DNA of 64,000 bases from Salpingoeca rosetta. Taxonomy: Eukaryota > Protista > Choanoflagellata. Shown here piece by piece: positions 1-64,000 of this stretch. The notes under the pieces are model-generated. The model searched no databases and was not told where the DNA came from. It was given only the letters and a program-made list of their open reading frames with translations. The stretch lies in NCBI GenBank assembly GCA_033442325.1, contig JAWQFM010000025.1, positions 36,635 to 100,634 of the forward strand, given 5' to 3'. Each line of letters begins with the position of its first letter. Within the stretch, counting starts at the first letter, position 1. The translations under genes were made by a program, and so were the position numbers.

Positions 1-204
1 CAGAAAACAAAAGGGAAGGAATAAGACATGCTGCACCCCATCCATCCCTCTTCCTCACACCACCACCACACACCATCGTCCTCTGTCACCAGCCAGCCAC
101 ACCACACCACACCACACCACACTCACCCAGCATCCCCCACCACACATCATCCCATCCATCCATTCATCCAACACACTCCTCCGTTTTCCCTCTTCTTCTC
201 GCCC

Positions 205-1161
205 TCACCTGCTGCTGCTGGTGGTTCCAACCGAAAATGCAACTTGTGCTGTCGCCACCTGTTCCCAGCAGCAACCGCCAGCAGCAGTGGGCGATGGGTT
301 GGTTGGCTGGTTGGTTGGTTGGTTGGCTGGTTGGTTGGTTGGGGAATGTGTTCAGCAGCAAGTGATGGTGGTGCATTCTCTGCCGCTGCTGCATCGGCGG
401 TAGAGGGTGTGTTGGCTGCTGCTGTTGTTGTTGTGATGGCCGCCAGGGAGGGCGAGAAAGAGAGGGAAAGACGAACAGTGACTGCAAGGTGGAGAATGTG
501 CAGGGGTGCAGGCAGTTGTGTGTGTGAGAACGAAGAGAGACAGCGCACCAAGCAAGGCAAAACAGGCAGCCACACCACACACATGCATGCGCAATGATGT
601 GGAGCAACAAGGGGAGACAGGAGCAACAAAGACAACGAGCACAAACACGCACACTGGTGCGGTGTTCACCACACTCACACACATACATGTACAGTGATGC
701 ACTCACGTTGTTCATCGCTTGCTTGCTTGCTTTGTGGTGTGGTGTGAGCTGCTGCTGCTGCTTCCACAGCCGCACAAGCGTGGCTGGACGGTCAGTCACA
801 TGGCAGCGCCCGTCTGTTCATCCCACCAGAGCAGTGGTGGTTGGTGCAGGAGGGGGTGACAGCTGCTGGCTCAAGGGCCCTATGTGTGGCGACAGCAAAA
901 AGAAGGAAGGGGAAACGAGCAAGGGAGGAAGGTGGTGGTGGTGTTGAGGATGAGAGGAAAGGGTGTGGGCAAGAAAATGAGGAGGCGGTGATGATGGCGT
1001 GTGGGTGGGTGGAGAAGACAACCCGCACGCCGACACACACACACACACACACACACCTGCCTGGGTGATGCAGTGGTTCGATCACCATTCATCCGTCAGC
1101 ATGTAGTCATTGTTGGTTGGTTGGTGGGAGTTGCCCACTGGCTCGCGCATCAGCCAGCACC

Positions 1162-1194
<33 letters not shown>

Positions 1195-1318
1195 AATACA
1201 TTCATCTGCACGCACCACAAACAAACAAGCAACAACGGCAGCAGTGAGTAGCCTGTCACAGACAGACACAGAAAGAAGAAAGACAGGAGGAGGAGGATGA
1301 GCAGAAACACAACACCGT

Positions 1319-1370
<52 letters not shown>

Positions 1371-1510
1371 TGGCTGTGATGGTGGTTGATGTCATTTCCC
1401 CCCCCCCCTCTGTCATGTGTGTGCTGCTCACTGGTTGAGAGGAAGCATGATCCATTCTCAGGGCTGCCCCTGCACGACGGTGGCTGCTGGCAGTTGTTCT
1501 GTCACCACAC
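205..1510 (-). pseudogene. Possible degenerate WD40-like gene fragments
   Basis: Short minus-strand segments, some ending at GT donors, read LLLGTGGDSTSCIFGWN, TTALVG*TDGRCHVTDRPATLVRLWK and DYMLTDEW*SN. They resemble WD40 strands and contain in-frame stops; weak evidence. Confidence 0.2.
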
Positions 1511-1947
1511 AACGGTGAGTGTGTGTGTGTGAGAGTGTGCATTGGTGTGTGCCACACGCAGTGGTGTGTGTTGGTTGTGATCCAATCACTCATGCACGGA
1601 TGGATGGATCGATGGTGGTCCACATGTGTGTGTGGCTGTGTGTGCACGATGACAGCGTGCGCTGTGTTGTTGTTGTTGATGGTGGTGGTGGTGGTGGTTG
1701 CTGTGCGCAGTGTGCAAGGGGAAGAAGGGGAAGAGGAGGAGCACGAAGTGGGAGGAAGAAGTGGGAGCACTCCATCTCACCCTCACCTGTCGATGGATGG
1801 GTCATTCATGTGGTCGTTGGTTGGTTGGTTGGTTGGTTGGTTGTGCGTGGTTCATCACAGGAGAAGGAAATGGACAACGATGGAAGGAAGGAAAGAAGGA
1901 TGGAAGGGAGAAGGGGAGGAGAGAGACGGTGTGCACACCCTCCCTGC

Positions 1948-1997
<50 letters not shown>

Positions 1998-2390
1998 GTG
2001 CGTCAGCGAGGACGACGAAGGGAAGGAAAGGAAGGAAGAGAAGGAACGTGGCACGCACAACCACCAATGTGTGTGTGTGTGTGCACGAACCAATGACACA
2101 TCCCCCACCTCACTCCACCTCACCTCATCTCACCTGCCTGTCAGCGATGACGACGACCATGATCACCATCACCATTCCCACCACCATCACACACACACCA
2201 GCTGCTCAGCAGAAGAAGAAGAATGAAGCAACGGCGAGTGGATTGGTTGGTTGGTTGGTTGGAAAGCAGAATCGGTTGTTTGCTCGTTTCTGCTTGCTGC
2301 TGCTGGTTTTTGGTGTGTGTGCGATTTTCCTCTTCTTCTTGCTTGCTTGCTGGCTCTGCGTTGATAAATTGCTTGCCTTTCACCGCTCTC

Positions 2391-2510
2391 GGCAACGCTC
2401 ATACCAACGGGATCACGCCCGCTCTCGTCCGATCGCGGAAGCTAAGCCCGTTTGGGCCCGTTCAGTACTGCCGTGGGTGACCAGGCGGGAATCACGGGTG
2501 ATGTTGCTAT
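2391..2510 (+). rRNA. 5S rRNA gene (single dispersed copy)
   Basis: GGCAACGCTCATACC...CTCGTCCGATCGCGGAAGCTAAGC...AGTACTGCCGTGGGTGACC...GGGAATCACGGGTGATGTTGCT is colinear with the eukaryotic 5S consensus and ~120 nt long. 5' GGCAAC pairs with 3' GTTGCT and internal helices are compensatory. Confidence 0.95.
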
Positions 2511-2515
2511 CTTCC

Positions 2516-2523
2516 TTTTTTTT
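2516..2523 (+). terminator. RNA polymerase III oligo-T terminator of the 5S gene
   Basis: Run of 8 T just after the 5S 3' end. Confidence 0.8.
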
Positions 2524-2742
2524 CTCTCTTCATATGGGGTGCTGTAGCTGCTGTGGCGCTTGCTGTCTCTCCTTCACTTCCCTCTTCTCTCTTGTCTTAG
2601 CTTGTTGCTTGGTTCGGTTTACTTCTTCTTCTTCTTCTTCTTTGCTTGCTGACTGAGTTGCTTCAACTTGGGGGTGACGAGGTGGTGGCGTGTGTTGGCT
2701 CATCTCCCTCTCTCTTGTTGCTTGACTGTAGCGTTGCTTTGC

Positions 2743-2780
<38 letters not shown>

Positions 2781-3176
2781 TTGCCTGACATCGTGTCTTC
2801 TCAACGCGTTTACTTCCATGTACTGACGCAGAGGAATCACACACAGGTGGGCTGAACTAATGAACTAGTGACAGAGCTGATCTTGGTTACGCTGTTAAGA
2901 CATCTTCGTCCTCTCCTCATCCTCCTCATCCTCATCATCACACGCAAACACATCACATGGGGGCATTGTCCTTGGCCGTCTTTCGTCGGTGGGCGAGGGG
3001 TGTTGCACCATACAGACTCCTGCATCACATCGTGTGGCGTGTCATTGGGCGTGTCGGACGCCAGCCCTTCCACTTGCATCTTCCCCCTGCGAGCATTTGT
3101 GTGTGTGTGTGTGCCCATGAAGGTGTTGGTGGTGGCAGCGAGATGTTGTGAGGTGACCGTGCTGATTCGCACCCCT

Positions 3177-5389
<2,213 letters not shown>

Positions 5390-5490
5390 GCGTGCTTGTG
5401 TCTGCTGTGTTCGTGCTGCGATCAGTGGTCAGACCCGTAGAGGAGGGTGTTGTGAGACAGCCAGCACGCCGTCTGCAGTGCCCACATGGC

Positions 5491-5745
5491 TCAACCGGTT
5501 TGCAGACTGTTGATGGTGGTCGTGTCAACCACTGCTGTTGTTGCTGCTGCTGTCACTGCTGTCACTGCTGTTGTTGATGGGCTGATGATGAGCACAGAGG
5601 TGGTGGGAGTTGCGTCAAAAGGAGGGATGCCGTAGCTGAGGCCGTTGCTGGCGACGACGCCACCTAACCCCAATCGCAGTTGCCAGTGCCCTTGCCGAGT
5701 GCATCTTGGATGCTGTTGCCAGACGGTGGGCTGATTGACAGTGTT
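5491..5745 (-). pseudogene. Degenerate fragment of the GGVLAPNG beta-propeller repeat family
   Basis: GKGTGNCDW[frameshift]LGGVVASNGLSYGIP...SVLIISPST...VDTTTINSL matches one blade of the intact genes at 36512 and 52306. Confidence 0.6.
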
Positions 5746-6189
5746 TGTGGCTTGTCACACATGTGTATGCAACGGGCCAAGAAGGAGACTTGTTTATGGT
5801 TGTTCGCTGCTTGCTGGCTGGCTTGCCGTGCACTTGTCGTGCTTTTGTCCCGGTCGCAAGCAGCACAGCAGTTGTTACCCCCTTCCCTTTCGTTCCTCCA
5901 CGCAGAGCACTGCTCCATCAAGCCGTTCGCCCCTGCCTGTGCGTATCTGTGCGTGTGTGTGTCTGTGCGTCCATCACACAGCAGTGAACCCCTTTCAACA
6001 ACAAAGCAGAAAGTGCTGACTCGGCACAATTCTGTTTGTGTTTGTGTTTTGTGGGGAAGAAGGCAAGAAGGAAGATGCGTGCAACGGCAGTGACAGTGCT
6101 GCTGTGGTTGGTTGGTGGCAGTGTGCTGTGTGCTGTGGTGCTGCTGCTCAGCCGCCGTGGCGAGCGTCGTCTCCATTGCACCAAGATCA

Positions 6190-6303
<114 letters not shown>

Positions 6304-6572
6304 CGACTTGCATGCCCATCCCCTCGTCCCATCGCTGCGCTCACCTACCAACACCTCTCCCCCCCCCTCCACATACACACACACTCGCACAGACCGCGCT
6401 GACAATCAAGACGTTTGCGTTTGCTGGCAACATGGCGCAGACATCCATGACGTGTGATGCGTGTGCCACGCTTCTGCTACACCTTCAACTTTTCCCCTCA
6501 AGCGCCGTTGAGTACGGCTACCAATGCTTCTTCTGCGAACACCCAAGCTGAATTCCACCGCGCAGTCTCGGC

Positions 6573-6612
<40 letters not shown>

Positions 6613-6996
6613 TGTGTGTCTGTGTGTGTCTGTGTCTGTGTGTGTGTGTGTCTGTGTGTGTGTCTGTGTCTGTGTGTGTGTGTGTGTGTCTGTAACGCTT
6701 TAATGTGTGCTAATATAATTCTCACCACCTCCCCCCCAACACTCGGAAGACCATAATCTCTCCATATGCATTAGTATGTTCTATGGATATAAATAATCTC
6801 CCCGATAAACATTACATAAAAAACAACCNNNNNNNNNNNNNNNNNNNNNNNNNNNNNNNNNNNNNNNNNNNNNNNNNNNNNNNNNNNNNNNNNNNNNNNN
6901 NNNNNNNNNNNNNNNNNNNNNNNNNNNNNNNNNNNNNNNNNNNNNNNNNNNNNNNNNNNNNNNNNNNNNNNNNNNNNNNNNNNNNNNNNNNNNNNN

Positions 6997-7045
<49 letters not shown>

Positions 7046-7126
7046 TGCTATGTCGGCTGCTTCTTGATCAAAGCTCCTGTCGCTCATTCCCTCCCTCCTC
7101 GTCCCCCACCGGTCTTTCGCTTCCAG

Positions 7127-8224
7127 GTCATATCCACGGAGATGCGCGCCTTCAACAATCTCAACTGGCACAGGGGTGGCGGCGTCTTGCAGACGATCGG
7201 ACTCACAGGTGCCCCCTTCATCACGTGTTGCTGATGCTGGTGCACACACCACACCCATGCGATCACTCTAGAACAGTCGCACGCATTGCCCCCAACCCCA
7301 ACCCCCTTCACACTCACACTCACTCACACACTCACTTTGCAGGCCCACGCCCTCGCCTTCACTGCACCCCTCTCTACCTCTGAGATCCCTTCTTGAGCGG
7401 CGATTGCGCTGTTGCTTACGTGGCCGGCTGCCAGGATGGCTCGGACAGGAAGTACGAAGAAAATGACAGCAGGTACGTGCACGCATCCAACCTCACACAT
7501 GTGTGTATGTAAATGCGCACAACCGTGTCAGCGACGCTGCGTCATTTGCACCCGTGGTCGCGGTCGTGTCATTTACACTGCTGTCACCACTCCATCGCGT
7601 TTTGTAGGTCTCAAACACGTTGACGCGTACTCGGTTGAGACAAACCGCATGGGATTCAACGGGAACATCTCCACCTTTGATCTCTGGGACACCGAGGTGT
7701 GCATGTGTGTGTGTGTATGTATGTGTGTGTGTGTGTCAGCTCGTGTACTTCCCATCAGAAGTTCTTGTCAGTTCGTCCACGCCACCATGCCTGCGCCATC
7801 TCTCTCACCTTCCACCTCCTAACCCCTAACCCACTCCTCTCTGCCATGTGTCTCATGTGCAGTGCAAGCACGGGCACTCACTGCCATGTGCTCGTTCGCC
7901 AGCATCAAATGTGTGTCATCGTGTGCGAACGCGATGCTGCTAAATGACGTCGTGCGCGGACAGTGGAAGCGTGACATAGTGACAGTTGGAACAGACTGCA
8001 GTGCGATTTGCAAACATGGTCAACGCCAACAAGTACGCCCGCGACCCCGTCGACGCCGTCGCGAAGACGCTGAACCGCGGCGCGGATATGGAGCTCGGGG
8101 AGACATACTTCACCACAACCGGCTACTTGGGGCAGGCTGTGCAGCACAACCGCATGACAATCAACACGGTGCACAACAACACCGTGCGGCGGGTCCTCAA
8201 GGATAGCTCCATCACGAGCCAACG
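7127..8224 (+). pseudogene. Glycoside hydrolase family 3 (beta-xylosidase/glucosidase-like), disrupted and partial
   Basis: Exons VISTEMRAFNN, *DPFLSGDCAVAYVAGCQ, LKHVDAYSVE..NISTFDLWDT, AMCSFASIKCVSSCANAMLLNDVVRGQW...GTDCSAI (nucleophile SDC-like motif), AVAKTLNRGADMELG. Stop at 7381 and frameshift near 8010; no C-terminal domains seen. Confidence 0.8.
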
Positions 8225-8244
8225 GTATGTTTACATGTGTTGGC

Positions 8245-8318
<74 letters not shown>

Positions 8319-8472
8319 CGTGCGTGTGTGTGTGCACGCTTGTCCTCAAAGTCTCCGATTAGTTTTGTGCCTCTGAGAAGATGAAGCGGTGCACGGTTCC
8401 TCAATACTCACAACCGTGTTGTCATTGCCTCTCATGCCATCCTCCCCTCCACCCCCACGCCCTCCCCTCCAG

Positions 8473-11250
8473 GCATCGATGAGTGCACGGCCTGCGGACG
8501 CAACCCTCACCTCCAATAACGGCCGCTGCATCAGCGAGTGCCCCGACGGCGGGCATGAGCTCGGCAACGGGTGTGCCGAATGCCAACTCCACGCGTGTGC
8601 CAAGTGCCACACCACCAGACGCCACCGACTGCCTCCTCTGCCACGGCAACCTCACCAGTCGTGCATTGCCCATTGCCCTCTCAACTACTACGCCAAGGAC
8701 CACCGCTGCGTGCCATGCACCACGTGCGGCATGGGTACCTGGGCCTCCACCCCATGCTCCTTGTCCTCTGACGCCGTCTGCTCCCCCCTGAACCGAGTGC
8801 AAGCCGGGCCAGAAGGAGTTTGTCTCTGGCAACGCCGTGCGCGACCGTGCATGCGTGAGCTGCACCCTTTGGCATGGAGTACCAGCCGCCGCCGGACCGC
8901 GCCTCGTGCTTACCCACCAGTGCGTGCGAGGAGCCCTTCATCGAGACCATCCCGCCCACGCTCACCACAGACTGCCTGTGCTCCTGCGACACACTCACCT
9001 GCAACAAGCTCATCACGCAGCTGTTTGAGGAGATGGTGTGCGCCGAGCCCATGGACGAGCAGCTCGACGTCGTGCTTGACGTGTGCTGCTCCGGCCAGGG
9101 CGAGGATGGCATCCGCGACACCATTCGCCAGATGGATGCCGACGAGGCACGCCGCTCCTGCACAGGCTGCACAGACACGTGCGAGTGCAGCGCAGGCTTC
9201 ATCCTTGTCTACGACGCCGACTCGGCCGACTGTCGGCCGTGCGACAGCGTGACGGAGTTCTCCCCATCCATTGGCGGCAGCAGGTGCGAGCCTACTGAGG
9301 AGTGCGAGCGCGGCCAGGAGGAGGTTGCCGCGCCAACCCGCTGCTCCTCGGACCGCGTGTGCCGCGACTGCCCGGCCGGCACCATCGACGAGGACAGTGA
9401 CGGCTCCGCGGGTTGCCAGCCAGATATGCCCCGCCGGCCACTGCACGGAGGCGGGCTCCCACGGCTCCTGCTCCACCTTCACTTGCCGCGCAGGTACGCG
9501 CGACCATCATGACAGCGACCCCGCCACCCCATGCAAGGACGTCACAGAGTGCGCGTCCGGGTTTGAGGAGGTGCAAGCCATGACACTCCTCATCAGCGAC
9601 CGTGTCTGCGACGAGTGCCCGGAGGGCACGTACAAGGCTGTCTGGCCAGGGCGTGCCCTGTCTCCCCGTCACCACGTGCGACGCCGGCGAGGAGGAGACG
9701 GTCAAACCCACCCCCACGAGCGACCGCGTGTGCGGCCAGTGCGAACTTGGCGCCACCTTCAAGCCCGTCGACGGCCAGGCCGAGTCGTGCCGCCCCGTCA
9801 CGCAGTGCGGTCCAGATGAGGAAGAGATATTCGCTTTGTGAACCCACGCGCCAGCGCGAACGTCTCTGCCGCAAGTGCGTCCAGGACACGTGCGTGCCCG
9901 TGTCGCGTTGCGCTGCCTCAGAGTACATGTCCACGCATGGCCGTGAGCAAGTGCGAGTTTGGCACGTTCCAGAAGCCAGGCGCCCACGCTCGACTCTGAC
10001 CGCGAGTGCGCGCTGGAGTGCTCCGAGTGCCCCAGCGGCCGCTTCGAGATTCGCGCCTGCTCCACGCTGGAGAACGTGCAGTGCGCTGGCTGCTCTGCGT
10101 GACCGCCGAACACATACATCCTGCGCGCCTGCAACTCAGAGAACGACGTGTCGTGCCAGCAGTGCAGCATGTGCTCCGATGAGCAGTACCGCAGCGCGCC
10201 ATGCACCGCCACCAGCAACGACACGGGAAAGTGCACGACGCTCGACGTGTGCGACTAGGACCAGTTTGAGCTCTTCCCCACCGCCACGCCAACCGCGGAC
10301 CGCATCTGCTGCGACCTGACCCAGTGCAACCCGTCGACGGAGTGCGAGCGCACCACCTGTGCCACCTCATCACCAAGTGCGACCCTGGCGAGCAGCGCAT
10401 CCGCGCCCACCTCCACCTCCAACACCAAGTGCGAGCTGTGCCCCATCGGCACCATCGACCACGACGGCAACCCGCTCACCGCCTGCCAGCCGTGCCTCCT
10501 ACGGCCACTATGTGCCTGCGGGATCCATCGGCTCCTGCGAGCAGTTCCTGTGCCCAGCCGGCACCGCCAACCTGGACCGCAACGCTAGCACGCTGTGCAC
10601 GCCGTGCCAGGTTGGCGTGGACTTTGCCGCCCTCTCTCTGGTCAGCGCGATTGCACACCTGTGGCGGAGTGCAACCTTGGCTACGAGGAGGTCGTGCGCC
10701 CTACTATGCGCCCCACCATCAACACGGACCACCAGTGCCGCCGCTGCATCGAGGGCCTGTTCTACTGCGACGGCAACATGGACTTCTGCACGCGCGGATG
10801 TCGCCCTGCGAGCCTGGCTCCTTTGCGACGGCTGCGCACACCATCAGCACTCACCGCGAGTGCCAGATGGCCCGCACGTGCCCCAACAACACCACGTTCA
10901 TCTCGCGCCCGCTCACGCCCACGCTGCAGAAATACAGGCATCTGCTCGCCGTAAATGCAGTGTCTGTCCAACGAGTACGAGCTCGTTGACACGCAGTCGC
11001 GCCGCGAGGCGTTTGAGGCCGCGCTGGTGCAGTCCATCAACATGACGCAGGACGCGTCGCAGATTCATTCTGCGCATCGACGTGCGCCAGGGCTCCGTCA
11101 TCGCCACCGTCGCTTCCCTCAACGAGGACATTACGGTGTGCCTCTTCAGCTTGTTCGTCTCTGGCGACATCACTGATATGGGCTCCACCGCATCGCAGTG
11201 CGAGGCCGACGCGTTCCTGGAACCTCGTCTCTTTGGTTGCACGGGTGCAC
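8473..11250 (+). pseudogene. Large Cys-rich surface protein (furin-like plus TNFR-like repeats, SEA-like end), heavily frameshifted
   Basis: Repeats such as CISECPDG, CVPCTTCGMGTWASTPCSLSSDAVC, EEVAAPT..SDRVCRDCPAGTIDEDSD and CRPVTQCGPDEEE jump between all three frames. Stops at ~9839, ~10100, ~10256; ends with an IDVRQGSVIATV SEA-like motif. Confidence 0.75.
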
Positions 11251-13783
11251 ACGCAATCCCACCCATCACACACACCAACTGCTGGAGCCTCTCACGCACG
11301 CACGCACACACGCGCACGCACGCACGCACACACGCGCACGCACGCACGCTTGCGATTACACGTGGACGCCGCATTGCCCCACCAGGACATCCACAGCAGG
11401 CATCATCATTGCACTTGATCGAGTGCTGTCAGCACTTGCCACCTTCACCTCCCACATCTTCATCATCATCCCAGCACTGCTGCAACCACCACCACCAACG
11501 ACAGCAAACTGCTCAAGGTATCGGATGCAGTTGACTCTTAGACCACCACGGCGTTGTTGGAAATGACCCTAACCCGGCGGCAGTGGTGGTGGTGGTTGTG
11601 GTAGTGCACGCCATGGTAACAGCACCGACAGCTGATGTGGTGGTGGTGGTGGTGGTGGTGTTTGCATTCCTCGCTGGTTCCAGCAACAGCAAGGAGGTGG
11701 CCATCGTGATTCTGGTGGGCACGCATGTGCTGGCTGTTGTTGGTGTCATGACTGGCAACAGCAGTTGTTGCGATGGGCGGAAACAGCGATGAAGAAGGAG
11801 GTGCATGTATGTGGGGTGCATGGCACGCAGTCACCCTTCCTTTCTGTGTGGTTGGCTGTGCAATTGGAGTGTGCGCACACCGATGACGGCCATGTCGTGA
11901 CGGCTGCCAATCAAATCACTTCCCACCTGAGAAACCACCGCATCTTGGCTGGTGCACGCGTGCGCCTCTTTCTTCCATCAGGCCGGCCATCGACAGAGCA
12001 GCGTTGCAGTGTGTCATGCGGTGTTTGATGATGTGTCACTGTTGTTGCCATTGCGTTGGCTGTTTGTTCACATGCACGCCGTGCATACTCAATTTCCTTC
12101 CCTCCTCCCTGCCTTCCTTTCTTCTTGCTGTTCTCTGCTCTGCCACTCTCCCTTGTCAGTGTTGTGTGTTTGGTTGCTGGTTGCCGTGTTGTGGTGGTTC
12201 CACTTTGCTTGTTCAATCGTTTCCCAACAGTACAGTGGGACAGAGCCAAGACATGAAGAAACGACAGCAACCCTCACACGGGCACACACGCAACACCAAC
12301 ACGCACATCCAAGCAAGAGAGGAAAGCAGAAACAGAACACAACACAGCTCAAGACAACAGCCACATGGCATGGTGCCACTTGCAGTGCAGCCAAACAACC
12401 AAGTACAAGGCGGTCTGCACCAACAACAACAACAAGGGCGCAGTCATCCACCATCCCTGTCAAACTCGTCACACACGCAATGTGTGTCAAGGGAGGCAAC
12501 CACTGCAGGGGCAAAGAAGACACACAAAGCGGGTCAGTCCACGGCGCTATTGTTGTTGTTGCTGTACTTGAACGCCTCGCACCAGTGCTTCAAGCACGTC
12601 CCTCCAGTGTCAGCTGCACTTGGTTGCCATCGTTGTCAGCTGGTGGTGCTGTTGTCGTGTGCACCGTGTCTCGCGGATGACCTGTGTGATGAAGCAGCAC
12701 GCATCCAGCACCACCACGACGGTGTCAGAGGGAAAGAAGTCGACGCTGCCGCGCACATCCATCAAGCTTGCTTGTGTGGTTCACAACACAAATCCACGCA
12801 CGTGCAAGGCAGTATCAGCAAGAGTGAGTGAGGGAGGTGTGTGTGTGGGTGTGGGTGTGCATCACAGCAGGTGAAGTGGAGAACGCGCATGAAGGAGCTG
12901 CCAGCAAGTCATCACATGGAAGCAAACCATCATCAGCCGCAACACACACGCGTGGATTCACTCACAAGCAAGGATGCCGCTGCCACTTGCCACTGCCATG
13001 GCCTCCTCATGCATCGACGATGCCGTCGCCAGCCAGTCCGCTAGCCATCCAGCTATCAGTCAGGAAGGGAGTGTCCAACATCGTGTGGGGGCAGCAGGCC
13101 AAGGAGGATCTTGCACGGTTCTTCTCGTGTGCTTCACACCACCACTTCCTCCTCCTTGTCACTCTCATCCCATGCTGGTGCTGGTGCTGCTGTGTTGGCG
13201 AGCAAAGAGGGGGAGATGGTCATTCCTTCTGGTTGCCACCACGTCGGCGAGCGTAGCCACTGCCGCTGATCCATGCATGGAGTGCAATGGTGGCTGATGG
13301 TTGGTTGGTTGAGTGTGGTTGGTTGAGTGAGATGAAGGAAGGATGGAACACGGGCTGAGGTGGAGGAAGGAGGAAGGAAGGAAGGGAAATGGTGCTGTGG
13401 GTGGTGGAGGTAGCAAGAAGCAAGAACAAGGGAAAAACAAACAAAGGAGAAGGACAGCTGGCTGGCTGCTTTGTGGAGGAAGATATGCACACTTCTGCAC
13501 GTGGCACGGAGCAGCAGCACTCTCACCAGAGCAGAGAAGAGAGAGGAGGGGAGAGGGGAGAGGAGAGAAGCAGAAGAGAAGGGAAGAAGCACCAAGCACT
13601 GCAAGAAGCAGGCGTCTGTGTGGGTTGTTTGGTTTGTGGTGTGTCCTCTCCAACTCCATTTCTGCGTCGTTCCAGTCACAACCCACAGCAGAGGTCACAG
13701 CACCCCAGCCAAACAAGCAACAAGCAAGCAACAGAAGAGAGCAGAGAGGGAGGAGGAGAACAGACAAGGAGGAGACAGGGCAG

Positions 13784-16700
13784 ATGGGTGACACCCACAG
13801 CAAGGCAGAGGGAGAGGAGAGGGCGAGGGAGGAGGTGGAGGCCTTGCTGGCACAGACGAAGCTGAGGGGTGAGGTGAAGGACAAGATCAGGGCCATCGCC
13901 AACAACACGGGTGGGGATAAAGTGAGGTGAGTGCATTACCAGAACGCCACATTGCCCTGTTGGAGTACAAAGCGCACTCTGCATGTACCGCTCTCTGCTT
14001 GCCTTGCTGCTGAGGGTTTTTGTGTGGCGCAACCACGATAGCCATGGTGGTCTGTGACTTGTTTGCCTGCTTGTCTCTTGTTCTTGGCGCACATTGAATG
14101 GCAGCTTTTGGCGGGATCGCCTCGGCGTCAGTGGGGCGAAGGCATTGGCAGAGGCGCTCAAGGACAACACCTGTCTCAGAGTGCTCAAGTTCGTACCGTG
14201 GTGATTGAGCTGCGCGTGGCATGCAGTTCTGGTGGGGCTGCTTCATGCTGGTTGTTGGCCGCCCCCTTCTCCTCTTTGCGTGCTCGTGGCATGTGTTTTA
14301 ACCGCCCCCTTTCGGTCTTGGCAGCCTGTGGGACAACGTCATCGGTAATGAGGGCACTGTGGCGTTGGCAAAGATGCTGAAGCACAACACGACCTTGACA
14401 TCACTCGAGTGAGTGTGGACACATGCATGTGTGGATGGAAATGGGCTGCGTCACTGTCGTTGTGTAATGCCCTGTGATTCGCGAATGCCCGTGTATGGGG
14501 GTGGGTTCAAGGACAATGCTTCCACCCACCCACAGCCACGCACATGCACTCACCCTTCCTTGTCCATGTGGCATCATCGCCTTGTGTGGCATCATACCAT
14601 TTTGACAGCCTGAAAAGCAGCCGCATCGGTCCTGTGGGCGCTGTGGCGTTGGCAAAGATGCTGAAGCACAACACGACCATGGCAACACTCATGTGAGTGT
14701 GGACACATGCATGTGTGGATGGAAATGGGCTGCGTCACTGCCGTTGCACAATGCCCTGTGTTGTGGGTGTGGGAATGTGCGTGTGTGGTAGGTTGGGTTG
14801 GACGACTGTGTTACCGCCCACAACCACGCACACGCTCTCATTCCCTCTTCCTCACCCATGTGACAACATCACCCTGCGTGGCATCATCCCTTCTCGACAG
14901 CCTGGACAACAATGATATCGGTTCTGAGGGTGCTGTGGCGTTGGCAAAGATGCTGAAGCACAACACGACCATGGCAACACTCATGTGAGTGTGGACACAT
15001 GCATGTGTGGATGGAAATGGGCTGCGTCACTGTCGTTGTGTAATGCCCTATGATTCACGAATGCCCGTGTATGGGGGTGGGTTCAAGGACAATGCTTCCA
15101 CCCACCCACAGCCACGCACGTGCACTCACCCTTCCTTGTCCATGTGGCATCATCGCCCTGTGTGGCATCATACCATTTTGACAGCCTGAAAAGCAGCCGC
15201 ATCGGTCCTGTGGGCGCTGTGGCGTTGGCAAAGACACTGCAGCACAACACGACCATAACATCACTCGAGTGAGTGTGGACACATGCATGTGTGGATGGAA
15301 ATGGGCTGCGTCACTATGATTCGCGAATGCCCGTGTATGGGGGTGGGTTCGAGGACAATGCTTCCACCCACCCACAGCCACGCACATGCACTCACCCTTC
15401 CTTGTCCATGTGGCATCATCGCCTTGTGTGGCATCATACCATTTTGACAGCCTGAAAAGCAACCGCATCGGTCCTGGGGGTGCTGTGGCGTTGGCAAAGA
15501 TGCTGAAGCACAACACGGCCATGACGACACTCATGTGAGTGTGGACACATGCATGTATGGATGGAAATGGGCTGCCTCACGTTGCACGTTAATGGCGTGC
15601 CGTGGGTGTGCGAATACACATGCGTGGTGGGGTGGGTTCAAGGACAATGCTTCCATCCACCCACAGCCACGTACACGCACTCACTCACTCTTCCTCACCC
15701 ATGTGGCATCATCGCCCTGCGTGGCATCATCCCTTCTCGACAGCCTGGACAACAATGATATCGGTTCTGAGGGTGCTGTGGCGTTGGCAAAGATGCTGAA
15801 GCACAACACGACCTTGACATCACTCGAGTGAGTGTGGACACGTGCATGTGTGGATGGAAATGGGCTGCGTCACTGTCGTTGTGTAATGCCCTGTGATTCG
15901 CGAATGCCCGTGTATGGGGGTGGGTTCAAGGACAATGCTTCCACCCACCCACAGCCACGCACATGCACTCACCCTTCCTTGTCCATGTGGCATCATCGCC
16001 TTGTGTGGCATCGTACCATTTTGACAGCCTGAAAAGCAGCCGCATCGGTCCTGTGGGCGCTGTGGCGTTGGCAAAGATGCTGAAGCACAACACGGCCATG
16101 ACGACACTCGAGTGAGTGTGAACACACATGCACATATGGATGGGAATGCGCTACTTCGCTACCGTTGCACCTTGTCACGTGTTGTGGGTGTGCGAATGCA
16201 CATGTGTGGTTGGTGATCTCAACGACAATGCTTCCATCCACCCACAGCCACGTACACGCACTCACTCACTCTTCCTCACCCATGTGGCATCATCGCCCTG
16301 CGTGGCATCATCCCTTCTCGACAGCCTGGACAACAATGATATCGGTTCTGAGGGTGCTGTGGCGTTGGCAAAGATGCTGAAGCACAACACGACCATAACA
16401 TCACTCGAGTGAGTGTGGACACATGCATGTGGATGGAAATGGGCTGCGTTTCTGCAATTGCACTTTTATCCCGTGCTGTGATGTGTGTGTGCGCATGCAT
16501 GTGTGTGGTGGGGTGGGTTCAACGACTGTGTTGCCACCCACAGCGATCATCACGCACTCGCGCACTCTTCCTCGCCCATGTGGCATCATCGCCCTGTGTG
16601 GCATCATGCCATCTTGACAGGCTGTACAACAACAATATCGGCAATAAGGGCGCTGTGGCGTTGGCAAAGATGCTGAAGCACAACACGACCATGACAACGC

Positions 16701-19700
16701 TCAAGTACCTTAAGTACGCGTATGTGGGCACATGCATAACAATCGATAGAGAGGGAAAATGCGCGGCGTCACTGCCGTGCTATCATTGCTGCCGTCCGGA
16801 CATGTTGCAAACAAGTAGGGCGTATTCCTACTAACTCAAAGCTATCCTGTTCTTCCTGTTGCCAACTTACCTGTTGTTCCATCTCATCTAACAGCGTTTC
16901 CCACAATCATATCACGGAGCCTGGCATGGTGAATGTGCTGAAGCAGCTGCAAGGCATGGATGCCCAAGCCAAGATTCGGTGAGGTCTCGTGTGCTTGCGA
17001 CCTTGCTCCACCCACACGTACCAGCTCAACTTCAGGCGACGCTCTTTCATCTCACATTCCCTCTTTACCGCATCACAGGCTGTTCGAGTTCAAGCTCGAG
17101 TCCTCCACCTCCGTCGCCCGCACACTGGCCACGCTCCGCACCAAGCGCCCGGACATCAACGTCGTGTTCAGCAAGTGGTGAGTTCTCACAGCAGTAGAGT
17201 GGAGTGACAGGCTTGTTCTTACTTTAAAACCCCTCCCCACCCCATCTTCTTTCCACCCTTCACGCTGCAGCCTTCTTCTCCTCAGGTATTTCGAAACAGA
17301 GGACGAGTTCGACTCTTCCGCCAAAGCTGCCTACCAAGACCAGCTCGATCTCCTGAAGCTGCTTGAGACAGGCTCCGTTCCTCTGGAGACAGCAAAAGTG
17401 TTTGTGTGCGGCGATTACGGCATCGGCAAGACGACGATGATCAAGTCGCTGGACAGTGATGATCATGAACCCCAAAGTCAGGCAGAGCAGCCACCCAACG
17501 ACCCAGATCGGCCGGATGAGCGCACACCTGGCATCCGCGTGTGTGACATGAAGCTTCAAGACACCACAAGCCAAGGCAACGAAGGTGGCAACGCTGCATC
17601 TCTTCGCGTGTACGATTTCGGCGGGCAGCTCGCATATAACGCCATCCACACGCTGATGATGTCGGACCGCTTCGCTGCCTTTGTCGTCTGCGTCGACCTC
17701 TCCCAACCAGAACAGCACGTGAAGGATCGCGCCAGCTACTGGCTGCAGTTCATCTGCACGCGACTGAAGCAGGGCATTGCGGCTGCCACAGCAACGGCAG
17801 GCGTTGATGCCATGGAAGAGGTGAAGCCGCGCGTCGTCATCGTGGGCACCAAAAGGGATATTGCTCGCAAGATAGGGCTTGTTGGAGCACATTGGCAGCC
17901 CACTTGGAGCACAGCGATGATCGCATACCTGCAGCACACCTTCGGCCACATCATCGACATCCAAGACAGCCTCATATCTCTCAACTGCCATCAGGGAGGG
18001 GATGCGGGCTTTGATCAGCTGCAAGCCCACTTGGTCCAGCACTGGCGGTGGCTGAAATCACTCGAGATGCTGGTGCCAAAGGTGGTGGGGATTGTTGGCC
18101 CGAGCATTGAGTCCGCTCGGCAACAACACCCAAGTTGGACGGTGTCTGAACTCCTGGAGTACATCCGACGCAGTAGCAGTGATGAATTCGCCCCCACGTC
18201 TGCATTGGACGAAGGCGTATTCCATCGCATTCTCAGGTGCGGTTGTCTGGCGGAGAGTGAGGGAGGACTTGTTGCCTGCTTCAGCCTCGATGTGTTCCTT
18301 TGACTGCGTTGTTCGCTGCACCTCACACTCAAGCACATTCCTTGTTCACAGATACCTCCACTCCCGCGGTGATCTTCTCTGGTACTCTAATACGCCATCT
18401 TTGGCCAACCACGTCTTCGTTTCCCCAAACTGGCTCTTGCACGATGTGATGGGCAAGGCGTTGCAGCCAGAGGGCGTGGCTTGTGGAGGCCTCCGACCAG
18501 AGAACGGGGTTGTCACCTTCAGTGATATCGAAGCATCTTTCCGCGGCATCGCCAGCGCTGACCTCGTCATCAACGTGCTGCAACACGCCCTCCTTTGCTT
18601 TGAGCTGCCACCTGCTGACGATGGCCAACGACGATTCATGCTGCCGAGTCGCGTGGAGCGCTTGGTTGGCGTTGGTGACGCCTGGCCACATGACGAGTGG
18701 CCTCTTTATGCCGGGCGGCGCATGGTGGTTGAGGACGAAGCATTGGCTCTTTGGCGCTCCCGCCTGGGTTCTTCCCGCACGTGCAAACACGACTCCACGA
18801 GTCGTTTGGAACTACACTGCAAGTGTGGCAAAACGCCTTCTTCTGCCAGCGCGATGGCGTGCAATGCCTTGGGCTGCTCCGAGGCGGCCGTGAAGTTGAC
18901 GTGTGGGTCCGAGCACTCGCTGGCGCCGAGTGCAACGCCTGGAGCTGCATGACGCAGGTGAGGACTCGTGAAAACTTATGAGCGTGGGTGCCATGTTCCT
19001 GTGTCTTTGTGGATTGATGCCTTTGCCGAACACAGCTGCTTGAACCATTAGCCATCTGGTGTACTCATCCACTTGCTTGTTTCTTGTTTGTTCTCCTGCC
19101 ATGCCGCCGCAGGTCTTCGATTTGCTGCAGGAAGAGGCGCATGGCATCGACCACGTAATCCTTGTGCTCAGTGCCAATCACTTGAAGCAGCACAAGCAGT
19201 ATCCAGCCGGGTATGACATTACTTCGCTCCACAACAAGCGTGCGAGCGATATTGTGACGTCCACCCACCACAGACCAGGCTGCTCCGTCATGGAACGTGT
19301 TGGGGATCTGCTTGTGCACAATCCCGTCCTGACAGCACCCTGGCACCAATCTGGCCACGAGTGGCACCATGCTGCCTGGCGGCTCGACGACAGCTTTGAC
19401 CGCCAGTTGCAGTGGACTGGGCCTGGCAATCATGACGTGTACTCTGCGCCACTGCCAGCCGACACCGACTTGTATCGGTGGATAGAGAACCAGATGGGAC
19501 TGGGCCTCACCCTGTCACGCGTGGAGGTGACCAAGTCCACCACAATGCTGCGGGCGTTCAAAGCGCAAGTGGAGCGGTCGGCGACGCGCCGTGGCAGTGC
19601 AAACCCGTCCAACCCCTTCAACAAGGACTTTGGGGCTGGTGATCCGGACAAGCGCGCCATGCTCGACCGACTTAAGACGCAGTTTGCAGAAACACCCGGT

Positions 19701-20249
19701 GACGTGAACCACGTCAGCGTGCTGATTGGTTTCCACGGGTGTGCTGAAGACGTGGCTGACAACATCACGGCCACGGGCACCACCAACCTCAGCAGTCCAG
19801 AGGATCCAGGTTTCTTCGGCGCTGGTATCTACCTCACACCGCAAGCTAACTATGCTGCCGGGTACTCGACACGCCTGCTCACTGGCCACTGGCGTGCACC
19901 CAACACAGACGGGGAGCACTTGATGCTCCTCTGCGCTGTCAGTGTCGGCCTGGCGTACCCCGTCACCAGGAGGGCGGACTACACTGGGAAGATGCCGCCC
20001 CTCTGGGACGCCACAAACAACATGCTCATCCCAACATGTGATTTCTTTGGTAAGCCCTTGCACAGAGGATGCGACACCCACTATGCGCAGGTGACGAAAA
20101 GCATGCATTACCAAGCCACCCCCACACCTGGCACCCTTGGCTTTGAGGAGTACGTCGTGTCGCAGGAGGCACAGGTCCTCCCGTTTGCCAAGGTGTTTGT
20201 GAATGTTGACATGAACGCGTATTTGTCGCACTTGTCGACCCTGCCATGA
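13784..20249 (+). CDS. LRR-ROC-COR (Roco-like) GTPase fused to a C-terminal PARP-like ADP-ribosyltransferase; frameshift in COR (possible pseudogene or assembly error)
   Basis: Exon 1 13784-13926; eleven 84-nt LRR exons 14105-16978; exon 17079-17177; ROC exon 17286-18236 (GDYGIGKT, ERTPGI, VYDFGGQ, IVGTKRD); COR exon 18352-18957 (YLHSRGDLLWY, PNWL, LPPGFF) with an 8-nt insertion at 18743-18750; last exon 19113-20249 (FHG, FGAGIYLT, FEEYVV). Confidence 0.85.
14325..16704 (+). repeat. Tandem array of ~270-300 bp intron plus LRR-exon cassettes
   Basis: Exons at 14325, 14609, 14901, 15185, 15451, 15744, 16028, 16325 and 16621 are each 84 nt and share CTGTGGCGTTGGCAAAGA...CACAACAC. Introns are highly similar, most starting GTGAGTGTGGACACATGCATG. 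Confidence 0.95.
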
Positions 20250-20562
20250 ACACAAGAGTGTAGATGTTCACAAGTGTGCCTGTTGTGTTGACAGCTTTTG
20301 TTTTGGCCGATTGTGTTTTGTGTGCTTTGTGTTTTGTGTGTGTGTGTGTGTTTGTTTGCGTGTATGTGTGTGTGTGAGCGTGTGTATTTGTGCGTGCTTT
20401 TCAAGTTGGCTTTGTTCTTTTTCAATCGTTCCTTCCTGCTTAGCGCCTTATCTCAGCCAATCATACAGTTCTCTCCCGTGACACAGACTGAGGAAACGGT
20501 TGTCCTGTTACAAGTGAAACGTTCATTCGCATCAAGTCCACGATTGAGTGAAAAAGCGACTC

Positions 20563-20748
20563 GACACAACACAACACCACACAACACAACACAACACAAC
20601 ACAACACAACACAACACAACACAACACAACACAACACAACACAACAATACACAACACAACACAACACAACACAACACAACACAACAATACACAACACACC
20701 ACACCACACCACACCACACCACAACACAACACAACACAACACAACACA
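20563..20748. repeat. (ACACA)n pentanucleotide microsatellite between convergent genes
   Basis: Directly visible. Confidence 0.95.
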
Positions 20749-20807
20749 CGGTAACTCGCAGCGCGCAACCCCTCCCCCTTGCTTGAATCCCCCCCCCCTT
20801 CCTCGAA

Positions 20808-22184
20808 TCAAGCGAGAGCGCGGACCAGGCGCCACACCCCACATGCAACACCGGCCACAAGCGCAGCGAGTGTTGTGGTAGCTGTGACGGCAGAGACGCG
20901 CGGGTGGACGACGGCGAAACGGAAGACCGCAAACGTTGTATCGCGCAGGAAGAGGCCGGTCTTGGACGTGGTGTGGAGCACCTGGATGGTACTGCGTTGT
21001 CGCTGCACAACCTTGTTCCACTTCGGAGCTGTTTGCTCGAAGAACTGCAGCAGGACGCATGGTATGTCGTGTGGCACTCCAAAACCTTCGTGTGGTGTGA
21101 GTGCATCCGAGAGCATGTCTGCGAGCTGAACGGCGTCAACCAGTGCCATGTTGGCACCGGCTCCAGCAAACGGGCTGACGGGGTGGCTTGCATCGCCTAT
21201 GAAGACAACGCGGCCTTGCGGGGGGATGCACATGCCGTCGCGACACGTGATCACACTTGCGGAAGGTGCAAGCAGCGCCTTGGCGATCAGCGGCTGCAGC
21301 TCATCACCGTACTCCGTCGCAGCGTCCAGTGCACGGGCCAGGAGCGCCTTGTCATGTTGCAGGGCGTCGCGTCGACACCTCGTGGTGTGTGAAGTGGGGA
21401 GAGCAAGGCCGACCAAGACGCGGTTGTTGCCCTCATCAGCAATAAACACGGACGTGCCTCTGCGGCCGCACACGCTGCCATGTCTGCGGCGAAGCGCAGA
21501 AGGGAGGGCTGCATCGGTGTCATCAACGTCCACCGTGGCACCAACAATGATGGTGTCGAGGAAGTTCGGTGTCCAGGTCGGCACAAGGATACGACGCACC
21601 ACAGAACCCACGCCATCTGCCGCCACAAGCACGTCACCTCGAAGTATTGGGCCATCCGCCAACGTTACCTCCACACAATGCTGTGTGGTTGATGTCACGC
21701 CACTCTCGCCGCGGTGGTCCTTGAGATCAATCTGTTGTAATCCGGTCACCTCTGCACCAAACCGCACGTCTGCGCCGAGTGCTTGAGCTCGCTTTAGCAG
21801 CGCTTGCCAGAGGACGAATCGGTTGATGCGGATGCCACCACCTGCGTTGCTGAACACCTCATCCGAAGCAAGCACCTTGCGCACTTGCCGGTCCACCACC
21901 TCAGCCACAATGAAGCCCTGTGAGCCTGTTGCTGACGCACGCAATTCCTCCTCCTGCCCAAGGCGTGCGACCGCACGGATACCACCCACATCTGCGCGCA
22001 ACGACAGCGAGTGGCTCAGTTGTGTCTTCATTGCCTCTGCGGATGATGCCCGCTCCAACACTACCACCCGTGTGCCGTGTGCCTCCTGATGGGTGTTCTG
22101 TGTGCTCTTTTCTTCAAGAAGCGTGCAGGCAAACGCGAGGCCGCCGATGCCACCCCCAGCGACAAGGATCGTGACCATGGTCAT
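20808..22184 (-). CDS. FAD-dependent monooxygenase (group A, aromatic hydroxylase-like), intronless, C-terminal hydrophobic anchor
   Basis: Rossmann ILVAGGGIGG, DG motif VLVAADGVGSVVR, GD motif VFIGDASHPVSPFAGAGANMALVDA; 458-aa uninterrupted ORF. Confidence 0.9.
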   Translation of the reverse strand: MTMVTILVAGGGIGGLAFACTLLEEKSTQNTHQEAHGTRVVVLERASSAEAMKTQLSHSLSLRADVGGIRAVARLGQEEELRASATGSQGFIVAEVVDRQVRKVLASDEVFSNAGGGIRINRFVLWQALLKRAQALGADVRFGAEVTGLQQIDLKDHRGESGVTSTTQHCVEVTLADGPILRGDVLVAADGVGSVVRRILVPTWTPNFLDTIIVGATVDVDDTDAALPSALRRRHGSVCGRRGTSVFIADEGNNRVLVGLALPTSHTTRCRRDALQHDKALLARALDAATEYGDELQPLIAKALLAPSASVITCRDGMCIPPQGRVVFIGDASHPVSPFAGAGANMALVDAVQLADMLSDALTPHEGFGVPHDIPCVLLQFFEQTAPKWNKVVQRQRSTIQVLHTTSKTGLFLRDTTFAVFRFAVVHPRVSAVTATTTLAALVAGVACGVWRLVRALA

Positions 22185-22406
22185 GAGCGTCGACGGTTGT
22201 CTGTTGTTTGTCTTGCTTGCTGGCTGACTCGCCTGCCTTACTCTCCCTTGCTGCTTGGTTGGAGGGAGGGAGGGCCAGTTGCTTGACTGCTTGCAGGGAG
22301 TTGCACTGTGGTCCTATCTAATATGGTCTGCTGGTGTTGCTCGTCGTCTTCGCTGGCGAAACTGCAGAAAATTAGTTGAAATTGTTCACAAATTCTCCAC
22401 AGTGGA

Positions 22407-22413
22407 GTTGCCA
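22407..22413 (+). promoter_or_regulatory. Candidate RFX/X-box half-site (GTTGCCA) upstream of ciliary gene
   Basis: About 70 bp before the CFAP100-like ATG in a ~300-bp divergent intergenic region. The 7-mer also occurs elsewhere in the window. Confidence 0.3.
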
Positions 22414-22479
22414 AGGCCGACACCAAGCGAGCGAGAGAGTGAGACAACAGACAACAAAAGCACACCGCACACCGCACAC

Positions 22480-22697
22480 ATGTCGCACTACAGCTCACCG
22501 TCCCGACAAGGGGCGGAGTCTGCGTCCAATCCATTCACAGCCACGTCCGAGGATGACATTGAATCTTACAGGCAACGCATGGTGGAGGAGAAGCACCTGG
22601 TATGTTGATGTTCGTGAGTGTTTGCGTGTGTGTGTGTTTGCGTGACTGTTGGTGTGTACTTGTGTTTCATGTGTGTGTGTTTGCGTGTGCGTTTGTT

Positions 22698-22737
<40 letters not shown>

Positions 22738-22753
22738 ACACACACACACACAT

Positions 22754-22813
<60 letters not shown>

Positions 22814-23138
22814 ACACGCACACACACACTCTCCACCTCTCCCCCTCACGATGATCAAATTACCACAACAGGAGCGGGAGCGGCAGAAGCAGCTGCCGTT
22901 GCATCAGAGAGGAAAAGCCGTGTTGCGACACCCGCGCCTGGCGCTGCGGGAAGAGCTGGACAACGATGACGATGACGACGACGGCCCGCAGTCCCTCAAG
23001 GATTTGTCAGAGCAGCGCCGCAAGGACCGCCTCGGCGAAGCATTGGATCAGCTCGCCATCACCACCAGAGGTTTGTCCTTTGTGTGCGTGTGTGTGTGTG
23101 TGCGTGCGTGTGCGCATGTTTGTTTGTGTGCGTGCGTG

Positions 23139-23179
<41 letters not shown>

Positions 23180-24287
23180 ATGTTTGTTTGTGTGCGTGTG
23201 TGTATGTGTGTGTGTGTGTGTGCGCGTGCGCGCGTGCTTATGTGTGTGTTCTCTTTCGTGCCATTTCTTCCTCACCTCCCCGTCGCCCATGTGCCACTCA
23301 CTCACCCCTACTTCTACCCACCTTGTTCTAACGGCAGACCGGCGCGTGGAGCAGCAGCAGCTGAGCGACTACGTGTCGAAGAAACGTGAGCTGTTCTTGA
23401 TCAAGTACTCGCTGGATGTCAAGCGGGACGAAATGCACAAACTCGAACAGAAGGCCCGCGAAGAGGAGCAGAAAGTTGAGGTGTGTACATGTGTGTATAT
23501 GTATGTGTGTGTGTGCGTGTACGTGGGCGAGGGCTTCCTTCACTGCCGTTGTCCTTGCTCGTGTGGAATACGCTATGGCTTTGCTCGTGTGGACTGCGCT
23601 ATTCCTTCTTGTATGTCAGGGTGAGACGTGATCGCGCCACTTGCTTGCACCCCATCCCGCCCTCAACACCACTATGTGCAACCACCTCTACCCCCTCCCT
23701 CCTTACGTCCCCCTTCCCCCCCCCCCAAAACAACAGGAAGCGGAGAAGTGGCTCGAGGCAGACGCGACCAAGTTTGATCAGTTCCTTCGCGAGAACGACC
23801 GGCGCGCGGTGGAGGCGATCAAGCACGCGGAGGCGGCGTCGCACCGCAAGCAGGAGCGCGCAGCAGAGATCAAGAAGATCCAGGTCGGGACATGAGGCGT
23901 GTGCGTGTGCAGTGTGCGTGTGTGCGTGTGCATATGTGTGTGTGTGTGTGTGTGCATGCAGTGTGTGTGCAGTGTGCGTGTGTGTGTGTGTTTGTCGTGC
24001 GTGTGTGCGTGTATATGTGTGTGTGCGTGTGTGTGTTTGTGTGTGTGTGTGTGTATTGGGGATCTTCACCCTTTACTGTATGTCTCATCACCTCTCACCA
24101 AGCACCACTCTCCCTCCCTTTCTTCTCCGTGTTCTCTGTGATGCAGGCGGAGGTGATGGCGCTGAGCAGCGACGTGACGAAACAGGGCGACAAAATTGCA
24201 GAACTCCGCGCATTCAGAGACTTCTTAGAGGAGCTCTCCCCGGAGGTGGGGCGTGACACCTGTGTGAGAACGCGTACGAATGTGTTA

Positions 24288-24324
<37 letters not shown>

Positions 24325-25625
24325 TGAGTGAGTGTACGTGTGTACGTGTGTCTGTGTCTGTGTCTGTGCCCGTCTCTCTGTCCCTCACCCCTCCCCCCCC
24401 CACACACACCACCCCATCCTCCCCCCCTTCCAGGACTGGGCGTCGTCGTTGGCGAAGAAGAGGAACGATGCTCGCCGCGCCATCCTGAAGGCGTCTNNNN
24501 NNNNNNNNNNNNNNNNNNNNNNNNNNNNNNNNNNNNNNNNNNNNNNNNNNNNNNNNNNNNNNNNNNNNNNNNNNNNNNNNNNNNNNNNNNNNNNNNNNNN
24601 NNNNNNNNNNNNNNNNNNNNNNNNNNNNNNNNNNNNNNNNNNNNNNNNNNNNNNNNNNNNNNNNNNNNNNNNNNNNNNNNNNNNNNNNNNNNNNNNNNNN
24701 NNNNNNNNNNNNNNNNNNNNNNNNNNNNNNNNNNNNNNNNNNNNNNNNNNNNNNNNNNNNNNNNNNNNNNNNNNNNNNNNNNNNNNNNNNNNNNNNNNNN
24801 NNNNNNNNNNNNNNNNNNNNNNNNNNNNNNNNNNNNNNNNNNNNNNNNNNNNNNNNNNNNNNNNNNNNNNNNNNNNNNNNNNNNNNNNNNNNNNNNNNNN
24901 NNNNNNNNNNNNNNNNNNNNNNNNNNNNNNNNNNNNNNNNNNNNNNNNNNNNNNNNNNNNNNNNNNNNNNNNNNNNNNNNNNNNNNNNNNNNNNNNNNNN
25001 NNNNNNNNNNNNNNNNNNNNNNNNNNNNNNNNNNNNNNNNNNNNNNNNNNNNNNNNNNNNNNNNNNNNNNNNNNNNNNNNNNNNNNNNNNNNNNNNNNNN
25101 NNNNNNNNNNNNNNNNNNNNNNNNNNNNNNNNNNNNNNNNNNNNNNNNNNNNNNNNNNNNNNNNNNNNNNNNNNNNNNNNNNNNNNNNNNNNNNNNNNNN
25201 NNNNNNNNNNNNNNNNNNNNNNNNNNNNNNNNNNNNNNNNNNNNNNNNNNNNNNNNNNNNNNNNNNNNNNNNNNNNNNNNNNNNNNNNNNNNNNNNNNNN
25301 NNNNNNNNNNNNNNNNNNNNNNNNNNNNNNNNNNNNNNNNNNNNNNNNNNNNNNNNNNNNNNNNNNNNNNNNNNNNNNNNNNNNNNNNNNNNNNNNNNNN
25401 NNNNNNNNNNNNNNNNNNNNAGTCTGCTCCAGCAACCACAACACACACACATGCACTTACACACACACGCACACTCATACATGCACTCACACATGCACTC
25501 ACGCACACTCATACATGCACTCACACATGCACTCACACACACACATGCACTCACACACATGCACTTACACACACACGCACACTCATACATGCACTCACAC
25601 ATGCGCTCACACACTCACACATGCA

Positions 25626-25719
<94 letters not shown>

Positions 25720-26512
25720 CACACACACCCGCACACACGCACGCACACACGCACGCACACACACACACAATCCCCCCACACACGATGCCCCCCCCCCCTC
25801 AACACACACTCTCCCCCTTTTCCCCACAGGAGACGGAGGAAGCGCTGCAGGACCTGAAGGAGCGGCTGGCGCACGAGGAGCGCTCGCTGCAGTCCGAACG
25901 GACGGCCGTGGAGACGCAACTCGACGAGCTGGAGACGCACATCGCCAACGAGCTGGAGGAGGCGAGGGCGCTCAAGGACAAGTGCCGGTTCTTCTCGTCC
26001 GCGTCCGGGGATGAGCAGGAACAGGAACTCACAGACTTTGACCAGAAGTAAGCAGTGGCGGCCGCGTGTGCGCATGTGTACATGTGTACATGTGTGTGTG
26101 TGCATGTGTACATGTGTGTGCGTGCTATTTTGCACGCAACACTCCCTTACACCCACTTTCCCTTCCACCCTCCTCACCTCCACCACACACCTTCTCTCAA
26201 ACACACACCCCTCGCCCTCCTCCCCTCCCATCCTTTCACAGGGTCGGGGACGTGTACCACGCGTGCATCGGGGAGAACGAGGCCGGCATCAGCACGCTGC
26301 AGATGCTGACCAACATCGAGAACAAGCTGGAGGAGCTCTTTGAGAAGATGCAACGCATGCCCCCAGACCAGCTCGCAGCAGCAGAGAAGGTGCGAAGGAG
26401 CATGTGTGTATGTCTGTGCGTGTGTGTGCGTGAATGTATTTGTGTGTGTGTGCATGCATTTGTGTGTGTGTGTGTGCGTTGCAGTGATTGCGCACAGTTA
26501 TTCAACCATTCG

Positions 26513-26599
<87 letters not shown>

Positions 26600-26832
26600 A
26601 GGCCAAGGACAAGGCACGGCGGCACCGGCTGCGCGAGGAGAAGTTGCAGGCGCAGAAGAAGCACCAGGAGGAGCGGTTACGGCGGGCGCAGCAGCGGGCC
26701 AACGACGCGCCGAAGAAGAGGACGGGGAAGAAGCTTATGTTCCGCTCTGCGCCGCCGGAGAAGCCAAAGAAGCAGGTCAAGCGACACGTGCAGACGGTTG
26801 AAGAGGAGGAGAAGCAAATCTACTTCTCATGA
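22480..26832 (+). CDS. CFAP100: Cilia- and flagella-associated coiled-coil protein, CFAP100/CCDC37-CCDC38 family (DUF4200); interrupted by an N-gap
   Basis: Exons [72 protein letters not shown]...[15 protein letters not shown]...EEKQIYFS*. Confidence 0.85.
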
Positions 26833-27217
26833 CGGAATGGCGGAGGAAGACTGTGAGCGAGAGAGAGAGACAGTGTGTGTGTGTGTGTGTGTGTGTGTGT
26901 TCATGTGAGTGTGTGTGTTTATGTGAGTGAGAGTGTGTGTTTGTGTGCACGTGTTTGTACATGGTGTATGTGTTTGTTTTGACTTTGTTGTTGCAGCAGC
27001 ACGTCCCATCTTATCCCACCATCACCATCATGTACCATCCCCAACATCCTCAAATAAAAAAAATGTTGACTGCTATTCACCATGTCATCCACTATTTTTC
27101 GTCAATTCTGTGGCTGAGAAAGACAAAGGCGCAGCAGTCAAAGACGACGCTTCATCCCATCGCAAACACCACTCCCCTCCCTTCCCACTCTTCCCTCTCT
27201 CCGACAGACAACCAGCC

Positions 27218-28790
27218 ATGGCGTTCATGCAGAAGTTCAACAACCTCAAGAACAAGGCGTGAGTAGACGAAGGCGTCGTGTTGTTGTCCTCTGTGTGTGT
27301 GCATTGTTGCTTTGCTGGACACGAGCAGAGACAAAACACAATTAGCAACAGAAGCATGCACGCACTGAACCAACAGCTCTTAACATGCGTTCGTTTGTCT
27401 GTTTGTGTTGCGTTGCATGGTTGTGGTGTTCATGTCATTGGCAGGGTTGACCTCGCCATGAACTACAGCGAGATTGAGGTCAAGGTTCGCCAGGCCACAG
27501 ATGGCAACGAGCCATGGGGCCCCCACGGCACCCTCATGTCGGAACTCTCCCAGGTGTGTGTGTGCATTGTGGTGTGTGTGCGTGCGTGTGTATTGGTGTG
27601 TGTGTGTGTACGTGTGTTGCTGTCGCTGCGTTCACTGTGCGCATGCGTTGTTTCGTTTACTGCGCATGCGTTGTTGGCTCACTGTGCGCATACGTTGTTT
27701 CGTTCACCGCGCGCGTCCCCTTCTCACCACTGCATCCCCCCCCCCACACGTAACAGGCTACGTACAGCTACGAGGACTACCCTGAGGTGATGGGCATGCT
27801 GTGGCGCCGCATCCTCAAGGACCGCGAGGGCAAGAACTGGCGTCAAATCTACAAGGTGCGTGTGTGTGTGTGTGCGTGTGCGTGTGTGCGTGTGTGCGTG
27901 TGTGTTTGCATTCGCGTTTGCGTGTGCATTCGCGTTTACATTTGCATTCGCGTTTGCGTTTTTTCTCGCACACCGTCACTCGCCTTCCCCCCCCCCCTCA
28001 TCGCTTCCCTCACCAACAAAACCCCCCCCCCCACACCCACCAACCACTGCAGGGCCTGCTGCTGCTGCACTACCTGATCCGCAACGGCACGACGCGTGTT
28101 GTGGACAGCGCGCGCGACCACGTGTATGACCTGCGGCAGCTGGAGCGGTTCAAGTACATTGACGAGAAGGGCAAGGACCAGGGCATCAACGTCGCCCACA
28201 AGGCCAAGGAGATTTGCGACCTGCTCGCGGACGACGAGATGCTGCACGCGGAGCGGAAGAAGGCGCGCAAGACCCGCGACAAGTTCAAGGGCATCGGCTC
28301 GTCCTCCGTATCCTACCACCCAGGGGTGAGGCAAAGCAGTGCCGGAGCGAGGGGAGGCGATGGTGGCGAGGGGTGAAGCAAGATGCGGCTGAGGCAGCAC
28401 GGGCTTGTCTGCAATGGAGTGATGTGTCCATAACTACTCGCATACATGCGCGTGTGCGTTGTGTCAACTCGTGTTGACACTCTTTCTGGTTGACGCCCTG
28501 TGCGGTGCCTGCGTGCACCATCTTACCCCCCACCACGCCTGCACCTGCAACCCCCTCCACCACCACCACCACCTGCAGGGCATGTCTGGTGGGCGGCGGT
28601 TTGACGACATGGCGCCGACGCGCAGATACGACGACATGGGCGGCAGCCGCAGGTGGGGGTGCCGGCACTGGCATATGGCGTCACGGCGTGGTGTAACGAT
28701 TCCTGAATGCGTTCGAGTGTCTGCTTCATGGGGTTCTTCAACACGAACCCCTTTCCCAATACACACACACTCACTCACACACACACACAC

Positions 28791-28858
<68 letters not shown>

Positions 28859-29618
28859 GGTCGCGGTTCCGGGACATTGACAGCGACGAAGAGGCGGACG
28901 ATGCGCGCGTCGACCAGTCGTCGTCGTCGTCGTCACGCGGCGATCAGTACAGCGCACGCGTGGCCAAGCACAGGGAGGAAAACAAGCTCAACACGAAAAA
29001 GGGCGGCGACGGCGATGACGACGACTTTGCCGCGCTCAGGGGGTGCGTGTGTGTGTGTGTGTATCGTGTGTATGTCTTGTATGCGTGCGTGTGTCTTGTT
29101 TGTGTATTTGTGTATTTGTGTGTTTGCATCTCCATGTGTATGTGTTTGCATCTCTGCGTGTGTTGCTGTGTTTCCGTCTGTGCACGTGCATGTGTATGTA
29201 TGTGCTCAGTATCACGACGCAATCGTTCCCGCAATCCCCTCTCCCCACACGTAACCCCTCCCTCACACCTCCCTTCCCCTCTCTGTCTCTCTCAACCATT
29301 ACACAGCGCCAAGAAGGAGGAGCCGAAGCAAGCAGGTAATCGCACGCTGTCATGACTCGTACCCCCTGACACCCGCACCACACACTACCACACACCACAC
29401 ATCACCACCCTATCACCTCGTCCTCACGTCATAGCCTCCCCCCCCTCTCTTCCCCGTCCAATCCCCACGTCCCATCAGGCGGGCTAGTTGACCTTCTGGG
29501 CGATGACACCACGACAACGACGAACAGCAACAGCAACCCAGACGACTTTGGTGCAGACTTCAACCCGCGTGGCGCAACAGCAGCAGCCACAACCACAAAG
29601 GCAGACGGTAAGCGCTGT

Positions 29619-29661
<43 letters not shown>

Positions 29662-30314
29662 TGACGATGATGATGCTGAAGATGCTGCTGCTATTGGAGG
29701 TGGTCGCGTCGTGTGCTCTAGCACAACACTCCTTCGTCATGCTCATCACACCTCTCACCTCACCTCACCTCACCTCACCTCACCTCCCCTCACCTCACCT
29801 TGTCTCCCTCACCTCACCTCACCTCACCTCACCTCACCTCACCTCACCTCACCTCACCTCACCTCACCTCACCTCACCTCACCTCACCTCACCTCACCTC
29901 ACCTTGTCTCCCTCTCCCCATAACACCCTGCAGACTTTGGTGCCTTCAGCTCCCCCTCCACTGCCGGCAACACGGACTTTGCCAACTTTGCATCCGCGTA
30001 CGTGTCACTGTTGTCCTCGTCCCTCGTGCAATTCTCCTCCTCATGTGCCCTCACCCACACACCCCGGTTTCCACACATCCCCCCCCCCCTCTTCCTCATC
30101 CACACTTTAGGCCCACCGCCTCAGACGACTTTGGCGCATTCACAGCCCCGGCACCAGCAGCTCCTCAGCCCACCACCTCCAATGCACAGCAGCAGCAGTC
30201 GAGTGGTGGCGGTGATTTGCTCGGTGATCTGTTTGGCGCCTCCTCGTCGTCATCATCGTCCACCATGGCTCCAACACAGCAGCACCAGGTGCAATGCATC
30301 TGTTCGTGTGCGTG

Positions 30315-30398
<84 letters not shown>

Positions 30399-30781
30399 CA
30401 ACGTGCACGCATCGTGTGTGTGCGCACGTGCGTTGTTTTGTTTTGGTTTGTTTTTTCCCCTGGTGCTCATTGGACCACTCGACCCCCTCACGCATCCACC
30501 CATCCACCCTTCTACCAGACGGCTTCTCTGATGGACATGGGGTCGATGATGACACCAACCACCGCCACCGCCACCACCACCACTGCACCATCAACAACTG
30601 CTACAACGACCGCGACTACCACCAGCAGCAAGTCCGCTGCATCCAAGCCGAACTTTGGTCGCCTGAAGATTGACCTCGACAACCTCTCCCTCGCTTCCAA
30701 GGAGGAGGTGTGTGTGTGTGTGTGTGTATGTGTGTGTGTGTGTGTGTGTACGTGTGTGTGTGTGTGGATGCGCTTTTGTGA

Positions 30782-30817
<36 letters not shown>

Positions 30818-31508
30818 ATGCGCTTTTGTGAATGTGCGTGCGCGCGCCTGCGTGCCCCTGTGCCTCTGTGCACCGTTGTCCGCACGCGTACCTTCATTCA
30901 TTCACCCCCAATGCCTCATCACGCCTCCCCTCCTCCCCCACTACAGCCCAAGAAGCCCGTCACGCCTCCCCTCCTCCCCCACTACAGCCCAAGAAGCCCG
31001 CCACCTCCGGCAGCGTCTTTGGCGAACCATCAAAGCCGCAGCAAGGTCAGCCGACAACACCTGCAACTTGCAACCACTTCGCTCGCACCATGCAGAGACA
31101 CACACTCTACAACACAACACCACTACACACCACTACACAACACAACACAACAAACACGACACTACACCACTACACACCACTACACAACACTCCACTACAC
31201 AACACTCCACATCTCATCAACCCCCGGCCCCCTATCCTCCTCCAGGCTCCCAGAGCATGCCACTGCAGCAGCAACCAGGCATGATGATGATGGGCGGCGG
31301 CATGCAAGGAATGGCACCACAACAGCCACCACAGCCGCAACAGCCCATGATGTCTGGCATACTCAACACCGATGCACCCACAGCAGCGGCAACAGCCCAT
31401 GATGGGCATGCCATATGGGCAACAGCCCGCCACAGCAACCCATGATGGGAATGCCCTATGGTCAGCAGCCGTCGCCACAGCACATGGGGCATTGGTATGG
31501 GGCTACCC
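27218..31508 (+). CDS. CLINT1: ENTH-domain epsin-related protein (epsinR/CLINT1-like); 3' end runs into a gap
   Basis: [59 protein letters not shown], then DFGxF/DFANF/DLLG motifs and a Met/Gln-rich tail. Confidence 0.85.
29751..29903. repeat. (CTCAC)n intronic microsatellite
   Basis: Directly visible. Confidence 0.95.
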
Positions 31509-31695
31509 NNNNNNNNNNNNNNNNNNNNNNNNNNNNNNNNNNNNNNNNNNNNNNNNNNNNNNNNNNNNNNNNNNNNNNNNNNNNNNNNNNNNNNNNNNNN
31601 NNNNNNNNATCATGTGTACATTCTACAAACAGTACAGCTAAGATTATACGGCTTGTACCCACCTGCTGTCCGAACTCTCAGTGGCGCCCACAGGT

Positions 31696-31717
31696 ATGCT
31701 CGAACAACAACAACACC

Positions 31718-31764
<47 letters not shown>

Positions 31765-34011
31765 CCCTACCACCACCAACAACAACCCTACCACCACCAA
31801 CAACAACAACCCTACCACCAACAACAACAACCCTACCACCACCAGCAACAACCCTCCCAAGCACATGCGCAACAGCGACCGATGTTTGCGTCGCACGATC
31901 CCGCGGGTGCATCGCGTGCGTCCGTGCTGCATACAAGTTTGATGCTGCAGGATGGAGACATTGTTGCAGCAGCGCGCAACCCAAAGTACAAGCACGCGTT
32001 CAGCCACGACCAGCAGACGTCTGTCGTCAACAGCTCCAAGCGGCCGTCCGTGTTCCACTTTCTCTGGTCAGGCTGGGGTCTGTTCCTGCTCATTCTGGCG
32101 GAGCTGATCATGGTCAACGTGATCATCTGGCCCTGGTGGATCATCGACGAAGGCAAGGACGTGCGGGACCTCTTCTTCAAGGCGCTGCGCGCGCAGGACG
32201 CCTCGTTTTGGATCGGCTTTGCCTTCTGCACCATGGCCTGCACGTGCATGGGGATCATCGTGCTGTTCGCCTTTGCGCGGCGCCGCATCAGCGTGCCCAA
32301 GACGCCGGTGCAGATCCTGTCGGGCCTGCTTGGTGGCCTCCCGCGCGGCGCCATCATGGTCTCCTACACCACCCGCGACCCAGACATGTGCCACCCAGAC
32401 ATCCCACGCAAGGTCGCCCGCACGCTGCCGTGCCGCTGGCTGGACCAGGACTCCCTGCTCCCCGGCATCCCGCTGCGCATCGCGTGCCAGCAGGCGGCGG
32501 AGACGTGCGAGATGGGCATCATGTTCGTGTGCCAGGCGTACCTGCTGAGCCCCGTGTGCCGCGCCGAGTTTCGCGAGCTCATTGGCAACGACATCCACGG
32601 CACTGGCGGCAAGAAGCGCAACATCATCTTCATCCTCCCAGACGTCGTGCCCCTGCTCGACAACGAAGAGTGGCAATGGGGCAATCGTGGCCTTGTTGAT
32701 AACGGTGTTGGTCATGGTGTTGGTCATGGTGTTGGTCATGGTGTTGATGGCGCTATTGATGGTACCATTGATCATGGTGATGGCGGCGACCGGGAGGTGA
32801 AGGAGATCCTGCAGTTTCTGCGTCGCATTCGCAAGTGCACACCGGAGCCCATCCGTGCCGAGCGCACGCACGAGCGCAGCAGTCTTCACTGCCGCCGCAA
32901 CGGGCATGCCATGGCGCACAGCTTCCGCTTCTCCTCCACACAACCGGGCGAATCATCCACAGATGACGCAGAGGAACCTTACAACACGCCTACACACCCT
33001 GCCACCGCAGCAGCTACTGCTGCCGCCACACCATCATCAACAACAACAACAACAACAACAGCAACAACAATAACACCACCACCACCAAGAACAACACAGT
33101 CCACTGGTTCAGCTGCTACATCAGCACACCGCAGCACAGCCGCAACATCACCAACCTCCACCACCGCCACCACCACGACGCAGACGGTGATTGCGCTGAC
33201 GCCGCGCGACCGGGAGCTGATGAAACACGACCCGGCGTGGGCGGTGCTGCAGGCGTTCCAGCAGGCCGGCACGCTCACGTGGCTCGGGCAGCGGCACACC
33301 CCGTACTTCTTTGCAGAGTGGCGAGCAACGGCCTCCATGCTGTTGAGCGAGCCCAACGGCTGGACGGCATGGGGCGTCATGGCGCTCATTGCATGGCTCG
33401 TGCCCATCATCTGCGGTGTTGCAGGCGCATTTTACACGCACACGCAGGCGCGCATCGGCGTGGCCATCGTGTACCTGCTGGTGCTCGTCCCCGTGTGCGC
33501 GCTCCTGCTCATCATGTTCCGCGGGCTGGTGGGCGCCGTGCTGCCACGACCCGCACTCAAGGGCCCCGCGTCACTGCTCGTCGTGCTGTGGAAGCTCGGT
33601 ATCATCAACCGCATCAACGTCGACACGGGCGGCATCCACCGCCGCTTTGTTGACGAGTTGGCACGGATTGGCGTTGTCAACCTCAACTTCAACCCAAAGC
33701 GCGACCACCACCTCCGCTTTGCTGACGCCGCCTCTGTCGTGCGCGGCGAGACGCACCTCCCCGATGATGAGCTGGAGAACGCGTTCCTCATGCTGTGGCG
33801 TGATGCAACCTTCTCGGACTTTGCGCAGCTGCCCAAGAACCTGCAGTCCTCGTGGGTGCACCCGACAGCGGGCACGCTCGCCTACTCCATCATGTGCTCC
33901 ATGATGGTGTTGTTTGCGCTCGATCACCGCGCCCTGCACGGCACCATTGCAGGCGTGAACCTCTCCTCAAAGCCAACCACCAAGTCCCTCGGCGGCAACA
34001 TCGACAAGTGA
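31696..34011 (+). CDS. Multi-pass membrane protein with a TIR-like (TIR_2) domain; single long ORF
   Basis: PolyQ/QQPYHH N-terminus and two hydrophobic helices, then IMVSY...WLDQDSLLPG...GIMFVCQAYLLSPVCRAEF...NIIFIL (~32350-32690), a Thr-rich linker and further hydrophobic helices. Start uncertain because of the gap upstream. Confidence 0.7.
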
Positions 34012-34081
34012 TGTGTTGCGTTGCGCGCGGGTGTGTGTGGGGGAGGGGGTGGCTTGGGAGGGGCTTGGAATGGGGAGAAAC

Positions 34082-34192
34082 GGAGATGGGCAAACGACAA
34101 GAAGGAACGATGGGAAGAAGAGGAGATGGGCAAACGACAAGAAGGAACGATGGGAAGAAGAGGAGATGGGCAAACGACAAGAAGGAACGATG
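34082..34192. repeat. 40-bp purine-rich tandem repeat, ~2.8 copies
   Basis: GGAGATGGGCAAACGACAAGAAGGAACGATGGGAAGAAGA repeated just downstream of the TIR-like gene stop. Confidence 0.9.
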
Positions 34193-34523
34193 TGGAGAAG
34201 CGTGACTGTTTCCGTGTTGACATTGAACATTGTTTTTGATTTTTTGTCTGCTGTGTTCACCTGCTTTGTGTCCGTTGTTATTGCTGCCTTCCGTGCGTTA
34301 CTGCGTTACTTGCTGATCCATCAGCTTGCTTGCTTGCTTGTACACAGCACAGCACAAGAGGACAAGAAGTGACATGAACACGTGATGTGAAGCCATTACA
34401 CACAGCACACACACACACACACACACACGCACACACACAATGAACACCACAACAGCAACAACACGTGTTTTGGCCGCCACACCCACGTATTTTCCACTGA
34501 GCGTGGTGGTCCTTCCTGCAAAG

Positions 34524-35393
34524 ATGAAGCGCTGCTGCTGGCCGTCTGCTGTGCTCCCCACCTACTTGCTGGTGGTGCTGCTCCTCGCCCTTGCAGCATC
34601 GGGGGAAGTGATTCCGCGATGCGGAGACCGCCAGCTGTCGCAGGAAGAGGTTGAGGCGCAAAGTGGTATTGTCGAAGCAAGCGCTGCCAAGCGACAGGCC
34701 CTGATGCAGAGCACAAGCAAGCGCACAGTGCTGCACGCCTTTCAGCAACAACAGCGAGCACGCGCCGTGAACGACTACCTGGACACGTACACGCTACTGA
34801 CGCTGGACATCCCCATCAACTACTACGTGGTGCACCATGAGGACGGCACGGGATATGTGGAGGAGGCGATGCTTGAGGCGCAGACGGCCGTGATGAACGA
34901 CCGCTTTGCCAGCCCCATCGACACGGGCCTGCGGTTCCACACCAACGCCACCGTGTACATCAACGACACGTCGCTTGCCATGCTGTGTGGCCACCGCCGC
35001 CAGTTCATCGCCGCGCGCTACGTCATCTTGGATGGCCGTGATCCCGCCGAGTCCCTTAACGTGCTGGTGTGCCGCAGCCGACGGTTCCTTGGCGTCGCCG
35101 TGTTTCCCTGGGAGGCGCCGGAGGACGATGCCTTACAGTCCATCAACCTGCACCCGGGCTCTCTGCCCGGCGGGTATGTGGCCGACTTTAACGAGGGTGA
35201 TACGCTCGTACACGAGGCCGGGCACTACTTTGGGCTGTTCCACGTGTTTGAGGGCACGACGTGCTCGCGTCGGCGGGGCGATTTCATTCGCGACACCGCC
35301 GCGCAAAAGTACCCGACGTCCGGCTGCCCCTCCCCCGAGGAGAGCGCGGACACTTGCCCGCACCGCCGCGGCCATGACAACGTCAGTGGTTGT

Positions 35394-35440
<47 letters not shown>

Positions 35441-36336
35441 TGTGCATGCGTGTGCGTGTGTCTGTGCATGCGTGTGTGTGTGTGCGTGTGCGTGTGCATG
35501 CGTGTGTGTGTGTGTGCATGCGTGATGCATGTATGTGCGTTGACGGCCATGCAAAGCCCTTTGCATCACTCACATGCATCCTGACGCTGCATTGCATCAC
35601 AGATCCACAACTACATGTACGCTGACAAGGGATCGTGTACACTCGTTGTTTTGTGACGCAATGCTTGCCGCAAGCACTATCTGTCTGGTGCACACTGTTT
35701 GATTCATCGCCCCTTTCATCATGCGTCTGTCTCGCGTTTTCACCTCTGATCACATCACCCCTTCCTCACGTCCACTCTCTCCTTCGCCTTCCTGTCTCCT
35801 CTCCTTGACCCGCTTCTTCTTTGCGCTGCAGGGACTATTCGACAGATGCGTGCATCGATCGCTTTACGCGATGGCAGGTCGTGTACATGCGCTACTACAC
35901 GGAATACTTTCGCCCGCGCCTCTCGAATGCGGCACTAGTCGTTGAGGCCAGCAGTGCCACGTGCACTGACCTCGGGTGGCAGCCCGCTGACGGCGTCGTT
36001 GGCGCCAATGGCCGCGGCGTGTGCGCAGAGTCACGCGTCGGCAGCGGCGATCAGTGCTTGACGGGCGATTGGTTTGATGCCTTCTTCCACTGCCAGAGCA
36101 TCGGCGCGCGCATGTGCACATCGGACGAGCTGATGAGCATGGACAACAAGGGCGACATTGGGCGGTGCCGTGGCCTGCTGCGCAACCGCCTCGTGTGGAC
36201 GACCAACTTCTGCAGCCGCGCCCGCCGCGCTGTTGTTCGTCTTCGTCGGCGGCGACCACCCAAGATGGAGTGCAGGCCCCCCGAACGCCAGGCCGGCACC
36301 ATCCTCTGCTGCGCTGACGACACGGACACCAGATGA
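34524..36336 (+). CDS. Secreted zinc metalloprotease, M43 (pappalysin/ulilysin-like), with Cys-rich C-terminal domain
   Basis: Signal peptide, RCG cysteine-switch-like motif and HEAGHYFGLFH zinc motif. Exons 34524-35381, 35603-35616 and 35832-36336 join to give the Met-turn IHNYMDYS. Confidence 0.9.
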
Positions 36337-36344
36337 CACGAGCA

Positions 36345-36405
<61 letters not shown>

Positions 36406-36511
36406 GTGCGTGTGTGCGAGCATGTGTGTGTGTGTTCGTGCAGCCAGTCGTCGTCAGCAAAAAAAGAAAACAACGCCCACTTTTTGTTTGCACGCGACAA
36501 CCACCACGACG

Positions 36512-37702
36512 ATGATGAAGGTGCAGGTGCTGCTTGTGCTTGCGCTGTGTGTGAGCTGGTGTGCCGGCCATGCTGTGATTGAGGAGGACGCGCTTGGCGC
36601 GCTGCACATCAACACAAGCTCTCCGTCGTCGCAGCCGGTGTATGTGAACGGGGTTGATGTGTCTGGCATGCAGAGCACCATCCGTGATCTCGAGGCAAGA
36701 ACGCAGGCGCTGCAGCAACAGCTGTGCACACTCCACCCACCCGCGGCGGACGTCACAAGCATCACGGTGCCCACGGGGACAGCCAAGTGGGTTGGCGGCG
36801 TGTTGGCGCCCAACGGCCTCATCTACGGCATCCCTTACGCCATATACGTTGTCTTGATCATCAACCCGACGACGAACACGGTCGACACCACGTCCATCAC
36901 GGGCTTGCCCTTCACCGGCTGGTGGGAAGGCGTGCTGGCGCCCAACGGGCTCATCTACGGCATTCCACACCAGGCAAGCGGCGTCCTCATCATCAACCCC
37001 AACGACAACACGGTAGACACAACCACGATCAGCGATGTCGGCCTGGGCGGCGGCGACAAGTGGGCAGGCGGCGTTCTCGCAGACAATGGCCGCATCTACT
37101 GCGCGCCGTACTCGGCTTCTTTCATGCTGATCATCGACACAGCCACCAACACGGCGGACACGACATCCATTCGCAACATCAACGCCATCAGCTACGCCTG
37201 GTACCAGGGCGTTGCAGCGCCAAACGGCCTCCTGTACTTCCTGCAGGTCCGCGCGCAAGGCATCCTCATCGTCGACCCCGCCACCAACACGGTCGACACG
37301 TCCACGCTGGCAAACGTGCAGATCGGGCCGTCCCGCGGCGTGGTGCTCTCTCGGGCCACTGGGCTCATCTACGGTGTGCCAGACACGTCCTCGCGCGTGG
37401 TCGTCCTCGATCCAACCACGAACAGCGTGGACGGCAACGCGGTGCAGGGCCTCCCCACCGACAACAGCTATTGGCTTGGCGGCGCGGTGGCGGCCAGCGG
37501 AAAGCTGGTGTTCATCCCCGCCGCTAGCTCGTCTGTCTTGTTCCTCGACCCGCTCACCAACGCCACAGACATGACCAGCATCAGGGGTCTCGGCACGGGC
37601 AACTACAAGTGGTGGGGTGGCGTCGCGGCGCCCAATGGTCGCATTTACGCCATCCCATATCATGCAAACAACGTGCTCATCATCGACGCAGGCGCCTGCT
37701 GA
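36512..37702 (+). CDS. Secreted protein: signal peptide, short beta-rich segment, coiled coil, seven ~45-aa repeats (predicted 7-bladed beta-propeller); intronless
   Basis: MMKVQVLLVLALCVSWCAG, then 7 x W.GGVLAPNG.IYGIP....VLIIDP.TNTVDTT, ending DAGAC*. Confidence 0.85.
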   Translation: MMKVQVLLVLALCVSWCAGHAVIEEDALGALHINTSSPSSQPVYVNGVDVSGMQSTIRDLEARTQALQQQLCTLHPPAADVTSITVPTGTAKWVGGVLAPNGLIYGIPYAIYVVLIINPTTNTVDTTSITGLPFTGWWEGVLAPNGLIYGIPHQASGVLIINPNDNTVDTTTISDVGLGGGDKWAGGVLADNGRIYCAPYSASFMLIIDTATNTADTTSIRNINAISYAWYQGVAAPNGLLYFLQVRAQGILIVDPATNTVDTSTLANVQIGPSRGVVLSRATGLIYGVPDTSSRVVVLDPTTNSVDGNAVQGLPTDNSYWLGGAVAASGKLVFIPAASSSVLFLDPLTNATDMTSIRGLGTGNYKWWGGVAAPNGRIYAIPYHANNVLIIDAGAC

Positions 37703-37715
37703 AGGGGAGTCAGGT

Positions 37716-37793
<78 letters not shown>

Positions 37794-37957
37794 TGTCTGT
37801 CTTGTTGCTGAGGCTACACGTCAGACTAGTTCATTGTCGTCACTCAAATAGATTGAAAGCCTTATGAAAGCACGCAAGCGTTCGCACACACAGACACCAA
37901 CACACACAGACACACACACACACACCCCCCCCCCCCACACACACACACCCTATCCCA

Positions 37958-43713
<5,756 letters not shown>

Positions 43714-44447
43714 GGTGGCGGTCTGTATCAAAGGTCAACCTTTCACTGTTGCCAAGGTGCGTGGTCCTGGATGTGAACGCTTCTTTCCCTCGCTTCTTCT
43801 TTTCCTTGGTCTTCCTCTCCTGCGTCTACTTCACGGCTACAACTCGTTGCTCCTGTGATGGCGTGCATGTCTTTTCTGTTCTGCACTCAATCAAACCTGC
43901 ATGGTGCCATGATGCATGTGCGCGTGCGTGAAAAAGTGTGTGTGTGTGTGTGTGTGCATGCGTGTGATAGTCAGTGACGTGAGATGAATGGGATAAATGC
44001 GATGAGTGAAAGAAGAGAAGGGGAGCAAACAGTGTAATGCAACAAAACCTCATGCCACTGCACGCTTACAGCCACTGGCATACATGGCCTGTTACGCTCA
44101 CTTACTCCCACCATCAGCACAATCACGCGCACATGCACGATCCACCACCAACTCCATCATCAGCACAGCTTCTGTTCCATAACCGCTCATGCAATTTGCA
44201 ACGCATCAGCTCCTACTTCGCCACCGCAATTTGCAACCAACGCGCAAGAACACAATATTTTTTTTTATTCTGTCGCCCTGCGCTTCTTGTCGTGTTTTGT
44301 TCCGCTCGCATCTCCACGATCAGCAGCGCGCGTTCGTCGTCGTTGATGGCTGATGGTTGTTGATGCTCGCCGTTGCTTGCTTGCTCCCCGCAGTGATCTT
44401 TGCGCTGAGCTGACGCGCTAACCAACCAACCAACCAACCAACTAACC

Positions 44448-45507
44448 ATGGACGAGGAGGGTACAGGCCAGCCACTGGCCAAACGCGCGCACTTGACAAA
44501 GCCAGTGGCAGCGTCGTCGCAGTCGCAGTCGCAGTCGCAGCCGGATGTGCCATCGCCCGTGAAGACGCGCCCAAACTGGACGCTGGACGGCACGAGCGGC
44601 TGGCTGCTGGACACCAAGAGCGCCGTGTACATGGACCCGGAGTCGCGCATGTTCTTCAAGCTGGACGCGGCCGCGGGCAGCCTGGAGCCGTGCAGCTCGC
44701 CACCGGAGACGGGGCCCTCGGAGGCGCTGGTCAAGCGCGCGCTCGACTTCAAGGCGCAGTCCAAGCAGCAGAGGCCGGAGCAGACGCCCAGCAACACCAG
44801 CACCCGCGGCAGTGGCAGTGGCAGTGGCAGTGGTGGCAACACCAACACCAACACCGACACCAACAGCAACAGTGGTAGCACAGCAAAGCCGGCACTGCTG
44901 CGTTACAGTCCACAGACACGGAGAACGACGATGCAGAGACGACACGCGACGTGCCGANNNNNNNNNNNNNNNNNNNNNNNNNNNNNNNNNNNNNNNNNNN
45001 NNNNNNNNNNNNNNNNNNNNNNNNNNNNNNNNNNNNNNNNNNNNNNNNNNNNNNNNNAAAACCTCAGCAGTGTGTTATTGTGTGCGTATGTGAGTGTGTA
45101 TGCTGTGTTAGAAACAGGCGCGTGTTTTTCGGCGCGTGCGCGCCATCCTGCCTACCTCTTCTATCTTCTCCGCTCATCTTGTGTTTGTTCTTCTTTTCTC
45201 CCAATTTGCACGCATCAGCAACATCATGGGCGCTTTCAACCACGGCGGTCCCCTCAGCAACGTCGATGCCGACACTGCCGGTAATCGACAAGAAGCAGTG
45301 ATGGATGTGCACATGCAAAAGCGTGTGCATGTGGATGTGGTGCGTGCAGGTGCTGTGGATGTTGTGGATTGCGATGATTGGATCAAGGCGGTAATCCTCG
45401 CGCACGTGTCTGCATGCTGATGGTGCAGAATCGTTCCGTGATCTGAGCACATACCAGGAGCAGATCAAGCAGGTGAGCACGCTGTGTGTATGTGTGTGCG
45501 TGTGCGT

Positions 45508-45587
<80 letters not shown>

Positions 45588-46148
45588 GCGTGCGTGTGCG
45601 TGTGCGTGTGTGTGGGTGTGTTTGCGTGGAACCTGTTGATTGCCACGCTCCCTCTGCATGGTTTAATTCACCACAATTAACCCAAATTACCATCACCATC
45701 AATACGACGTCAGCTGGAAGTGCTGCTGCGCGCAAGTCCCGGTGACGAGCAGATTCTCGCAACCATCAACGGCCTCAAGGTACGGGGCAGAGAGTTGGAG
45801 GGAGGACGTGGGGATGGGACGTGCAGTGTGATGTGTGCAGTGTGGACAGGCGAATACTTGCACCCACTCACTCACTCACTCACACACTCACTCACACACT
45901 CACTCTCACTCACTCTCACTCACACACTCTCTCACTCACCCACGCAGGAGATTACGCGCCTGTTGGAGGCAAAGGTTCACGAGGGTCACGAGCTGGACAT
46001 GGCCTACCTGCAGACCGTTTTGAAATGCGTCAAGGACGGGTTTAAATGCACGGACAAAAACTTTGTCGGCCTGGCGAAACGCAAGAAAATGAAGGCCGGA
46101 TCAACCGCACTCGTCGCCATTGTCAACGGTGACAGCAAGTTAGTTGGG

Positions 46149-46196
<48 letters not shown>

Positions 46197-46565
46197 TGTC
46201 TGTCTGTGTCTGTCTGTGTCTGTGTGTGTCTGTGTCTGTGTGTGTTTGTATGACTGTGCGTGTGTCTGTGTGCGTGTGTGTCTGTGTGTATGTGTGTGTA
46301 TATATGTGTGTGTATATATGTGTGTGTCTGTGTGTGCGGGTGTACGGAGGAAGGCGGTGCCTGCCCCAATCCTCATCACTCCATCTCCACCCCATCAGGT
46401 ACAATGCGCACGTGGTTGTTGCCAATTTGGGCGATTGCCGCGCTGTTCTCTGCAGAGACGGACGTGCTGTTCCGCTCAGCGTTGACCACAAACCAAGCAG
46501 ACGAGGTGTGCAGTTGTGTGTATGCGTGCCTGTTTGTCTGTCTGTGTGTGTCTGTCTGTGTGTGT

Positions 46566-46597
<32 letters not shown>

Positions 46598-47171
46598 CTG
46601 CCAGCTGTCTGTCTATGTCTTTGTGTGTAATGATGTGATGTAGTCTGCCTGACCGGATCTCCCACATTCTTCCGCAATTTGCTGCTGTCGACGATTGCCC
46701 CTCACACACCATTGCAATTAATTGTCGTGCTCAGACGAAGCGAAGAGAATCAAGGAGGCCGGCGGCCGTGTCGTCGAGGTGAGAACCGACAAGTGGAAGA
46801 GCTGAACGTGTGTTTATGTTACACCCACACGCTGTTCCGCTCACACCCTCTCAACCCACCTTTACACACCCCTCACTCTCCACCACCACCACCACCACCA
46901 CCACCACCCCTCACTCTCCACCACCACCACCACCACCACCACCACCATCGCCGCTGCTGCTGCCATCAGGTGTACGGGATCTCGCGCGCGACGACGCAAC
47001 ACCGCGACCGCTACGGCGGAGCGCCGCCGCTCATGCTCGCCGTCTCCCGCTCGTTTGGCGACTACACGCTCAAGGTGGTGGTGGTGGTGGTGGTGGTGGT
47101 GTGAAGGATGGGGTTGGTAGATGCTGTGCTGCAGAGGGAGGGGAAAGTCGAGGTGCAGAGAGAGAGAGAGA

Positions 47172-47208
<37 letters not shown>

Positions 47209-48386
47209 GGAGGGGGAGAGCTAGACGGCAGAAAGACATAGACAGAGACGCACAGTCAAATCCACACACACACACTCACACACACACTCACACTCACACA
47301 CACACACACACACACTCACACACACACACGCACACTCACACACACACACACACTACACTCACACGACTGCGGAGGGCAAATCTAGAGTGGGTGGAGCTCT
47401 ATACACGAAGATGGCGCTAGAATTAAAGGCGTTGGTATTCTCCTAGCGGATATGGCCTTTCTATGGTGACTTAGCCTCTGAACCCTGCCTGCCCATGCGA
47501 AACGTAGAAGAGGCTTCGGTCCCCGGACACTCCAAGTTTGTGGTTAAGACCTGGCCGGCGAGCGCAGATATAGGGCTGAAGTGATGTTCTACAAAACCCG
47601 CACCGTAGTAGCTTCTATGAGAAAGGGGTACACCAATTTCCGATGCAACGTCCCCATGAGGTTCCAACGACCAGGCTGATACAAGGACGCACACTCACAC
47701 ACACACACACACACACTCACACACTCACACACTCACGCTCACACACTCACACATGTAAACACACACACACACACGCACACGCACACACGCACACACGTAT
47801 AGGTGCCGCATCCGATTGTAAGCTACCAGCCCGAGACGCGAATTGAGCGCGTTGGGCCGAACGACTACTTCCTCCTCCTCGCCTGCGACGGCGTGTGGGA
47901 CGTCCTCTCAAACCAGGAGGCAATCAACATTGCCAAGGAACACTACACAAAGCCAGACGAAGGTGTGTGTGTGTGCGTGTGTGTGTGTGTCTGTCTGTCT
48001 GTCTATCTGTCTGACGTTTGCATGCAAACATATCCTGAAGCTTGAATGCTGACACTTTATCGCAATCCCCCCCCCCCTTCCACATACACTCATGCACACA
48101 CATGCACACACATGCACACACAGCTGCGCGCGCTGTGATCCAGGCTGCGTACGACAAGCGGAGCAACGACAACCTGACGGCGATGGTGATTGAGTTTGCC
48201 TGGAACGACATGCACGCAGCAAAGGACCAGACAAACGGGAAAACGAGCAGCAGCAGTGGTGGTGGCGGTGGTGGTGGTGAGAGCTCTGCGCCGGCGAGCG
48301 ACGGGGCGGCGAAAGGAAAGGAGGGCGGTGGTGGTGCTGATGATGATGATGATGACGATATTGATGACATGTTCGGTGGGCAGTGA
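44448..48386 (+). CDS. PP2C/PPM Ser/Thr phosphatase with N-terminal OCRE-like aromatic octamer repeat; gap in the middle
   Basis: [64 protein letters not shown]; N-terminal [30 protein letters not shown]. Confidence 0.9.
47365..47688. other. Unexplained high-complexity insertion inside a (CA)n tract of a PP2C intron
   Basis: 324 bp with many TA/CTAG words, abruptly flanked by CA repeats on both sides. No convincing ORF, TIR or TSD. Confidence 0.6.
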
Positions 48387-48396
48387 GCGAGGGAGA

Positions 48397-48456
<60 letters not shown>

Positions 48457-48476
48457 ACATGTGTGTGATTGAAACC

Positions 48477-48516
<40 letters not shown>

Positions 48517-48908
48517 CGTACCGCTTGTGGTTACAGTGTGCAGATTGCTCTTCTTTCTGCCTTGTTCAACTTTTGTGATTAAACACACGGCTTTGTATTG
48601 ATGCGAACAATCGTAACGACGTGCATGAAAGAAAGTGTAAAAGCAACATGTTGGCTGGTGCAAATGCAAACGGGAACACTGAAACACTGAAACACATGGT
48701 TGCATGAGAGCGGGCACAACAGATGCCCCGCCAGCAGAGGGCATCTTGTTGCAAGGCAACGTTGATCAAGGAAAAGAACGCGGGAAGCAAAGAGGAAGCA
48801 GGGAATGTATGTACAAGAAGGGTGAACTGACAGAGGAAGCAAAGTGGAACCGAGACTAGAGGGGACGTGAATAAATCACAAGGGTCGAAGGATCGACAGC
48901 ACACAGGG

Positions 48909-49033
<125 letters not shown>

Positions 49034-49081
49034 TGCGTCCACTATCTCTCTCTCTCTCGCTCACTCAATCTCTCGCTCACT

Positions 49082-49112
<31 letters not shown>

Positions 49113-49223
49113 TCACTCACTCACTCACTCACTCACACACTCACTCACTCAATCACACACTCACTCACTCCTCACATACGCACACACACACACTCTCTCT
49201 CTCCCTCACTGCTGCCAGCTCAG

Positions 49224-52065
49224 TCAATCGACGAGCTCAGCTAGCCATTCCCGGGCAGCTTTGGTGCTGGCGTGATTGGGACCAACCGTGGCTGTCCAGA
49301 TGTCGACAGTGTGTTGAATCAGCTCCCTGGCACGTGCAGTGTCGCCTTTGTTCTTGTACAGGACACCCACAGTCAGATATGCGGCTGCTGTGGAGGGGTG
49401 CAGCTCGCCCAACGCCTCCACCTTGACGTGCAGGCTTCGCTCATAGTAGTGGATGGCGCGGTCTGCCTCACCCTTGCTGTTGAACACCTGACCCAAGTTG
49501 GCGCATGTTGTTGCCACCTGCGCGTGTGTCTTCCCCAACGTGTCCTCGTAGGTGTGCAGCGCCTTGTTGAAGCACTCAATTGCGCGATCATACTCACCCT
49601 TCTTGGAGCACGCCACGCCAAGCTCGGCGTACGCGGTGGCTGTGGAGGGGTGTTTCTCGCCCAATGCCTCGACCTTGATCCGCAGGCTCTGCTGGCAGTG
49701 CTCAATGGCACGATCGTACTCTCCTTTGCCGGTGTACGCCTGGCCAAGGGCGAGCAACGCCATTGCAGTGTCCGGATGCCTCTCACCAACCGTATCCATC
49801 CTGATGCGCAGGCACGTCTGGCAATACGCGAGCGCGCGATCAAAGTCGCCCTTGCCGTTGTACATCTGGCCGAGGCTGAGCAGCGTGGCTGCTGTGGCCG
49901 GGTGGCTGTCGCCCAGCACAGCCTGCCGGATTTGCAGGCACTTCTCGTAGCACTCAATGGCCCGAGCAGATGCGCCCTTCCTGTTGTACACAGTGCCCAG
50001 GCCATGGTATGCCGCAGCTGTGGAGGGATGCTTCTCGCCCATTGCTTTCACACCAATGTTCAGCGCCTTGTTGAAGCACTCAATCGCACGGTCATACTTG
50101 CCGCTGTTGTAGAGCACCACACCAAGCTCGTTGAAGGTGCTCGCTGTGCTTGGGTGCAGCTCGCCCAGCGTATCCACCTGAATGCGCAGGCCCTCGCCAT
50201 AATACTCCGCAGCGCGTCCATACTCGCCTTTCCTGTTGTAAGTCTGAGCAAGACAATTGTACAGGGTGCCTGTTTCTGGGTGCCTCTCGCCCAATGCCGC
50301 CGACGTAATCTGGAGGCTTTGCCTGAACAACTGGATGGCGCGATCGTACTCGCCCTTGGCGCTGTGCACCTGGCCAAGGGAGGCCTGCGTGGTGGCTGTG
50401 GAGGGATGCGTCTTGCCCACCGTGCCCAGCTTGATCTGCAGGCTCTGTTCGTAGCAGTGGATTGCGCGATCGTATTCCCCTTTCCTGCTGTGCACTTGGC
50501 CGAGCTCGTGGAATGTGGCTGCTGTGGATGGGTCTTTGTCGCCCAATGTGTCCAACTTGATCTGCAGGATTTTCTCGAAACACTCAATGGCTCTGTCGTG
50601 CTCGCCCTTGTTCTTGAACACCTGGCCAATCGCGCCGTAAGCAGCGATAACGTTCTCGTGCGTTGGCCCATAGTCTCTCAAGCACGCGTCCAGCGCTCGC
50701 TCGAGCAGCGGCAACGCGTGATCAAAGTCACCAGCCTTCAACAGGGATGCACCAACGTAGTAGCAGAGGCGCGCAAACTGGGGCGTATCAGCCTGCTCGT
50801 CATCAGCTGGCTCCACAAAGGAGAGCATCTCTGAGAAGCACCAGTTCCGCATCTGGTCCTTGACCACCTTGTTCAAGTGTAGGAAGCCAACGCCGTCCTC
50901 GATTGCCTTGAAGATCATCTCCTTGTCCTTGGGGTCCCAGGCGTCTGCCCGCTCGGCCTGCACGCGCACCATTGCGTCTGTTACGGCCTCGTGATCCTCC
51001 AGCACGGCCTCCTTCAGCGCGTCTCGCTGTGCGTTCGGCAGCCGGATGGTGAGTTGCACGTCTTCCTGACTTGCGCTGCAGAAGATCTCCCACAGGCACC
51101 ATGCCCGTGTCAGCGGCACGGGGTCGTGCCACGGTGTCAACACCAGCAGCACATGGCCAATCGCAGCAATGGACTTCTTGAACGTTGTGCTCCACCTGCA
51201 GTTGGGGTTGGGGGGGGGGGTTGGGGCAAGGACGGGAGGTTGAGGGCATGGGTTGCAGAGGTGACAGGTGGAAGTGAACAACGAACACACACAGACACAC
51301 ATGTATACACGCACACACGAACGCACACACACACACACGTACACACACACACACAAACGCACACACACACACACACACACACACAAACGCACACACACAG
51401 GTACAGACACAAGCTCCATACCACTCTTGAGGAAGGTTGGCTGTGATGTCCGTGTTCTGGTTGTTGATGAAGAGATCGAACCAGAAGAACACTTGCGCTT
51501 CGTCTTCGCCGTCGTCCTCGCCTTGCTCGCCTGCAAACTCCAGGAGGGTGCCAATCACGTCCACGATCTTGTAGCGCCACGCGTGCGACACAAACACGGT
51601 CGCCTTCCTGCCCACGTGCTGTGAATCCATGACGTCGACATACGCACACTGCTTCGCCTTGGTGCGTGGGATCACCACGCTGTCGCACGCCTCTTTGGTG
51701 GTCATCTCCTGGTACGTGTCTGGGTGTGCTGCCTTGAGATCGGCAAGGAACTGGCGCAGCCCAGCAGGCGACACGCCTTCCTTGCGAATCGCATGTTCGT
51801 CCTCGGCAGAAACAGTAGTTGAAGTGGTCGGTGCTGGATGCGCTTGGTATTGTGTCACGCCCTTTGCGTCTTCGCCATCGTCGCCTTGCTGCTCTTCTTC
51901 GCTGGTAGGCGGCTGTTGTGGCTTCGCGGTGCTTGACACTGGCGTCTCATTCACCACGTCAACAGCGGCCGTTGAAGCGGCGAGCTCGCCTCCTTTCTGT
52001 CGTGCTTCGGCTGGCTCTGGGTCGCGAGTGGTGGACGAGGAGTGGCGGCGACAGCAGGAGAACAT
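49224..52065 (-). CDS. HET/TIR-like domain plus ~12 x 42-aa TPR repeats
   Basis: Two exons (intron 51196-51421). [32 protein letters not shown], then HPSTA..LG.V...KGEYDRAI repeats; N-terminus MFSCC. Confidence 0.9.
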
Positions 52066-52305
52066 CGTGGATGTAGAGAAGTAAATGATGATGTACATGA
52101 TTTTCGGCAATGCGGCGGTGCCAGCTTCATGCTTTCCCACACTTCCACACAAAAGCTCCAAAGCCTCAAAGCCACACCCCTCCCCCTCAAACCGACGGAC
52201 GACACATGACATCACGAAGACCAACACCAACCACAGCACATCGCCACTTCACCGCAAGCAACCACATCACAGCACCAGCAAGCACTCTAGTACCAACCAG
52301 CAGTG

Positions 52306-53607
52306 ATGGCGGCGCGTGCTTCTCCAAGTCCAACTGCGAAAAGGACGGCCCACATAAGCATCCTCCTCATCCTTCCCTTGCTCTCCGTGTTGCTGTTTCT
52401 CTGCGTGTGCGCTTGCATGGCGCAGGTGGTGTTGGAGGAAGACGAGGGCGGTGCCTTCCACATCAACACTAGCGACCCCGTGCAACACCCTGTGTTTGTA
52501 AACGGCATGGACGTGGCTAAAATGCTCGACCTGGTGCAGACGCAACAGAGCGTGATCGAGACCCAGCAAGGGATGTTGCGTGACCATCAGTCAACCATCA
52601 GGACGCTGCAGGGTCAGAACACCGCGCTCACGCGCAGGATCTGCGCCGCCCATGACGTGGCCCCGTTTGGTGACACAACAACGGTTGCGGGGCTTGGCAC
52701 TTTCCCGCACAAGTGGCTCGGCGGAGCTGCCGGTCCCAACGGCTTGATCTTCGGCACCCCGCACGACTCAACGGCGGTCCTGATCATCGACCCGGTCACC
52801 CACGCCGTGGACATGACCACCATGGCGGGCCTGGGTCAAGGGGGGCGCAAGTGGGGCGGTGCCGTGCTTGCCAACAACGGACACATCTACTGCTTCCCTC
52901 ACGGCGAAACGTCCGTGCTCATCATCGACCCCTCCACCAACACAACTGACAAGACAAGCATGGCCAGCGTCGGCAAGCAGTGGATCAGCGGTGCGCTGGC
53001 GCCAAACGGCGCCATCTACGCCATGCCCTGGTCATCGTCTTCGGTGCTCATCATTGACCCCGGCACCAACACGGCAGACACAACAACCATCGGTGGCCTC
53101 ACCGGGAGCTGGTTCGGCGCCGCCGTCGCTGCCAATGGGCGGGTGTACTCGGCTCCCTTCTCTGCCACAGCCGTGCTCATCATCGACCCTGCGACGAACA
53201 CCGCTGACACGACGAGCATTGCCGGGTTTGGCGCCGCAAACAAGTGGCATGGAACTGTGCTTGCAGACAACGGCCTCATCTACGGCATCCCTTCCAGCTC
53301 AACTTCTGTCCTCATCATTGACCCTGCTGAGGACACCGTCGACACGAGCACCATCACCAACCTCGATGGCTCGTCCAAGTGGGCCGGTGGCGTGATGGTG
53401 ACGAGCACGCACATCATTGGCGTGCCCTTTGCCTCTTCGTCTGTGCTCCTGATTGACACGAAGACCAACATGGCAGACACGACCACCCTCACAGCTCCAG
53501 GCACTGGCGAGAAGTGGTATGGTGGTGTTGTGGACGCTGCCAACCGCCTCTTCTGCATTCCCTGGCGCGCCGGCTCGAGCCTCATTGTGGATGCTGGGTG
53601 TGGATGA
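52306..53607 (+). CDS. Second secreted 7-repeat beta-propeller protein (paralogue of 36512-37702); intronless
   Basis: Signal peptide, EEDEGGAFHINTS..PVFVNGMDV, coiled coil, 7 x KW.G.VLA.NG.IY..P....VLIIDP.TNT.DTT, ending DAGCG*. Confidence 0.88.
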   Translation: MAARASPSPTAKRTAHISILLILPLLSVLLFLCVCACMAQVVLEEDEGGAFHINTSDPVQHPVFVNGMDVAKMLDLVQTQQSVIETQQGMLRDHQSTIRTLQGQNTALTRRICAAHDVAPFGDTTTVAGLGTFPHKWLGGAAGPNGLIFGTPHDSTAVLIIDPVTHAVDMTTMAGLGQGGRKWGGAVLANNGHIYCFPHGETSVLIIDPSTNTTDKTSMASVGKQWISGALAPNGAIYAMPWSSSSVLIIDPGTNTADTTTIGGLTGSWFGAAVAANGRVYSAPFSATAVLIIDPATNTADTTSIAGFGAANKWHGTVLADNGLIYGIPSSSTSVLIIDPAEDTVDTSTITNLDGSSKWAGGVMVTSTHIIGVPFASSSVLLIDTKTNMADTTTLTAPGTGEKWYGGVVDAANRLFCIPWRAGSSLIVDAGCG

Positions 53608-53621
53608 GTGTGATGTGGTGA

Positions 53622-53772
53622 AGTGTTGTGTTGTGTTGTGTTGTGTTGTTGTGTTGTGTTGTGTTGTGTTGTGTTGTGTTGTGTTGTTGTGTTGTGTTGT
53701 GTTGTGTTGTGTTGTGTTGTGTTGTGTTGTGTTGTGTTGTGTTGTGTTGTGTTGTGTTGTGTTGTGTTGTGT
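53622..53772. repeat. (GTGTT)n microsatellite
   Basis: Directly visible. Confidence 0.95.
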
Positions 53773-54079
53773 ATGTTCCTTTGCTCGTTCCAGCGCACTG
53801 TTCTATCAGGCGCTGACATCAGCAGAAAACGAGAAAAATCAAAACAAGCCCAAAACAACAACAAAAAACAACAAAAGAGGGGGGCGTGTGGGTGTTTCGC
53901 ATTTGCATGTGTCCTCTTGCTGCCACTTCCTCTCTTCCTCTCTTGCTCCCGCCTGCTCTCGCCTGCTCTCCTTCTCTCCTTCTCTCTCTCTCCTTCTGTC
54001 CATCGTTCAGCGACGACCACATCCCTCTCCCACACGCACCCCCTTCGACCCGACAACTTGCTTTTGCTTCTTTGCCGAC

Positions 54080-54730
54080 ATGGCTGCTGTGTTGTATGCC
54101 GTGGTTGCCGAGGGCGCCCGCCCTCTGGCAGAACACTGTGAGCCTGGCACAGTGGATGCGGCGTCGCTTGTGCCGTCCGCGTTGGACCAGCTGCAACGTC
54201 TGCCACGAAACCAATCCCAAGGCTCAGTGGTGCTCGAGCAGGACGGTGTCCCAAGGTGCTGGGGCTGGTTTCTCATGTGAAGAGAAGGGAAGGAGTGCAG
54301 GATTCCAGGGAGCGAACCACGCGCAACTCATGCATTCTAAACGCGCCTGCAATGTCTGGTTGTGTGTGGCCATGCGTATTCCTTGTGTCCGATCTCTCCA
54401 ACCTTGCGCGACTGATCTCCAGCTACCATGCATGCGTCATGTCTCTCCTCGCTCTCAGGTACAAGAAGAAGCACCTTTTCTTTCTTCGTCAGGACAACTT
54501 CACGTTTGCGTGTGTCACAGAGCGAGGCTTTGGTAGGTGCAGATGCTGCGAGAGGAGACAAGCGCTGCTCTTGGATTCCTGCGCGAAAGCTAGAGGGCTG
54601 CCTTCGTATTCTCTCGTTGTGTTTGTTGTTGTGCTTGTGGCACATGTTGTGCATTGCTTGGTGTACTATCCCTTGCTTCTCGTAGTAAGGTAGAAGCAGG
54701 CACACGAGCGCGCGCCGCACACACACACAC

Positions 54731-54794
<64 letters not shown>

Positions 54795-56159
54795 GCGCGC
54801 GCATTCACACACACACACACACACACAAATCTTCTTTGGCCAGGACAAGCCCGTGCCATGCAGTTTCTGGGCGAAGTGGCAGCGGAGTTTGAACCGTTCA
54901 AGCAGGCCGCGCGCCGTTACAACAACTACGAGTTGGACGACCGTTTCGCCAGAATCATCGCGGGACTCATTGTGAGCGTTATGACCGTGTCTTTCTTGCT
55001 TTGACTCTCTTGCGCTCACATCCGGGGCATGTGCAATCCCACATCCAAAGCTTATCGTCTTTCACATGGATTGGAATCGTTTCAACGACTCATGCGGTAG
55101 CCGCGAGCCCCGACCAACGACCCAGAACTCCTACAAGCCCAGCAAGAAGTCTCAGCAGCAACAGGCGTCATGCGCGACACTCTGCGTGCGTAGCCACGTG
55201 CTTTATTGCTTGTGGGAGTGTTGTGGTTGTGTCGGTGTCCGTGTTTGTTGGTGTATATGTACGTGCCCCTCTGCGTGTGTACATGTGTACATGTGTGCAT
55301 GTGTACATGCGCGTACGTGCCTGTTTGGACCCAAACGCGCATGCTTGCTTGCCATCAGAACCAAGGCAACACCTCTCCTGAGCAACTTCTGCTGCTGTTT
55401 TGCTTTCACTCACACTTCTGCTGCTGTTTTGCTTTGACTCACACTGCTGCTGCTGCTTCTTCTTCTTCTTCTTCTTCTTGTCACTTGCAGAGAAGGTGGT
55501 TCAAAGAGATGAACTCCTGGAAGACTTACAAGGGCGATCAGAGGACATCTCAGGTACTCAGATCCATGTTGGTGCATTAGTGCTTCTGCCGATTCACGCA
55601 AGTTTCTAGCGTGTGTACACCACACCTGCAACATCCGGCGTGCTCACAGCCCGCCATCGTGGTACGTACTGACAATTCCGCACGTGTGGTGGATGTGATT
55701 CCGTTGTCTGCGTAGCTGACAGTGCTCGGTTCCAAACCAGATCAACCAAATTGAGGCGGAGGGCCGCTTGGTCCGCGTACAAGTACTACCTGATCCCCGT
55801 TGTTGTAATTGTTGTCCTTGCAGGGATCATCGCACTGTCCATCTGCTCCAAGCCGGGGAAGTGCACGCGCTCGCGTTCATCGCTGAAGCAGTGCAGTGAC
55901 ATTCCGGCACAGAAGTGCAACCCATCCTTGCAGGTGTTTGGGCACAAGGCCTGCGGAGACGACAGCAAGGTGATATGCGGGCCTAGCGCGTCAACTGTAA
56001 ACCAGTTCTTCTCCCGCGACGGCAAGAAGTGCAACGCCGCCAATTCGCGCCTGACCAAGTGCTACGTCAAGCGCGCGGCCGAGCTCGACGCACTGTTCCC
56101 AGACAATGAGGTGGCATGCAAACACGTGCCATCGTACGCTTGTGTGTGCGCGCGCGCGC

Positions 56160-56220
<61 letters not shown>

Positions 56221-57435
56221 CTTGTGTTGGGGATGTCTCCCACGAAAATGACTGTAAGCCGCCTGCTATCTGCTCCTGAATCTACCCAACTCACATGTTG
56301 TTGGCTTCTTGCGCTGACGCTTCTTCTTTGGCAGTTTTCACACACAAACTGCACGGACACCTGTACCAACGTTCTTCTGCGTCAAGCAACACGACTCCAC
56401 GACAGCAAAGGTTCGCTCGTGGTGATGCGTGTGCATATGTTGACTTGTTGTGTGTCTGTGTGTCTGTGTGTCTGTGTCTGTGTGTCGTGTGTCCGTGTGT
56501 CCGTGTGTCTGTGTGTCTGTGTGTGTAAAGTGCTTTCACGTGGAGTCTCCGTCTCCCTGCGCTGCTCTCGACGCTGCGCCTAGCATGTTCGCCAACCTTG
56601 CTGCTTTGACGATTCGTGTTCACGACACCAGAAACCCCTCGCACCCTGTGGTTCGTAAACTGCATGTTTTGCAGCCTGTGAGCTGAGCAAGGACGCGAGC
56701 TTGCAGGCACTTTTCCTCCGCGACGCTCGCGCACAAACGCTGTGCCAGCGGTCGCATCATGTGTACTGTGGAGATCTTCTCTATGACACCATTCTGCCTT
56801 TGCGTGAAACAACCCCGACGAAACACAACTGCTCAACCATTTCGCGTGGTGGCACGTGCTTTGCTCATGTTCAGGTACACCCATTTGGGCGCCGCAAGTT
56901 TCAAGCAGGGAGAGAGAGAGTGTGTGTGTGTGTGTGAGAGAGAGTGTGTGTGAGTGTGTGAGTGAGAGTGAGAGAGAGGGAGAGAGAGGGAGAGAGAGGG
57001 AGAGAGTGAGTGTGTGTGTGTGAGTTTGGATGCAAGATAGTCTCCCCTCTAGTGTGCTCCCTTGTGTTCACACAAACACAATAATCCGACAATTCGACAT
57101 CTTGCACTCTTTTCAGGAGCGCTGGGACGATCTCAAGCTGAACGTCACACTTACAGCGGAATTCTTTGCCTCCATCAACAACACTTGCACATCTTTTGGA
57201 ATCACGCTGCAAACTTCGAGTACGCTGCGATTGTTGCACCCGACACGTGCAATATGCGATAACATGTGTTGTTGCTTGCAAAGCACGAAACACTGCGCTC
57301 ATTCCCTCGCACACACACTCGCGCACACAAACGTTTCGCGCCTTCCTTCTCGGCGTTGCAGGCTCATTCTTGTCGGCTGCATCTGCTGTGACCGTGATTG
57401 TCATGGCACTGACAAGCATTCTCCTCACTCACTGA
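54080..57435 (+). CDS. Longin-domain R-SNARE (VAMP7-like) with long Cys-rich post-TM extension
   Basis: Longin MAAVLYAVVAEGARPLAEH..FTFACVTERGFG..RAMQFL; SNARE ELLQAQQEVSAATGVMRDTLQKVVQRDELLEDLQGRSEDISADSARFQTRSTKLRRR; TM LIPVVVIVVLAGIIALSIC. The frame stays open into Cys-rich exons; 3' exon choice is partly ambiguous. Confidence 0.75.
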
Positions 57436-57514
57436 GGCGGAAGAAGAACCTCCCTCGCGTGTCAGGAAGTTGGCAACAGCTCCAGCTGCACTGATGCACA
57501 TTCCAACAGCTGCA

Positions 57515-57545
<31 letters not shown>

Positions 57546-58164
57546 GCGCGTGTTTTCACCCTACATGTCTGGGTTGTTATGTCACTTGCTTGCTTTGTCG
57601 TCTCTGTTTTCTCTGGCTTTCACGTTGGTGGTGGCCTGGTCGTCGGCATGAATGAATCCTCCCTCCACTGTGTCAAGGGTCCTTGTGGTTCGGGCAGACG
57701 TTGCGAAGCAGACAACAGACATCACACCAAGCAAGACACGTCAACGAATCCACCACAACACTACCACATCAATGTCACATCATAACCGACACACAGTCAT
57801 GTCACATCAGCATCAACACGGTGCGTTTGAAACATGTGCGGCCAAGCATGTTGTGTGGAAGATTTTCGGCAATTCTCAAGAAGCAAGCTGAGTTGGCTTC
57901 AAGAAGAGCCACTTCCTTCACACTGCTGCACGCAACCGCACTCCTCACTTCTTTCACTTCTTCGAGTCGCTAGCACGCGATCCTGCGATCTCGCGGTGTC
58001 TGTGTTCCCACAGTCTCACCTCCTCCCTGCCTCTGCTGCTGGCTTGCTGAGCCGTCCTGTGCTTGCACGCACGAACCAGAATCGGAAGACAAGAACCAGG
58101 CCTCAACGTCCTACAGCAATCGCACAACGAGACAAGCACAACCCTACAACCGAATCAGCAAACG

Positions 58165-60848
58165 ATGGACGACGACAACAACGAGCAGCACCGCCTGACG
58201 GACGGCGTGTCTGTGGAGGCGTTCAAGACCTTCCTCGCAGACCTGCAGAGCGAGTTCCCCGGCACGTACACTGAGATGACCACGGAGGATGCCTGTAAGC
58301 AACTCGTGGTCCCACGCACCCAGCAGGACAACTGCGCGTACGTCGACCTGTTGCGCAAGCAGTCATCACATGAACATGTGGGCAAGGCCACCGTGTTTGT
58401 GTCGCACGCCTGGCGATACAAGATCGCAGACGTGCTCAACGTCTTGCTGGAGTTTGCGGAAGAGCAAGCAGCGAAGGAAGACGGCCAGCCCGTGTTCTTC
58501 TGGTTTGATCTCTTCATGAACAACCAAAACGCCAACGTCACGGCCAACCTCCCACAAGAGTGGTGCGTTTTGTGTGTGTGTGTGTGTGTCTGTGTGTGTG
58601 CGTGTGTGTATGTGCGCGTGTGTATGCGTGTGTGTGTGCATGTGTGTGTGTGTGTCTTCATGTGTGTGTTGTTGGTACTTTACTCGTTTCTTGCACACTC
58701 CCACATCCGCACACACGCCTTTCTCCTCACAACCCCGTCCACACCACAACACCACCCCCTCCTAACTGCAGGTGGAGCACGACGTTCAAGGAGTCGATTG
58801 CCAACATTGGGCGCGTGCTGCTGGTGCTCATGCCGTGGCGTGACCCTATGCCACTGACGCGCGCGTGGTGTCTGTGGGAGATCTTCTGCGGCATCAGCAG
58901 CGAGGGCACAGAGGTCAACATCCGCCTGCCGAAGAGTGAAGAGAAGGAATTGGAAGAGGCCATCCGCGGCAACTTCGAGGCGGTGACCGACACGCTGGTG
59001 CGCGTGCAGGCCGAGCGGGCCGAGGCCTTCAACCCATACGACAAGGACATGATCTTCAAGGCGATTCAGGATGGCGTTGGCTTTGCGGCACTCAACCAAG
59101 CAGTGAAGGACCAGCTGCGCGCGTGGTGTTTGGAGAAGGCGGTGGCTGCTGTGGAGGCGATGCGTGCGCGTGGAGAAGACGAGACAGAGGCGTTTGCGGA
59201 GCTGTGCGGTCAAGTTGCAAGTGTGCTTGACCAGTTTGGCGAGTATGCAAAGGCAGTTGAGTACTACAAGTTGGCGAAAGAGATTTTCGTGAAGACAGTG
59301 GGCGAGAGACACCCAAAGACCGCGAGTGTGTATGTGAACTTGGGCGTTTCATTCGACAGCATGGGCAACCACGATCAAGCAATAGAGTGGTACGAGAAGG
59401 CGAAGGACAACAGGGTGGAGGTGCTTGGGGAAAAGCATGCCGGCACGGCACAAGTCTTGAACAACCTGGGTAACGTCTACGATAGCAAGGGCGAGTACGA
59501 CAAGGCGATTGAACACTTTGAGGCAGCGAGAGCTACCTTTGCGGAGGCGCAGGGAGAAATGCATCCAGACACAGCAAGCACGTGCAGTAACCTGGGCAAG
59601 GCATACTCCAGCAAGGGCGACTATGACAAGGCAATCGCGTACCATGAGACAGCGAAAGAGATCCAGTTGACACTGAGGGGGGACAAGCACCCAACTACAG
59701 CAGAAAGCTTCAACAATTTGGGGAGTGCCTACCTCGACAAGGGCGAGTACGACAAGGCGATTGATTACTTTCACAGGGCGAGGGCGGTGTACGTGGAGAC
59801 GCTGGGAAGGATGCACCAGAGCACAGCGCACACATGCCACAACCTTGGCGTCGCGTACAGAATCAAGGGTGAGAGTGAGAAGGCGATGGGGTGGTACGAG
59901 GAGGCAAAAGAAATCAAGATGCGCACAGTTGGGGAGACGCACGCGAGCACAGCACAGACCTGGAACGCGTTGGGCGCCATCTACAACAGCAACGGCGAGC
60001 ATGACAAGGCGCTTGCATACCACAAGATGGCAAACCGCATCTACACGGAGGCGCTCGGGGAGAAACACCCGGACACCGCAGACACCTATGGCAGCCTGGG
60101 CAATGTCTACAGCAGCAAGGGCCAGTACGACAAGTCGATTGAGTTGTATGAGAAGGCCAGGGCCATCTACGTTGAAACCTTGGGGCCAGTTCATCCACGC
60201 ACAGCAGAGATTCAAAACAGCCTGGGCATCGCACACAGCAGCAACGGCGAGGTCACCAAGGCGATTGAGGCCTTCGAAAAGGCGAGGGAGATTGGCGTGG
60301 CGACATTGGGAGAGGAGCACCCGAGCACAGCAATGGCGTCCTTCAACATCGGTCTACTGCACGACCAACACGGTGACATGGAGCAGGCGTGCGCGTATAT
60401 GCAGCAGGCACATGGCGTGTTCGCCGCCACGCTCGGGGCAGACCATCCCAACACACGCGCGGCTCAGGACAACCTGCAACGGATGAGACAACACGTTGCT
60501 GACGCCGCACGCGCCGGTCCAGCGGCACCACCACAAGTTGTTCCCGGACACTCCAGCACACCGCCCCTTGCCGGGTGGTTGCAGAAGCGTGGGCGGTGGA
60601 GACGAGCCTGCCGCACGTGCTGGGTTTCCCTGGATGACGAGGACCACTTGGTGTATGGCAAGTCTGCAGAACGGCCGCCGAAGCGTCGCGTGCCGCTGTC
60701 CAGTGTGGTTTCCGTTGAGCTCGCCAGCGCGGGCCAGGAGCTGCGTGTTGCTGTTCCGGGCCGGACGTTTGTGTTCCGCGCACATGCAAGCGCTGGGGCC
60801 ACGCTTGAGGACTGGTGCGCCGCCATTCGTCGTGGCATGTGTGGGTGA
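58165..60848 (+). CDS. HET/TIR-like domain plus ~10 x 42-aa TPR repeats plus C-terminal PH domain
   Basis: Two exons (intron 58563-58771, same position as in the paralogue). [30 protein letters not shown]; TPRs; PH-like LAGWLQKRG...WVSL...RTFVFRA...LEDWCAAIRR. Confidence 0.9.
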
Positions 60849-60941
60849 AGTAGCAGGTGGGGAGGGGGGAGGGGGTGGTAGTGAGTAAAATGTGTGTGTA
60901 TGTATGTGTGTGAAAGAAGCGTGTGTGTGTATGTGTGTGTG

Positions 60942-60983
<42 letters not shown>

Positions 60984-61494
60984 ATGTGTGTGTGTGTGAA
61001 AGTGTGCGTGTGTGTGTGTTTGTGCCTGTGCATGCGTTGGTGTGAATGCTCTATTCCGTTTGGTCCTGCTCATCGATCTCTTCTCAGTACAAAGGTAGAC
61101 ACAAAGGAAGAAGGAAGGAGAGCGCGAGAAGGGAAAGAAAGGGAGCCTGTGAGTGCGCGAGTGAGTGGTGCTTGAGTGAGCGAGCACAGAAGGGTGAGCA
61201 CACCTCCACACCTCCACACACAACACTCGCAGCAGCGCAACAGCAAGAGCGCAGCACTCACCACGCCCTGAATTCAAATTCCGCGGCACAAGTCGCTGCA
61301 GAATTCTTTATTTTCTTGGGCGATGTTGCTTGTCCTCCCCCCAATATCAACAACAACCACAACGCACACAAGGCACACCACACACAAGCAAGGCACTCCT
61401 CTCTGACTGATGGACGCGTAGTTGGAGTGCAGAAGACACAGACAAAGCCCAAACAGCAAGCACACAGCGGCAGGGAGGCACGCACGCACACAAG

Positions 61495-61734
61495 ATGGCT
61501 CGCTCGTGTTGCGCGGTGGGATTGGTGCTGCTGCTGGTTCTGTGCCTGGCGCCAGGTTATGTCGGCGGCATCATTGTTCGCACGACGTTTGATGTGGATC
61601 GGCAAAGTGATCGTGGTTCGTTCAAGATACTCCGTTCCCAACTGTTTGGCTTCCAGCGTGGCGGTTCCCTAAGCCTACATCTCGACTGCGTACGTTTTAT
61701 GTGTGTGTGTGTGCGCTTGTTTGTTTGTTTGTGT

Positions 61735-61803
<69 letters not shown>

Positions 61804-62219
61804 TGTGTGTGTTTTATGCGTTACGTGCACCATAGTGTGTGTGTGTGTGTGGTACATGCGTGACGTGCATCTAGTTGTTGTCTGTGTACACAAAGGTCTC
61901 TGTGTGTTCCCTGATCTTTTTGTTTTGTTGTCCCGCAACAGGATGGGAAGGTAGCGTCGCCGTCCCTCATCGCCGTGACGTACACGGACCTCTCAGATGT
62001 ACGTGTGAAAATGGGATACTTTGTTGTCGTGTTGGTGATTGTGCTGCTGCTGCACGGCTCCTGTTGAACACGCTCCGTTGTTCACACACCTTGCATCGCC
62101 AACCACCATGCGCTAGTGGATTGGCACGGGTCGGCCGTGTTCAAGTCTCCAGGCAACCGAGCAGGTGTTCAACCTCACAAACAACCTCGACCCAGAAAGC
62201 ACCCCAACGCACCCCATGT

Positions 62220-62297
<78 letters not shown>

Positions 62298-63929
62298 GCG
62301 TGTGTGTGCGTGTGTGTGCGTGTGTTAGTGTGTAACTGTATCTGTGTTAGTGTGTTAGTGTGTTAGTGTGTGTGCGTGATGGCGTGAAAGACATCAATCA
62401 ACGCATGTTCATGCGGAAACAACACTGTGTCTCGTCTCGTCTCCATCACACCCCGCGACTGCAACCACATTGCCACCAGCTATGCGTTGGAGGAGCCATA
62501 TGGGGGCGAGGACCGGTCCAAGCTGTACACGTTCATCATCCGCGACTGTGGGCCATACACCGCACAGGAGCGCACGCAGGACGCCACCTGCGAGGTACGT
62601 ACGCGCGTTTGTGTGCATGTGCTGTGTACATGTGTACATTTACATGCCTCTGTGTGTGTACATGTGTATGTGTGTGTGAACATGTGTATGTGTCCATGTG
62701 TATGTGTTCCTGTGTGAACTTGTATGTATGTCATAAGGTGTCAAACACAACAGCTGCCCGACACACGTGTCACCATGCCACCACCCTCACCACTATCGTT
62801 CAACCATGGAAGGTGTATTTGGTTGCCCTCAACCCCGGCGGCGAGCACCTCAGCAGAGATCAGGTCGGACACGCACACACGCGCGCACACACACACACAC
62901 ATGTACAAGATGTTGGCCAATCTTTTGCGTGCGCGTGTGCTGTATGCAGACATTCGAGACTTACGAAGCCTTTGCATCCACATTCGTGCGTGTTCCCATT
63001 TCATCCCACCACTTCTCTCACGCTACCACCACCACCACCACCATCAACACCACCTGCACAGGTTATGCTGCCTGATGTGTATCTTGGGCTGCTCATCTGC
63101 TGGGGGTGCATCCTCTTCTTCTGGGGCGTCAACACCTGCCTGTACTCGCAGGTGCGTGAGTGAGTGCGTATGTGCATGTGCACTTGTATGCGTTCATGGA
63201 GTGCATGTGTTCATGGAGTGCATGTGTGCGTATGTGCGTGAGTGAGTGCGTATGCGCATGTGCACTTGTATGCGTTCATGGAGTGCATGTGTTCATGGAG
63301 TGCATGTGTGCGTATGTGCGTGAGTGAGTGAGTGCGTATGTGCATGTGCACTTGCATGGGCGCTTGCGTCTTTGCTGTTTAGTTAAGGTGCCACCACTTC
63401 ACCCCTCATGTCCCTTCACCCCTCATGTCCCGCCACCAGTACTCGAATGGCCTGCACACGGTGCTGACGATTGCGCCACTGCTCAAGACGGCGACACTCG
63501 CCTTTGAGCTCAACAAGTACACGTTCATCAGCAACCACGGTGAGGCCATTGCGGGCACACGCGCTTGCACGCATGCAGGGGTGTGGTGGTGGTGGTGGTG
63601 TGTTGTGCTCGTAATGTCGATGCATCTGCAGCGGGAAACAGACTGGTGCCACCGATGTGACGCCATGCGTTTGCCCACCGCTCCCACGCTCCACCATCAC
63701 CCAATCACCACTCATCATCATCGTTTGTGGACACTACAACACGACCGTGAACACGACACCACCAATCACCAACCACCAACGACCAAATCACCAACTACCA
63801 ATCGACGCTACCAAGGGTGGACGCCCGCCGATGCGGAGGTGGCGCGCATTCTTCTGCTGCACACGGAGAACGCCGTCTTCTTCATCACCCTCCTCCTCAT
63901 CTCAAACGGGTTGGTGTGTGTATGTGTGT

Positions 63930-64000
<71 letters not shown>
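61495..64000 (+). CDS. GOST/lung-7TM family protein (GPR107/GPR108/TMEM87-like), 5' part, runs off the window
   Basis: Signal peptide, FGFQRGGSLSL luminal domain, NPGGEHLS..MLPDVYLGLLICW, LHTVLTIAPLLK, FITLLLISNG. Confidence 0.75.
63152..63357. repeat. ~82-bp intronic tandem duplication (~2.5 copies)
   Basis: GTGCGTGAGTGAGTGCGTATG...GTTCATGGAGTGCATGTG unit repeated. Confidence 0.8.

Follow-up and report, generated by a model that had tools for sequence, protein, structure and literature searches.

The closest described relatives of the locus reported here are found in brown algae and in animals. In Ectocarpus and Saccharina, shuffling of leucine-rich repeat (LRR) exons has been described for the LRR-ROCO genes (Zambounis et al. 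2012, PMC3341825; Teng et al. 2024, PMC11378527). These proposed candidate immune receptors share with the gene described below the order LRR-Roc-COR (COR being putative in the present gene), one LRR per equal-length phase 2 exon, membership of a multigene family and diversifying selection on the LRR face. They differ from it in that the algal exons are 72 nt long and encode plant-type 24-residue LRRs, whereas the exons here are 84 nt long and encode RI-type 28-residue LRRs, and in that this gene has a predicted PARP-type effector and a subtelomeric position. RI-type LRR exon modularity is known from the animal NOD/NLRC genes, and from RNH1/NLRP (Hoss et al. 2019, PMC6642158, which also mentions lamprey VLR assembly). 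Comparing intron positions by description only, the NOD/NLRC genes and the gene here both have one 28-residue RI-type LRR per exon with the border at a fixed place in the beta-strand; unlike them, this gene has a predicted Roc-COR switch rather than NACHT, LRRs that are N-terminal rather than C-terminal, and an ADP-ribosyltransferase as predicted effector. A preliminary description of this DNA had cited the Ectocarpus ROCO precedent, which the two brown-algal papers support, but did not mention the NOD/NLRC 28-residue-per-exon repeats, which are the closest structural precedent. A literature search on '84 bp' LRR exons found nothing relevant. The one-LRR-per-exon design is already known from both groups of genes; this analysis adds to it the junction module, tests for recombination and a bias towards subtelomeres.

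Two further systems invite comparison. Lamprey VLR genes exist in the germline in incomplete form, and intron-less donor cassettes on their flanks supply the missing parts somatically. VLR genes resemble this gene in their LRR modules, in their variable concave-face residues and in being joined through short conserved stretches, but the gene here is complete and conventionally spliced (GT..AG at every exon), with no donor cassettes in 64 kb. Plasmodium var genes, Trypanosoma VSG genes and yeast adhesins are subtelomeric contingency families, which encode parasite antigens or adhesins and switch expression. They too are multigene families, for variable surface or recognition proteins, near telomeres in which ectopic recombination produces mosaics; in contrast, the proteins here would be of an intracellular sensor type, and neither expression switching nor recent exchange between chromosome ends was seen for this array.

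The window, a 64-kb stretch of DNA, comes from the choanoflagellate Salpingoeca rosetta, in agreement with the earlier attribution to a close relative of animals. It contains a gene of 16 exons (13784-20249) in the order LRR x11, Roc GTPase, putative COR and predicted PARP-type ADP-ribosyltransferase, with the following features.

13784..13926, + strand: exon 1, 143 nt, ATG at 13784, ends in phase 2
14105..14188, + strand: LRR exon 1 of 11, 84 nt, divergent first repeat, donor GTTCGT
14325..14408, + strand: LRR exon 2, LWDNVIGNEG..TLTSL
14409..16620, + strand: eight homologous introns of two classes, alpha and beta
14609..14692, + strand: LRR exon 3, start type A LKSSRIGPVG, end TMATL
14901..14984, + strand: LRR exon 4, start type B LDNNDIGSEG, end TMATL
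15185..15268, + strand: LRR exon 5, type A, end TITSL, core variant KTLQ, bin covered by contigs of run X7
15451..15534, + strand: LRR exon 6, type A' LKSNRIGPGG, end AMTTL
15744..15827, + strand: LRR exon 7, type B, end TLTSL
16028..16111, + strand: LRR exon 8, type A, end AMTTL
16325..16408, + strand: LRR exon 9, type B, end TITSL
16621..16704, + strand: LRR exon 10, LYNNNIGNKG..TMTTL, donor GTACCT
16895..16978, + strand: LRR exon 11, capping repeat, VSHNHITEPGMVNVLKQLQ..
17079..17177, + strand: exon 13, LRR-Roc linker, aligned to PTSG_13043 residues 238 onward
17286..18236, + strand: exon 14, Roc GTPase and start of putative COR, with P-loop GDYGIGKTT, DFGGQ and TKRD
18352..18957, + strand: exon 15, putative COR, frame 2 changing to frame 1 near 18735-18755
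19113..20249, + strand: exon 16, predicted PARP-type ADP-ribosyltransferase (Pfam, AF2, Foldseek) and stop codon

All 11 LRR exons (14105-16978, + strand) are exactly 84 nt long, are flanked by AG and GT throughout and each encode one 28-residue RI-type repeat. Their layout is 1 nt, 27 codons and 2 nt, so every intron is in phase 2, and the frame is open across all of them once they are spliced to exon 1. The in-frame modularity of eleven same-phase exons noted in the preliminary description is thus confirmed by coordinates, splice sites and reading frame. The 28-29-residue consensus LxxLxLxxNxIgxxGaxxLaxxLxxN can be read directly in 9 of the 11. Single exons give weak matches to Pfam LRR_6 (E 0.005-0.0075) in which exon residue 1 falls at model position 10; the repeat therefore straddles the intron, which splits the central codon of the LxL beta-strand. 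Exon 1 aligns with the N-terminus of the annotated paralogue PTSG_13043, and splicing from its donor (13926/13927) is seen in a paralogue-like contig from run X20. The cap type of LRR exon 11 also closes the arrays of three PARP-subfamily paralogues (L013, L027 and L028). Inactivated or inverted LRR exons inside introns, a hallmark of the brown-algal genes, are absent from the window; on both strands of the 64 kb no further LRR-like exons or GAVALA-type peptides were found outside the 11 exons.

The two intron-end/exon-start types and four exon ends reported earlier were recovered. Type A has the intron end TTTGACAG followed by LKS[S/N]RIGP (14609, 15185, 15451 and 16028), and type B has CTCGACAG followed by LDNNDIGSE (14901, 15744 and 16325); the ends are TLTSL, TMATL, TITSL and AMTTL. 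The ten introns of the array measure, in order, 136, 200, 208, 200, 182, 209, 200, 213, 212 and 190 nt. Alpha introns (2, 4, 5 and 7) each precede a type A exon and beta introns (3, 6 and 8) each precede a type B exon, while intron 9, a beta-like mosaic, precedes exon 10 (LYNN). The term 'near-identical', which had been applied to all of them, fits introns 2, 4 and 7, at 97-99% identity, and roughly intron 5, which is 90% identical and carries an 18-nt deletion, but not introns 3, 6, 8 and 9, which are 75-88% identical to the rest, nor the first and last introns, which are unrelated (46-63% identity).

The array is a mosaic. Its PHI statistic is 0.244 against a permuted mean of 0.411 (p<1e-4, 10,000 permutations, 44 informative sites), and Rmin within the array is 7. 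Type A starts are paired with the ends TMATL, TITSL and AMTTL and type B starts with TMATL, TLTSL and TITSL; since A and B starts share exon ends, all four gametes are present. Site pairs are incompatible in 0-14% of cases within blocks and in 45-73% between the exon-5' block, the exon-3' block and the intron. Crossovers had been placed in the invariant centre of the exon, and this stands: the recombination signal is real, and an invariant core of 36 nt is found in LRR exons 3, 4 and 6-9. Further exchanges lie in the first ~45 nt of the intron, which are invariant, and inside introns. That starts and ends 'combine freely' is overstated, as intron type is perfectly linked to the start of the next exon. 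In alpha modules, exon 3' ends differ at 19 of 138 sites compared with 22 of 1146 in the adjoining introns (Fisher p 4e-9), and because the same end types recur identically elsewhere, they were brought in by exchange. The travelling unit is not the exon, as had been proposed, but a junction module composed of an exon 3' end, the intron and the 5' end of the next exon. This module encodes one whole beta-strand rung predicted to face the ligand, xxLxLxxNxIG. The locus is a well-resolved example in which the unit of exchange is a rung with an embedded intron.

A search of the genome with the cassette DNA returned >100 matches that include introns, and the family amounts to 130 phase-2 84-nt LRR exons in 21 arrays. 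Identical 30-nt 5' halves are joined to different 3' halves within and between contigs; half-exon modules have been re-assorted within and between chromosome ends across the family. The arrays nearest in sequence to this one are only 76-79% identical to it, which indicates no recent exchange with this array. The gene is one of about a dozen LRR-Roc-COR-PARP paralogues within a larger LRR-ROCO family that includes PTSG_13043 and PTSG_09169 in S. rosetta, with homologues also in S. infusionum and Barroeca monosierra. PTSG_13043 scores 1.1e-17 with LRR_6, and a search with the paralogue LRR domain hits ribonuclease inhibitor, NOD2 and NLRP3 chains (E 1e-21 to 1e-30). In a spliced contig from a paralogue transcript, the LRR junction keeps the 84-nt register exactly.

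Variation had been located on the xLxLxxNxI strand, and a dN/dS comparison at exposed positions had been proposed. The variation is indeed concentrated in the xxLxLxxNxIG strand and loop. Codons 2, 3 and 26 and the split codon have entropies of 3.1-3.7 bits; most framework codons stay <0.4 bits. Across the family, in a comparison made between repeats at sites chosen after looking, the hypervariable beta-strand codons have a dN of 1.30, against a framework dS of 0.27 and dN of 0.05. The exposed codons outpace neutral sites several-fold, and this indicates diversifying selection.

Downstream of the linker, the Roc domain is clear (PF08477, 39.7 bits against a cut-off of 27), with G1, G3 and G4 motifs present. 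COR-A (PF16095) is matched at E 5e-7 to 9e-7, with 29-30 bits against a curated 35.3, and PTSG_13043 scores likewise. In exon 16 the Pfam PARP match is below the cut-off (E 3.7e-5; 23.8 bits against 26.7). Its AF2 model (pLDDT 87.6, pTM 0.84) retrieves tankyrase 1/2, PARP1, PARP15 and PARP12 in Foldseek (E ~1e-10, probability 1.0, TM by target ~0.7). Among 30 homologues, H208 of the H-Y-E triad is at least 90% conserved and Y240 and E346 are invariant. The C-terminal domain is a predicted PARP-type ADP-ribosyltransferase of the H-Y-E clade. Pfam on the large exons of the gene gives only Roc, COR-A and PARP; NACHT and NB-ARC are absent and the LRRs are N-terminal. The MG start suggests N-myristoylation, which we do not claim here: Asp at position 3 violates the usual motif.

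Alongside the demonstrated exon anatomy, mosaic structure, rate contrast, domain architecture and subtelomeric position, the reading that we consider probable is that the array is the sensor of an LRR x11-Roc-COR-PARP protein, patched by recombination, under diversifying selection and subtelomeric. The array would have grown by recent tandem duplication, after which unequal crossover or gene conversion would have patched one repeat with pieces of another, with exchanges in the 36-nt helix-coding core, in the invariant ~45 nt that open the intron and elsewhere inside introns. The protein would be of cytosolic type, its LRR face binding variable ligands as a sensor of non-self or danger, and the Roc-COR switch may license NAD+-dependent ADP-ribosylation.

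The COR exon carries 8 extra nt relative to four paralogues, breaking the frame, and tblastn with PTSG_13043 gives overlapping matches in two frames there. A very short intron was considered as the cause, but 18735-18760 holds no GT..AG of suitable length; window positions 18371-19268 are covered only by a paralogous X7 contig. The frameshift means that this copy may be a pseudogene, or that the assembly has an error in a T run. On the former account the locus is a decaying subtelomeric pseudogene without present function, its array intact because it is young and its mosaic a product of neutral tandem-repeat turnover. The 97-99% identity among alpha introns, which makes the duplications recent, would suit this account, as would the transcript data: in the three presumed RNA runs (of 24 runs searched as Logan contigs) the gene has no exact RNA contig and the array no clean match, only paralogue transcripts and genomic-like pieces. 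We nevertheless regard it as unlikely. All 11 LRR exons keep their open frame and GT..AG sites, framework codons in this array alone have a dN of 0.03 against a dS of 0.12, the Roc motifs and H-Y-E triad are intact, and the frameshift adjoins a T run, the assembly being a gapped draft, and a single-base length change would remove it.

It is very unlikely that the assembly collapsed, expanded or chimerically joined near-identical ~290-bp units and so created their present number, order or half-exon combinations. The assembly is scaffolded with N gaps, units 2 and 7 are almost identical, and X7 short-read contigs break inside the array, with no record spanning it. Against this, X7 contigs match both flanks exactly and cover three unique internal bins (15079-15275, 15670-15866 and 16064-16260), the same mosaic pattern is present in 20 other arrays on other contigs, and frame and splice sites are perfect in every unit. 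Least probable of all is an active generator of diversity, by regulated exon skipping or alternative splicing or by frequent mitotic or somatic exchange between chromosome ends: any LRR exon could be skipped in frame, the locus is subtelomeric with fixed orientation, identical modules lie on different chromosome ends, and brown-algal ROCOs and human NLRP3 are documented to splice modular LRR exons alternatively, but no skipped or rearranged junction of the gene appears in any run (with no RNA contig covering the array), the gene is germline-complete with canonical splice sites, the window holds no orphan, inverted or splice-less donor cassettes, and the distance to the nearest other arrays indicates no recent exchange. 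Of the receptor diversification mechanism suggested earlier, germline evolutionary shuffling and diversifying selection are retained, while active skipping or swapping is unsupported.

The family lies mostly near chromosome ends. A pattern search found a telomere tract at positions 129-284 of the contig (C25), ~50.5 kb from the array at 50.7-53.6 kb; such searches recovered the telomere for this and a few other contigs only. For 20 of 25 arrays a contig end lies at most 100 kb away, and 19 of these 20 point away from it (p 9e-9).

Choanoflagellates are reported to be without canonical NLRs (PMC6040629). If the sensor reading is true, a large and fast-evolving LRR-Roc-COR family, subtelomeric for the most part, with an NAD+-using effector (PARP here) would fill this gap, giving choanoflagellates an NLR-analogous repertoire of intracellular sensors. 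The modularity of RI-type repeats with one LRR per exon, familiar from vertebrate NOD/NLRC, would also be documented beyond animals. The family is in a tractable model organism and suits tests of how LRR repertoires diversify. A bolder proposal, which we hold to be rather improbable, is that S. rosetta chromosome ends are a recombination nursery, so that clones or strains differ in their sets of ROCO receptors, possibly with exon skipping in addition. Junction modules would then pass from one subtelomere to another by way of the invariant exon core, frequently enough to produce such differences, and the repertoire would be NLR-analogous.

A functional signal in the conserved introns was considered and rejected. 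Introns of different arrays are 71% identical (~29% divergence), which matches framework synonymous divergence; since they diverge at about the neutral rate, their resemblance reflects co-duplication.

The eleven LRR exons were placed both by direct reading of the sequence and by a script parse:

Starts at 14105, 14325, 14609, 14901, 15185, 15451, 15744, 16028, 16325, 16621 and 16895, + strand: LRR exons

By both routes all 11 are exactly 84 nt long, with AG before and GT after. Every exon consists of 1 nt, 27 codons and 2 nt, which puts all introns of the array in phase 2. When exon 1 (ATG at 13784, donor at 13927) is placed in front of the eleven exons, a single open frame results, and its 28-residue repeats follow the RI-type consensus LxxLxLxxNxIGxxGAvALAKMLKHNT. 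The array is also detected by Tandem Repeats Finder (TRF), at periods of 266 and 293 nt. The preliminary description had reported eleven 84-nt phase-2 exons, two acceptor/exon-start types and four exon-end types; the exons were recovered by both routes and the types were found at the positions it gave. Its "near-identical introns" apply to introns 2, 4 and 7 (97–99% identical) and, at 90%, to intron 5; identity drops to 75–88% for the other homologous introns, and neither the first nor the last intron is related to them. The array observation is real and robust. The homologous introns 2–9 also carry a short internal direct repeat at their 3' end, with GTGGCATCAT occurring twice at a period of ~18 nt just before the acceptor; that of intron 9 (window 16572–16607) was picked up by TRF.

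Mosaic structure was analyzed by aligning units 2–9, which provide 44 ungapped sites that are parsimony-informative. Compatibility is much higher between neighbouring sites than between distant ones (PHI 0.244, compared with 0.411 ± 0.020 when permuted; 0 of 10,000 site permutations reach the observed value), and the Hudson–Kaplan Rmin is 7. When both sites fall in one block (exon 5', exon 3' or either intron half), 0–14% of pairs are incompatible; for pairs that span blocks the share is 45–73%. The class of an intron predicts the start of the next exon without exception, alpha introns (2, 4, 5 and 7) preceding LKSSRIGP and beta introns (3, 6 and 8) preceding LDNNDIGSE, and the exon 3' end is linked to neither neighbour. 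From block compatibility and the linkage of intron to next exon start, the travelling piece is a junction module, consisting of an exon 3' end, the intron and the next exon 5' end.

A 36-nt core is invariant in exons 3, 4 and 6–9, as is the opening ~45 nt of the introns. Judging from the alignment, these are the stretches where blocks were re-paired, in agreement with the earlier proposal of crossovers in the invariant exon centre, across which the flanking blocks have changed partners. Among alpha modules, differences occur at 19 of 138 sites in the upstream exon ends, against 22 of 1146 in the adjoining introns (Fisher P = 4e-9). Each of these end types is found again, unchanged, at other places in the array, so the contrast is explained by exchange and not by point mutation. 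Among beta modules, intron divergence is 10–18%, and the exon starts that follow show 0 of 31 differences, a pattern that indicates conversion tracts terminating within introns.

The module has a structural counterpart. The codon between both leucines of LxL is split by the intron, and position 10 of the Pfam LRR_6 model corresponds to exon residue 1. The structural repeat therefore lies across the intron, and one junction module encodes one whole xxLxLxxNxIG rung. Such a rung comprises the concave beta-strand and the following loop (textbook LRR structure, Kobe and Deisenhofer). The first two bases of the split codon come from the upstream exon; the third is C in 105 of 109 family exons, and 13 different residues are encoded.

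The array belongs to a large family. A genome-wide search for copies of the cassette, as the preliminary description had suggested, returned more than 100 matches to a 576-bp exon-plus-intron query at 68–79% identity, introns included. Twenty fetched loci and the window together contain 130 LRR exons, all in phase 2 and exactly 84 nt long, spread over 21 arrays. About 12 genome loci have both a Roc and a PARP-type exon (55–75% identity), and a second array group, with a different capping repeat, lies before other Roc-less-similar COR-A/COR-B genes. Locus L023 (G000:C30:75000-84999) contains, at ~635–3472, a higher-order repeat, with the peptides of the exon series LRDN.., LDSN.., LGSN.. identical at each recurrence; another identical LDSN exon lies at ~7031, 3.5 kb downstream. 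At L029 (G000:C13:1706000-1715999, minus strand) the exon LQYNSIGPEG..TMTLL occurs twice, and gaps of 1.0–1.6 kb, which may contain degenerate exons or an insertion, separate exons 1821–1904, 3481–3564 and 4572–4655 in an otherwise regular array.

Variability across the family is concentrated at a few codons, as follows.

Variability of the 84-nt exons and their introns (entropy in bits; dN and dS by Nei–Gojobori)
Most framework positions: entropy <0.4 (109 core-type exons)
Codons 2, 3 and 26: entropy 3.7, 3.1 and 3.5 (109 core-type exons)
Split codon: entropy 3.2
Hypervariable codons: dN 1.30, dS 1.00
Moderately variable codons: dN 0.47, dS 0.30
Framework codons: dN 0.05, dS 0.27
Introns: 71% identity between arrays, 82% within arrays

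Introns diverge approximately as synonymous sites do, which points to co-duplication, not constraint, as the source of their similarity. Against this neutral yardstick, whether synonymous or intronic, the exposed codons change several times faster. The emphasis previously placed on the exposed positions is thus borne out, with a hypervariable dN of 1.30 against a framework dS of 0.27 in a comparison of repeat with repeat at sites picked after inspection; no selection of neutral sites, however, could beat the neutral rate. Identical 30-nt exon starts occur with different ends both within and between contigs: the LFGNDIGPEG start has four different ends, on contigs C34 and C28, and LEGNSIGNQG two, on C27 and C13. 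Conversely, an identical 24-nt end, NTTLTWL, follows six different starts on four contigs. The window array, with AKML instead of AEML in its core and 76–79% identity to the nearest other arrays, is a lineage apart, and its shuffling has therefore been internal.

Arrays of the family are concentrated near contig ends. Among 25 arrays on 17 contigs, 20 lie within 100 kb of an end, most at 13–55 kb, although at most 24.5% of the genome is as near (binomial P = 9e-9), and 19 of these 20 are transcribed away from it. Contig C25, which contains the window, has an assembled telomere, a (CCCTAA)n tract at C25:129-284; the window array, at 50.7–53.6 kb, is ~50.5 kb from it and points inward. The genome size of 55.4 Mb and the TTAGGG telomeres agree with passages of the S. 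rosetta genome paper, which also report shared subtelomeric regions at most telomeres; its passages on subtelomeres, telomeres and leucine-rich/LRR sequences do not name LRR-ROCO genes. Other long TTAGGG tracts occur at G000:C24:13247-13552 (~13 kb inside the contig end), G000:C30:764104-764355 (~46 kb inside) and G000:C12:1380104-1380211 (oriented as a left end but at a high coordinate); these could be interstitial telomere repeats or mis-joins.

The preliminary reading of the array as a receptor diversification mechanism is retained at the level of germline recombination and diversifying selection, with two refinements, the junction module as the unit of exchange and the subtelomeric position of the family. 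At that level, the comparisons of sequence support the array as an evolutionary diversification device.

Read evidence consisted, for every run, of Logan contigs. Contigs of run X7 match both array flanks exactly and are also placed in internal bins; no array-spanning record was found among the Logan contigs of the runs aligned. Run X20 includes contigs of paralogue mRNAs. One passes from window position 16696 through 32 other letters to 14925, matching precisely the 8 + 24 nt expected if two 84-nt exons are joined in register, and in a second the donor of exon 1 is spliced to a second exon of the paralogue type. These contigs confirm the modelled splicing for members of the family, a result about paralogue transcripts and not about expression or exon skipping of the window copy.

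Splice sites, continuity of the frame and a tblastn search with the annotated paralogue PTSG_13043 gave the positions of the exons downstream of the array:

17079–17177, + strand: exon 13, linker
17286–18236, + strand: exon 14, Roc and start of COR
18352–18957, + strand: exon 15, COR
19113–20249, + strand: exon 16, PARP-type domain and stop

Roc scores 39.7 bits, above the Pfam threshold, with P-loop, DxxGQ and TKxD motifs present, and COR-A is significant by E-value yet under the curated Pfam score. The Pfam PARP match of the C-terminal exon is weak; its His-Tyr-Glu triad is conserved in a 30-sequence alignment, and its AlphaFold model (pLDDT 87.6) matches the catalytic domains of tankyrase, PARP1, PARP15 and PARP12 with probability 1.0. 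Together with the LRRs, these findings suggest an architecture of sensor (LRR), switch (Roc-COR) and putative effector (ADP-ribosyltransferase). Near 18735–18755 the COR exon has 8 additional nt relative to four paralogues (on C34, C2, C20 and C28) and passes from frame 2 to frame 1, so this copy may be frameshifted. The site adjoins a T run in a gapped scaffold; the shift may be pseudogenising or may stem from an assembly error. N runs occur at 6829–6996, 24497–25420, 31509–31608 and 44958–45057, two of them exactly 100 nt, which shows that the assembly behind the window was scaffolded or masked. Directly downstream of the ROCO-PARP gene and tail-to-tail with it, an intron-less 458-codon ORF (20808–22184, minus strand) has an N-terminal GGGIGG dinucleotide-binding-type motif, and long (TG/CA)n microsatellites occupy 22.5–24.4 kb.

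The best matches to the C-terminal domain in the protein library search are PTSG_13043 (1170 aa; LRR_6, Roc, COR-A, PARP) and PTSG_09169, both from Salpingoeca rosetta; Salpingoeca infusionum and Barroeca monosierra also have relatives. In P0006 (1144 aa; metagenome contigs of 4–6 kb) a homologue of the PARP-type domain is fused to LRRK2-type ARM repeats, not LRR-Roc-COR, and in other matches its partner is an F5/8 type C domain or a set of DUF4116 repeats; with such varied partners, the PARP-type effector domain is promiscuous.

A literature search combining choanoflagellate, ROCO and LRR found nothing relevant, and Richter et al. describe choanoflagellates as lacking canonical NLRs, with ROCO unmentioned (PMC6040629). 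The brown-algal (Ectocarpus-type) precedent invoked earlier is documented: each plant-type LRR is encoded by one 72-bp exon in phase 2, dead or inverted exons inside introns are the mark of exon shuffling, and the genes show diversifying selection and alternative splicing (PMC3341825, PMC11378527). The S. rosetta gene shares this architecture and logic but differs in repeat class and exon length (84 nt, RI-type), in carrying a PARP effector and in its subtelomeric location; the intronic dead LRR exons that are the brown-algal hallmark are absent from the window. The closest match to its exon anatomy is human NOD/NLRC, with one 28-residue RI-type LRR per exon and the border in the beta-strand (PMC6642158), but there the switch is NACHT.

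Follow-up and report, generated by a model that had tools for sequence, protein, structure and literature searches.

We report that a gene of the choanoflagellate Salpingoeca rosetta probably encodes a Roco protein in which the usual kinase or death-domain output has been replaced by a PARP-type ADP-ribosyltransferase (ART), and that it probably belongs to a choanoflagellate family of such proteins. The gene lies on the + strand at positions 13784-20249 of the window, the whole stretch of 64,000 nucleotides that was analysed. Its 16 exons run from a start codon at 13784 to a stop codon at 20247-20249 and predict a product of about 1,286 residues. The public counterpart is PTSG_09099, labelled "hypothetical protein". 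The protein itself is thus already public; for the Roco-PARP architecture, a full-text literature search found no description of such a fusion, in line with the remark of an earlier note on this DNA that it knew of no characterised example. Every feature listed in that note was found in the window where it had been placed. The domain order is eleven RNI-type LRRs, Roc, COR-A/COR-B, a short linker and the PARP-type ART, distributed over the gene as follows.

13784-13926, + strand: exon 1, with ATG at 13784 and a GT donor after 13926; charged N-terminal segment, probably helical
14105-16978, + strand: eleven LRR exons, from a regular-expression scan for AG + 84 nt + GT in open phase
17079-17177, + strand: exon 13, linker or C-terminal cap leading from the LRRs to Roc; canonical AG/GT, frame kept
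17286-18236, + strand: exon 14, Roc GTPase and start of COR-A
18352-18957, + strand: exon 15, remaining COR-A and most of COR-B; frame-broken; donor CAG/GTGAGG after 18957
18743-18750, + strand: extra 8 bases in exon 15, lacking in each of the 11 paralogs with coverage there
19113-20249, + strand: exon 16, end of COR-B, linker, ART and stop; acceptor CAG at 19110-19112
19485-20246, + strand: ART catalytic domain, supported by AlphaFold2, Foldseek, VIA-align and a family profile

The exon 1 peptide matches the start of the PTSG_09099 protein residue for residue. N-terminal myristoylation (MGDTHSK, with Gly2 and Ser6) was considered and dropped: Asp3 fits the usual consensus poorly, and the paralogs begin MSGG or MAGG.

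The LRR exons start at 14105, 14325, 14609, 14901, 15185, 15451, 15744, 16028, 16325, 16621 and 16895. Each 84-nt exon encodes one 28-residue RNI-type repeat (LRR_6-like), with AG/GT borders and one phase common to all, in agreement with the earlier estimate of about eleven 28-residue repeats. The introns of the array are similar (about 190-215 nt, the first 136 nt), the sequence repeats in tandem with periods of 266 and 293 nt, and the spliced translation of the array is open.

Exon 14 contains the motifs on which the earlier note had based its call of a complete ROC GTPase, namely the P-loop GDYGIGKT (17410-17433), DFGGQ (17614-17628) and TKRD (17848-17859), with G1, G3 and G4 intact. The call holds, as the Pfam Roc profile (PF08477) scored 36.6 bits (cut-off 27), and the motifs are conserved in full-length paralog models. 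The best PDB sequence match for the exon was the Methanosarcina barkeri Roco protein (4wnr), and a Roc-COR family profile searched against the PDB matched only LRRK2 and an archaeal Roco.

The COR that had been placed after Roc is also borne out. COR-A came near the Pfam cut-off (30.2 bits, E = 4.8e-7, cut-off 35.3), with the ORF piece covering profile positions 43-140 of 143, and exon 15 shares 64-82% identity with the contiguous COR of 11 paralogs. A predicted paralog structure aligned with the Roc-COR of LRRK2 (residues 1329-1943; Z 17.2 over 455 residues) and with Chlorobium tepidum RocCOR (3dpu; Z 16.9 over 424 residues). COR lies directly C-terminal to Roc, with COR-B interrupted by the 8-nt frame break in the PTSG_09099 copy. 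The locus has the Roc domain and adjoining COR of the Roco family.

The output domain is encoded by exon 16. Structure prediction, which the earlier note had proposed, confirmed that this C-terminal domain has an ART fold of the diphtheria-toxin-like (H-Y-E) class: the AlphaFold2 model reached a pLDDT of 94.7, the best 50 Foldseek matches listed were all PARP catalytic domains, and VIA-align superposed the model on tankyrase 2 with Z 16.6 and an rmsd of 2.6 A over 167 residues. The triad of PARP/ARTD type was located at the His of FHG (19734-19736), the Tyr of GAGIY (19830-19832) and the second Glu of FEEYVV (20148-20150). A profile of 42 ART family sequences matched tankyrase 1 (E = 4e-5), aligning H, Y and E and the surrounding HG, GxGIY and EEYV motifs. 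Y and E occur in every one of those 42 homologs and H in at least 90%, and the 12 S. rosetta copies compared keep the whole triad without exception. A phmmer search of the PDB with the last exon as a single sequence returned only an enoyl-CoA hydratase, which was rejected as a chance hit; the family profile was needed here.

Profile searches with Roc, COR and PARP, also proposed earlier, succeeded in part on the PTSG_09099 copy. Roc exceeded its cut-off, whilst COR-A and PARP fell under theirs, the latter (PF00644) at 23.8 bits (E = 3.7e-5, cut-off 26.7); close homologs scored 35-61 bits with the PARP profile. No PARP1-type helical regulatory domain was found in the PTSG_09099 locus, and a Pfam scan of all exons gave no ANK or SAM match. 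We assign no ART subfamily because tankyrase, PARP15 and PARP12 were tied within 1 Z unit. Poly activity requires an H-Y-E triad, yet the triad does not guarantee it (PARP3, PARP4), and mono- and poly-ADP-ribosylation cannot be told apart by sequence.

The S. rosetta genome holds 13 ART copies of the family, and 10 of these have Roc, COR and ART complete, with order and spacing conserved. Among public S. rosetta models, seven show the same architecture and a further two are truncated or short; the paralogs carry automatic PARP names in public databases. The last and Roc exons of the family are under purifying selection, with dN/dS of about 0.2 both for Roc and for the last exon (COR-B end to ART), and the PTSG_09099 copy resembles the others. 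For 11 of the 13 copies a contig end is no more than 65 kb away, and the PTSG_09099 copy is about 50 kb from an end bearing CCCTAA repeats, although of the contig ends checked a single one shows telomere repeats, and contigs may also break at repeated genes. TPR-array genes and a weak TIR-like ORF are among the neighbours.

Paralogs have 4-10 LRR exons of the same type, giving a range of 4-11 LRRs per copy across all 13. Variability between copies is concentrated at β-strand positions 2, 3, 5, 8, 9, 25 and 26, on the concave face, whilst helix positions are nearly invariant. The concave face gave a dN/dS of 1.66, for positions picked post hoc, after the variability had been seen.

The search of other choanoflagellates that the earlier note had suggested recovered relatives in two species. 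Barroeca monosierra has an LRR-Roc-like-COR-ART protein. P0166 of B. monosierra matches Roc and COR profiles, with a gene model that has neither a P-loop motif nor an HG motif. An S. infusionum transcript combines COR-A with PARP. S. infusionum P0015, which has COR-A and PARP, counts only as a more distant relative, as it has no recognisable similarity to the Roc of the PTSG_09099 locus. Elsewhere the same ART clade is joined to kinase, ANF-receptor, PH, ARM, NHL/EGF and MSP/SAM modules.

If LRRK2 and bacterial Roco proteins are a guide, Roc-COR would alternate between a GTP and a GDP state and would probably do so as a dimer formed through COR. This cycle would gate the C-terminal ART enzyme, and the LRR solenoid would act as an input or auto-inhibitory arm, as the same proteins suggest. 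Once released, the ART may move ADP-ribose from NAD+ onto protein targets or onto itself, again by analogy. The likeliest input would be recognition of variable ligands, non-self or environmental, because the family is expanded, lies near chromosome ends and has an LRR surface that varies. Such evidence, drawn from copy number, contig-end position and the LRR concave face, is circumstantial, and we only infer an immune or NAD+-consuming role. The full chain, in which a ligand on the variable LRR face would free a GTP-gated PARP-type enzyme, leading to ADP-ribosylated targets or NAD+ depletion and an immune or cell-death output, is on balance unlikely.

A competing account has the family acting as ordinary intracellular signalling or cytoskeletal Roco proteins with an ADP-ribosylation output, uninvolved in immunity, recognition of non-self or cell death. 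The Roco proteins that have been characterised work in trafficking, chemotaxis and the cytoskeleton, PARP-type enzymes mostly modify proteins instead of merely burning NAD+, and the LRRs inside the PTSG_09099 locus are closely alike. As the ART clade is joined elsewhere to many signalling modules (kinase, PH, ANF-receptor, ARM_LRRK2 and actin-like among them), a general signalling output fits as well as an immune one. Such a role is however harder to reconcile with 13 diverged copies whose LRR number varies from 4 to 11, with variability concentrated on the LRR β-face, with 11 of 13 copies near contig ends, and with TIR-like and TPR-array neighbours, weak as the former is. We regard it as a serious possibility, short of probable.

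The PTSG_09099 copy is frame-broken in the reference, and an intact version is present in another public run. The extra bases at 18743-18750 are an imperfect tandem copy of the following 8 bases and shift the frame within COR-B, and the shifted frame terminates at a TGA at 18950-18952. The PTSG_09099 model, built on an earlier assembly, skips 18728-18849; the break is therefore not specific to the present assembly. It could be that this copy is a recent pseudogene, with the 8 bases real and a product ending after COR-A, lacking COR-B and ART, so that only the paralogs would be functional Roco-PARPs. The absence of the insertion from 11 of 11 paralogs covering the site is consistent with this, as is the need of the earlier model to bypass the region. 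RNA points the same way: about a quarter of the reads of each of two raw RNA runs yielded 16 and 84 reads at the locus, only 2 of them at 99% identity or better and none with a splice joint. Reads at 19304-19675 come from expressed paralogs, judging by fixed differences and loose ends.

By contrast, the 378 codons of the exon 16 open frame, downstream of the break, are fully open, keep H-Y-E and show the same dN/dS of about 0.2 as other copies. An independent public run from 2023 (X3) yielded a depth-72 contig with identical flanks that lacks the 8 bases and reads through in open frame. This contig carries a different 70-nt patch at 18679-18751, which shares no 20-mer with any paralog locus and is therefore no chimera with an assembled paralog. 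Run X1 had no coverage of 18684-19675, break site included, and a protein search with the exon 15 ORF for a second witness of the intact allele returned only a fragment of 50% identity. Decay of the PTSG_09099 copy is thus improbable, if well short of negligible.

The last exon is part of the same gene as LRR-Roc-COR. A phase-0 donor at 18957 pairs with a phase-0 acceptor before 19113, both canonical and keeping the frame. In the paralog model, aligned with LRRK2 and C. tepidum Roco, the COR-B fold is predicted to continue for about 65 residues past the exon junction into exon 16. Roc-COR-ART order and spacing are kept in the 10 complete paralogs, and an eleventh, ended by its contig, keeps the order from mid-Roc onward. 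The earlier note had named a separate gene for the last exon as a finding that would overturn its reading; the in-frame splice, paralog order and COR-B continuation all speak against one. A separate PARP gene just downstream, for which one could cite the long ORF formed by the last exon alone and the lack of a recovered RNA joint over 18957/19113 at the locus, is extremely improbable given the matching canonical splice sites, the conserved COR-to-ART order with a 150-370 nt gap in 11 paralogs, a predicted helix spanning the junction, and the COR + ART combinations within single ORFs of other organisms.

The family is best compared with known Roco proteins (LRRK2/LRRK1, DAPK1, MASL1, Dictyostelium Roco1-11 and Chlorobium tepidum Roco), which are important through LRRK2 in Parkinson's disease. 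Like these, it has the LRR-Roc-COR tandem and an enzymatic output domain C-terminal to COR. Unlike them, its output is a PARP-type ADP-ribosyltransferase, neither kinase nor death domain; it lacks ARM/ANK and WD40; its LRRs are of RNI type (LRR_6) with one repeat per exon; and it is present at 13 copies, mostly near contig ends. A natural Roco-PARP fusion would place a Roc-COR switch over an easily assayed enzyme and would also show that ADP-ribosylation can come under small-GTPase control.

With tankyrases and other PARP/ARTD enzymes (PF00644), central in stress and antiviral signalling, the family shares the ART fold and H-Y-E triad, and its best structural matches are tankyrases 1 and 2, tied with PARP15 and PARP12. 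It differs from PARP/ARTD enzymes in joining the ART to a GTPase switch, with identity of only about 17% and Pfam scores at or below the cut-off for the PTSG_09099 copy. In contrast to tankyrases, the PTSG_09099 locus has no ankyrin repeats or SAM and carries LRR, Roc and COR upstream of the ART. In a published survey, S. rosetta yielded no tankyrase (PMC9688111).

The earlier note had also called the protein "NLR-like". The tripartite likeness stands: as in NLR/STAND receptors (animal and plant NLRs, bacterial Avs/bNACHT), a repeat sensor, a nucleotide switch and an effector are combined, and as in animal NLRs the LRRs are of RNI type and the multi-copy family has variable repeats. It goes no further than analogy, since the nucleotide-binding module is Roc, a Ras-like GTPase joined to COR, where NLR/STAND receptors have a NACHT/NB-ARC STAND ATPase; no NACHT or NB-ARC match was found in the PTSG_09099 locus. 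The order also differs, being sensor-switch-effector versus effector-switch-sensor. If recognition proves to be its function, the family would inform our view of innate immunity as it stood before animals arose, and the question is directly testable because S. rosetta is genetically tractable. Should the immune reading be true, these proteins would represent a third "repeat sensor, nucleotide switch, effector" solution beside STAND NLRs and TIR-based systems.

The DNA of this intron-rich eukaryotic region gave a 16-exon gene model on the plus strand at the PTSG_09099 locus, laid out as follows.

Exons of the PTSG_09099 gene (window coordinates)
13784-13926 (+): exon 1, start codon and N-terminal segment
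between 14105 and 16978 (+): exons 2-12, eleven 84-nt exons, one LRR each
17079-17177 (+): exon 13, linker or LRR cap
17286-18236 (+): exon 14, Roc and start of COR-A
18352-18957 (+): exon 15, remaining COR-A and most of COR-B
19113-20249 (+): exon 16, end of COR-B, linker, ART and stop

Every intron has GT/AG borders and the exon phases match, giving a product of ~1,286 residues with a frame break in exon 15 written as X. In public protein collections, the nearest proteins to this Roco-PARP product are S. rosetta PTSG_ models. PTSG_09099 itself (database protein P0162; 1133 aa, "hypothetical protein") maps onto the locus at 100% identity but is shorter than the 16-exon product, because four of the eleven LRR exons are missing from it and it skips 18728-18849. 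This artificial intron bridges the frame break at a cost of 38 COR profile positions, mostly in COR-B. The PARP domain is absent from the precomputed Pfam listing for PTSG_09099. Family proteins are already public under automatic domain annotation, and UniProt names several of the paralogs "Poly [ADP-ribose] polymerase". In the 3' flank, a (TG)n tract and a 37-copy ACACA microsatellite (20319-20396 and 20564-20748) sit between the gene and a convergent FAD-dependent oxidoreductase gene at 20808-22184 (-).

The earlier note had read the locus, from sequence alone, as an LRR-Roc-COR-PARP fusion, and its first three parts were recovered. The eleven 84-nt exons each supply a single RNI-type LRR of 28 residues. 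Roc scored 36.6 bits against a Pfam cut-off of 27, with the motifs GDYGIGKT (17410-17433), DFGGQ (17614-17628) and TKRD (17848-17859), and Pfam found COR-A at E 4.8e-7.

The catalytic residues claimed for the C-terminal domain were also in position: the His of FHG at 19734, the Tyr of GAGIY at 19830 and the Glu of FEEYVV at 20148. Pfam PARP scored this copy at 23.8 bits, slightly below the 26.7 cut-off; homologs reach 35-61 bits. An exhaustive search of 1.84 billion representative proteins returned 434 relatives, including 184 at E 1e-10 or better. When 42 sequences were aligned, neither the Tyr nor the Glu varied and at least 90% of the sequences had the His; the resulting profile matches the catalytic domain of tankyrase 1 (E 4e-5) with the HG, GxGIY and EY motifs aligned. 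The AlphaFold2 model of the domain had a pLDDT of 94.7 and a pTM of 0.91, its top Foldseek matches were PARP catalytic domains throughout, and VIA-align superposed it on tankyrase 2 with Z 16.6 and rmsd 2.6 A over 167 residues. The proposed ART fold was thus borne out by profile and structure prediction, which together establish the C-terminal domain as a predicted ART fold with an H-Y-E triad.

The alternative named in the earlier note was that the last exon belongs to a separate gene. The splice sites flanking the last intron, a donor after 18957 (CAG|GTGAGG) and an acceptor at 19110-19112, are canonical and share phase 0. Ten complete paralogs maintain the order Roc, COR-A, COR-B, N-terminal part of the last exon and ART, and an eleventh, cut by a contig end, keeps it from mid-Roc onward; the paralog gap at the position of the COR-to-ART junction is 150-370 nt. 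Residues 290-1170 of the paralog PTSG_13043 were modelled, and the exon junction falls within a helix of the predicted structure. This model matches the Roc-COR of LRRK2 (Z 17.2, 455 residues) and C. tepidum RocCOR (Z 16.9, 424 residues), and the Roc-COR superposition ends at model residue 552-586, ~65 or more residues into the last exon. In other organisms, too, single ORFs join COR to ART: a Logan contig protein, a transcript of S. infusionum and a protein of Barroeca monosierra. No RNA joint across the junction was found for the PTSG_09099 locus itself. Taken together, the splice sites, paralog order, PTSG_13043 model and single ORFs indicate one gene that includes the last exon.

Exon 15 opens in one frame and closes in another. 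Compared with the 11 paralogs covering the site, this copy has 8 additional bases (18743-18750) that imperfectly duplicate, in tandem, the 8 bases after them. As assembled, the frame ends at a TGA (18950-18952), leaving a product that would have neither COR-B nor ART. Alignment of public runs to 16700-20400 gave one informative contig over the break, from a 2023 S. rosetta run (X3), at depth 72. It spans the intron and therefore derives from genomic DNA or unspliced RNA. This contig equals the window over ~300 nt upstream and ~520 nt downstream but has a 70-nt patch of different sequence at 18679-18751, without the 8 bases. When its differences are applied to the window, this version reads through and restores the family ALALPPGFFPHVQT motif. 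A chimera with an assembled paralog was rejected, since the patch has zero 20-mers in common with any paralog locus. Downstream of the break, 378 codons are open, H-Y-E is kept and dN/dS is ~0.2, as in all other copies. We conclude that an intact allele of the PTSG_09099 gene exists; the break in the reference may stem from misassembly or gene conversion, or be a real lesion specific to the strain. Run X3 also gave two contigs of similar depth (67.8 and 58.6) at 18080-18240, one equal to the window and the other with 7 differences in 161 nt; this may reflect a second haplotype or a near-identical Roc/COR exon copy missing from the assembly.

In the S. rosetta genome the ART domain occurs in 13 copies that are 52-77% identical, with weaker relatives in addition. 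Synonymous divergence between copies is ~1 and dN/dS ~0.2 in Roc and in the last exon alike; the copies are old and both regions are under purifying selection. The number of LRR exons ranges from ~4 to 11 per copy. Among 42 closely related repeats, helix positions are almost invariant and amino-acid entropy is centred on positions 2, 3, 5, 8, 9, 25 and 26, the β-strand face. Pooled Nei-Gojobori dN/dS was 1.66 at the variable β-face positions vs 0.28 elsewhere, which is suggestive and no test because the positions were picked by variability. Three more diverged paralogs (L028, L030 and L032, on contigs C34, C13 and C25) have a different, less uniform LRR consensus and a longer COR-to-ART intron of about 355-373 nt, which suggests two subfamilies among the 13 copies.

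Of the 13 copies, 11 sit no further than 65 kb from a contig end (binomial P ~1e-7, threshold chosen afterwards), with the caveat that contigs may break at repeated genes. The window's own contig starts with 27 CCCTAA repeats (C25:1-240), ~50 kb from the PTSG_09099 gene, and the window, which begins at C25:36635, is therefore subtelomeric; no telomere repeats were found at the other ten contig ends checked. Further along, an intronless 776-aa ORF at 31681-34011 (+) has a weak TIR_2 match (25.8 bits vs a cut-off of 28). Two paralogous-looking, divergently oriented ORFs of ~770 aa each, at 49224-51554 (-) and 58560-60848 (+), carry long TPR_12/TPR_10 arrays (up to 435 bits) after a ~250-aa N-terminal region without a Pfam match. 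With the Roco-PARP gene, the TIR-like ORF and the TPR ORFs, this chromosome end looks rich in repeat-sensor genes.

By analogy with characterised Roco proteins, Roc-COR would form a nucleotide-dependent switch, probably dimeric, and the LRR arm would be an input or auto-inhibitory element. The regulated output would be the putative C-terminal enzyme, transferring ADP-ribose from NAD+ as polymers or as single units, or mainly consuming NAD+. The ART has no PARP1-type helical regulatory domain, which suggests that the Roco part regulates it. A recognition or immune role is a candidate on circumstantial grounds, namely the family's expansion, its contig-end position, the variable LRR face and repeat number, and the weak TIR-like ORF and TPR-array genes nearby. 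The family could equally well serve ordinary signalling, and the fusion partners of the wider ART clade suit either role. This clade is a mobile module, found downstream of ARM_LRRK2 repeats, protein kinases, an ANF-receptor ectodomain, PH, NHL/EGF, MSP/SAM and actin-like domains. Five database proteins ending in ART (P0067, P0079, P0164, P0006 and P0031), most from environmental contigs, have ANF-receptor ligand-binding, NHL/laminin-EGF, kinase, LRRK2-type ARM or PH N-termini, and some look like receptor-type PARPs. To our knowledge, no such class has been described.

A full-text literature search found no description of the Roco-PARP architecture and no mention of six family PTSG identifiers, PTSG_09099 included. 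Perina et al. 2014 (PMC4245714) listed eight choanoflagellate PARP types and mentioned an S. rosetta PARP linked to actin; a Roc- or LRR-linked PARP is absent from that study. Tankyrase has ANK and SAM domains whereas the PTSG_09099 product has neither, and it is thus no tankyrase. Nor is it an NLR, because it lacks the STAND NTPase of those proteins. It has instead the features that define Roco proteins, Roc followed by COR, together with the predicted fold and triad of a PARP-type ART.
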